This document shows positions 1 to 44,247 of a stretch of DNA of 44,247 nt, one piece after another. The translations under genes were made by a program, and so were the position numbers. Location of the stretch: positions 1 through 44,247 of the IMG/VR virus record IMGVR_UViG_3300020045_006119. One strand, given 5' to 3'. The notes under the pieces were generated by a model. The model saw only the letters and a list, made by a program, of their open reading frames with translations, was not told where the DNA came from and ran no database searches. Each line of letters starts with the position of its first letter. Within the stretch, counting starts at the first letter, position 1. The stretch comes from a virus (Duplodnaviria; Caudoviricetes).

Positions 1-130
1 TTCGGGCAAGGTTTTGTTGTGAGCATCTGCAACCAGTCAAATTGGGTAACCACCTGCAAAAACGTCAGCCAAACAGTGAGCGGCGTACCATTGCCGCCAC
101 TATCACAACGCGGCGCAAAGCCGTCATGTT
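1..130 (+). repeat. Terminal direct repeat, left copy (circular assembly overlap)
   Basis: 1-130 aligns ungapped to 44118-44247; mismatches at 13, 38, 39, 49, 50; 51-130 identical. Confidence 0.95.
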
Positions 131-252
131 GGGTATGTTCATGCTGTTATTGGCGTATGCAAGTATCAGGTGGTAAACGACAGTGTGACGTATGTCGCAC
201 TGTTAAAACATTAAACGATGAATCCGTAAAGATTCAACATACAAGGGGGTAA
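19..252 (+). CDS. Cys-rich hypothetical protein (putative zinc-binding), spanning the circular junction
   Basis: GTG start overlaps the stop of the 43819-44139 gene (GTGA) in the right repeat copy; several CxxC-like motifs. Confidence 0.55.
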   Translation: MSICNQSNWVTTCKNVSQTVSGVPLPPLSQRGAKPSCWVCSCCYWRMQVSGGKRQCDVCRTVKTLNDESVKIQHTRG

Positions 253-253
253 G

Positions 254-451
254 ATGGAAGAAATTGAAGTTATTTAAAAAACAGAAAGCAGAAGACAAAG
301 GCGCGGGCATACAACAGCAAACTGCACTGGGTGTTATTTTTCTCTTAGAGATGAAAAATGCCCCACTGAAAACAATGTTACGCAAAAAAGCTGTATTAAA
401 AGCTCGCTGACTAATGGCGATAAAGAGATTATTTTTGTTGAGGTTAAATAA
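254..451 (+). pseudogene. Small Cys-motif protein gene interrupted by in-frame TAA at 275-277
   Basis: SD AGGGGG, ATG 254; after TAA the frame continues CTGCYF...C...SC...IIFVEVK to TAA 449-451, overlapping the next ATG. Confidence 0.55.
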
Positions 452-606
452 TGGCAGAGCATAAAAACGAGCAGCGCAAACTAAACGACAGAGCCATTAA
501 AATAGGCGCAAAAATAACCGTTGCACCGCGCTATGATGTTACGCTAGGAGATGGCACTCATTATGCGGTTAATACCCGTGATGAGCTTTACAGTTTAATG
601 ACATAA
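451..606 (+). CDS. Hypothetical protein (51 aa)
   Basis: Read by hand: MAEHKNEQRK...YSLMT; SD GAGG; TAATG coupling. Confidence 0.6.
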   Translation: MAEHKNEQRKLNDRAIKIGAKITVAPRYDVTLGDGTHYAVNTRDELYSLMT

Positions 607-619
607 TTAGAGGCGCAAC

Positions 620-877
620 ATGGGGCAGGATAACGGAGCAACGAACATTGACGACGATACAGGAACACACTACCGATTCATGTACCAAGGCATCAAACTA
701 GACCCGTTCAGAATTGCAAAAATTTATGGCATAACGGATTTTGCACTACAGACCATCCTTAAAAAATGCCTGTGTGCTGGCGAACGTGGACACAAAGACA
801 AGCGGCGAGACCTTGAGGATATAATCACGGCGGCTAAACGGGCTATTGAAATGATTGATGAGGATTTGAAATGTTGA
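620..877 (+). CDS. Conserved phage protein, DUF3310-like
   Basis: THY...DPFRI...KKCLCAGERGHKD..DLEDII..AKRAIE pattern; SD GAGG. Confidence 0.6.
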   Translation: MGQDNGATNIDDDTGTHYRFMYQGIKLDPFRIAKIYGITDFALQTILKKCLCAGERGHKDKRRDLEDIITAAKRAIEMIDEDLKC

Positions 878-957
878 ATTTATGGGTATTTATGGGGATT
901 ATATGGCTTGCAGTTTTTATTGCGTTTATTAATGTTATTAACGGGAGTGATGAATAA
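871..957 (+). CDS. Small single-TM membrane peptide (28 aa)
   Basis: MLNLWVFMGIIWLAVFIAFINVINGSDE; SD GAGGA; TAATG coupling to the next gene. Confidence 0.5.
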   Translation: MLNLWVFMGIIWLAVFIAFINVINGSDE

Positions 958-1190
958 TGATATTTGAAGTAAACGACAGGGTTAAAAAAATAGGGGGCAG
1001 TTATGACCAACACGTTTACGGCACGATTAAAGCGCGGTGGTTAGCTGATGATGGCACTATGCGGTATTCGTTCAGGTTTGATTTTCCAGCGGGTATGATT
1101 CATGTTTTCGGTGGTTCGAATTTGGAGCTGATGACTAATAGTGATGAACGCAAAGCGGCTAAGATTAAATTATTTTTAGTCGAATTATAA
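957..1190 (+). CDS. Hypothetical protein, probable SH3-like fold
   Basis: F.V.DRVKK.GG.Y...G.I pattern; SD GGAG; coupled at both ends. Confidence 0.65.
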   Translation: MIFEVNDRVKKIGGSYDQHVYGTIKARWLADDGTMRYSFRFDFPAGMIHVFGGSNLELMTNSDERKAAKIKLFLVEL

Positions 1191-1450
1191 TGACAACCCA
1201 CTGCACAAACACAAAATGTACACAACGCGCCCAATGCAATAAGGGCGCGGATTATCGTGATGGTGACGTGGTTAAGCACTACACGCGCAGACAATTTGAG
1301 CCTTGCAAGCACTTTAAATGCGTGGCTCATAATTTTGTTTATGTCATCGGCAGTGCGGATAGAGAGTGCCAAGAATGTGGACATGGTGAAAGCCATTACC
1401 GTTTTGTGTCGTGTGAGTGGGCGGGATATGGTGATATGCGTAACGCTTGA
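1190..1450 (+). CDS. Cys-rich hypothetical protein
   Basis: TAATG coupling; HC...C..R..C and CxxC motifs. Confidence 0.6.
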   Translation: MTTHCTNTKCTQRAQCNKGADYRDGDVVKHYTRRQFEPCKHFKCVAHNFVYVIGSADRECQECGHGESHYRFVSCEWAGYGDMRNA

Positions 1451-1474
1451 CAGATAGAAATTACCCGCTATAAT
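1447..1474 (+). promoter_or_regulatory. Sigma70-type promoter
   Basis: TTGACA (1447-1452), 16 bp, TATAAT (1469-1474). Confidence 0.75.
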
Positions 1475-1479
1475 GAACA

Positions 1480-1562
1480 CATCAATGGTGATTCTTTGAT
1501 GCTTTCTCCTTGTTAGACCCCATTCAAGCCGCTATTGTGTTATGCAATTAGCGGCTTTTTTT
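1480..1562 (+). ncRNA. Putative ~80-nt small regulatory RNA with anti-SD segments
   Basis: Lies between a consensus promoter and an intrinsic terminator; no SD-led ORF; 5' hairpin CATCAA/TTGATG, then CTTTCTCCTTG. Confidence 0.55.
1526..1562 (+). terminator. Intrinsic terminator
   Basis: AAGCCGCTA...TAGCGGCTT stem followed by a T7 run. Confidence 0.85.
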
Positions 1563-1630
1563 GATTAAAATTTTTTATGTGTTATTATTTAATTTCATCA
1601 GTTTATTAATTAATTAAACAGGAAAATATA

Positions 1631-1903
1631 ATGAAAAAACTTTATTTTTATGGACTATCTTTGATTGTTCATATTTTATCGGCAATCGGTTTGTTCATCG
1701 TTGAAAAATTGACAGGGGCGCGTGATTTTATCATTGATTGCGTTGCTCAGGCGTTTACAATCCAGAAAACAAAATCAGTTGTCGTGCTGTCTGTCAGTCA
1801 GGCAGCAATGCGAAGGTATTATAAAAGATTTGCAAAATTTACGAGTATAATGCTGTATAAAGACGGCTTTACTCATAAATTAGCCGTTAATGCTTCCGCC
1901 TAG
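1631..1903 (+). CDS. Hypothetical protein with hydrophobic N-terminus (stand-alone, moron-like)
   Basis: SD AGGA; upstream TGTTATTAT extended -10-like site; own downstream terminator. Confidence 0.65.
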   Translation: MKKLYFYGLSLIVHILSAIGLFIVEKLTGARDFIIDCVAQAFTIQKTKSVVVLSVSQAAMRRYYKRFAKFTSIMLYKDGFTHKLAVNASA

Positions 1904-1931
1904 GCTTTACACCAAGTCACACAAGAGAGTC

Positions 1932-1961
1932 AAAAGCCGTTAGCAATGACGGCTTTTTTTT
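1932..1961 (+). terminator. Intrinsic terminator
   Basis: AAAAGCCGTTA-GCAA-TGACGGCTTTTTTTT. Confidence 0.85.
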
Positions 1962-2012
1962 GCGCTATTGTTTAAGGTGTGCTAAAGTCTGTTTTATTTT
2001 GGGTTTTAAACC

Positions 2013-2279
2013 ATGACGTTTACAATTGAGCAGCTTATCGGGATAGTAGGAGGCGGATTTGTTGCGCTAATAGGCTTTGTCTTTCAGGGATTTAGCAAGC
2101 GGCTTGAAGACGTTGAAAAAAAACAGACTAATCACGAGCTGCACGTTGTGGCAACGTATGTGCAAGAAACCGAGTTCAGACAGGCGTTAGAACCACTTTT
2201 TAAGAAGTTGGACAAGATGGAAACCAAAATAGATGCCGCAAATTTTAAACTGGCAGAAAAGCAGGATAGACCCCGATGA
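2013..2279 (+). CDS. Holin/antiholin-like membrane protein (N-terminal TM plus coiled coil)
   Basis: TM LIGIVGGGFVALIGFVF; directly upstream of the endolysin with ATGA overlap. Confidence 0.6.
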   Translation: MTFTIEQLIGIVGGGFVALIGFVFQGFSKRLEDVEKKQTNHELHVVATYVQETEFRQALEPLFKKLDKMETKIDAANFKLAEKQDRPR

Positions 2280-2917
2280 GTACAAACCCACTAGCCGACA
2301 AACTTAAAGGTCACATACCCGACTTTGTACACGCCCAACTAACTCAAGTGTCATTCGACGGCATGACACCTTTGCGACTCGCTCATTTCTTAGCGCAGTG
2401 TGATCATGAGAGCCAAGGCTTTACGCGCACCGAGGAAAATCTTAAGTACACTAAATTAGAGCGCATTGTGCAGATATTTAGACACGATGTGGACACAAAC
2501 CGCGACCGCATCATTAGCCAACAGGAATTGGATCACGCTAAACGGTATGTTGGCAATCCTGAAAAACTGGCTAATTTTGTTTATGCCAATCAGAACGGCA
2601 ACGGCAACGAAGCAAGCGGCGATGGCTGGAAGTTTAAAGGACGTGGCTTTATCCAGTTGACAGGGCGCGATAATTACAACCGCGCAGGTCTATGTCTGGG
2701 TGTGGACTTTATCAAAAATCCTGAGTTTGTCTCGCAGGGTTACGCTTTGACCGTTGCGCTATGGTTTTTTAAGTCAAACAAGATTTGGGATAAGTGCGAT
2801 ATTGGCGCGACTGAGCAGGCAGTAAAAGAAGTAACGCGGCGTGTTAATGGTGGTACAATTGGGCTGGATGAACGTATTAAACTTTTTAACAAATACTGGG
2901 CAATTATCAGTAAGTAA
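2276..2917 (+). CDS. Endolysin, glycoside hydrolase family 19
   Basis: HFLAQCDHES, EENL.Y, GDGWKFKGRGFIQLTGRDNY and VTRRVNGG.IGL..R motifs. Confidence 0.92.
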   Translation: MSTNPLADKLKGHIPDFVHAQLTQVSFDGMTPLRLAHFLAQCDHESQGFTRTEENLKYTKLERIVQIFRHDVDTNRDRIISQQELDHAKRYVGNPEKLANFVYANQNGNGNEASGDGWKFKGRGFIQLTGRDNYNRAGLCLGVDFIKNPEFVSQGYALTVALWFFKSNKIWDKCDIGATEQAVKEVTRRVNGGTIGLDERIKLFNKYWAIISK

Positions 2918-2924
2918 AATTTTC

Positions 2925-3000
2925 GCTACAATAGCACAATTGATAGTGCAGCCCACTTGTAATGGGCAGGTTGTTGGTTTGACTCCAACTTGTAGCACCA
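2925..3000 (+). tRNA. trnT: tRNA-Thr(UGU), 76 nt, encoded CCA
   Basis: Acceptor GCTACAA/TTGTAGC; D stem GCAC/GTGC; anticodon stem GCCCA/TGGGC with loop CTTGTAA; T stem GTTGG/CCAAC; A73 plus CCA. Confidence 0.92.
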
Positions 3001-3177
3001 CGAGCAAGAGTGTGATTATCGTAGAGAAGGCAGGTAACAGATAAAAATGTTAATCATGCGCTGCACTGACAGATAACTGGTAATGACAGCGGGAAAGACT
3101 GCAATAATTAACGCGCCTTTATCTCAATCGAATCGCACTGGATGAAGGTCTGCAAACTTTAAAATAGGATTAGTGAA

Positions 3178-3339
3178 ATGAATTGGTTTAAGCAGCAAGG
3201 TCAGGATCCGTCAACTTGGCGCGGGCTAACATGGTTAGCGTCAGCCTTAGGAATTGTTATTAGCCCAGAAGCGGCAAACGGTATTATCGCTACAGGCATG
3301 GCGGTATCTGGTTTAATCGGTGCTTTGTCGCGTGGATAA
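3178..3339 (+). CDS. Small two-TM holin-like protein (53 aa)
   Basis: MNWFKQQGQDPSTWRGLTWLASALGIVISPE...LIGALSRG; PSTWRG motif seen in small phage membrane proteins; near the endolysin. Confidence 0.65.
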   Translation: MNWFKQQGQDPSTWRGLTWLASALGIVISPEAANGIIATGMAVSGLIGALSRG

Positions 3340-3418
3340 AGAAGACTGGTTTTTAATCGGTGTGATGGTGGCATCAATTGCTACAGTGTGCCTTATGCGC
3401 TATTGGAGTTTGTTTTGA
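3332..3418 (+). CDS. Small TM peptide (28 aa)
   Basis: GTG start overlapping the previous gene; MDKEDWFLIGVMVASIATVCLMRYWSLF; TGATG coupling. Confidence 0.4.
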   Translation: MDKEDWFLIGVMVASIATVCLMRYWSLF

Positions 3419-3561
3419 TGCCCCCTATAAATCTTTTGTGTCTACCAAGCCAAGACTGGTTCGACAAATTACAGGCAAGACCGCATAGCCGTGAAACGCA
3501 AAATAGAGTTAGACCAGTGACCTTAGTTAAACAACCACGCGACCTAATGAAAGGGAGATAA
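3418..3561 (+). CDS. Hypothetical protein (47 aa)
   Basis: MPPINLLCLPSQDWF...LMKGR fills the gap exactly up to terS. Confidence 0.4.
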   Translation: MPPINLLCLPSQDWFDKLQARPHSRETQNRVRPVTLVKQPRDLMKGR

Positions 3562-3563
3562 TT

Positions 3564-3974
3564 TTGCTCACCGTTAAGCAAGAATCATTTTGTCAAAATA
3601 TCCTGTCTGGATGTACTCAAACAGAAGCGTATAGACGCGCGTATGACTGCGATAATATGGCTGATGCAACGGTTAGCAATAGCGCGTATAAGCTAATAAA
3701 TAACGGCGAAGTAGCGGCGAGAATCCAGCAACTGCGCGAGCAACTAGCAGAACTCCTGTTGTTTCCACGCATTGAACGATTAGAGATACTTAAAGGCATT
3801 GCCCAAGGCGGTGAGCGAGATGGCGATAGAATAAACGCTATTAAGGTATTTAGTGATTTTGTAGGCGACGGCGCACCGATAAAAATGCAGGTCGAACACA
3901 GCGGAACAATAGCAAGCAAACCAGCGGCAGAACTTACGGACGAAGAACTTGACCGAGTTATTAGCGGCGGCTAA
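3564..3974 (+). CDS. terS: Terminase small subunit
   Basis: LT.KQE.FC.....G..QTEAYRRAY HTH; C-terminal ELTDEEL; overlaps terL. Confidence 0.88.
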   Translation: MLTVKQESFCQNILSGCTQTEAYRRAYDCDNMADATVSNSAYKLINNGEVAARIQQLREQLAELLLFPRIERLEILKGIAQGGERDGDRINAIKVFSDFVGDGAPIKMQVEHSGTIASKPAAELTDEELDRVISGG

Positions 3975-5331
3975 GTATGAAAAATCGCTAAGACTAGCCC
4001 GCGCTGATTTTTGGCGGTTTCGCTTGCTCATGCACAAGCGGCTTAAGGTCGGATGGTGGCAACGAGAAGTTAGCGAGAAATTACAGCAATTCCACGCGGA
4101 TTATAAAGCAGGGTTACGCCCTCAATTAATCATTACCGCGCCGCCACAGCACGGCAAGAGTACCATTATCAATGACTTTCTTTTGTGGTCTATTGGCAAA
4201 GATAGCGAACTATCAGACAGTGAGCTTAAAATCATCTATGCGTCATTCAGTGACGCTTTAGGCGTTCGCGCAAACAGGCGTATTCAACGCTACATTGCAA
4301 CAAAACGCTATCAAGACATATTCCCAAAATTTGCACCCACTCATAAAACACTGGATTTAATCCTGTATGGCGAAGATGGGTATTTTAGAAATACAACCAT
4401 CGGCGGCGCGATCACAGGCGAGTCAATGACATGGGGCGTTATTGATGACTACACTAAAGGCCGCGCGGAATCAAACAGCGCAACGATACGCGACAAGGTT
4501 TGGGAGTGGTTCACCTCCGACTTTAGTACGCGGTTTAGTGACGACGGGGCATTTCTGTGTATTTGCACCCGTTGGCACGTTGATGACTTAATCGGGCGTT
4601 TGGTTGAAATGAAACCAAGCACCAAAGTTTTAAAATACCATGCGTTAGCAGAACATGACGAACCAAACAGAAAGCAAGGTGAACCACTTTTCCCAGAACA
4701 TAAGAGCGTTGAGTTTCTAAACGATATTAAGTCTGTCATGAGCGCAGCGGCTTGGAATAGTCTTTACCAGCAAAACCCAACGATAGCCGAGGGTAACTTT
4801 TTCAAACCTGATTTTATTAATACTGTTGACGCATTGCCATCTGGGCTACAAGTAGTCAGAGCGTGGGATTTTGCAGGGACAGCAAACGGCGGGGATTACA
4901 CTGTAGGGCTTAAATTTGGCTACGATAAACACAACCGTGAGGGCTACATCATTGATATTGTGCGCGGTCAATATGCACCCGAAGACGTGGAACGCGTGTT
5001 ATTAGCAACCGCACAGGCAGACGGTAGAGCGGTTAAAATTTTATTGCCACAAGACCCAGCGCAAGCAGGAAAATATCAAGCTAAGAATTTTATCAAGCTG
5101 TTAAGTGGGTACAGTGTAACGGCTGAACGGGTAACGGGTGACAAAGAAACGAGAGCAAGCTCAGTAGCAGCACAGGCAAATATCGGGAACATTAAGGCAT
5201 CGCGCGGCGCGTGGAATCGTCTGTTTATTGAAGAGCTTAGGCTATTCCCCAACGGCGTAAATGATGACCAAGTGGACGCATTAAGCGATTCATTCAACAA
5301 TTTTGTAAATAAAAAATCAGGAAGTTTCTAA
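3949..5331 (+). CDS. terL: Terminase large subunit
   Basis: Walker A APPQHGKS, Walker B VIDD, TRWHVDDL, RAWD nuclease motif, DDQVDA. Confidence 0.95.
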   Translation: MTELLAAAKYEKSLRLARADFWRFRLLMHKRLKVGWWQREVSEKLQQFHADYKAGLRPQLIITAPPQHGKSTIINDFLLWSIGKDSELSDSELKIIYASFSDALGVRANRRIQRYIATKRYQDIFPKFAPTHKTLDLILYGEDGYFRNTTIGGAITGESMTWGVIDDYTKGRAESNSATIRDKVWEWFTSDFSTRFSDDGAFLCICTRWHVDDLIGRLVEMKPSTKVLKYHALAEHDEPNRKQGEPLFPEHKSVEFLNDIKSVMSAAAWNSLYQQNPTIAEGNFFKPDFINTVDALPSGLQVVRAWDFAGTANGGDYTVGLKFGYDKHNREGYIIDIVRGQYAPEDVERVLLATAQADGRAVKILLPQDPAQAGKYQAKNFIKLLSGYSVTAERVTGDKETRASSVAAQANIGNIKASRGAWNRLFIEELRLFPNGVNDDQVDALSDSFNNFVNKKSGSF

Positions 5332-5332
5332 A

Positions 5333-6802
5333 ATGAATTGGTTTAAAAAGAAAGTCGCACCAGAACCAAAAGAACCCACGCCACAAACGACCATAGCTGA
5401 ACCAGACCGAGCGGACGTGATAGCGGATTGCTTGGATAAAGTTTACCAAGGCAACACCAAGGGCATGACAGGCACACAGGACAGCATAGGCTTTAATCAG
5501 TTTGGGCAGGTGTCCGATGTTGTATCTACCAATGTTTTAACGTGGTTTGCTAATCAGTCGTTTATCGGCTGGGGGGCAATTACTACGCTATCGCAAAACT
5601 GGCTAATCGGTCGCGCGTGTAGTGTGCCAGTTGAGGACGCCATTAAAAACGGCTGGGATATTGTAGGCAATGACGGAAACGAAATACCGCCCGATGTGAT
5701 AGCCAGACTTAAACGCATTGACGAAAAACACGACATCGTTAAAAAAGCGATTAGTTACGGTTCATTTGCCCGTGTGTTTGGTTATCGCGTGGCTATTTTT
5801 CAGTGCGAGAACTGGACACAGGAAGACTACGCAGCACCATTTAACCCTGATGGCGTAACACCTGAAAACCGATACACGGGGATTATCACTCCAGACCCTT
5901 ACTATGCAACCCCGATAGTTGAAGACTTTAAACCAGACGATCAGACATTCTTTGAACCAGAATACTGGGTAGTCAACGGGATTAAATACCATCGTACGCA
6001 TTGCATAATTTACCGACACCGCGAACTACCGCAGGTGTTACGACCTGTTTATATGTACGGCGGGGTGTCGCTAACACAAGAAATTTACGAGGCGATTTAT
6101 GCGTATGGCTTAGGCATGGATGAACTTAATAAGCTGTTGATGACTAAGCGGTTGATAGTCATGCACGGCGATGTGGAGTCGGCAATTACCGACCAATACG
6201 CATTTGAGCAGAAAATGAACTTTTTTAGACGCGCCCGCGACAATCACGGTGTGCAGATTTTGGGCAATGATGACACGATGGAACAACTCGACACGTCATT
6301 AACCGAGGTTCCCGACGTAATTGATAAATTTATCGAGCGAATCAGCGCGATAGCAAAGACCCCGCCTAATCGCTTAATGGGGACTCAGCTCAAAGGGTTT
6401 GGTAGTAGTGGCGAAGCGGAGGATAAAATCTATCATGACAATATATCAGGATTGCAAACGCATTGCCTAAAGCCATTAATTACCCGCCATACGCTTTTGA
6501 CTATGCGGTCAATCGGTTTAGATATTGGTTTTGAGGTGGCTTTTAATCCAGCCGGTACGCCAACAGAGGCAGAAATTGCAGACATTAACAGCAAGAATGC
6601 GGCAACTGGACAGGTGTTAGTTACATCGGGTGCAATCACAGCCGATGAAGAACGCGCCCGACTGATAACCGACAAGAACAGTGGTTATAATGGCTTGGAT
6701 GCTGAAATAGAACAGCCTGAAAACTTTGACGATGATAACGAGCCAGAAGACAATGCCGAAGAAATTACCCCTGACGAAAACGCGCCAGAAGTGGCTGAGT
6801 GA
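5333..6802 (+). CDS. Portal protein (DUF1073-type)
   Basis: Follows terL; ARVFG, HRTH, YGGVSL and P..RLMG....GF.S.GE motifs; acidic C-terminal tail. Confidence 0.88.
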   Translation: MNWFKKKVAPEPKEPTPQTTIAEPDRADVIADCLDKVYQGNTKGMTGTQDSIGFNQFGQVSDVVSTNVLTWFANQSFIGWGAITTLSQNWLIGRACSVPVEDAIKNGWDIVGNDGNEIPPDVIARLKRIDEKHDIVKKAISYGSFARVFGYRVAIFQCENWTQEDYAAPFNPDGVTPENRYTGIITPDPYYATPIVEDFKPDDQTFFEPEYWVVNGIKYHRTHCIIYRHRELPQVLRPVYMYGGVSLTQEIYEAIYAYGLGMDELNKLLMTKRLIVMHGDVESAITDQYAFEQKMNFFRRARDNHGVQILGNDDTMEQLDTSLTEVPDVIDKFIERISAIAKTPPNRLMGTQLKGFGSSGEAEDKIYHDNISGLQTHCLKPLITRHTLLTMRSIGLDIGFEVAFNPAGTPTEAEIADINSKNAATGQVLVTSGAITADEERARLITDKNSGYNGLDAEIEQPENFDDDNEPEDNAEEITPDENAPEVAE

Positions 6803-7625
6803 ACGCAAAGACCCGCCTATGGTGCAGGGTAAAACCTTGCTTTATCCTGACGCGGTGGCGGCTAAGTTTTCCAAGCGTTTAGGCGCGTTAGTTGATGCAA
6901 TGACCCGCGAAACTGAGCGGGAAGTATTGGCACTGTTTACCAGTGAAACCGCTGAAAACGGTTACTTGCCAACACAAGACGCAAGCATTACCGCACAGGC
7001 GCGTATCTTGATTAATCGGCTACGGCGTAAGTATGTACGGATATTTAACCGCGACATTGAAAGCCTGATTACTCAAATGCTGAATAATACCAACCGAGCG
7101 AGTAAATCCAGCACAGCGCAAAGCCTTAAAGAGTTAAGCGGGGGATTGATGCTAAAAACTGACTTTCTCAGCGGTGAAATGAAAGAACAATTTCAGAGTT
7201 TGACGCAGGATAATGTGAGCCTGTTTAAGACCATACCCAGCACGTCATTCGATAAAGTAGAGGGCGCGGTGTATGACTCAATTACCAGTGGACAGGGGAT
7301 AAAAGACCTTAAGCCGTTTTTTGAGCAGTTTAGCAATGGCACAAAGAACTACGCCAAGCTACGCGCGTATGACCAGACCCGAAAAGCCTTTACCACGTTG
7401 AATATGGCGCGTTTACAGAAGAACGGAATCAAGCGTGTACAGTGGATTCATTCACATGGTAGCAATGATCCGCGCAAACTTCACCAAGAGTTAGACGGGC
7501 AGATATTTGATATTGATAAGCCCCCTGTAGTCGCTGTAATGTATGGCGTTGAGGTACGAGGGTTCGGGGGTGTTGCGATTAATTGCCGATGCACTGTAAA
7601 GCCTGTTTTTGATTTTACACAATGA
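6753..7625 (+). CDS. Head morphogenesis / minor capsid protein (SPP1 gp7 / Mu F-like)
   Basis: A.DQT.K, W.H.....PR..H..LDG.IF and INCRC motifs; follows portal. Confidence 0.88.
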   Translation: MPKKLPLTKTRQKWLSERKDPPMVQGKTLLYPDAVAAKFSKRLGALVDAMTRETEREVLALFTSETAENGYLPTQDASITAQARILINRLRRKYVRIFNRDIESLITQMLNNTNRASKSSTAQSLKELSGGLMLKTDFLSGEMKEQFQSLTQDNVSLFKTIPSTSFDKVEGAVYDSITSGQGIKDLKPFFEQFSNGTKNYAKLRAYDQTRKAFTTLNMARLQKNGIKRVQWIHSHGSNDPRKLHQELDGQIFDIDKPPVVAVMYGVEVRGFGGVAINCRCTVKPVFDFTQ

Positions 7626-8220
7626 ATTCGAATAAACTAATTTGGTTTTCGTGTTTTTTTAAGTTATTAGCAATGGCTCTTTTTTGGTTGGCAATAGCTA
7701 GGTTTTGTCTGTGTGTTTCAGAATGTGGCTTACCCTTCCTAGTCATTGACATTTTTTGTTTTGTTTCAATAGACGCTGTTAATCCTGTTTTTCTAATGCG
7801 AGATAATTCTCTTTGTTCTTTAGTCCAGACTCTATTTTTATTGGACTCGATTCTATTGATCCGTCTTTGTTCAAAATACGTACTATTTAATGTCGATTGC
7901 CTCATTTTTTCACGAGTCGCTAATGAAATAGTTTTATTCAGACCTCCCGTTGTTAAATTATATCCATGTGGGGCTAGTGTGTTGTGAATAAAAATATAAA
8001 ACTTTTCCCAGTCGTTTGCTTCGTCAACACTTATGTTTTCAATAAGTATTTCATGAGTAAAATTATCCCATCCATATTTTTTGATAGCCAAAGCAAAAGC
8101 CGAGCATTTTGTCCTATTGCTTTTATGCTCTATGTTACGTTTATAAAGGTTTTTAGTTTGCCCAATATAACTTTTACCACTTGGACTTGTGTGCTTATAA
8201 ACACAATATTGATTGTTCAT
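7615..8220 (-). CDS. Free-standing GIY-YIG homing endonuclease with NUMOD3-like repeats
   Basis: CVYKH...YIGQT..R..H...E...GYN catalytic pattern; ETKQKMS and HSETHR repeats; AT-rich; opposite strand to the late operon. Confidence 0.9.
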   Translation of the reverse strand: MNNQYCVYKHTSPSGKSYIGQTKNLYKRNIEHKSNRTKCSAFALAIKKYGWDNFTHEILIENISVDEANDWEKFYIFIHNTLAPHGYNLTTGGLNKTISLATREKMRQSTLNSTYFEQRRINRIESNKNRVWTKEQRELSRIRKTGLTASIETKQKMSMTRKGKPHSETHRQNLAIANQKRAIANNLKKHENQISLFEFIV

Positions 8221-8315
8221 TGTCGATTCCTTAAATCAACCCTTAGAAGAATGACAGCAATTAGTAAGGTTCTAACTTTCGGATTGCAAGCCTAGCTGTC
8301 AGTGCCATTATAACA
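8221..8315 (-). promoter_or_regulatory. Extended -10 promoter plus structured leader RNA (three-way junction, anti-SD loop)
   Basis: TGTTATAAT, then TGACAGC-TAG-...-GAAA-GTTAG(AACCTTA)CTAAT-T-GCTGTCA, then TAAGG twice before ATG. Confidence 0.6.
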
Positions 8316-8366
8316 TTATTGCCAAGCCCAAGGAATAGCCCTGACCACCAAATTAAAATAGGAACA

Positions 8367-8474
8367 ATGCCAGACCTAACCAGACACCCATGCTTTATAG
8401 AAGCAGTACACAACGCCTATCTATTAGGCGCGATAACCAAGCAACAAAGAAATGAACTTTTAAGCCCTGCATAG
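8367..8474 (+). CDS. Hypothetical peptide (35 aa)
   Basis: SD AGGA; MPDLTRHPCF...ELLSPA; ends inside a terminator. Confidence 0.35.
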   Translation: MPDLTRHPCFIEAVHNAYLLGAITKQQRNELLSPA

Positions 8475-8485
8475 TCGGGGCTTTT
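8462..8485 (+). terminator. Intrinsic terminator
   Basis: AAGCCCTG-CATAGT-CGGGGCTTTT. Confidence 0.65.
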
Positions 8486-8486
8486 G

Positions 8487-8602
8487 TGTTATAATAAACT
8501 CAGTTTTTGAAGTACGCCGTAGCAGGACTTAATTCAAAAACTATGTTTTTACTTTGAACCCGTTCACGCTTTGACTGCTACTCAAAGTATTGCGGGTTTT
8601 TT
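8487..8602 (+). promoter_or_regulatory. Promoter plus kissing-loop attenuator leader (copy A)
   Basis: TGTTATAAT; hairpin with GTAGCAG (8519-8525); terminator hairpin with loop CTGCTAC (8575-8581) and T6. Confidence 0.65.
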
Positions 8603-8616
8603 GTTGGGAATTTGAA

Positions 8617-8799
8617 ATGAAAACAATTGTAATTGACGGTGTATCCGTTCTATTAGCCCCATTAAGCACTAATACCTTAATGTCATTAGCAGAAGTATTT
8701 CTTATTATGGCAAAAACTGGAGAATCCTCCGTAACAACAAAAATTAATATGCAGGCAATTTCTAATGAATTAGGAATAAGAGCGGTCGAACTATCATGA
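8617..8799 (+). CDS. Hypothetical protein (60 aa)
   Basis: ATG 8617 after GGGAA; ATGA overlap with the KilA-N gene. Confidence 0.6.
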   Translation: MKTIVIDGVSVLLAPLSTNTLMSLAEVFLIMAKTGESSVTTKINMQAISNELGIRAVELS

Positions 8800-9449
8800 A
8801 AAACTTACTTATTGGCGAGTTAAGTATTCGTTATTTTGAAGATGGTCTTTATCATCTTTCTGATGTCCATAAATTGAGTGGGCATGACCAAAAGCACCGA
8901 CCAAAGTATTGGTTAGATACTCAACACGCAAAAGAATATATTAATTTCTTAACACAATTATCATTTGAAAGCAAAGGCGGTATTCCGCCTTTGCGAGTTA
9001 TTAGAGGAACATCAAAAGCAGGAACTTATGCAAGTGAAGAGCTAGTTTTAACTTATGCAATGTGGTGCAGTGTAAAAACACACCACATAATGATAACCGC
9101 CATAAAAGAATTAAATTCAGCAACAACCACACAAGAATTAAACGACTTGAAATTTAAGTACGATAATTCAGTGCAAACAGACCTATTTACAAAGCACCAA
9201 CAGCCGCGTGATAAAAATACGCTTCAGGTTATTTTAGGCTTAACTCCATTTCAGGCTGAACAATTCCATAACGAATTAATTTGTGATGGTCTACTAGAGA
9301 AAATAGGCAGTAAGACAATCACACAGCGCATACTTGGCACGACACCGATTAATAAAATGGTCATTGGGCAGAAAGGCGATACATTATTATGGGATGCCGA
9401 AGCGTTGAAACAATACTTTGGCGATAAACAAACTGACTGGACAATTTAA
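8796..9449 (+). CDS. KilA-N domain DNA-binding protein (antirepressor-like), possible KilA-C/ANT-like C-terminus
   Basis: G.Y.LSD.HK.SG....HRP.YWL, IRG....GTY..EELV..YAMW.S motifs. Confidence 0.85.
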   Translation: MKNLLIGELSIRYFEDGLYHLSDVHKLSGHDQKHRPKYWLDTQHAKEYINFLTQLSFESKGGIPPLRVIRGTSKAGTYASEELVLTYAMWCSVKTHHIMITAIKELNSATTTQELNDLKFKYDNSVQTDLFTKHQQPRDKNTLQVILGLTPFQAEQFHNELICDGLLEKIGSKTITQRILGTTPINKMVIGQKGDTLLWDAEALKQYFGDKQTDWTI

Positions 9450-9450
9450 T

Positions 9451-9648
9451 ATGAAAAACAGTATTCCAGTTTCAATTGAAAACGGAGTTGTTACATTACA
9501 TGGATTTATCAATCCGCCTAATTTAAACAATAAGAGCGGATATAACTATAAATGCCCTGTTACTGGTATGATTGTACACGCAGGGAAAACACCAGAAGAC
9601 GCTGTTAATTATTTAATGAGTATCGGCATTATTGAGAGGTCAAAATGA
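9451..9648 (+). CDS. Hypothetical protein
   Basis: ATG 1 nt after the KilA-N stop; ATGA overlap with the next gene. Confidence 0.6.
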   Translation: MKNSIPVSIENGVVTLHGFINPPNLNNKSGYNYKCPVTGMIVHAGKTPEDAVNYLMSIGIIERSK

Positions 9649-9959
9649 AAAAGTTAATTTTAGCACTGGCACTATTGCCAACACTGGCACAGGCGGAAAT
9701 GCAACAGGTAGCCCCGTGCAAAGACCTTTATTTTGAAAAGGCACATATCCTTGTAGTAGAAGAAATGTGCCATATCAAAGGAAATAATCTTGCTGAAATA
9801 TCGAACAAGATTAAATCCGCTCAATGCCTACCTTTGAGCAAGCATGACATAAGTATGTACTTAGATACTCAGATGGCTATGTTTAACATGATGGATCATG
9901 GCGGATGGTATTGCGAATCCAACGACGCATTTAAAACTGTTGGTGCGGTTAATAATTAG
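9645..9959 (+). CDS. Exported protein with Sec signal peptide and 4 Cys
   Basis: MKKLILALALLPTLAQA signal peptide with AxA site; SD GAGG. Confidence 0.7.
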   Translation: MKKLILALALLPTLAQAEMQQVAPCKDLYFEKAHILVVEEMCHIKGNNLAEISNKIKSAQCLPLSKHDISMYLDTQMAMFNMMDHGGWYCESNDAFKTVGAVNN

Positions 9960-9980
9960 CCCACACCAACCACCGTAGAC

Positions 9981-10006
9981 AAGCCCGCAACGCTGCGGGC
10001 TTTTTT
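9981..10006 (+). terminator. Intrinsic terminator
   Basis: AAGCCCGCA-ACGC-TGCGGGCTTTTTT. Confidence 0.88.
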
Positions 10007-10021
10007 GTGTCTAAAATACAG

Positions 10022-10075
10022 AATGTTATGTTATAACATCACGCATAAAAATAAATGTTATGTTATAACGTAACA
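10022..10075. repeat. Two operator-like palindromic repeats (AATGTTATGTTATAAC x2)
   Basis: 16-bp exact repeat at 10022-10037 and 10054-10069, 32 bp apart. Confidence 0.7.
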
Positions 10076-10079
10076 GGTG

Positions 10080-10184
10080 TATAATCGTGCATAGGGCTAG
10101 ACAAGGACTAATTACCCATGTTGAAAAGTGCCAATACCTGAGCATAGCCCAATTTTTACAGGTAATCTTAAAAAGGTAATTAAG
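10080..10184 (+). promoter_or_regulatory. -10 box plus structured leader RNA (three-way junction, anti-SD loop)
   Basis: TATAAT, then GGGC-TAG-...-GAAAA-GTGC(CAATACCTGA)GCAT-A-GCCC, then CAGGTA and AAGGTA before ATG 10185. Confidence 0.6.
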
Positions 10185-10763
10185 ATGGATTTATATAAAT
10201 TGAGTTTTCCCAATGGAAAATTGTACATTGGCATAACAAGCAAGACGGCAAGACAAAGGTTTAAAGAGCATTGTAACAATACAAAGTATCCCGTGAATCA
10301 CGCCATTAAGAAATACGGTAAAGAAAACGTAAAATTAACGGTACTGGCTACAGTTGATAATTGGGAATTACTGTATTTAGCAGAGCAGGAAGCAATTGAG
10401 AAATTCAATACTAAATCGCCTAATGGGTATAACTTAACCGATGGAGGAATAGGGGTATTAGGGAGAAAGCATTCAGAGGAATCAAAAAAGAAAATGTCTG
10501 AAAGCTCAAAAGGAATTTATCCATCACCAGAAACTAGAGCCAAGTTATCCGCTATACAAAAGAAAAGAATATTTACTGATGAACATAGAATGAAAATATC
10601 TAAGGCAAAAAAAGGAAAGCCTATTCATCAAAATACTATTGATGCTGTTATTTGGGCTCAAACAGGAAGAAAGCATTCAATAGAGCATAGGGAAAAAATA
10701 GCATTAGCCACTATCGGTAAAAAAAGAACTGTTGAGCAAAAAAGAGAAAAAGATGACGGCTAG
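10185..10763 (+). CDS. Free-standing GIY-YIG homing endonuclease with NUMOD3 repeats
   Basis: DLY...YIGIT...RF.EH...E...GYNLTDGG; HSEESKKKMS-type repeats; start placed at ATG 10185 after SD AAGGT. Confidence 0.9.
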   Translation: MDLYKLSFPNGKLYIGITSKTARQRFKEHCNNTKYPVNHAIKKYGKENVKLTVLATVDNWELLYLAEQEAIEKFNTKSPNGYNLTDGGIGVLGRKHSEESKKKMSESSKGIYPSPETRAKLSAIQKKRIFTDEHRMKISKAKKGKPIHQNTIDAVIWAQTGRKHSIEHREKIALATIGKKRTVEQKREKDDG

Positions 10764-11874
10764 AGTAATTGATAACAATGGTTTCATTGAAATAAAAAAT
10801 AACCCTATTTCGCGCTCTGGTATTTTTGAGTATTACGGGTCAGAAATCGATGCACCAAACCCAAACAAATTATATCGAGTTCTACGAAGTCCAGAAGAAC
10901 TAAAAAAAGCAACTCCTCTATTTAATAACAAGCCTGTTGTAACTGGTCATACAATGATTGGAAATGGTCAAACGCCTCCTGAAAAAAAGGGGATAGACGG
11001 AATTGTTAATGATACTTTTTATAAGGATGGTTCTGTTTATGGAACATTAACGCTTTACACAGACCGAATAAAAAAATTCATAGACTCTAAAACAAGAGAA
11101 TTATCAATGGGATATTGGTCAGAATATGAATTTAAAAAAGGAACTTGGCAGGGAAAGCCTTTTGATGCAATACAACGGATAATTGACGGAAATCATTTAG
11201 CTGTTTTAGATGGTGAAGGACGAATGGGAAAAACCGTTGCAGTGCTAGACCGTAAACCACGCTTTAACCCTTTAACAATAACTTTTGATACAAAGGCTAT
11301 AAACATGAATGAAGACGATAACGACGCAGTAGCGACAGAAGACGAAGACGATTTAGAAACGTCCGAAACTGATGCTGTTTACGAAGACGCAGAACACGAA
11401 CAGGACGAAATGCAGACCTTGCAAGCAATCCTTGAAAAAATCAATACGCTTGCGCCGATGGCTGAAAAATTCGCAGCACTGGAAGAACGGGTTAATAAAT
11501 TTTTAGGTGCTGAGGCTGAACCAGAAGCGGTAGAAGACGAATTACCCGCTGAACCAGACAAGGCAAAAGAAGATATGCTCGCCCCGAAAGCCACAGAAGA
11601 CCGTATCGCTAAACGCGTACAGGATGAAATGACGGCTAAACATCGTGCGGTTGAATTTGTCCGTCCGTTAGTTGGCACAGCCGATCACGCCGCGCGTTCA
11701 AGCGGCGAAGTCTGGAAGTATGCAGCGGCAAAACTGGACTTAAAAGGCGATGCAGAAACAGCGGTTAAGGCATTCGCTAAAGCCAAGACACAACAACGAG
11801 CCAGTGCAACACAAGACAGCAAGCCTGTCTCGACCGTTCATAAAGTAAATGGCAAATTTCAAGGAGACATCTAA
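10753..11874 (+). CDS. Prohead protease / scaffold (DUF2213-type)
   Basis: PISRSGIFEY.G.EI, PV..GH, ELSMGY and NHLA...GR.G motifs; acidic scaffold-like C-terminal half. Confidence 0.88.
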   Translation: MTARVIDNNGFIEIKNNPISRSGIFEYYGSEIDAPNPNKLYRVLRSPEELKKATPLFNNKPVVTGHTMIGNGQTPPEKKGIDGIVNDTFYKDGSVYGTLTLYTDRIKKFIDSKTRELSMGYWSEYEFKKGTWQGKPFDAIQRIIDGNHLAVLDGEGRMGKTVAVLDRKPRFNPLTITFDTKAINMNEDDNDAVATEDEDDLETSETDAVYEDAEHEQDEMQTLQAILEKINTLAPMAEKFAALEERVNKFLGAEAEPEAVEDELPAEPDKAKEDMLAPKATEDRIAKRVQDEMTAKHRAVEFVRPLVGTADHAARSSGEVWKYAAAKLDLKGDAETAVKAFAKAKTQQRASATQDSKPVSTVHKVNGKFQGDI

Positions 11875-12368
11875 TGTCTGATTTTCAAACAGCAACACAA
11901 TTTTCACAGCCCGACTTTGTGGCTGGTGAGTTGGATAGAAATATCCCCCACACCGCTAAAGCATTGACGCTAACTACAGCAACGGCTAGCAATATCTTTG
12001 GTCGTGCTTGCTTTACAACCGATAACATCAATATGACTGTGGGCAACCCTAGCGGCGGTATGTTTGCGGGTATTCTGGCACACTCTAAAGAGGTGTTAGG
12101 CGGCACTATTGAGGGCGGCGTTACTAACGTAGCAGGTCAATATACACAGGCAACCGCTATCGATACAGGAGCCGTTAAAGTTCCTGTGACTGGTAATGTG
12201 TCGCTGGGTAATTTCTTGCAAGCGACAAACGCTACGGGAGCGATTACCGCATTTACTGGCAACGTATCGGCTAACTGTACGCAAATCGGCAATGCAATTG
12301 TTGAGCGTATTGTCGGTGATATTGGCAACAACCAAACGGGCGTAGTTGCTCGCATTATCGGTAAATAA
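11874..12368 (+). CDS. Head decoration / minor structural protein
   Basis: Between protease and MCP; FQ......AG motif; SD AAGGAG. Confidence 0.7.
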   Translation: MSDFQTATQFSQPDFVAGELDRNIPHTAKALTLTTATASNIFGRACFTTDNINMTVGNPSGGMFAGILAHSKEVLGGTIEGGVTNVAGQYTQATAIDTGAVKVPVTGNVSLGNFLQATNATGAITAFTGNVSANCTQIGNAIVERIVGDIGNNQTGVVARIIGK

Positions 12369-12380
12369 GGAGCTGATACT

Positions 12381-13547
12381 ATGCAAAATGAATTAACACT
12401 TAACGGTAATAACAGTATTTACGTTTCGCCGCGTGACATGAAAGCCTTTGCACAACGTGCGGCAGCCATTAAAACAATGGATGCTAAAACACAACAAGCG
12501 GCAATCTCTGAATTTGGCTATGGCGGCTATCCTGATGCGTTAAAAACATCGGTTAAATCAGTACGCGCCACAATGGATAGCGCGGCAGTTCCTCAGATTA
12601 GCCCAAGCGCACCCGCACTAAGCCAGTTCTTCCAATTTTGGGAAACAGGCGTTGTCAAGGCGTTTACTGCACCGCGTAAAGCAGAGGAGTTAATGGGTTA
12701 TCATCAATCAGGCTCTTTTGAGACTGATACCGTTATTATTCGCTCACTCGAACAACACGCGGGTGTTGCTCAGTACGGAGATTTAGCCGATGTGCCGCTG
12801 ACTAATTACAATGCCAATTTCCCATTCCGTCATTCTGTGCGTTTTCAGGCTGGCTTAAAAACCACGCACTTAGAAAGTGCGCGTATGGCTACCATTGGCT
12901 TCAATGACCAAGATGAAAAGCGCGAAGCCTTGCGTGTTGCTTTTGAAATCAACGAAAACGCAATTATGTTTTATGGTTTCAACAGTGGTTTAAACCGTAC
13001 CTATGGACTGTTTAACGACCCAAACCTTGAAGCAATCCAAACGCTACCAAACAACGCTGGCAACACATCGGCATTGTGGGCTAACAAAACGTGGGATGAA
13101 AAATACAATGATGTGATTGTGTCCGTAAATCGCCTGATTACCAACACCAAGCAAGCGTTTGACCCGTACACAGAAGCGTTTACATGGGCTATTTCAACCT
13201 ACATCAATACGCATTTGATGGACAGAAACAGTTTAGGCTTAACGCTTAAGCAAGCGATTACCGAAAACTATCCACAAATGCGCATTGTGCCAATTCCTCA
13301 GCTTGACGGTGCAAACGGTGGTGCTGATGTTTGGTATATGTACAAAGACGAAAAGGTCAACGTGGATGTATCAACCGATGACGGCGCGACCATTATCCCG
13401 ATGACACAAACCAGAATGTTTTTAATTAGTTCACTGCCCAACGAGGGCGGCGGTGTTAATGAAAAATACGCTCATTCATGCGCGGGTGTGTTCGTTAAAC
13501 GTCCGCTGTTATTGGTGCGTTATTCTGGCTTTTACACTCAACCTTAA
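12381..13547 (+). CDS. Major capsid protein (DUF2184-type, HK97 fold)
   Basis: YGD....P, N.I.FYG......YGLFNDPNL and AGVFVKRP motifs; SD AAGGAG. Confidence 0.9.
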   Translation: MQNELTLNGNNSIYVSPRDMKAFAQRAAAIKTMDAKTQQAAISEFGYGGYPDALKTSVKSVRATMDSAAVPQISPSAPALSQFFQFWETGVVKAFTAPRKAEELMGYHQSGSFETDTVIIRSLEQHAGVAQYGDLADVPLTNYNANFPFRHSVRFQAGLKTTHLESARMATIGFNDQDEKREALRVAFEINENAIMFYGFNSGLNRTYGLFNDPNLEAIQTLPNNAGNTSALWANKTWDEKYNDVIVSVNRLITNTKQAFDPYTEAFTWAISTYINTHLMDRNSLGLTLKQAITENYPQMRIVPIPQLDGANGGADVWYMYKDEKVNVDVSTDDGATIIPMTQTRMFLISSLPNEGGGVNEKYAHSCAGVFVKRPLLLVRYSGFYTQP

Positions 13548-13557
13548 GGCCTTAATC

Positions 13558-13968
13558 ATGTTTATTGCGAGTACCCTAACTAATCCGCAAAATTACACGC
13601 TGTACGGCGGCCACACTGGTACGGACGTTATTCATAGCGTCCTTATCCAAGGCGGTCACGGCTTAACTAATCGGCACTTGGTCACGCTCGAGGGCGTGAT
13701 TACTAATGTATCGGCTAGTGATTACGACCTGTTACAAAAAAATGAGCTTTTCCAGTATCACGTTAAAAAAGGCTTTTTGAAAGTGACAGATCAGAGCGAC
13801 CCATTAAAAGCTGTTTCTGATATGGAGGCGCGGGATGAATGCGCCCCGATGACGCAAAACGATGTGGATGTGTTGATTGATGAAAATATCAATGACAAAT
13901 CGCCAAACGTGAATGTTGAATTAACATTCGACAACGGACAACCTGAAAAAAAGCGCAGTAGAAACTAA
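13558..13968 (+). CDS. Virion-associated hypothetical protein
   Basis: STL...Q.Y..Y...V.I.GG.G...T.EGV.T..N.LFQ.H...GF pattern typical of the gene after MCP in this group. Confidence 0.7.
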   Translation: MFIASTLTNPQNYTLYGGHTGTDVIHSVLIQGGHGLTNRHLVTLEGVITNVSASDYDLLQKNELFQYHVKKGFLKVTDQSDPLKAVSDMEARDECAPMTQNDVDVLIDENINDKSPNVNVELTFDNGQPEKKRSRN

Positions 13969-14411
13969 TGGCTACCATACTCTTTGACGCGGCAATATTC
14001 AGAATCCAATGCCCACTTTACGCAAATTTCACGACTTATCCAGACGCGACTATTTTAAATTGGTGGACTGTTGGCAGTGATTATATAAGCGTTGATGATT
14101 ATGGATTGCTTAAAGGCAATAGCCGTATTTTGGCACTCAATTTAATGGCGGCTCACTTGCTGTATTTGTCTGACAAGATAGCAAGTGGCGCGGCAACGGG
14201 CATTTTAACGAGTGCAAGCGAGGGCAGCGTTTCTATTGGCATTGCACCGCCACCGTTTAAATCAATGTTTCAAGCGTGGCTTGCAGAATCGCCATACGGC
14301 AAACAGCTTTACGCCTTGCTATCGGTTAAATCAGCATTCGGTCTTTATGTTGGTGGCAGTGGTGTAACGGGCAATATCCGCAATCCAGACGGAACTTTTA
14401 ACAATGTCTAG
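13968..14411 (+). CDS. Head-tail adaptor (DUF4054-type)
   Basis: FR...P.......PD, L.AHL, SASEGSVS and SPYGKQ motifs. Confidence 0.85.
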   Translation: MATILFDAAIFRIQCPLYANFTTYPDATILNWWTVGSDYISVDDYGLLKGNSRILALNLMAAHLLYLSDKIASGAATGILTSASEGSVSIGIAPPPFKSMFQAWLAESPYGKQLYALLSVKSAFGLYVGGSGVTGNIRNPDGTFNNV

Positions 14412-14859
14412 CGCACTGTTTGACAGGCTTATTCAGATTGCCAACGACTTGGAAAATAAGCAAGTTAAGGCCGGCTTTCTTGAGTCGTCTGTTTATCCAG
14501 ACGGGCAGTCAGTGGCGTCTGTGGCGGCAATAAATGAATACGGTTGCCCTGATAAAAACATACCCGCGCGTCCGTTTATGCGTCCTACCGTAGCCGATAA
14601 AAAAGGCGAATGGGTAGGGATTGTAAACGGGTTAATAAGGCAGGGTATGCAGTCGGGCGTTATGCCTGACGTGCTGGAAACCGTAGGATTAGCGATGCAA
14701 GGCGATATTGTACAAGCCATAGCCGACGTAAAGATTCCAGAGTTAAGCGACAGAACACTTGCGGCGAGACGTAAACGTGGCAACGGTAGTAGTAAGCCAT
14801 TAAACGATACTGGTTACATGATTGCATCGGTGCAGTCCGTTGTAAGTGAGCGCGACTAA
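14404..14859 (+). CDS. Neck / tail-completion protein
   Basis: VA.INEYG....IPARPFMRPT and KPL.DTG.M..S motifs. Confidence 0.8.
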   Translation: MSSALFDRLIQIANDLENKQVKAGFLESSVYPDGQSVASVAAINEYGCPDKNIPARPFMRPTVADKKGEWVGIVNGLIRQGMQSGVMPDVLETVGLAMQGDIVQAIADVKIPELSDRTLAARRKRGNGSSKPLNDTGYMIASVQSVVSERD

Positions 14860-15227
14860 TGGATATTTTTGGCATGGCTCGCGCGGCAACGGCAATTATT
14901 AACCCTCCTGTATTGGCTACAATAAGCAGGTCAAGCGGCTATACAACAGCGACCGACGGAACACGCACACCAGCCTATACGACCATCACGGGCATTAAAG
15001 CCGATGTGCAGCCGATGACCGCGCAGGATTTGCACCAAGTTGACGGGCTTAACATGGGTGGCGAAAAAGTGACCATCTTTTTAAGTGGTGAACTGTTGGG
15101 CGTGTTGCGTACAGGGCAAAATGGCGGCGATATTGTTCAACTGCCAAACGGTAAAAAATACCTTGTTGTACTGGTTTTGGAGCAGTGGCAAGGGTGGGTA
15201 AAAGTAGCAGGGGTATTGCAATTATGA
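14859..15227 (+). CDS. Head closure / head-tail connector protein
   Basis: Position; VQP....L, GGD and E.W..W motifs. Confidence 0.7.
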   Translation: MDIFGMARAATAIINPPVLATISRSSGYTTATDGTRTPAYTTITGIKADVQPMTAQDLHQVDGLNMGGEKVTIFLSGELLGVLRTGQNGGDIVQLPNGKKYLVVLVLEQWQGWVKVAGVLQL

Positions 15228-15925
15228 CCCCACAACTTGACCTATTTGAAACCGACGCTTTTACGGTGTTACGTTCGTTTTTACTGTCATGCTTACCGAC
15301 TATTGAGGTAGTCAGAGGGCAGGATAACCGCGTACCTGAGCCGCTAGGCACTGACTTTATAACCATGATTCCCGTGTTGCGGGAGCGTATACACAACAAC
15401 GTTCATGATTATGTAGACTCGCTTTTTATCGGCTCAATCACAGGCACTACGCTAATAGTTACCAGTACCATTTATGGCAGTCTGTTTATTGGTTGCCAGA
15501 TTTATGGCGTTGATGTGTTGCCCGATACGATTATCACAGCCAGTCTAGGCGGTGGGCGTTACACGGTTTCTCAGTCGCAAACGATAACAAGCAGGACGAT
15601 AGCGGGCGGCATTAAAACCATGCTAAACCCTATCAAAATGACTATTCAATGCGACATACACGGCTCAAATAGTTGTGATAATGCGCACATCGTTACAACT
15701 GCGTTCCGTGATGTGTATGCCAGTGAGCAATTTGCTACATCGAATAAAAACGTGTTCCCGTTATTTTCGACCGATCCAAAACAACTGCCTTTTAATAATG
15801 ACCAGCAACAAACAGAGAATCGATGGATGGTAGATTTTACGATTCAAGTTAATCCAGTAATTACAATCTCTCAACGATTCTTTGACAATTTAACAACAAC
15901 AGCGATTAATGCGCAAAAGGTTTAA
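15224..15925 (+). CDS. Tail terminator / neck protein with inserted beta-rich domain
   Basis: V.RGQ.NRVPEP, Q.D.HG, PL...DP.Q.PF and E.RW...Q.NP motifs; precedes the sheath. Confidence 0.75.
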   Translation: MTPQLDLFETDAFTVLRSFLLSCLPTIEVVRGQDNRVPEPLGTDFITMIPVLRERIHNNVHDYVDSLFIGSITGTTLIVTSTIYGSLFIGCQIYGVDVLPDTIITASLGGGRYTVSQSQTITSRTIAGGIKTMLNPIKMTIQCDIHGSNSCDNAHIVTTAFRDVYASEQFATSNKNVFPLFSTDPKQLPFNNDQQQTENRWMVDFTIQVNPVITISQRFFDNLTTTAINAQKV

Positions 15926-15928
15926 ACG

Positions 15929-17458
15929 ATGACTATTTCTACCGATTTTTTAGTGAGTACTGTGCCGGGCGTAGTTAGCGGCATGGGTCAATCAATCCAG
16001 TTTAACGGAATGATTTTGACCGACTCTACAAAAGTTCCCATTGGCTCAATTCAGCCATTCACTAACTTGGCGGCGGTACTGGCTTATTTCGGCTCGGCAT
16101 CGGCTGAGTACGATATGGCACAGTATTACTTCAAAGGCTTTACTGGTTCGACACAAAAGCCGGGTATGCTTTACTTTTTCCAATTCAACACGGCGGCGGT
16201 CAGTGCGTACTTACGCGGTGCGGCTTATGCTGGCACATTAGACCAGTTGAAAGCTATCACCTCGGGCGGCTTGGCTTTAACTGTTGACGGTGTTGCGCAA
16301 ACGGTATCAGCTATTAACCTAAGCACAGCAACATCATTCAGCAACGCGGCTAGTCTGATTAATACGGCGGCGGGTGTTAAATTTAACTGTACTTACGACA
16401 CGCAGTTACAATCGTTTGTCATCACGTCCACAACCACGGGCGCGTTATCAACAGTCACTTATCCGACCACAAGCCCACTGGCTACCCTGCTAAACTTGCC
16501 ACAAGCAAGCGGCGGCGTATTGTCACAAGGTGCGGCGATTGCTGACCCTGCTACCTACATGACAGCGTTAGACGCGGCAAACCGCAACTGGGTATCTTTC
16601 TCGACCACATTTGAACCTGATTTAGCGACTAAATTAGAGTTTGCTCAATGGGTAAACGGTTCAGAGAATTACACCTATGTGGCGTGGGACACAGAAGCCG
16701 CGTTGCCGCTATCCAGTGATAGCACAAGTTTTGCCTATTTGATTAACGGCGTGACCACTGTTGACGCAAACGGTAACACTACCGTAGTGACTGCACCGAC
16801 CTATGACTATGACAACACTGTCGTTGTTTACAACACGGCGGCAATCGCGGCGGCGTTGATGGGTTTTATGGCATCGGTCAATCTTAATCAGCCGCAGGGT
16901 TGGGTAGACTACGCCTATTTGCAACAGTCTGGCTTAGCGTCAAGCGTATCAAACCGCACAACCGCTGAAATTCTGGAAAGCAAACGAACTTACTTTATCG
17001 GTGATTTTGCAAGCCCTACCACAGCTTATAAAATGGGTTGGGCAGGCGCGATTAGTGGCGTGTTTGACTGGCTTAATGACTTTTTAGGAAACCGCTATAT
17101 TCGCGCACAGCTTGAACAGTCATGGATGGATTTTAGAACACAGCGTAAAAACCTGCCGTTTAATGATGCGTCCTACAGTTCAATTAAACAAGTGTTTGCC
17201 AATAACGTGCTTGAACCCGCAAAGGTGCTGGGTGCGGTCAATTCAGGTGTGGCGTTGGATGAAATTCAAACTATTGCTATTAACGCGCTGGCAAATGTTG
17301 ATGATGCGGCGAAGCTCATTGAGCAGACTGGCTACTACATTAAAATCATTCCTGCTACCGTTGCACAACGCAACGCTAGAGTGTTGGATGTTAATGTCTG
17401 GTACACCTCAGGCGGCACAATCAACCGCGTAAACATTTCTGTTTTCTTAGTCCAATAA
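15929..17458 (+). CDS. Contractile tail sheath protein (DUF3383-type)
   Basis: V...PGV, YFG..S.EY..A..YF.GF, NW.SF.T and WYT.GG motifs. Confidence 0.9.
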   Translation: MTISTDFLVSTVPGVVSGMGQSIQFNGMILTDSTKVPIGSIQPFTNLAAVLAYFGSASAEYDMAQYYFKGFTGSTQKPGMLYFFQFNTAAVSAYLRGAAYAGTLDQLKAITSGGLALTVDGVAQTVSAINLSTATSFSNAASLINTAAGVKFNCTYDTQLQSFVITSTTTGALSTVTYPTTSPLATLLNLPQASGGVLSQGAAIADPATYMTALDAANRNWVSFSTTFEPDLATKLEFAQWVNGSENYTYVAWDTEAALPLSSDSTSFAYLINGVTTVDANGNTTVVTAPTYDYDNTVVVYNTAAIAAALMGFMASVNLNQPQGWVDYAYLQQSGLASSVSNRTTAEILESKRTYFIGDFASPTTAYKMGWAGAISGVFDWLNDFLGNRYIRAQLEQSWMDFRTQRKNLPFNDASYSSIKQVFANNVLEPAKVLGAVNSGVALDEIQTIAINALANVDDAAKLIEQTGYYIKIIPATVAQRNARVLDVNVWYTSGGTINRVNISVFLVQ

Positions 17459-17468
17459 GGGGTAATTC

Positions 17469-17921
17469 ATGGCCACATTAAATCAATCCAACGCTTTAAC
17501 CGCTGGTAGTGCAACGGCGGTTATTTTCGTCCCCTCTATCGCCCCCGCTGGACACACTATCCAAGGCGAGTTTTTAGACAACGCCTATGCAATCGGTGAC
17601 GTGACTAACAAAGAACTCAAAATGACTTTGCAAAGCGTCATTAAGGGCGGATGGATTCCGCAAATGAAAGAGGTAACTATCACACTGTTACCCAATACAC
17701 CATCATGGCAGTTCTTTAATGACTGGTATCAAGCCGAAGAAGCGTCGCGTAGTGTGCTGGAATGCACTAGCTTAATTATTACCCTGCCCTCAATCGGTGC
17801 GGTAGTGACGTACACGAACGGTTTTTTATCCAGTGCGAAAGTCATGCCAGACATTAAAAAGATTTTACAAGAGGGCAGTTTTAAACTGACTTTTGGGCGG
17901 GTTGTGACCGTATCGCTTTAA
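17469..17921 (+). CDS. Tail tube protein
   Basis: Follows sheath; 150 aa; G..P...ITL..N.PS...F..W pattern. Confidence 0.8.
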   Translation: MATLNQSNALTAGSATAVIFVPSIAPAGHTIQGEFLDNAYAIGDVTNKELKMTLQSVIKGGWIPQMKEVTITLLPNTPSWQFFNDWYQAEEASRSVLECTSLIITLPSIGAVVTYTNGFLSSAKVMPDIKKILQEGSFKLTFGRVVTVSL

Positions 17922-18035
17922 ATTTGAGCATAAGCCACTCTAAAAGCGACTAAGCGCAAAAAACGTGAACCGCTGACGGAATAGGGGCTGGCTAGGTCAG
18001 CCCGACCTTTTAACCTAACTAAAAGAGATTTTTAA

Positions 18036-18443
18036 ATGCCAAGAGAAATAATTAACTGGTCAGGCGCAAGCGGACGCGACGCTGGCAAGACCTACGTTAT
18101 CAGTGAAACCGATCCATTCTATTCATTCCAATGGGGGTTGAAAGCGGCTAAGGCTTTGACTGGATTACTACCTGAAAACTATCCGCGATCCATTGACGGC
18201 GTGGCAATGTGGGCGGCTGAGTCTGGCATTGATAAGGTACTGGAAGCGAACCCCGCTGAATTATTGCCATTGCTTGACGAACTGTTTTACAAGTGCGTTA
18301 AGTTTCAATCACCTGCAAATGAAAAGGTGACGATGGACATTACACCTGAATACAATGTGGGGCGGATTGAAGAACGCAACACGATTGGCGAACTGTATCT
18401 AGAAATTTTCAAGGTACATACAAATTTTTACGCGGCAGAGTAG
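18036..18443 (+). CDS. Tail assembly chaperone (G-like)
   Basis: GRD.GK.Y.I.E motif; between tube and tape measure. Confidence 0.8.
   Translation: MPREIINWSGASGRDAGKTYVISETDPFYSFQWGLKAAKALTGLLPENYPRSIDGVAMWAAESGIDKVLEANPAELLPLLDELFYKCVKFQSPANEKVTMDITPEYNVGRIEERNTIGELYLEIFKVHTNFYAAE
18422..18428 (+). other. -1 programmed frameshift slippery site A AAT TTT
   Basis: X XXY YYZ heptamer near the TAC 3' end; the -1 frame is open from here to 18658. Confidence 0.7.
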
Positions 18444-18454
18444 CATTTCCGCTG

Positions 18455-18658
18455 TTGCGCTACCCTGCCAGTACAGAGCCGCCTAAACAGTATGCCGAAT
18501 GTACCAACATACCGCCGATGATAGCCGCCATAATCAGCAAAGGACTTGCCACGCTTAAGGATATTCGAGAATCCTACGGAATGGGTGATGTGTGGGATAT
18601 TTCCGAGATTTTAGCGGTTACAAATTACAACGAATACATAGCCAACTACCGAGAATAA
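18455..18658 (+). CDS. C-terminal extension of the tail chaperone (GT-like frameshift product)
   Basis: No SD before TTG; in the -1 frame of the slippery site; ATL.D....Y...D motif. Confidence 0.7.
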   Translation: MRYPASTEPPKQYAECTNIPPMIAAIISKGLATLKDIRESYGMGDVWDISEILAVTNYNEYIANYRE

Positions 18659-18661
18659 AAC

Positions 18662-20881
18662 GTGAGCATCATTGATGAATTAGTTGTAAAACTTAAGCTA
18701 GACCTAGGTCGATTCAAAAGCGATGCGAACGCGGCAGAATCTACGCTAAATAACGTCAGTGATGCGTCGCAGCGTACCGCGCGTAACATGGAAAGCCACG
18801 GCAACGTAATGGCGAGTGGTTTCGGTAAAGTGCGGAATCAAATGCTTGCTGTGCTTGGCTTGTTCACCGCTGGCATGGGCATTAAAAACTTCACCCAGTC
18901 AACCATAAAACAGGCTGATGCTTTCGGGTTTATGTCTGACAGTATCGGTATGTCTACCACACGCCTACGCGCCTATTCAGACGCGGCTGAACGTGCGGGT
19001 GGTAGTGGCGAAGCAATGACAGACGCGCTGAAAAAATCGGCGGCTGACGTAGCAGGGTTACGAACTGGACAGAAAACATTAGCAGAAGTTGACCAAGGCA
19101 ACATTTTAACGCGCTGGTCTGCTTTCGCTGGTCTTGATCCATCAAAAATAATGGAGTCAGGCGAAAGCCTATTACAAGCACGACTCAAAGTCTTTGAAGC
19201 AATCCGCAAAACCGATAAAGATAACCCTATGCTTAAGGGTGTTGACCCCGCTGTATTGGCAAATATGGTGCTTGAACAAGGCGGCATAAGTGCGGGTGTT
19301 ACTAATGCGCTTAAGAATAAAGGTGGCTTAGAGGGATTTAATAAAAGCGTATCTAATCAGGAAAAGATAAATTCTGTCCTTGCTGGTTCTGAGGGCTTAG
19401 CAAGACAGGCGCGTGAATCGTGGTTCGACCTCACACAACAGTTTGAAATCATCGGGCAAAAAATAGTTGTCACGCTCACACCAGCGTTTATCAAGCTAAC
19501 CGAGTACCTGAAAAAAGTTAAGTTACCAAGCCCCGAAGTTGTCAGCAATACCATAGACGTTTGGGTTAAAAAGTTTGAGAACTTGGCGGATAAAAGCCAG
19601 AAAACTATTGATTATCTTTCTGAAAAATGGGGTAAATTTTCCGAAACAGTAAAAAAAGTAACGGATGACGGCATAGATTTAACAGACGGGTTTACTGTAA
19701 TTACTGGAGTTTTAGGTGGCTTAGTAGCCATTAACGTACTTGGCTGGGTTATGGGTATAGCTGGGGCGTTAGGTAGTCTAGTTGCTGCGGCTGGCAGTGC
19801 AGCGGTAGCACTTGCTCCTTTAGCGGCGGTAGCGGCGGCGGGTGCGGCGGGTGCTTATGTTGGCAATAAAGCCTATGAGGGCATGGGGCGCGAATCGCAG
19901 GATTTTTTAGGCAAAGGTGTTGCTAAGGTAGCGGCGTTTTTTGGCGATAAGGACGCACAGCAAGCACTGGGAACTAACGAAGCATACAGCGGCAATGTTG
20001 CGACAAAGGGAACTAAAGGCGGTTCTATTGCCGATATATTGCGCGGCGGTGAATCGGGCAAAGAGGGTTATGATGCTTACAATCGCGGCACTGGATTGGG
20101 TAGTATCGGACACCAAGACATAAGCAGTATGACACTGGGTGAAATTAAGCGCAGACAGGCACTCGATAAATCAGACAAAAACCGCTTAATGGCTGTTGGT
20201 ATGTATCAAATGATACCTGCCACCATGAGGGGAGCGCAGGAACATTTAGGCATAAGTGACGATACGGTATTTAGTCCTGAAATTCAGGAACAAATGTTCA
20301 GCAAATACCTTGCTGGTGCTAAGCGTAAAAAGATTGAAAATTACATAAAGGGTTCATCTAACGACGCGCAGGGCATGGGTATTGCGGCGGCGGCTGAATG
20401 GCGTAGTATCGCTGACCCACGCACGGGCAAAACGTATGCTGATAAGGGCGCGGTAGGTAACGCGGCGAGCATAAGCTCGGAATCGTGGCTATCGTCAACG
20501 AACAAAGCGCGTGAAGCATACCAGCAGAATCTACAGCGCGGCATGACCGAGGATGAAGCATACCAGAAAGCCTTACATGGTTTAGTTGGTGCAAACGCTG
20601 AAAATATCAGCACTAAGCCAAGCGCGGGTAAACCTTTCGTTATTCCAAAAGGTGAAAAGGATATTAACGGACGGGTAAAAGGCTTGAATGCTACCGAGTT
20701 GTATTCATCCATGCCAAACACGCAAACAAGCCCCCGCGCGAGTAATTCCAACAGTATTAATATCGGCTCACAGACATTTAACATCAAAGCCAACGACACA
20801 GACGGCATCAAAAAAGAACTGGCTAACAAGATGATAATTAGCGAGTCATTAACCCAAAACTTTAACAGCGGAATGCGCTAA
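18662..20881 (+). CDS. Tape measure protein with C-terminal lysozyme-like domain
   Basis: IIDELVV.L.LD start; Ala/Gly-rich helices; GES...Y.A.NRG...A.G.YQ.IP.T...Q.....EW.SI muramidase-like motifs. Confidence 0.88.
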   Translation: MSIIDELVVKLKLDLGRFKSDANAAESTLNNVSDASQRTARNMESHGNVMASGFGKVRNQMLAVLGLFTAGMGIKNFTQSTIKQADAFGFMSDSIGMSTTRLRAYSDAAERAGGSGEAMTDALKKSAADVAGLRTGQKTLAEVDQGNILTRWSAFAGLDPSKIMESGESLLQARLKVFEAIRKTDKDNPMLKGVDPAVLANMVLEQGGISAGVTNALKNKGGLEGFNKSVSNQEKINSVLAGSEGLARQARESWFDLTQQFEIIGQKIVVTLTPAFIKLTEYLKKVKLPSPEVVSNTIDVWVKKFENLADKSQKTIDYLSEKWGKFSETVKKVTDDGIDLTDGFTVITGVLGGLVAINVLGWVMGIAGALGSLVAAAGSAAVALAPLAAVAAAGAAGAYVGNKAYEGMGRESQDFLGKGVAKVAAFFGDKDAQQALGTNEAYSGNVATKGTKGGSIADILRGGESGKEGYDAYNRGTGLGSIGHQDISSMTLGEIKRRQALDKSDKNRLMAVGMYQMIPATMRGAQEHLGISDDTVFSPEIQEQMFSKYLAGAKRKKIENYIKGSSNDAQGMGIAAAAEWRSIADPRTGKTYADKGAVGNAASISSESWLSSTNKAREAYQQNLQRGMTEDEAYQKALHGLVGANAENISTKPSAGKPFVIPKGEKDINGRVKGLNATELYSSMPNTQTSPRASNSNSINIGSQTFNIKANDTDGIKKELANKMIISESLTQNFNSGMR

Positions 20882-21426
20882 TGTTTGGAATACCTGCTTT
20901 ACAGAATGTCATTAATTACCCGTCACACGTTTCGACCACGGTTAAAGCCATCACCTCGTTGTTTGATGACCCGCCATTATGGGGCATTTATATTGATGAC
21001 CAGCCTGCGTTGGTGTGTGACGGTGCGACTACGGTTGATGTACATTTTGAAGCCAACATATCAAACGCGCCACAAGAGGGAGGAAAGCTGTTAAGCTACA
21101 ACAAAGTGAAACAACCGACTAAAGCACACATCACGCTGTTAAAAGGCGGTGACATTATCGAGCGAGATACGTTCATATCTGCACTGATAAAGTTTAGAGA
21201 TGATTTGCGTCTGTTAAGTATCGTTACGCCCGACCACGTTTACTCTAATGTAAATATAACCAGCGTGTCATTTGCGCGTAATCCAGACAGGGGGTATTTA
21301 TTAATAGCCGCCGATGTTGGGCTTGACGAAGTGATGATAGCCACAGCAATTGAAGAAAAACAAACCGCTGATTCTAACGGCAAAAAACAGCAAAATAACG
21401 GGCAGGTTGAGGCGAAGAAAGCATAA
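20881..21426 (+). CDS. Baseplate / tail-tip (Dit-like) protein
   Basis: WGIY, IS.AP.E.G...SYNKV..P and IVTPD..Y motifs. Confidence 0.75.
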   Translation: MFGIPALQNVINYPSHVSTTVKAITSLFDDPPLWGIYIDDQPALVCDGATTVDVHFEANISNAPQEGGKLLSYNKVKQPTKAHITLLKGGDIIERDTFISALIKFRDDLRLLSIVTPDHVYSNVNITSVSFARNPDRGYLLIAADVGLDEVMIATAIEEKQTADSNGKKQQNNGQVEAKKA

Positions 21427-21722
21427 TGTTACTGATACCATTAAAGCCAGTTGCAAACCAAACAACAATCGTTATGCTAGGCGGTCAGGTTATCCGCGTG
21501 GCAATCCGTGAAATGACTACAGGCGTTTATTTAACCGCGTGGCTTGATAACGTGATTATCCAGTCTGGCATCCTGTGTGCTGACCGTGTGCGCATGATGG
21601 ATTCAAATTATGACCGCTTTGTCGGTGGGTTTATGTTCATGGATTCACGAGGTGCGGCTAATCCAGAAGCATCGGGCATTGGTACTCGCTGGAATCTTTA
21701 TTATCTTGAGTCGGGCGAATGA
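21426..21722 (+). CDS. Small baseplate protein
   Basis: IPL....NQ and F.D..G...P...G.G.RW.LYY motifs. Confidence 0.7.
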   Translation: MLLIPLKPVANQTTIVMLGGQVIRVAIREMTTGVYLTAWLDNVIIQSGILCADRVRMMDSNYDRFVGGFMFMDSRGAANPEASGIGTRWNLYYLESGE

Positions 21723-22579
21723 CACAGGCATACACCGAGAAACTTATCACGCTTGAGTTGATTTATTCGGACACGAAAGAAGCTGTATTGCTTGAGGGTT
21801 TTCGCGTGAATGTGGCAGTTGTGCAGGGCTTCAATGGTTTTGATGGAACAATGCAATGTACTATCGAGGGCTTAAGCCGTGAAAAAATGTACCGCTTAAC
21901 GTCAATTGGATTTATCAAGCAAGACAACAAGCTAAACCAGATAACTGTGCTTGCTGGTGACACGACTAACGGCATGGAAACGGTGTTTAAAGGTACGATA
22001 AGCCAAGCGTATATTGATGCGTCATACCAGCCAGACATAATTTTTCATATTATCGCGTATGGTGCAGCGGTCGAAGCACTGAACACGGCTAAGGCAACGT
22101 CTTTTAAAGGCAATGTCAAAGTGGCAGACGTGTTTAAAAGTCTGGCAGCTGAAAGTAACGGGCTGGACTTTGAGAATCGCAACGTAGACAAGCAAATTGA
22201 TAACCCCTATCTGGCAGGATCAACGCTGGATAAAATACGCACACTGGCAAAAACAACGGGCGTTAATTTTTCGATTGATAAACGCCTGTTAAGTATCTGG
22301 GATGATAACAAGCCTAAGCCAACAAGTGATATAATCACAGTATCGGCAACAAGCCCAGACGCTACGCTGTTAAAGTACCCCGCCACATCGGGAAACGCGC
22401 TGGAAATAGATATTTTGTTTACAAACAAACTGAGCTACTCGCAAACTATCAACGTAGAATCAGAGCTTGATATTGTTAATGGCAAGTGGGCGATTAGACA
22501 GATTGCGCATAACCTGCAATCGAAAGATCCGGGCGGTGTTTGGTTCACTCATTTATCATGCGATAAGGCGATTCAATAA
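21719..22579 (+). CDS. Baseplate hub protein
   Basis: I.GL, V.AGD, F.GTI..A..D and NG.W...H.L....GG.WFT motifs. Confidence 0.8.
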   Translation: MTQAYTEKLITLELIYSDTKEAVLLEGFRVNVAVVQGFNGFDGTMQCTIEGLSREKMYRLTSIGFIKQDNKLNQITVLAGDTTNGMETVFKGTISQAYIDASYQPDIIFHIIAYGAAVEALNTAKATSFKGNVKVADVFKSLAAESNGLDFENRNVDKQIDNPYLAGSTLDKIRTLAKTTGVNFSIDKRLLSIWDDNKPKPTSDIITVSATSPDATLLKYPATSGNALEIDILFTNKLSYSQTINVESELDIVNGKWAIRQIAHNLQSKDPGGVWFTHLSCDKAIQ

Positions 22580-23166
22580 TGGCTACAGGCGTATTACAAA
22601 GCTCTAACCAAATGTCAGAAGCGTCAAAACAGGAATTTATCATTGAACAAATGACCAAGGGCATGATGACGGCAATTCCTGTTATCGTCCACGCGGTTAA
22701 TAGTCCTGATGATGAGCTAATCGACGTAACGCCCGCGATTAATCAAGAAAATGCAAACGGGGACAGCGTAGAACACAATGTGATTTATAATGTGCCTGTG
22801 TGCAGATTACAGCGCGGCAATAGTGCGGTTATCATGCGCCCTAAGGTTGGCGATAGAGGGCTAGTAGTTTTTGCCAGTCAGGATATATCCATTTTTAAGA
22901 AAGTGAAAAACTTCTGCAAAACTGGTACGTTTCGGCGGCACGATTGGGCAGATGCGATTTATGTCATGGGTTTGTGCAATACCGCACCGACTCAGTACAT
23001 TGTGTTTAACGACGCTGATATTACTATCGTCACGCCTAAATTGATTGTACAAGCTGACGAGACTGATTTTATTGGTATTGTCAAAGCAAATGGTAAGCGG
23101 ATAGATGATACACACAAGCACGATTTAGTAAAAACAGGCACAGATAATTCAGGCACGGTAATATAA
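22579..23166 (+). CDS. Baseplate spike (Gp138-like)
   Basis: P...LQ.G..A....P..GD.GL.VF...DIS, R.H...D and C-terminal H.H motifs. Confidence 0.85.
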   Translation: MATGVLQSSNQMSEASKQEFIIEQMTKGMMTAIPVIVHAVNSPDDELIDVTPAINQENANGDSVEHNVIYNVPVCRLQRGNSAVIMRPKVGDRGLVVFASQDISIFKKVKNFCKTGTFRRHDWADAIYVMGLCNTAPTQYIVFNDADITIVTPKLIVQADETDFIGIVKANGKRIDDTHKHDLVKTGTDNSGTVI

Positions 23167-23291
23167 TGAAACAGCTTTTAATTATGTTTATAATTTGCCC
23201 ACTATTGCCGATAATTGGCATTGTGTGGCTAACGCTGGTTAGACTGGAAAAGATGGCGAATTACAATCAATCAAACCATGTGAGCAAATAA
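23166..23291 (+). CDS. Small TM protein (41 aa) inside the baseplate operon
   Basis: MKQLLIMFIICPLLPIIGIVWLTLV...; TAATG overlaps at both ends. Confidence 0.55.
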   Translation: MKQLLIMFIICPLLPIIGIVWLTLVRLEKMANYNQSNHVSK

Positions 23292-23644
23292 TGAGCAAAA
23301 GCCTATTTTTAGACCCGAACACATGGGATTTAGCCGTAAACATTGACGGCAATATCGCGGTAGCCGACGAACCATATCGCATAGCGCAAGATTGCTCATG
23401 TGCTGTGCGCACGTTTAAGCCTGAGGTCTATTTTGATATGAGCTACGGCATACCCTACACCGCTGAAATTTTGGGCAAACGTCCACCGTTACAACTGGTA
23501 AAAAAACGCTATGAAGATTTAGCCAAAACTGTCAACGGAGTAGCTGACGCGCGGTGCACATTGACAGGTTTAAAAAACAGGGTGCTAACTGGCTACATTA
23601 CATTAACCACTACCGACGGCGGTAACTTGGACATAGGATTTTAA
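23291..23644 (+). CDS. Baseplate wedge / sheath initiator (gp25-like)
   Basis: L.LD..TWDL....GNIA....Y..AQD....R.F..E..FD...GIPY motif. Confidence 0.8.
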   Translation: MSKSLFLDPNTWDLAVNIDGNIAVADEPYRIAQDCSCAVRTFKPEVYFDMSYGIPYTAEILGKRPPLQLVKKRYEDLAKTVNGVADARCTLTGLKNRVLTGYITLTTTDGGNLDIGF

Positions 23645-24889
23645 ATGACAATCACGACTAATATGCCGCCTACCGTCTTTAGTGACACGGGCGTTATTTT
23701 TCAACAGCCCGACGCGCTTTTAAATGGTGCGTGTTTGGATATTCAGACAGCGTTTAACAATCAGTTGAATTTAGTCTCTACCGACTCAAGCACACTGGTA
23801 ACGCCACAAGGTCAAATTGCAAGCACACAGACAGCAGTACGGCTTGAGAAAGATGCAAACATAGCGTTTATCACTAACCAATTTAACCCCGCTACCTGTT
23901 CGGGTATTTGGCAGGATGGCATGGGAAAGTTTTTTTACAATATGCAGCGGTTGCCTGCGTTGCCCACTATCGTTAGTGTTACCTGCATGGGATTGGTTGA
24001 TGCCGAAATACCAGCGGGCGCAGTCGTGTCCGACATATCGGGCAATCTGTATGCAAGCGTACAAGCTGGCACGATTGACATTGGCGGCACAGTTGATATT
24101 GATTTTTATTGTACTGTCACGGGCGCGGTATCATGCCCTGCTTTAGCGGTAACAGGGATTTACAATAACGGCGGTGCTATCGGATGGGACACGGTAATGA
24201 ATACCAACGCGGGTATTTTAGGGCAGGATGTAGAGACACCACAGGCGTTTGAAGCGCGTAGACAACTAAGTATAGGCATTTATGGTCATTCAATGGTGTC
24301 ATCTATTGTGGGCAACATTTACCGCACCGTTGATGGCATTGAAATGGTCTACGCAATGGATAACGACACGGATGCTCCCGTTACTACGCTGGGTGTTACA
24401 TTACCCGCGCATAGTGTTTATGTGGCAGCGGTGGGCGGTACTGATTTAGCAGTAGCCACGGCGATATTCAATAAGAAAAGCGGCGGATGTGCGTATGTTG
24501 GCAACACTTCGGTTTCTGTACAAGACACCGACAACAACAGCACGCCCTATCCAGCCAAAACGGTTAAATTTACCAGACCAGCGGCGTTACCCGTTTACTT
24601 TGTCGTTAATGCGGTCAATGATTTAACGCTACCTGCTACCCGCGACACGCTTGTTAAAAATGCGATTCTTGCACAATTTTCAGGTGAAAACGCAAGCCCC
24701 AAGGCGCAAACAGGCACACTAATACACGCGGGGCAATACTTCGCGCCCGTGCAAGCTGCTATTCCCGCCATTATCATTAACTCGCTGTTTGTGGGCAGTT
24801 CGGCAAGCCCGACCACGCCAAGCCTACAGGTGAACGCGGATAAGTACCCGACACTGAGCGCGGCTAACATTGTTATTAACTGGGTGTAG
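23645..24889 (+). CDS. Baseplate J-like wedge protein
   Basis: TPQGQ.A, G.WQD..G, G...ET..FE.RR and HS.YV...GG motifs. Confidence 0.88.
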   Translation: MTITTNMPPTVFSDTGVIFQQPDALLNGACLDIQTAFNNQLNLVSTDSSTLVTPQGQIASTQTAVRLEKDANIAFITNQFNPATCSGIWQDGMGKFFYNMQRLPALPTIVSVTCMGLVDAEIPAGAVVSDISGNLYASVQAGTIDIGGTVDIDFYCTVTGAVSCPALAVTGIYNNGGAIGWDTVMNTNAGILGQDVETPQAFEARRQLSIGIYGHSMVSSIVGNIYRTVDGIEMVYAMDNDTDAPVTTLGVTLPAHSVYVAAVGGTDLAVATAIFNKKSGGCAYVGNTSVSVQDTDNNSTPYPAKTVKFTRPAALPVYFVVNAVNDLTLPATRDTLVKNAILAQFSGENASPKAQTGTLIHAGQYFAPVQAAIPAIIINSLFVGSSASPTTPSLQVNADKYPTLSAANIVINWV

Positions 24890-25016
24890 ATTGGTCAAGA
24901 ATTTTAATTATCCATTTTGTTAATGAACCGCCATTAGCGGCTTTTAAATAAGCCGCTTTTTTACTAGGCTTTATTTTCATGGTTATTATTTCACTAGCTA
25001 TTTCTTTTTTTGTCAT
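24876..25016 (-). CDS. Small ribbon-helix-helix-like DNA-binding protein
   Basis: IITMKIKPSKKAAYLKAANGGSLTKWIIKILD strand-helix-helix pattern; start uncertain (ATG 25016 preferred). Confidence 0.55.
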   Translation of the reverse strand: MTKKEIASEIITMKIKPSKKAAYLKAANGGSLTKWIIKILDQSTPS

Positions 25017-25080
25017 AAAATGCCAATATTGCAAAATAACCATAATTTTAACATAAATCATAAAAAAGGTATATACCTTT

Positions 25081-25716
25081 ATGACTCATAAATCTGTCAT
25101 ATCACAATACATTGTACAAAACACCACGGACGAACCGACAACAACCGCCAAACTGTGCGAATACATTGAAGCGCAAAATGATGTTAGCGTCGATCTACAG
25201 AACTTTTATAATGTGGTTTGGAATATCGACACTGCGCAGGGCGTTTGGCTGGATATGTGGGGCGTATGGGTGGGCGTTGGCAGGTTTTTAAATATCCCTA
25301 GTCTGTCTACCTTTTTCGGCTTTGACTATGCGGGCGCGGGCAACTTTGACCGCTCTGTATTTTATGAATATGGAAACACTACTAATAATTTTGCGCTAAC
25401 CGATGCGGTGTATAGTAGACTAATTTTATTAAAAGCGTTTGCCAATATTTCAGACTGTTCAATCGCCACACTGAATAAAATCCTCACAACATTTTTTGAG
25501 GGACGCAGGGCATACGCCATTGATAACGAAAACATGACCATCACTTTAAACTTTGAATTTACATTATTGGCATGGGAAAAGGCGATTATTGAACAATCGG
25601 GGGTTTTCCCGAAACCCGCTGGTGTGCGGTTTATTTACACGAATTATATCCCTGCTAAAATGTTTAGTTTCGACGGCGCAGGGCAAACTTTTGATAACGG
25701 TTACATGAGTATTTAA
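25081..25716 (+). CDS. Baseplate protein (DUF2612-type)
   Basis: SQY, W.IDTA.G..LD.WG..VG..R, L.D..Y..L...KA..NI and P.PAGV motifs. Confidence 0.85.
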   Translation: MTHKSVISQYIVQNTTDEPTTTAKLCEYIEAQNDVSVDLQNFYNVVWNIDTAQGVWLDMWGVWVGVGRFLNIPSLSTFFGFDYAGAGNFDRSVFYEYGNTTNNFALTDAVYSRLILLKAFANISDCSIATLNKILTTFFEGRRAYAIDNENMTITLNFEFTLLAWEKAIIEQSGVFPKPAGVRFIYTNYIPAKMFSFDGAGQTFDNGYMSI

Positions 25717-25717
25717 C

Positions 25718-27004
25718 ATGACAAAACGAATTATTACCGCGTTTGCAAACAGCGGCACAAAGAACACAATACCCGACACCGCACCCGGTTCTGATGACGG
25801 GTTCGCCAATTACCCAAACGGATTCCCAGTGTCAAACAGTATTGATCCTGCACTGGGGGGATCGTATGTAAAACGCGCGGATTTTAACGGCGCAATGTAT
25901 GACGTAACCAGCATCTTAAAAGACCAAGCGCATGGATTGATTTATGCCTATGACGCAACCTATGCAACAGCAATCAGTGGTTATCCTGTAGCAGCCATTT
26001 TATCAAAAGTGGGCGGTGTTGGTTTTTGGCTAAACACTACAGCGGGAAACGCAACAAACCCAGACACGGGCGGCGCGGGCTGGGTGGACTTTTCGCCAAA
26101 ATCAATTCAAAACAATTTGAACAACCACGCCACAGCAGGCGGCTCAGCGGATGCAATAACGGCAACATACGCGCCCGCTTATGCGGCGTGGATTGATGGT
26201 ATGACGTTTTTTGTCAAATTGACAGCGGCAAATACAACGACTACACCAACTGTAAGCCCCAATGGATTAACAGCAAAAACGATTGTTAAAGGTGGCGGTA
26301 CAGCACTATCTGTTGGCGACCAAGCCGTGGGGATGATTGCTGAGTACAAATACAATTCGACGCTCGATAAAGTCATCCTGCAAAACCCACAAAACGCGGG
26401 GCGGTTAATCGGTCAACAATCATTTTTAACCGCAGGAACGTTCGCTTATACCCCCACAGCAGGAACGACTTTTGTTATTGTTGAAGCAGTCGGCGGAGGT
26501 GGGTCTTCTAATAGCTGGACTTCTGCCGTTCCTGCTGGGTATGTTGTTCTTTGCCCGCCAGCCGCGCCGGGGGCATACGGAAAGGGTAAATATACAACGG
26601 GATTTTCTGGTGTGACTGTTACAGTCGGTGCAGGTGGCGTTGTTCCTGCTACTGGGTTAATAACAGGCGGGACAGGCGGGACAACAAGTTTTGGCGCATT
26701 AATGACGTGTGCTGGAGGTGTGGGCGGAACACCCGTAACATCTAATGTTTTTCCATATAACACGGCGGTTGTTGTTGATACTGCCGCCCCAAGTGGTGCA
26801 AATATCTGCTCATCTGTCGGTGTTGCAGGCGGGCAAGGTCTAGCGGTAGGAACGGTGTACGGTAACGGTGTAGCCACTGCTTGCCAATCTGCGTTCCCTG
26901 CCACTAACGGCAATGGGGCAATAGGATTATTATTAAGTCCGGGCGGGTCAAGCGCGGGTTATGCTGGTAAAGCTGGTGGTGTAATTATATGGGAGTATGC
27001 GTAA
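25718..27004 (+). CDS. Tail fiber protein
   Basis: FA..G.KN.IP...GFP...GG....DFNG N-terminus; glycine-rich C-terminal domain ending G.IIWEY. Confidence 0.85.
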   Translation: MTKRIITAFANSGTKNTIPDTAPGSDDGFANYPNGFPVSNSIDPALGGSYVKRADFNGAMYDVTSILKDQAHGLIYAYDATYATAISGYPVAAILSKVGGVGFWLNTTAGNATNPDTGGAGWVDFSPKSIQNNLNNHATAGGSADAITATYAPAYAAWIDGMTFFVKLTAANTTTTPTVSPNGLTAKTIVKGGGTALSVGDQAVGMIAEYKYNSTLDKVILQNPQNAGRLIGQQSFLTAGTFAYTPTAGTTFVIVEAVGGGGSSNSWTSAVPAGYVVLCPPAAPGAYGKGKYTTGFSGVTVTVGAGGVVPATGLITGGTGGTTSFGALMTCAGGVGGTPVTSNVFPYNTAVVVDTAAPSGANICSSVGVAGGQGLAVGTVYGNGVATACQSAFPATNGNGAIGLLLSPGGSSAGYAGKAGGVIIWEYA

Positions 27005-27411
27005 TGAGTAGATTTGCGAGACTAAACGGCGGTACAGCTATAGAGATTATTGAGTGTGACGACATTGAGAGCTGTTTTCATCCTGATTTTGTGGCGGCGT
27101 TGGTCGCTGTTGATGAAACGGTGTTGCAAGGCATGGCGTTAATTGACGGGGTATTTTGTGCAGCTAAGCAGACTATTATCGACCCTAGAGAGGGCATGGT
27201 TATCAGTAAAGTTAAGGCAATGCAGAACCTTAAAAAAGTTGGCAAGCTGAATCTTGTTTTAGATTTAATGGACGCATTACCGCGTGATAACGATGTTCGT
27301 ATTTTGTGGGATTTTAGCGAGAATTTGCACAGAACCGATCCAACTCTGATTGATTTTTGTATCAGCAAAATGGGCTTAGATGACGAGGGAATTGACAATC
27401 TTTTTTTGTAA
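27004..27411 (+). CDS. Putative tail fiber assembly protein
   Basis: Follows the fiber; FHP motif; W.....R.DP......G.....ID.LF C-terminus. Confidence 0.65.
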   Translation: MSRFARLNGGTAIEIIECDDIESCFHPDFVAALVAVDETVLQGMALIDGVFCAAKQTIIDPREGMVISKVKAMQNLKKVGKLNLVLDLMDALPRDNDVRILWDFSENLHRTDPTLIDFCISKMGLDDEGIDNLFL

Positions 27412-27418
27412 CTACGTT

Positions 27419-27449
27419 GCCACACATCACTAAAAGCGATGTGTGGCGT
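27419..27449. terminator. Strong hairpin between convergent transcription units
   Basis: GCCACACATC...GATGTGTGGC inverted repeat; no clear U tract. Confidence 0.5.
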
Positions 27450-27495
27450 ATTGGGTGGGATTTATTTAAAACACCGCTTAGGCTTGCTTAGGCGG

Positions 27496-27885
27496 TTATT
27501 TGAGCATGGATTTAGCTTTTTCAAGTCTCAAAAAAGAGCCGTGACTATTAAACATTCCAGCTTTTCTTTTTTCCCAGTACAAAACACCAAAAACATTTTC
27601 ATTATTCCAATGTTTTCGTATTTCGCTTAAGTAAAGTTTTCTATCGTGAGACAACATAGCGCAAATATCCCGCGCTTCTTTGCTTCCTTTGCGGGGTGTG
27701 CGAATTGTTTTAATAAATTGCCGTCCTAGCGTCCCTGTTGTTCCATCTGTCATGACACTTAAAACTCTATCATTTAATCTTATTTTTACTGGGAAATGCC
27801 CCCAGTTATTTATACTAAACACAATACCTTTTTCTTTGGTTGTAAGTACAACCATATCCCCAACTTCAAACGGTCGATTAGCCAT
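27496..27885 (-). CDS. Hypothetical protein
   Basis: SD AAGGGG before ATG 27885; F.VGD.V motif. Confidence 0.65.
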   Translation of the reverse strand: MANRPFEVGDMVVLTTKEKGIVFSINNWGHFPVKIRLNDRVLSVMTDGTTGTLGRQFIKTIRTPRKGSKEARDICAMLSHDRKLYLSEIRKHWNNENVFGVLYWEKRKAGMFNSHGSFLRLEKAKSMLK

Positions 27886-28069
27886 TTTTACCCCCTTTAT
27901 AAGCCGATTTATTAAGATGTTCCCATGGCATTTTTTTACTAGCAATTGGGTCTATTTGTGACATATATTTATTTTTAAAATTCTTGATATTCATTGTGTT
28001 TCGCCCAACGCCTATGGCACTGCAAAATTCCAACGAATCTAACGCCATTTGTGTTAACGGTCTAGCCAT
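27878..28069 (-). CDS. Hypothetical protein
   Basis: SD AGGGG; 8-nt overlaps at both ends. Confidence 0.6.
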   Translation of the reverse strand: MARPLTQMALDSLEFCSAIGVGRNTMNIKNFKNKYMSQIDPIASKKMPWEHLNKSAYKGGKNG

Positions 28070-28400
28070 TATTAACCCCTTGTTTGCTTGCTAAATAGCA
28101 GCGCAGGACTGCTTGATTGATTGTGTTGCCTTGAGCTTCTACAAATAAATATTTTTCGCTTTTTGTTGAAACCCAATTATTTATATTTTTATCAAATAAA
28201 ACGCTTATTTTTTCACGCGCCATAATTTCAAGCAGTTGGTTTCCGTCTCGCGATGGGTGATAGTCAGCAACATCAATTACATATTTTCCCTGATTTGCCC
28301 AGTACGGTATAAGTATTGCGTTTTGTGTCCACCCTTGAGCAACCGCAACCGCACAATCAAGCTCATCATCGGTTAATGCCATTATTTCATCGGGTGTCAT
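28062..28400 (-). CDS. ninX: NinX-family (DUF2591-like) protein
   Basis: L...ELD.AVA.A.G, Y.PS.D..Q...I..REKIS and A.LRCY.ASK pattern. Confidence 0.7.
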   Translation of the reverse strand: MTPDEIMALTDDELDCAVAVAQGWTQNAILIPYWANQGKYVIDVADYHPSRDGNQLLEIMAREKISVLFDKNINNWVSTKSEKYLFVEAQGNTINQAVLRCYLASKQGVNNG

Positions 28401-28570
28401 TTTTCATCCTCAAAAAACGGCTTTATTTCAGTGTACAAAGAGTCCAATTGAGCGTGGTTAATAATAATATCGACCCCGCCAAAAATTATTGATACCCCGC
28501 CTATTTCATCAATGACAACAGCAATATTTGCATCATCGTCATCCGATATGTTTACTGTTACGTCAGTCAT
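28397..28570 (-). CDS. Hypothetical protein (57 aa)
   Basis: MTDVTVNISDDDD...PFFEDEK; ATGA overlaps at both ends. Confidence 0.6.
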   Translation of the reverse strand: MTDVTVNISDDDDANIAVVIDEIGGVSIIFGGVDIIINHAQLDSLYTEIKPFFEDEK

Positions 28571-28722
28571 TTTGCCGCCTTTATATCAAACATAACAAAC
28601 ATCACGATAAAGGCATCAAGTCCACCAAAAATAAAAAATAACTCAGGAATTGCAATAACTTTATGAGCTATAAAAGAAAGTGTAATTGATACGATACACG
28701 CTAATAAAAATCTAATTGTCAT
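28567..28722 (-). CDS. Two-TM membrane protein (51 aa)
   Basis: MTIRFLLACIVSITLSFIAH...FIVMFVMFDIKAAK; ATGA overlaps. Confidence 0.6.
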   Translation of the reverse strand: MTIRFLLACIVSITLSFIAHKVIAIPELFFIFGGLDAFIVMFVMFDIKAAK

Positions 28723-29252
28723 TTTGCCGCCTTTGGGTATTTCATTCGCAAATTTTCTGAACTCACATTTGCATAGCCGTTTTTTAACTCTACTTTGTGC
28801 GTGTGTAATATCTCACTATAACCGTGATATTTTAAAGCGGGTTGCCAAGTGCCATTTGAAAGAACTTCCACAACATCACCCGCAATCGCCCGATCAATAT
28901 CAAACGGCAGGGCGGCTGAGGTTTTGCGTCTAATACTGACACCTTGATCGATAGAGCATAAAACAGACAAATTACTGACAATTAAATCTAATTCGTTAGC
29001 AGATTCCCACATCAAATAAGCATCCGAGCCATAAAAAGACACATCATGTTCGAACAGTTCGGGCAGTGGTTTTAATGCAAAATACCCATAACCATCATCT
29101 TCCTTCATTAGCGTCATAGCAAAATCACTAACATTTTTACACCCATCTCTTAGTTTTAGCTTGTCAATACGCCACCCCTTTAGTGCAAATCTATGCCACC
29201 ACTCACTGCCAAACGCATCAATTGCGTCTTTTACTGCTTGCTCAATGTTCAT
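28719..29252 (-). CDS. Hypothetical protein
   Basis: SD AGGTG; PFD..RA.AG..V and LRM motifs. Confidence 0.7.
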   Translation of the reverse strand: MNIEQAVKDAIDAFGSEWWHRFALKGWRIDKLKLRDGCKNVSDFAMTLMKEDDGYGYFALKPLPELFEHDVSFYGSDAYLMWESANELDLIVSNLSVLCSIDQGVSIRRKTSAALPFDIDRAIAGDVVEVLSNGTWQPALKYHGYSEILHTHKVELKNGYANVSSENLRMKYPKAAK

Positions 29253-29614
29253 TTTGACACCTGCGGAAGTGGTAGCCATTTTTTAAAAACAATGCGAGTG
29301 TTATGATCATCAATAAACTCATCGTCTAAATATCGTTTTGCACGTTTAATTTCACCAGTACAATTTTCTATCACTAAAAACCAGCCATCATGCGGCGCGT
29401 CTTTCATATCCTGCCAAGGCATGAACTCCCACATTTCGGCGGCGGTTAGTGGGGTTAGTTCATCAATATCAAAATCAGTTTGAGATACACAGTCATCAAC
29501 AACCATGCCGCCAAACTGTGACTTACCCATTATTCTAACAATCGACCCGCTTGATTTTTCTTTGCACAACACCCCACCAGCGGGGATGTTTTCGTGCCAT
29601 TTTTTCTCGTTCAT
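29249..29614 (-). CDS. Hypothetical protein with DUF551-like C-terminus
   Basis: WQ.M..AP.DG...W.PLP motif; SD AAGGTG. Confidence 0.65.
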   Translation of the reverse strand: MNEKKWHENIPAGGVLCKEKSSGSIVRIMGKSQFGGMVVDDCVSQTDFDIDELTPLTAAEMWEFMPWQDMKDAPHDGWFLVIENCTGEIKRAKRYLDDEFIDDHNTRIVFKKWLPLPQVSK

Positions 29615-30170
29615 AAATCCACCTTAAAAATATCAACCGTTTTATTGTCTTTGACACTATGACCACGCCATCTATCGTTACTTGGCAGACTTTTGGGCGT
29701 AGGCGGTACTGATAAAACTCATCAAAATCTGGAATACCGCATTTTTCAATATCCCAGTCTATCCATACGTTATCTAGTGCGGACACTTGCCACCGCTTTT
29801 TATCCTCATCACTGCACTGGTGAAACTCAATGATTTTTCCCCAGTGAGGATTTAGTCGGTAATCGTAGTTGTCCGTATTGATAAAATCGCAGTTGTGCGT
29901 CCAGTTCTGCCATTCGCTTCCGATTTTATGCTCTTTGTACTGAAAACATCTGTACCAATAGTTGCTAAGTAATTTTAATTCGTTAGCCTTTACAATCAGA
30001 GCGGCATTGGGGTTTGGTATATTCATCACTGGCATAATGCCAATCATGCAATTTATAACTATGCCGCTTTTATCATCAAAAACGTGCGTTGTAATGTCAC
30101 CCGCGCCCGCGCTTAAAAGTGTGTAATCGTCTGGAACATCTACTTCAAAAGTTAATACTTGCTTACTCAT
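29535..30170 (-). CDS. Hypothetical protein
   Basis: SD GGAG; two W...YR..P repeats; C-terminus overlaps the next gene by 80 nt. Confidence 0.6.
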   Translation of the reverse strand: MSKQVLTFEVDVPDDYTLLSAGAGDITTHVFDDKSGIVINCMIGIMPVMNIPNPNAALIVKANELKLLSNYWYRCFQYKEHKIGSEWQNWTHNCDFINTDNYDYRLNPHWGKIIEFHQCSDEDKKRWQVSALDNVWIDWDIEKCGIPDFDEFYQYRLRPKVCQVTIDGVVIVSKTIKRLIFLRWIYEREKMARKHPRWWGVVQRKIKRVDC

Positions 30171-30357
30171 CACTTTCTCCAATTTCTCTAAAAATCATGT
30201 CTCGGTTGTTAGTACATGATGCGGCTATGAGTCCATCGACTAAGCCATCATCAGGACATACTCTGCCTAAAAAATAACAGTTTTTACACGGGTTACTATC
30301 GGCAACAACAACCTGCTCCATCTCAAGCATAACCCCATCGGGTAATTTATCGCTCAT
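30163..30357 (-). CDS. Small Cys-motif protein
   Basis: CKNCYF...C...SC...IFRE; SD AGGTG. Confidence 0.65.
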   Translation of the reverse strand: MSDKLPDGVMLEMEQVVVADSNPCKNCYFLGRVCPDDGLVDGLIAASCTNNRDMIFREIGESDE

Positions 30358-30443
30358 TTCACACCTGCCGCTTGCAAAGCTCTTAAGTTAAAAATACTTG
30401 TTGTAATTTTGTGCCAGATTGGTTTTTCGCTACGTCTCTTAAT
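30354..30443 (-). CDS. Possible ATT-initiated 29-aa first ORF of the leftward early operon
   Basis: SD AAGGGG, 6 nt, ATT; its TGA overlaps ATG 30357. Confidence 0.35.
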   Translation of the reverse strand: MKRRSEKPIWHKITTSIFNLRALQAAGVK

Positions 30444-30482
30444 TTTATACCCCTTGTTAAAATTTACCGTTTCGGCAGTGAA

Positions 30483-30510
30483 ATAATAGCATGATGGTTT
30501 TTAATGTCAA
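30483..30510 (-). promoter_or_regulatory. Leftward sigma70 promoter
   Basis: TTGACA, 16 bp (ending TGC), TATTAT on the minus strand. Confidence 0.7.
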
Positions 30511-30591
30511 ACAAATTTGTAAATAAAAAATAAATAAAATGTAAATAAACTTGTGCTATTATATGACATCGTTAAACAAAAGGATAGCAAC

Positions 30592-30807
30592 ATGAAGAAA
30601 GTTAGAAGGTACAAGGGATTGAAGCTGGTACGTTATATTTTTGAAAGCTGGGTTGTGGTAGCGGAAATTCTTGGAATTGAGCGTCAAAACATTTCAAACT
30701 GGAAAAAATACGATTCTGTGCCAGTGAAACACCGCGCTAAAATTGTCGAGGAAGCAGCAAAGCGTGGTTATGACATTACCGAGCAACAACTGAGAGGTTT
30801 AAAATGA
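30592..30807 (+). CDS. Cro-like HTH transcriptional regulator
   Basis: VAEILGIERQNISNWKK...VP motif; SD AAGGA; upstream TGCTATTAT at 30554-30562. Confidence 0.8.
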   Translation: MKKVRRYKGLKLVRYIFESWVVVAEILGIERQNISNWKKYDSVPVKHRAKIVEEAAKRGYDITEQQLRGLK

Positions 30808-31022
30808 ATAAACAATACCAGCATAACGAACAATTTAAGCGAATTTTGAGACGATTTAAAAACAGAATGGCGCGGGGCAATTGCTTAGGAAAAACCACCA
30901 GATTTATACATAAGCAAGCACAAAAACACAGGAAACCTATGCAGCCTTATTGTCTTAATCGCGTGTATTTATGGCAAGCTACAAAAGGTAATTGTTTTTT
31001 TAGACAGAGGGGTATGAGGTGA
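30804..31022 (+). CDS. Basic hypothetical protein
   Basis: SD GAGG; ATGA overlap. Confidence 0.55.
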   Translation: MNKQYQHNEQFKRILRRFKNRMARGNCLGKTTRFIHKQAQKHRKPMQPYCLNRVYLWQATKGNCFFRQRGMR

Positions 31023-31246
31023 GCAAAATTAAATTTTTTCCAGCAAAAACCATTTTCGACGTTAATGCAATGGATCAAAATCAAGTATTGCAAGGGTACA
31101 TTGCAGGCTATGCAGGTCAACCACAGCCTACAGATAGCAGGGATAAATGGCACGGGTGGCGCAATGGCATGGCAGACAGCGGTAGAATGGAAATAGACGA
31201 CTCACAGCGTAGCGTTGCGCGACAAAGTGTTTGGGGTGGACGATGA
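31019..31246 (+). CDS. Hypothetical protein
   Basis: GY..GY.G.P.P......HGWRNG..D motif; GTGA overlap. Confidence 0.65.
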   Translation: MSKIKFFPAKTIFDVNAMDQNQVLQGYIAGYAGQPQPTDSRDKWHGWRNGMADSGRMEIDDSQRSVARQSVWGGR

Positions 31247-31434
31247 GTAACATCAAACAAATTTTTTATAGACGATTTAGCGCTGAAAAAATACACGCGA
31301 TGATGCAGAGTAATCATGACCTGAAATTTCATCACTTGAACAGACGCTTAAGGCATCGGACACCGCGCGGTAAATGCTTTGTTCGGCTGTTGAAGCTGGA
31401 CAAAGAAACCAAACATTTTTGGAGTATTGAATGA
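31243..31434 (+). CDS. Basic hypothetical protein
   Basis: ATGA overlaps at both ends. Confidence 0.5.
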   Translation: MSNIKQIFYRRFSAEKIHAMMQSNHDLKFHHLNRRLRHRTPRGKCFVRLLKLDKETKHFWSIE

Positions 31435-31535
31435 AAAAACTACTACTTAACATTTTTGTCTACACACTTGCCGCGCTTGTTTTCTGTATCGCTTTGCCAC
31501 TTCTTTATTGGCATGAGCAAGCAAAGGCGGTATAA
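31431..31535 (+). CDS. Small TM peptide (34 aa)
   Basis: SD GGAG; MKKLLLNIFVYTLAALVFCIALPLLYWHEQAKAV. Confidence 0.5.
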   Translation: MKKLLLNIFVYTLAALVFCIALPLLYWHEQAKAV

Positions 31536-31539
31536 TCAC

Positions 31540-31676
31540 GGCTCACATATCCGTGTGCCACTCTCAGAACTCAACACTGTAAAAGTTGAAACTAGACAAA
31601 GCATTTAAATATAAGTCTTTGTCGTAAAAGATAAGAATAAATTAAACCGCCTTGTTGCAAAACTGGGCGGTTTTTT
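31540..31676 (+). ncRNA. Putative multi-hairpin small RNA
   Basis: TTGGCA-17-TATAAT promoter (31508-31536); three hairpins then a terminator; no SD-led ORF. Confidence 0.45.
31644..31676 (+). terminator. Intrinsic terminator between convergent units
   Basis: AAACCGCC...GGCGGTTTTTT. Confidence 0.8.
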
Positions 31677-31681
31677 ATTGC

Positions 31682-32155
31682 CTATCGTTTTGATAATTTG
31701 CTTTTAATATGCCCCCACTGCGAACCGCACGACCGACAACAGCATGACTGCCTACGATTCTTTCTGTCCTTTGCAAATGTGTTGAGGCAGTTAGGGTTAG
31801 CACAATGAGCGACAACAGGCTCGACTTTTACTATTTGCCTTTCTTCCCTGCCTTTTTTCAGGTGCGGCAGGTTATGCCGTGCTAAGCAACCGATAGAGCA
31901 GAACCGTTTTTGCATGGCGTTTAATGGATTATCACATTGTTCGCATCGGCGCGTATTGGCATCCACAAAATTGTGATTGCGCAGAAAATCAGCTTCCATT
32001 TTTGCCTGTTCAATTTCCGTTTGAAATCGAATTCCGCTTGGAGTTTGGATTTTAACGCGGTCTAATACGGTGGCTGTGTGTGCTAATAATCCAGCATAGA
32101 TTATGCCCACGTTTGGGCGTTGGCTTTGGTATTGTGTTATGTGATTCATATTCAA
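31682..32155 (-). CDS. Hypothetical protein with two Cys4-type zinc-binding motifs
   Basis: CEQC...RFCSIGC and CANPNC...CCCRSC. Confidence 0.65.
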   Translation of the reverse strand: MNMNHITQYQSQRPNVGIIYAGLLAHTATVLDRVKIQTPSGIRFQTEIEQAKMEADFLRNHNFVDANTRRCEQCDNPLNAMQKRFCSIGCLARHNLPHLKKGREERQIVKVEPVVAHCANPNCLNTFAKDRKNRRQSCCCRSCGSQWGHIKSKLSKR

Positions 32156-32556
32156 AACTCGCTCAAATAGTTAATAATCTCGCGCTTTGCGTCAAGCCAC
32201 GACCAACAAACTACGCACCGATACCCTAGCGGTTCATGATGCCAGATAAAATCCTGTTGTTCTTTGCTTGGCTTATTGCGTCCATATTTCAGCTCTATTG
32301 CTAATCCGTGATAACCGTTTGACGGGTACAGTAGCAGTAAATCGAGAACGCCTTTTTTTAATCCTGTGCGCTGCATAGTGACCGCCGTTGATCCCGAACG
32401 TTTTCCGCCATTCGGCACGGCAAACAGCCATTTAAGCATGGGGTATTTAATCATTACTTCCTTTGACTCAGACCACGATATTAAAGCGGATTGGTGATCG
32501 TCTTCACTGGTTAATGTTTCAATTGGGCGCAGGTGGTACGGTATTTTTATTGCCAT
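32152..32556 (-). CDS. VRR-NUC domain nuclease
   Basis: E..HQ, FAVPNGGKR, G.K.GV.DL and IELK......S.EQ PD-(D/E)XK pattern. Confidence 0.88.
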   Translation of the reverse strand: MAIKIPYHLRPIETLTSEDDHQSALISWSESKEVMIKYPMLKWLFAVPNGGKRSGSTAVTMQRTGLKKGVLDLLLLYPSNGYHGLAIELKYGRNKPSKEQQDFIWHHEPLGYRCVVCWSWLDAKREIINYLSEF

Positions 32557-32559
32557 TTT

Positions 32560-34320
32560 CTAATCCTCTTGTAACTCAATATCGGTAATTTTCGTAAACC
32601 TACCATCTTTTTTATAACGCACCCCGATAATTGGCTTACACGCCATATCATAACTACGGTTCAAAATGTCAGCGACGGTAGATACTTCGGCTGTTTCAAA
32701 TGTTTTTAAGTTACTGTAAAAGTCACGTTCGTCATAAAAAAAGCCTTTCAGCATTTCAATGTTGTGCGCCCGCCATCCTGATTTATCTGCACGGATTTGA
32801 AACCAATGATTACCTAAATGCTCATCGTTGTTAAAAAAACGTATCTTTAACGATTTACCACCCTTTGCTGAAACGTGTTCGATAAAATCCCACGTCGTTA
32901 CAGGCGAGTAATAATCCATTTCTTCCTGTTGATGCTGAAGCAATGGCACAGCTTCGGACAGTGGAGTGTATTTGTCGTTACCACCGACAATATAAAAATC
33001 TTCGCCGCATTCAATACAGTGGGTGGCAGTGAGTAAATTATGCGTGTTGCACTTAATCTCTATGCCCTCAATTTCTTTGATTGCTTGACACTGTTTTGTC
33101 GGGCATTCGCCATTACCGCTTGCCTTAATAATTGGATTATCAATTGCGCCTAAACGGGCTATGTTTGTACCAAAATCAGACACGATAAAATCCTTTTTAC
33201 CATCAGCGGTTCGGAAGCCACGCCCGACAGTCTGCTTTAACTTGCTGTTGCTCATTGTGGCGTACAGCAATACCACATGGTCAATATCACGAACATTGAC
33301 CCCAGCAACAAACATTCCAACATTGACTAGATAACGAGGATTGTCATAGTCGATAGGCTCAGAAAACCATGCCAGTGATTCACTTCTATCTGTCAGCGGT
33401 CTTCCTGTTTCGTCTATTTCTTCAAAATCATCGTAGTTTTTAGACACAACCAACGCGCATTTAATACGGTGGCTGTGTAACTCATGTACGATCAATTCAG
33501 CGTTTTCTATGGTACTAGCAAAGATGATAGTTTTACCGCGTTGACAATCAAAATTTGTGTTGATAATTTCCTGTATTGCGCTGGGAATAATGGCGCGTAA
33601 TGCTTCGCCCTCGTCGGCGGTTTTAAAATCGCCATTGCTTGCCAGCTTGCAATTTGACACATCGGCATTAATAACCGTGTGGCGTGTTACTGGCATTGAC
33701 AGATAGCCATCACTTATAAGTTTAGCGGTGTCTGTTTTATAGCAAATGTCGGTAAAGAATGGCGGCGTTGGTTCTGTATCGCCACGCTTAACAACTGCCC
33801 AAAATAACCAGCCTTGCTTTAGTCGGTACGGCGTTGCCGTCAAACCTACAACTCTACAGCGTGGGTTTTTAATCAGTAAATCGTTAAGCGTGCGCTGGTA
33901 TTGCGTATCATCGTAGACACTGATTAAATGGCATTCATCAATGATTATCAAGTCAAACGCGCGTAAATACTGCAATCTGTTGGCTACTGTCTGAATTGAT
34001 GCAAAAACAACCTGGCCGCTTAAGTCATAACTTTTCAAACCAGCACAGCAAATGCTTAAATCAACATGACCATCAACACAATCAATCATTGCTTGACTGT
34101 TTTGGCTAACAAGCGTTTCACTGTGCGTTAGGTGTAAAACCCTACGTTTCCAGTTCACCGCGTCAACGGATAAATCAACCAGCACGATTGATTTACCCGA
34201 TCCTGTTTCCATTTCAATAATCGGCTTGGCGTTCCTGTCTTCTTTAAACCGCGCATAACACGCGGTTTTAGCTTCTGTCTGGTAATAATGCGGTGTGATG
34301 GTTGGTTTAAATTTGAGCAT
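32560..34320 (-). CDS. Superfamily 2 DExH helicase (RadD/YejH-like) with zinc finger
   Basis: TGSGKS, IIDECH, GLTATPYR and Q.VGRG.R motifs; C-terminal Cys pairs. Confidence 0.9.
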   Translation of the reverse strand: MLKFKPTITPHYYQTEAKTACYARFKEDRNAKPIIEMETGSGKSIVLVDLSVDAVNWKRRVLHLTHSETLVSQNSQAMIDCVDGHVDLSICCAGLKSYDLSGQVVFASIQTVANRLQYLRAFDLIIIDECHLISVYDDTQYQRTLNDLLIKNPRCRVVGLTATPYRLKQGWLFWAVVKRGDTEPTPPFFTDICYKTDTAKLISDGYLSMPVTRHTVINADVSNCKLASNGDFKTADEGEALRAIIPSAIQEIINTNFDCQRGKTIIFASTIENAELIVHELHSHRIKCALVVSKNYDDFEEIDETGRPLTDRSESLAWFSEPIDYDNPRYLVNVGMFVAGVNVRDIDHVVLLYATMSNSKLKQTVGRGFRTADGKKDFIVSDFGTNIARLGAIDNPIIKASGNGECPTKQCQAIKEIEGIEIKCNTHNLLTATHCIECGEDFYIVGGNDKYTPLSEAVPLLQHQQEEMDYYSPVTTWDFIEHVSAKGGKSLKIRFFNNDEHLGNHWFQIRADKSGWRAHNIEMLKGFFYDERDFYSNLKTFETAEVSTVADILNRSYDMACKPIIGVRYKKDGRFTKITDIELQED

Positions 34321-34820
34321 TATTTAATCCTCAGGTGTTCACCCTGCACAACTTCACAACCAGCCACAGGAGTTCCCGTAATAATCAATGATTTAATCAT
34401 TGCCTTATCAGTTTGGATTGTTACGACTTCGTGCTTAAAGTCATCTGGTATTTTCGACTCATCAAAAACATTAAACGCTTTTGGTGACGCTTGCACATTG
34501 ACAGTTAGCCAAGGACTTTTAACCTGTTTTTTACCTACTTTCTGCATATTATGCAGTAGATAATCTTTTATGCCGTCAGCGCGATTTTCTATCGCTTTTT
34601 GACGTGCCAACATAGGAGCTATTGCCGCTTTTATCGCGTCAGCTTCTGCTTGCATTGACTTGATAACGCACGCGGTTTGGATGACCTTATCATCAAAATC
34701 AAGCTCGATAGATTCAAGCGTGTCAGCGATTAAATCCGCGTTGAATGATTGCTCTGGATCCGTGAACAGGTCGAGAGCTGAGGTATAAGCGTCGGTTAAT
34801 TCGTAAAGTTTAATGCTCAT
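34320..34820 (-). CDS. Siphovirus Gp157-family protein
   Basis: LYEL...DTLESI...K...IP..F...DK..IK...G..V.G......LRIK pattern; SD GGAG before ATG 34820. Confidence 0.85.
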   Translation of the reverse strand: MSIKLYELTDAYTSALDLFTDPEQSFNADLIADTLESIELDFDDKVIQTACVIKSMQAEADAIKAAIAPMLARQKAIENRADGIKDYLLHNMQKVGKKQVKSPWLTVNVQASPKAFNVFDESKIPDDFKHEVVTIQTDKAMIKSLIITGTPVAGCEVVQGEHLRIK

Positions 34821-34879
34821 GTCTTTCTCCAAAAAATTATTATTGTGGGTTGTGCCATCCTTGGCGTTGCGATTACTGA

Positions 34880-35404
34880 TTAATATGGCACATCATCATC
34901 ATAAGGCGCATTCACATCATGACTATCAATTTCAGGCAGTGGCGGCTCTTCGCTTGCCGATGCTTTGGGCATAATCCACGATTTAACAACGTTTTGTTTT
35001 TGGTCGGGATTTTGCCAGTGGTCACGCACGATAATATGAGCTTGCGGCGTTTTACCTTTTAAGTCTTTAGGTTCGACAATTTCACCAGCTGCGTTTAATG
35101 CGTAACCGCTTGCAGCATCAATGGTGAATCCCATTGCTTTGCACATAACCCCGAAGTCTTCAACACCCATGCGCCGTACCGCATCATCGGCATGGAAAAG
35201 ATTAAAATTGTGTACCAACTCGCCTGTTTTACCACCGACTTTAAACTGAAAACTGCACAGTAATCCTTTTACATTAGCTTGTGATATTTCATGTTCTTTA
35301 TTGCGCAGCGTATAAGCCGCGCTTATGCAGACCAGTTTATATTGACCTTCTGGCATAACTGGGGCGGCTTTTGGACGTGTATCAAGCTTGAGAAATGATG
35401 ACAT
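34880..35404 (-). CDS. Single-stranded DNA-binding protein (DUF669-like)
   Basis: P.G.Y N-terminus; acidic tail DDDVPY; next to the Sak4-like ATPase. Confidence 0.75.
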   Translation of the reverse strand: MSSFLKLDTRPKAAPVMPEGQYKLVCISAAYTLRNKEHEISQANVKGLLCSFQFKVGGKTGELVHNFNLFHADDAVRRMGVEDFGVMCKAMGFTIDAASGYALNAAGEIVEPKDLKGKTPQAHIIVRDHWQNPDQKQNVVKSWIMPKASASEEPPLPEIDSHDVNAPYDDDVPY

Positions 35405-35415
35405 GGTTTTATTCC

Positions 35416-36252
35416 TTATTTCATTAAATTAAAAATTGCTTGGCAATCTGCCGCGCCGTTTAGTTCGTACATAAATTCCATGCCCTCAGGATTAGAATTT
35501 TTAGCAAAAAAAGCACTACGAGATTCCGTAAATAAACAGCGTGCTACCTCTGTATTAATGTCGGTGGCTTTTGTTACTGTCTTTCGAGCCTTGCCAACGC
35601 CCGTTGTAACATCTACTGTCACAGTTTCACGCTTCATAAAAAATACAAAATCTGCCCACTGCATTACCTGTTTTTCAGCACTTAGGTTTTTTTGGTCAAA
35701 CAGATTCAACGCCCAAATGTCGTAGTCTTCACCAGCTATCGGGCTTTTGTGTGTTTTAACGACAGCATGAGCCAATAAAATAATGTTCATGCCGCGCTTT
35801 TCAGCAATGCGATCAAGCGTAGATAAAAACCATGTCCACAATTCAATGACATAGCTATAGCCAAGGTTATAACCAAAATCTTCTAGTGATTTAGCCGCGC
35901 TACCGTCTTGCTTTGTGCGAGACTTTAAAATGTGGCTTTTGAAAATATCAGCAATACCAGACAGACCATCAATAACCAGTGTTTTGTAGTCGTGTTCAGT
36001 GGTTTCTAATAAATGGAATTGTTCAACAAGCGAACTAATATCATTATTAGTAGAACCGCGAAAACTTGTTACTAATGGCAACATTGCGCAATCAACTGGT
36101 AAATAACGGTGTCTGTCTTCGGTGCGCAAAAAGACAGGGTTTTCGGCATGAGCGGCTAAATAGGTTTTACCAACACCAGGAGCAGAATAAAAAACCGCTT
36201 TGAAGTGGCGAACAGGTTTTTTAACCTGTAAAAAATCGTTTAAATTAGCCAT
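35416..36252 (-). CDS. Sak4-like (AAA_24) single-strand annealing ATPase
   Basis: Y..PGVGKT, TLVID, GY..GY, LAH, WAD.V.F and AKN motifs. Confidence 0.88.
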   Translation of the reverse strand: MANLNDFLQVKKPVRHFKAVFYSAPGVGKTYLAAHAENPVFLRTEDRHRYLPVDCAMLPLVTSFRGSTNNDISSLVEQFHLLETTEHDYKTLVIDGLSGIADIFKSHILKSRTKQDGSAAKSLEDFGYNLGYSYVIELWTWFLSTLDRIAEKRGMNIILLAHAVVKTHKSPIAGEDYDIWALNLFDQKNLSAEKQVMQWADFVFFMKRETVTVDVTTGVGKARKTVTKATDINTEVARCLFTESRSAFFAKNSNPEGMEFMYELNGAADCQAIFNLMK

Positions 36253-36409
36253 GACACACACCATCTAATCTTTGTTCTGTTGAATACTGAATGCCGTACC
36301 CTATCAAGTAAACAGGGTTTATTGATTTTGCTGGTAAACCCTGTTTACAATCGGATATGCCGCGTTTAAACATGATTAGTTTCGTGTTCGTCTTTTTGTT
36401 GTTGTTCAT
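36245..36409 (-). CDS. Hypothetical protein
   Basis: SD AAGGTG; F.RG..DC..G......Y..GY..QY..EQ motif. Confidence 0.6.
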   Translation of the reverse strand: MNNNKKTNTKLIMFKRGISDCKQGLPAKSINPVYLIGYGIQYSTEQRLDGVCHG

Positions 36410-36578
36410 TTGTTTCACCTTTCGCCGTAGCGCGGACAGTTTCGTTTTCATACATTGCAATAACGGCTTTTTCAAGCCATTCACCTAGTTTTTCACCGCG
36501 CATAATTACATGGGCGCGGATTTTTTGCCGTGTTTCAGGGCTTGTTTTAATGTTGCCCATTGAGACCAAATTAGCCAT
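36366..36578 (-). CDS. Small ribbon-helix-helix-like regulator
   Basis: SD AAGGAGG; NIK.SPETRQKIR.....G.KLGEWLEKAV; first gene of the leftward replication operon. Confidence 0.6.
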   Translation of the reverse strand: MANLVSMGNIKTSPETRQKIRAHVIMRGEKLGEWLEKAVIAMYENETVRATAKGETNEQQQKDEHETNHV

Positions 36579-36695
36579 TTGTGAACCTCCTTTTTTCTAA
36601 GTTCCCGTGTAGTTTAACAGGATGAATTAATAAATCAATAGTTTTTTATATTTTTATTTATGTTATTATGTGCGCTCACACAATGGAGAAAAGTA

Positions 36696-38969
36696 ATGAT
36701 TGAACTAAACGAAAAACAACAACAGGCAGTTGACTATATAGAGTCAGCAAGTTTTAAAAGTTTCTTTGGCATCTTTGGCGCGGGTGGCACGGGTAAGGCT
36801 CAACCGCTAGATGAGCTAGTCCTTACGCCAAAAGGTTTTGTAAATATGGGTAGCATAGAGAAAGGAGATTTTGTTATTTCAGAAAATGGTAATGCAATAA
36901 AAGTGCTAGATACTTTTAGTCATCAAAATCTTGAGATGTATGAAATAACTTTTTCTGATGGGGTAAATGTAAAATGCTGTAAAGACCATCTTTGGCAGGT
37001 TCAAACTAAAAAACTTAGGCTAAACAATAAGTTTAAAGTGATGGACACTACTAGCATGATTCCCTTTATCAACAAAGAAAAGAAAACGGATAAGGTAGGG
37101 CATTATTATTGTGTTCAGCTAAACAAGCCTGTTATTTTTTGCGAAAAAGAGCAAAAAATAAGCCCTTGGACGTTTGGGTACATTTTAGGAAATGGATGCA
37201 GTCAACATAATTCATTGGTTACATCAATCGGAAACAATGATATTGACTATGTGTTATCTATGTTTTCAGAAAATGAGATATTAAGCTCATCGGTCAAGAC
37301 TGATAATGTAGGAATTGTTGCATTGCAGTATGACCTTAGAAAGTATTATGAAAATAATTTAAAATTATCACGGGTTAAATCAGTTGATAAATGGATTCCA
37401 GAAAATTATTTAATGGGATCCATTGAACAGCGAAAAATGCTTTTAGCTGGATTGGTAGATAGTGATGGCTGTTGCACTAACAATAGAGCAAGATTTTCAA
37501 CATCTAGCGTAAAACTTGCGAATGATTTTTTATTTTTAGTGCGTTCTTTAGGCGGGAAAGCGAAGATAACAGCAAGTGACAGAGGAGGTCGATATATAAA
37601 TACAGAGTACAACATACAGTTTAGAACCCCTTTCAATCCGTTTTTAATGCCAAGAAAAGCAAACAATTACACAGTTCGAGCAAATGACATTAATGCTGTA
37701 AAGCATATTACCAGCATTAAAAAAATAGATGATATGGATGGAAAATGCTTATTAGTTGACTCAGATAGCCATTTGTATTTAACAAATGGCTTTACAGTAA
37801 CCCACAACACTACCGCTATCAAGTCAATCGGCAGCCGTTTCCGCGTGGCTTTTACCGCACCGACCAACAAAGCCGCAAAGGTAATGCGTGACAGTGGATG
37901 TCCAGTCGATGCAACGATGACCATTTATAGTTTTTTAGGGCTTACTGTCAATGAGGCTACTGGCAAGGTGACAATAGATAAAAAAGGACGCTGTAAATCT
38001 GGCGATTATGACGTTTTAATCGTTGATGAATGCAGTATGCTTAATGATGATATTTGCGACCGCTTGCGACAACTGGGACACATTAAGATAGTGTTAATGG
38101 GCGATCATGCACAGCTACCTCCACCGAAAGCAACACACAGCCCTATTTTTAAAATCATCGGCGATAATCACATCGTTTTAACCGAGCAAATGCGGCAGAA
38201 AAACGCGGAAAACCCTATCCATAAATTATTAACAGCTATGCGCACGGCGATAGATACAGACGACAGTAGCAGAATTAACTTTGCCGATTTTAAAGCGCAG
38301 GTTCGGGACGATGAAAAAGGGCTTAATGTTGGCGTAGTAACGGCAAACAACGGCAAACAATGGGAGAAATGGCTAATTAGTGCCTTTACTGACAAACGCG
38401 GTTTTGAAACGTTGGCAGTCGCGTACAGTAATAGACGCGTCGATGAAATTAACGCGCTGATCCATGCGAGTATTTATCCCAATTCAGAAACGTATTGCGT
38501 CGGGGAAAATTTAACGTTTCAGGCTGCAAAAAAGAGCGGAACTGGCATAGAGATTACGGCGCAAAACGGCGATGTTATAAAGGTAAAATCAGCAGTTAAG
38601 AAACAGGAGCTTGTGAAGATTGGAACTTATAAAGTTATGATTGAATCGTTGTTAATCAATGGTGAATATCTGACACCGTGTGACCGTAACCAATTTAATA
38701 ATTGGCTGGAAATGTTGAAAACAGACCTTAATAATCCGCGCGTAACGGCTGGGTATTCGTGGGGTGAATTGTATTTGTTGCGTGATAGGTTTGCTGATTT
38801 GCGTCATTCATATTGCTCTACTGTACATAAAGCACAGGGGTCAACAGTAGACAATGTTTTTGTAGATATGATTGACGTGTACAGAATGCCAGAACCGATT
38901 GATATTATAAACCGCTGTGTCTATACGGCACTATCGAGGGCTAAATATAACGCCATTATTTTGTCATAG
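36696..38969 (+). CDS. Dda/RecD-like superfamily 1B helicase interrupted by an intein
   Basis: GAGGTGK/TT Walker A split by the intein; APTNKAA, VDECSM, GD..QLPP, LTEQMRQ, TVHKAQGST and YTALSRA motifs. Confidence 0.92.
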   Translation: MIELNEKQQQAVDYIESASFKSFFGIFGAGGTGKAQPLDELVLTPKGFVNMGSIEKGDFVISENGNAIKVLDTFSHQNLEMYEITFSDGVNVKCCKDHLWQVQTKKLRLNNKFKVMDTTSMIPFINKEKKTDKVGHYYCVQLNKPVIFCEKEQKISPWTFGYILGNGCSQHNSLVTSIGNNDIDYVLSMFSENEILSSSVKTDNVGIVALQYDLRKYYENNLKLSRVKSVDKWIPENYLMGSIEQRKMLLAGLVDSDGCCTNNRARFSTSSVKLANDFLFLVRSLGGKAKITASDRGGRYINTEYNIQFRTPFNPFLMPRKANNYTVRANDINAVKHITSIKKIDDMDGKCLLVDSDSHLYLTNGFTVTHNTTAIKSIGSRFRVAFTAPTNKAAKVMRDSGCPVDATMTIYSFLGLTVNEATGKVTIDKKGRCKSGDYDVLIVDECSMLNDDICDRLRQLGHIKIVLMGDHAQLPPPKATHSPIFKIIGDNHIVLTEQMRQKNAENPIHKLLTAMRTAIDTDDSSRINFADFKAQVRDDEKGLNVGVVTANNGKQWEKWLISAFTDKRGFETLAVAYSNRRVDEINALIHASIYPNSETYCVGENLTFQAAKKSGTGIEITAQNGDVIKVKSAVKKQELVKIGTYKVMIESLLINGEYLTPCDRNQFNNWLEMLKTDLNNPRVTAGYSWGELYLLRDRFADLRHSYCSTVHKAQGSTVDNVFVDMIDVYRMPEPIDIINRCVYTALSRAKYNAIILS
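36798..37808 (+). mobile_element. Class 3 intein (337 aa) with LAGLIDADG endonuclease domain
   Basis: Starts AQP; block B HLW; block F Cys (GKCLLV); ends VTHN followed by +1 Thr; LAGLVDSDG motif. Confidence 0.9.
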
Positions 38970-38980
38970 TGCCATATAAT

Positions 38981-39048
38981 AAAAAACCCAGACAGCCACC
39001 ACGCTTATCTGGGTTTCATTTCCACTCAACTCAATAGAGATTTTAGCA
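38981..39048 (-). ncRNA. Putative antisense RNA over the primase translation-initiation region
   Basis: Minus-strand TGCTAAAAT (39048-39040), then terminator AAACCCAGA...TCTGGGTTTTTT (39016-38981). Confidence 0.45.
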
Positions 39049-41273
39049 TGAAATGCGCATTAGTACACAGTATTACATCACCAGACAATTTTAAGATAAT
39101 CAGCATCAATGAAGTTTTGAACGACATAAAAACGGAACGCTATAAAACAGTCATTGAAGCCTTGCCACCATCCAGCGACAAGAAAGCATACACGGAAGCA
39201 AAACGCCACTTGCCAAGCTGGGCATTAAATGGCGAGTTTGGCGGCAAGGTAATAAACAGCGGGTTCACAGAAAGCAACGGCTTATTCCACATCGACATTG
39301 ACGGACTAAGCGATCCGAAAGCGGTTAAATGGCAATTGGCACATGACATTCCAGAAATTTACGCATTGTGGCTTAGTCCATCAGGGAACGGGTTAAAAGG
39401 ACTGTTACGCATTCCAGACGATTTTATTCAAAACGACAGCGATTTTAAGAAAGCATTTGCTCAGATTGAAAAGTATCTCTCTGCCTATGATGTGACGATA
39501 GATAAAGCGTGTAAGGATGTGCGGCGTTTGTGTTTTGTCGGTTGCGATGCTGATATTTTTATCAATACGGATGTACCTGCTTTTATATTCGATACTGTCC
39601 AGTGGGATTTTAAGCCCGACATTCGCGCCCCGCTTTCCGTTAAAACTTCAATTAGCAATCATGCAGATAGATACATAGCACGCTGTTGTGATTTGATTCT
39701 AAACGCTGGACAGGGAAATTATCACAATAGCCGTCTTCGTGCGGGGAAACTGGCAGGCGGTTTTATTGCCGCTGGATTGATAAACGAGAATGAAGTAATG
39801 CAAGCGTTAAGCGATGCAAGCGATATTATCAGCTCACAGTGCGGCGATAATGAGCAAGTGATACAACGGGAACAAAAGACTATTTATGACGCGATACAGC
39901 ACGGCAAAGGGCTACCAGTTGAGCAGGAACAATATAGGCAGGTATCGGCTGGACAAACGGTGGCAGAGAGTAAGGTAGTCTATCCTGATTTTGAAGCACC
40001 ACGCGCAGCGACGGTGGAGGAAATAGAACAGCACGACTTTGATTATGAACCAGAACCACGCGCCACATTCGACAATCCAGCGTTACCAATTAAGCATTTA
40101 GCCGCTATTTGTGACTATATTAATGCGCCAATTTATTATTATTCGCCAAAAGCCACACAACATGCCGCAATAGCTTTTATCTGTCATGTTGTTAGCCGCC
40201 GTTTTGTCAGTGATGGCGGGGATAAATGCTCGTTGATGATAGGAAATGTGGGTTCATCGGTAAGTCAGTTGGCAGACATCAACAACAGCATTGAAGCATT
40301 ATTTTGTGAACTTGGCATGGATGAAGACATACGCCTAGACCGCATGACGCACATAGACCTAACTGCGCATTATGCTAATGAAGCGACATCGGGTAAATTG
40401 CTGTACTTACCGCCTGACCTTGGCGCAATGACACGCGCCAGCCAAAAGCAGACCTCAATGGCTATGGATGGTTTCCTATCTGAGATTATGCAATTCCATG
40501 ATAAAGAGCGGCACACGTTCAGAACCGCAAAGGCACGGGTTAAAGTCGATAATCCATGTATTAACCTTTATGCCAATTTTGACGATACCGACCTGTTTAC
40601 ATTCGGCAAAACGTCAAACAATGACGGGCTGTTTAATCTGTTTTTGACCCAACAGAATGACAGCAAGGATTTTATATTCAATGCAAAAAAACATAAGCCG
40701 CTAACTAATACTGATGGATTTACAGGTTTGCGCGATCACATCAATAAATTAACCGACAAGTCAGCAAGTCTATTGCCAGCGGTAAAAACGCCTAACGCTA
40801 ATGCCGCCACAGTTGTTCCGTGGTCGATTAATCCGACTAGTTACGCGGACAAGCTAAAAAACGCCGCTGGGAGCGGTAAAGCGTGCGGGCGGGTAATGCG
40901 TCAGTTTGTGAACTTGGCGACCGTGGTGGCGGCATGGAACGGCGAAAATGCGGTAACTGAGTCGTTAGCTAATCTTTGCTGTGAGTATGTGTGTCATAGA
41001 GTAAGCGAGATGCAGGAAGCCATTAAAAAACGCGCCACAGATGATATTGCGCCTGATGTTATGAGTCGGGTGCTGTCTGTGATTCATCGGGCTGGGATTG
41101 ATGGTATTTTCGAATCAAGGCTAATGCAGTCATGCGCAGGGTTTAAGCGTTTAAACGATACGGAACGCGACGACATGATACGGTCGCTACTGAAAAATAA
41201 AGAGATTACTGTGACAGACCGCACGAAAGATAAGGGTGCGGGTAAAAAGGGGCGTAAGTTTTTCATTCGATGA
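39048..41273 (+). CDS. Primase (VirE-N/BT4734-like AEP) fused to a DUF3987-like domain and a C-terminal putative winged helix
   Basis: HIDID, SPSGNGLK and D.ACKD..RLCF motifs; V.NP...L motif in the C-terminal half. Confidence 0.82.
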   Translation: MKCALVHSITSPDNFKIISINEVLNDIKTERYKTVIEALPPSSDKKAYTEAKRHLPSWALNGEFGGKVINSGFTESNGLFHIDIDGLSDPKAVKWQLAHDIPEIYALWLSPSGNGLKGLLRIPDDFIQNDSDFKKAFAQIEKYLSAYDVTIDKACKDVRRLCFVGCDADIFINTDVPAFIFDTVQWDFKPDIRAPLSVKTSISNHADRYIARCCDLILNAGQGNYHNSRLRAGKLAGGFIAAGLINENEVMQALSDASDIISSQCGDNEQVIQREQKTIYDAIQHGKGLPVEQEQYRQVSAGQTVAESKVVYPDFEAPRAATVEEIEQHDFDYEPEPRATFDNPALPIKHLAAICDYINAPIYYYSPKATQHAAIAFICHVVSRRFVSDGGDKCSLMIGNVGSSVSQLADINNSIEALFCELGMDEDIRLDRMTHIDLTAHYANEATSGKLLYLPPDLGAMTRASQKQTSMAMDGFLSEIMQFHDKERHTFRTAKARVKVDNPCINLYANFDDTDLFTFGKTSNNDGLFNLFLTQQNDSKDFIFNAKKHKPLTNTDGFTGLRDHINKLTDKSASLLPAVKTPNANAATVVPWSINPTSYADKLKNAAGSGKACGRVMRQFVNLATVVAAWNGENAVTESLANLCCEYVCHRVSEMQEAIKKRATDDIAPDVMSRVLSVIHRAGIDGIFESRLMQSCAGFKRLNDTERDDMIRSLLKNKEITVTDRTKDKGAGKKGRKFFIR

Positions 41274-41283
41274 TGCCGTTTAG

Positions 41284-41395
41284 TGTTATAATGTACCCGT
41301 CTTAAAAATACGGCGGACGAGGTCACATTTTTAAGGCATAAAACCTTAGCCCGTGCTATTTGCGTACTCGTCCTACGCAGATACACGGGTTTTTT
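41284..41395 (+). promoter_or_regulatory. Promoter plus kissing-loop attenuator leader (copy B)
   Basis: TGTTATAAT; hairpin with GGACGAG (41315-41321); terminator hairpin with loop CTCGTCC (41367-41373) and T6. Confidence 0.68.
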
Positions 41396-41416
41396 ATTGC
41401 TTAAAGGAAATTTAAA

Positions 41417-41956
41417 ATGAACAACTTAGTAACAGTGAACAATGGTGTGGCATCAACAAATAGTCTTTTGATAGCTGAATTGTTTGATAGACCTCATGAC
41501 AATGTTCTAAAGTCGCTTGATAAATTAAGCACTGCCGTAGGATTTAACGCCAGTGCTTATATTGATAACTCAGGAAAACCGAATAGAATGTATGTCTTAA
41601 CAGAAAGACAGGCATTAATAGCGATGCCGTTTATCGGAGGGCTGAAATCAATTGATGGTCAAATAATGCTTGTAGATGCTTTTTTGACGTTGAGAGACGT
41701 TCAGCAAGACAAACCGCGTGTAATATCAAGCAATACAGGCAATACACTTGCTGATATTGCCGAAATAACACATTCGGCAATTGCATCATTTGGTGATTCA
41801 GGATGTACTATGGACGACCTTATATTTTCGTTTGATATTTTCAGAAAACAAACAAAGTCAAATAGAGAATTAATTATAAATCAATTGCTTAAGTCACAAA
41901 AAATCAGAAGAAATGGTAATTATGGCAACAGTTTAATGTTTGCTTTCATCGGTTAA
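41417..41956 (+). CDS. rha: Rha-family regulatory protein with a primase-like C-terminal domain
   Basis: SL.IAE.F...H.NVL....F....Y.D..GK...MY.LT Rha motif; SD AAGGA. Confidence 0.85.
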   Translation: MNNLVTVNNGVASTNSLLIAELFDRPHDNVLKSLDKLSTAVGFNASAYIDNSGKPNRMYVLTERQALIAMPFIGGLKSIDGQIMLVDAFLTLRDVQQDKPRVISSNTGNTLADIAEITHSAIASFGDSGCTMDDLIFSFDIFRKQTKSNRELIINQLLKSQKIRRNGNYGNSLMFAFIG

Positions 41957-41970
41957 TTTCCATTCGATAG

Positions 41971-41999
41971 TTGACACCATGCGCACGGACGCGCATAAT
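41971..41999 (+). promoter_or_regulatory. Sigma70 promoter pointing into the putative origin
   Basis: TTGACA-17-CATAAT. Confidence 0.65.
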
Positions 42000-42024
42000 C
42001 CACAAAACCTCGCGATACCCCCTG

Positions 42025-42329
42025 TAACACCTTGATTTAAAAAGTATTTTGTGAATTTACACGTTACACAAAATACACCCCGAATTTACACACGCAAGTC
42101 ATTGATTCAATGCGAATTTACGGATTTACAGTTACAAATTACTAATTGAGAAACAAGGAATCCACCCCCTATATATTTTAAAGATATATAGTATGTAAAT
42201 TCGTAAATCCGTAAATTCGCATATAATCAACAACTTACAAGTGATTTAATTTACACGTCAGTTTTTTTTATTATAAAAATCAATAGCTTACAAAGATATG
42301 AATTTACACGTTATTTTATGTAAATTCAC
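42025..42329. other. Putative replication origin (iterons plus IHF sites)
   Basis: About ten GRATTTAC-type octamers in both orientations; 19-bp inverted repeat 42111-42129/42203-42221; four WATCAANNNNTTR matches; AT-rich core. Confidence 0.7.
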
Positions 42330-42443
42330 TTTTATCGTTATTTACAATATATTTTTATATATTTGTATATTTATTCAAATCACTGTGCTATCATTTACCC
42401 AACGTCACAAAATAGTGACGGGTTAATCAATCGGAGAATCACA

Positions 42444-42686
42444 ATGAGTAATTTATCACAATCAATGAACATGAAATTTGGCAATGTTGACAACGCTCAT
42501 GTTATTACTGACACACGCCGCGATATAAATTTTTATGAAACGTTGTGCTTGATTTGCGCAGAACTCAACATTGACTTGAAAGAAGTCACAGATGCAGATT
42601 TTGACTCAGCTTCTATTATCCTTGAAGACTTTTGTAACGCAGCAAACGAAGAAACTGGCTATGAAGTTTCGGTTTGGTTTGACTAA
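42444..42686 (+). CDS. Acidic hypothetical protein, first gene of the rightward early operon
   Basis: SD GGAG before ATG 42444; upstream TGCTATCAT extended -10-like site. Confidence 0.7.
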   Translation: MSNLSQSMNMKFGNVDNAHVITDTRRDINFYETLCLICAELNIDLKEVTDADFDSASIILEDFCNAANEETGYEVSVWFD

Positions 42687-42730
42687 ATATAATTTAACAG
42701 CGCAAGGACGCGCAATAACTGGAGAATCAC

Positions 42731-43048
42731 ATGAACAAAATCACAGAATTAGAAGCAGACTTTGGCGTGATACGCGCCACACGTCAAAAAGTAGTTACAG
42801 CAATCCCTTACCCTTTCGAGCCAGAATCATGCGGATTTTCAATCTGTCCGTTTTTTGAATTGGCTTATGAGTACCCTACATTTACAATGAGCGTTTATGC
42901 GGATTATGGAGTAATACCCGCGCCACGCTGGGCAATGTTTGAAGTGATTGACGGCAAGTGGTTTGTGCTGGAAACAGGCGACTATGCGCAGCGTGTTGAT
43001 GAGATGTTGAACGTACTGATTAGTGTGTTTGGTGGCGAACGTGGCTAA
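42731..43048 (+). CDS. Hypothetical protein
   Basis: SD GGAG. Confidence 0.7.
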   Translation: MNKITELEADFGVIRATRQKVVTAIPYPFEPESCGFSICPFFELAYEYPTFTMSVYADYGVIPAPRWAMFEVIDGKWFVLETGDYAQRVDEMLNVLISVFGGERG

Positions 43049-43343
43049 TAAAACCTACGAAGTATCGGTTAAATTCGACGTTCACACAGCAACCGATACC
43101 CACGCAATAAACTCCCGACTGTTTGTCATGCTATGGGAATCACCGGCAACGCTTGAGGATGCAGCAGAGCGTGAGATTGTCGGCATATCTCTTGAATCAT
43201 TCGACAGCGGGCATCTTGTTGTTAATGTTGAACAGGCTGAACAGCTTGAAAGCCACATGATTAGTATTTTAGAAATTCGGTTTGAGAAACACAAAACGGA
43301 TTATCAGTTGAGTAGTTTATTTTTAGGGGATGGCTATGAGTAA
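43041..43343 (+). CDS. Hypothetical protein
   Basis: GTG start overlapping the previous gene. Confidence 0.6.
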   Translation: MANKTYEVSVKFDVHTATDTHAINSRLFVMLWESPATLEDAAEREIVGISLESFDSGHLVVNVEQAEQLESHMISILEIRFEKHKTDYQLSSLFLGDGYE

Positions 43344-43515
43344 TGTATCAAAGCAAACAATAGATCGGTGCATAGAAGCATTATCGGACATAAGAGACGG
43401 ATTGGAAGAACAAATCGTTTATGACGATGAAAACGATTGTTTTCTTGATTGCCAAGACAACACAGACAGAATATATGTTACTGGGCTAATTAGTGATTTG
43501 GAGGAAACGCTATGA
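43336..43515 (+). CDS. Acidic hypothetical protein
   Basis: SD GGGG; overlapping junctions. Confidence 0.6.
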   Translation: MSNVSKQTIDRCIEALSDIRDGLEEQIVYDDENDCFLDCQDNTDRIYVTGLISDLEETL

Positions 43516-43637
43516 TTAATAAACCAGTGTGGATGATTTCACAACACAACCGCCCATCAAAACGCCCAGCCCCGCCAGGGTTATGGGTTTTGTTTGGTTT
43601 GGTAGTAGTTGGTATTGTGCTGGAGGTGTTGTTGTGA
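43512..43637 (+). CDS. Small TM protein (41 aa)
   Basis: SD GGAGG; MINKPVW...GLWVLFGLVVVGIVLEVLL; ATGA and GTGA overlaps. Confidence 0.55.
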   Translation: MINKPVWMISQHNRPSKRPAPPGLWVLFGLVVVGIVLEVLL

Positions 43638-43822
43638 TTATTTGTGATCCAGTGGACGTTGAAGACGTTACACTACAACAGGTGTTAAAATACACCGAAA
43701 AACACAAACTGTTGATTTATCATGATGAGTGGGAAAGTTTACAGGATACTTTTAACCGTGTGTGTCATGCCAGTTATTCACGGACACAGCGTGAAATTTA
43801 TGATGAGATGTTGGGATTATGA
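43634..43822 (+). CDS. Hypothetical protein
   Basis: SD GGAGG then GTG 43634, preferred over 43529. Confidence 0.55.
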   Translation: MIICDPVDVEDVTLQQVLKYTEKHKLLIYHDEWESLQDTFNRVCHASYSRTQREIYDEMLGL

Positions 43823-44139
43823 GTGCCTTATCAAAATTAATTAAGTTCCCTCGCGTTTCTCAAGCTACGCACGACAAATACCAAAAACAGCACGATGAAA
43901 TCATTGCCAAGGTAGTTGCTGGGAAAGCCGTGGCATTCGTCGGTAACGCCACTATTTGCCATACCTGCAACAAAGTAAACGAGCGAGGTTGGGTGCTTGG
44001 GTGCAAGTGCGGCGGCGTTACTCAGCACGGGTTTTTAGTAAAAAACGGCAGCGAGGAAAATAGTTTTATGACAATGGACGATGTTGAGTCGCTTGATGTG
44101 TCGTTGATTGATTTGTTTTCGGGCAAGGTGTTGTTGTGA
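43819..44139 (+). CDS. Hypothetical protein with CxxC...CxC motif
   Basis: ATGA overlap; CHTC...CKCGG. Confidence 0.65.
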   Translation: MSALSKLIKFPRVSQATHDKYQKQHDEIIAKVVAGKAVAFVGNATICHTCNKVNERGWVLGCKCGGVTQHGFLVKNGSEENSFMTMDDVESLDVSLIDLFSGKVLL

Positions 44140-44247
44140 GCATCTGCAACCAGTGCAATTGGGTAGACACCTGCAAAAACGTCAGCCAAACAGTGAGCGG
44201 CGTACCATTGCCGCCACTATCACAACGCGGCGCAAAGCCGTCATGTT
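44118..44247 (+). repeat. Terminal direct repeat, right copy
   Basis: Matches 1-130. Confidence 0.95.

What the first reader, a model, noticed from the sequence alone, without database searches (positions are those of the whole stretch)
41076..41956. Rha protein carries a diverged copy of the primase C-terminal domain and sits between primase and origin: candidate RNA-gated replication control system
Seen: primase residues at 41076-41207 (SVIHRAGIDGIFESRLMQSCAGFKRLNDTERDDMIRSLLKNKEI) align without gaps to Rha residues at 41774-41905 (SAIASFGDSGCTMDDLIFSFDIFRKQTKSNRELIINQLLKSQKI). I count 13 identities in 44, with the hydrophobic pattern kept. Gene order is primase, attenuated leader, Rha fusion, iteron array. 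Established: the P4 alpha primase-helicase binds its origin through a C-terminal winged helix, and Rha proteins can block phage growth in IHF-deficient hosts. Inference: the fusion is an origin-binding mimic that competes with or assists the initiator at an IHF-rich origin, released only on read-through of the kissing-loop terminator.
Basis: partly seen in the sequence, partly recalled or inferred. Interest (0 to 1): 0.8.

Follow-up and report, generated by a model that had tools for sequence, protein, structure and literature searches.

The report
Rha regulator with borrowed primase tail
In this phage an optional 697-base cassette between the primase gene and a likely replication origin encodes an Rha-family protein whose tail is a distant relative of the primase's own predicted DNA-binding winged helix; related Rha proteins carry such primase-type tails from at least two separate sources, but a role in controlling replication is untested.

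Summary
The homology is real; the 'replication control system' is not shown. The 13/44 match exists but is not significant pairwise. Profiles confirm it in the same register, and the tail's nearest predicted structures belong to DUF3987/Prim-Pol proteins. Of 121 Rha relatives, 15 carry primase-type tails, from two primase subtypes; one origin for all is rejected. But leader plus Rha is a 697-bp cassette between 8-bp repeats, absent from three close relatives with nearly the same primase and origin. The tail is only 25% identical to its own primase tail and is not a recent copy, while a 53%-identical primase goes with another iteron. The kissing-loop terminator looks real (7-mer pair covaries), but the same leader type precedes a KilA-N cassette and unrelated genes. 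Best reading: a mobile regulator cassette with an old captured initiator winged helix; origin mimicry stays possible. No earlier scan finding of this was returned.

The parts
39048..41273 (+). Primase, 741 aa: BT4734-like (AEP-family) N-terminal domain, middle region aligning weakly with a DUF3987 protein, C-terminal winged helix
   Evidence: PF08800 E 8.8e-14; phrog_18375 primase/helicase; L003 relative hits DUF3987; alignment
41040..41270 (+). Primase C-terminal domain (res. 665-741), predicted winged helix, likely iteron-binding
   Evidence: low-confidence model shows the same helix/strand order; origin binding inferred
41264..41271 (+). Left 8-bp direct repeat (primase last codons and stop) bounding the cassette
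   Evidence: D14; joint 41263 to 41961, 8 letters fit both sides
41264..41960 (+). Optional 697-bp leader+Rha cassette
   Evidence: absent in L001 and in contigs of runs X2 and X3
41284..41292 (+). Extended -10 promoter-like motif TGnTATAAT (own promoter, predicted)
   Evidence: sequence; not listed by the promoter scan, which needs a -35; same motif heads the KilA-N leader
41299..41337 (+). Leader hairpin presenting the 7-nt site GGACGAG (41315-41321) in its loop
41350..41398 (+). Predicted intrinsic terminator; loop CTCGTCC (41367-41373) complementary to the upstream site
   Evidence: z -4.6; covarying variants; scan
41417..41956 (+). Rha-family gene, 179 aa; Rha domain res. 14-93
   Evidence: PF09669 E 6e-10
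41741..41953 (+). Rha C-terminal winged helix of primase-tail type (res. 109-179)
41961..41968 (+). Right 8-bp direct repeat
41971..41999 (+). Near-consensus sigma-70 promoter (11 of 12), shared with L001 and L002
42025..42327 (.). Likely origin: 7 GAATTTAC copies in both orientations, 4 IHF-consensus matches, A+T-rich
   Evidence: origin function inferred
8487..8605 (+). Second leader of the same layout (site GTAGCAG 8519-8525, terminator loop CTGCTAC 8575-8581) upstream of a KilA-N gene at 8796-9449

Best explanation
The region is an optional 697-base cassette at the primase stop codon that encodes an Rha protein ending in a primase-type winged helix, and it likely works as an accessory, attenuator-controlled DNA-binding regulator rather than as part of this phage's replication machinery. 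Shown: cassette limits, absence in close relatives, homology of the tail, the paired 7-mers. Inferred: Rha cassettes that lodge at primase 3' ends have more than once fused to the primase's last domain; this tail was captured long ago in the lineage shared with P0011/P0019-P0023 and came here ready-made by recombination at an 8-bp match. Inferred: transcription starts at the cassette's own extended -10 motif, mostly stops at the terminator, and pairing of the upstream 7-mer with the terminator loop tunes read-through. Inferred: the protein binds DNA with both domains, the tail selecting sites other than this phage's GAATTTAC iterons.
For: Empty site with the same primase (93%) and origin (415 of 438 bases) in L001 and an exact 697-bp skip in contigs of 2 of 4 runs, from two studies. 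No Rha-domain match in three related records, which are only 39-56% complete. Tail is 25% identical to its own primase tail but 41-49% to three other Rha tails; L002's primase tail is 53% identical and sits before a different repeat with no GAATTTAC. Grouping the tail with its own primase is rejected. Last 22 residues hold 4 K/R against 8 in the primase. Rha gene G+C 0.35, third-position 0.29, against 0.45 and 0.44 for the primase. Same leader type before non-replication genes. Rha tails vary widely among 27 aligned clade members.
Against: The cassette sits exactly between primase and origin, and one short contig in run X1 shows a related leader after another primase end. At least 15 of 121 Rha relatives carry primase-type tails, some 40-42% identical to a primase tail right to the C-terminus, and among P0011/P0019/P0020/P0022 the tail is about as conserved as the Rha domain (72-95% vs 68-96%): repeated capture plus conservation fits selection for origin-related binding as well. 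Iteron switching rests on one clear comparison (L002). No target site was identified, and the DNA context of the other fusions could not be read.
Confidence: 0.5

Rival explanations
1. Cnr-like damper of the phage's own replication: the fusion competes for iterons or pairs with the primase winged helix and lowers initiation when read-through occurs; optional, as a modifier.
For: Position between primase and origin; homology; P4 cnr controls copy number (PMC8628076 passages); P4 replication genes are held off by RNA-controlled termination (PMC4825925 passages); IHF-consensus matches in the origin.
Against: Cassette absent with unchanged primase and origin; tail far more diverged than a primase tail that already goes with another iteron; leader type not specific to replication; IHF-consensus matches are equally present in L001, which lacks Rha (4 and 4).
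Confidence: 0.2
2. Interference module: the tail recognises the iterons of a different, competing phage of this group and blocks its origin on co-infection; the variety of tails is a library of origin specificities.
For: Origins in this group are modular, with different repeats after different primase tails; Rha tails match two primase subtypes; Rha proteins are reported to block phage growth in IHF-deficient hosts (PMC4936722 passages).
Against: No primase with a tail close to this Rha's was found (nearest 33%); no cognate iteron identified; no functional data.
Confidence: 0.17
3. Relic: the tail is a by-product of recombination at primase ends and is decaying in this copy.
For: Long end branch (1.2-1.3); tail less conserved than the Rha domain against relatives (38-47% vs 62-68%); third-position G+C 0.23; shortened, less basic wing.
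Against: Frame open; complete winged helix predicted at pLDDT in the 80s over residues 111-160; tail conserved among relatives.
Confidence: 0.13

Closest known systems
Rha family (PF09669; phi80 Rha, P22 Orf201) with variable C-terminal domains
   Same: N-terminal Rha domain above the Pfam cut-off; varied tails.
   Different: Tail is a primase-type winged helix with no significant Pfam or PHROG match. Domain shuffling in Rha/Bro-N/KilA-N proteins is recalled; that paper was not held.
DUF3987 (MCM-like) primase-helicases with C-terminal winged helix
   Same: PMC4889955 passages describe AEP-fused DUF3987 proteins ending in a winged helix; L003 relative hits DUF3987; Atlas neighbours of the Rha tail are such proteins.
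   Different: The window primase has no DUF3987 hit and, by eye, lacks the Walker A lysine and Walker B acids seen in L003.
Phage P4 alpha origin-binding domain and Cnr
   Same: Winged-helix origin binding by alpha; cnr controls copy number; a winged-helix partner of the initiator (title of PMID 11929537 seen in reference lists; details recalled).
   Different: P4 alpha is DnaG/SF3; cnr family is in 90% of P4-like elements whereas this cassette is optional; Cnr is not an Rha fusion (recalled).
C4 / P4 CI / IsrK antirepressor leaders
   Same: Promoter, hairpin, short pairing site and terminator ahead of an antirepressor-like gene; termination controlled by short RNA-RNA pairing.
   Different: No C4 RNA here: Rfam finds C4 before Rha in L141 but nothing in the window's leaders; the complement lies in the terminator loop itself.

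Membership tests
Rha (PF09669) | N-terminal Rha domain above gathering score | tested here: met
   40 bits vs 29.9
Rha (PF09669) | Growth inhibition in IHF-deficient hosts | not testable with these tools
   bench phenotype; for the literature statement
DUF3987-type primase C-terminal winged helix (Rha tail) | Profile homology to primase tails | tested here: met
DUF3987-type primase C-terminal winged helix (Rha tail) | Winged-helix fold | tested here: met
   predicted only: AF2 model, Atlas TM 0.84 and 0.82, PDB winged-helix hits such as Rpc34 at weak E-values
DUF3987-type primase C-terminal winged helix (Rha tail) | Binds the adjacent iterons | not testable with these tools
   needs EMSA
P4 alpha/Cnr replication control | DnaG primase plus SF3 helicase initiator | tested here: not met
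   PF08800 only; no D5 or Toprim hit
P4 alpha/Cnr replication control | Regulator conserved with the replicon | tested here: not met
   absent in L001, X2, X3
P4 alpha/Cnr replication control | Regulator-initiator winged-helix heterodimer | not testable with these tools
   needs a bench binding assay
C4 antisense RNA (RF01695) leader | C4 RNA match | tested here: not met
   window none; positive control L141 63.3 bits
C4/CI-like attenuator (works like) | Short variable pairing site plus terminator before a regulator gene | tested here: met
   (structure predicted, termination not measured)

The most novel reading that the evidence does not exclude
A clade of phage Rha proteins has repeatedly taken over the origin-recognition winged helix of phage primases and uses it as a swappable address label: mobile anti-initiator cassettes that dock on own or rival origins, each switched by an undescribed kissing-loop terminator whose 7-base code differs from cassette to cassette.
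Probability: 0.25. Interest if true: 0.75.

Novelty: new variant of a known kind. Interest (0 to 1): 0.47.

Why it matters
Rha proteins are common in phages and their mechanism is poorly known. A set whose tails come from origin-binding domains of known neighbours gives a direct handle: tail, primase and iteron can be swapped and tested. It would also show initiator DNA-binding domains being reused as regulators or as weapons between phages. The paired-loop terminator is a candidate new RNA motif with a variable 7-base code.

Tried and rejected
Pairwise protein and DNA alignment of the two tails: not significant alone. Word search with the tail found only itself; phmmer over 1.84 billion representatives found one true relative, P0011, and one repeat-protein artefact. 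Loci for other fusions: none found in viral or genome contigs (tails checked in 111 sources) or GenBank phages; 29 of 401 Methylococcales genomes had Rha-domain matches, whose tails I did not test separately. Host not established. Leader homologues by DNA pattern: chance hits or none, so no covariance model was built. Among 35 of 87 Rha upstream regions with a terminator, only the window's had a 7-nt loop complement. AF2 model of the primase was unusable (pLDDT 37.5), so no superposition of my own models; the wide fold search was never run. Complex prediction of primase tail with Rha tail: no answer, score 0.00, neither support nor evidence against. Likeness of P0029-P0031 tails to VapE-type helicase ends is recalled and was not confirmed. 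No RNA holder listed. GC skew follows gene direction and does not mark the origin.

Full report
Setting. The window is most of a tailed phage genome with a contractile-tail module. The replication block holds an SF2 helicase, a Sak4-like protein, a Dda-like helicase and a 741-aa primase with a BT4734-like domain, a family classed among AEP primases (PMC5862659 passages). The Rha gene follows at 41417-41956 (PF09669), then an A+T-rich repeat region.

Observation. The 13/44 match is there but scores only 39 and is invisible to BLASTP. An HMM from 11 primase tails picks the Rha tail as best non-primase frame of 543 and beats 5000 shuffles. The reverse test works: a profile of 27 Rha-clade proteins hits the primase C-terminus in 3 of 3 related records (E 3.5e-7 to 1.7e-4). 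Profile-profile comparison reproduces the register. The AF2 model has three main helices and a two-strand wing at residues 111-177, and the two nearest Atlas models are DUF3987 and Prim-Pol clusters (TM 0.84, 0.82). DUF3987 proteins are described as MCM-like helicases ending in a winged helix (PMC4889955 passages). The homology is therefore accepted.

Of 121 Rha sequences tested (118 further hits from the 120 listed of 155, plus P0001, P0011 and its near-twin P0013), 13 match the window-type primase tail at E below 0.001 and 2 more match the different tail of the L003 primase. P0028 is 40% identical to the window primase over the last 72 residues (E 7e-15); P0045 is 42% identical to the L003 primase end (E 8e-16). 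A tree of 22 tails rejects one clade for the 10 Rha tails (AU p 0.0001; 78 columns, long branches, group tested after I had seen the tree); without the L003 type the rejection is marginal (p 0.038). So there were at least two exchanges between primase ends and Rha genes; the direction, primase to Rha, is inferred. Equal contig lengths hint that P0020 and P0026 share a contig with primase P0003, and P0022 with primase fragment P0017; this is inference from lengths only.

The cassette is optional. L001 has a 93% identical primase and 415 of 438 identical bases in the origin region, yet runs from the primase stop straight into the origin. Contigs in runs X2 and X3 skip exactly 41264-41960, with 8 letters fitting both sides. 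L002 and L003 also have no Rha gene there. Insertion is more likely than three precise deletions, given the lower G+C, but is not proven. The replicon of these relatives evidently lacks the cassette.

Specificity. L002's primase tail is 53% identical to the window's and is followed by ten copies of another repeat and no GAATTTAC; L003 has a third arrangement. This fits the tail reading the iteron, on few examples. The Rha tail is 25% identical to its own primase tail, groups with P0011/P0020/P0022, cannot be placed with its own primase and has a shorter, less basic wing; winged helices contact DNA through the recognition helix and wing (PMC2777425 passages). Binding to the adjacent iterons is therefore doubtful. 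IHF-consensus matches (motif recalled) number 4 in the window, 4 in L001, 0 in L002 and 2 in L003, so they do not track Rha.

The leader. It folds well (z -4.6, 0 of 200 shuffles) into a hairpin with GGACGAG in its loop and a terminator with CTCGTCC in its loop; both 7-mers are predicted unpaired, and the terminator also forms in transcripts coming from the primase. Contigs in four runs from two studies, probably one phage, carry a variant reading GTAGGAA and TTCCTAC, three compensatory changes; a second variant in X1 looks compensated too but is read less surely from the difference tables. The same layout occurs at 3 of 80 terminators in the window and three related records, against 1 hit among 613 in 160 other loci; re-pairing loops and upstream regions reaches 3 in 65 of 20000 runs (the scan was designed on one of the three). 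The other two precede a KilA-N cassette and small hypothetical genes in G003, each with its own 7-mer. Rfam has no match, while it finds C4 before an Rha gene in L141. The pairing is likely real and works like C4/CI leaders (PMC4825925 passages), but it is a general accessory-gene leader. Whether pairing promotes or prevents termination is open.

Mechanism and odds. Most likely (0.5) a mobile, attenuated Rha regulator with an old captured winged helix acting at sites other than this origin; Cnr-like damping of the own origin 0.2; interference with rival origins 0.17; decaying relic 0.13.

Literature. Seen as passages: PMC4889955, PMC5862659, PMC8628076, PMC4936722, PMC4825925, PMC2777425, PMC2864571 (motif table only). 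PMID 11929537 was seen only as a title in reference lists; the domain-shuffling paper was not held. Searches for Rha fused to a primase winged helix or for a kissing-loop Rha leader listed nothing describing either; the library lacks most subscription papers and I read no supplements, so an earlier mention cannot be excluded.

Verdict. A real, apparently undescribed domain fusion with a recurring evolutionary pattern and a candidate new RNA motif, on an optional cassette; the replication-control claim is possible but unsupported.

Noticed in passing
window 8487-9449 (+): KilA-N gene cassette among head genes, with a leader of the same paired-loop terminator type and a different 7-mer; flanked by two homing-endonuclease genes (7618-8220 -, 10128-10763 +).
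   Followed up: partly
L175 about 985-1150 (-), record G003: Third paired-loop terminator leader (GGTGCAA / TTGCACC) before small hypothetical genes after a large ORF.
   Followed up: partly
window 40200-40480; L003 5340-6575: Window-type primases appear to have lost Walker A and B residues present in the L003 DUF3987 primase that shares the same N-terminal half; possibly an inactivated helicase beside a separate Dda-like helicase (by eye).
   Followed up: partly
window 36660-38969: Dda-like helicase carries a LAGLIDADG-containing insert, likely an intein, absent in L002 and L003 (769 aa vs 418 and 417 aa).
   Followed up: partly
L002 5266-5745; L003 6575-7040: Origin repeats are exchanged together with the primase C-terminal part between conserved flanks (promoter upstream in L002, A+T-rich block downstream).
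   Followed up: partly
P0004: Same primase C-terminal half fused to a Toprim primase domain instead of the BT4734-like domain.
   Followed up: no
L141 1210-1440: Canonical C4 RNA leader before an Rha gene in a Methylococcales genome.
   Followed up: yes
window 38970-39020: Hairpin between helicase and primase genes, with a U-rich run on the opposite strand.
   Followed up: no
window 41981-41995 and 42700-42714: 15-nt direct repeat, one copy inside the promoter spacer before the origin, the other ahead of the ORF at 42731.
   Followed up: no
window 2925-2997 (+): tRNA gene between endolysin and terminase.
   Followed up: no
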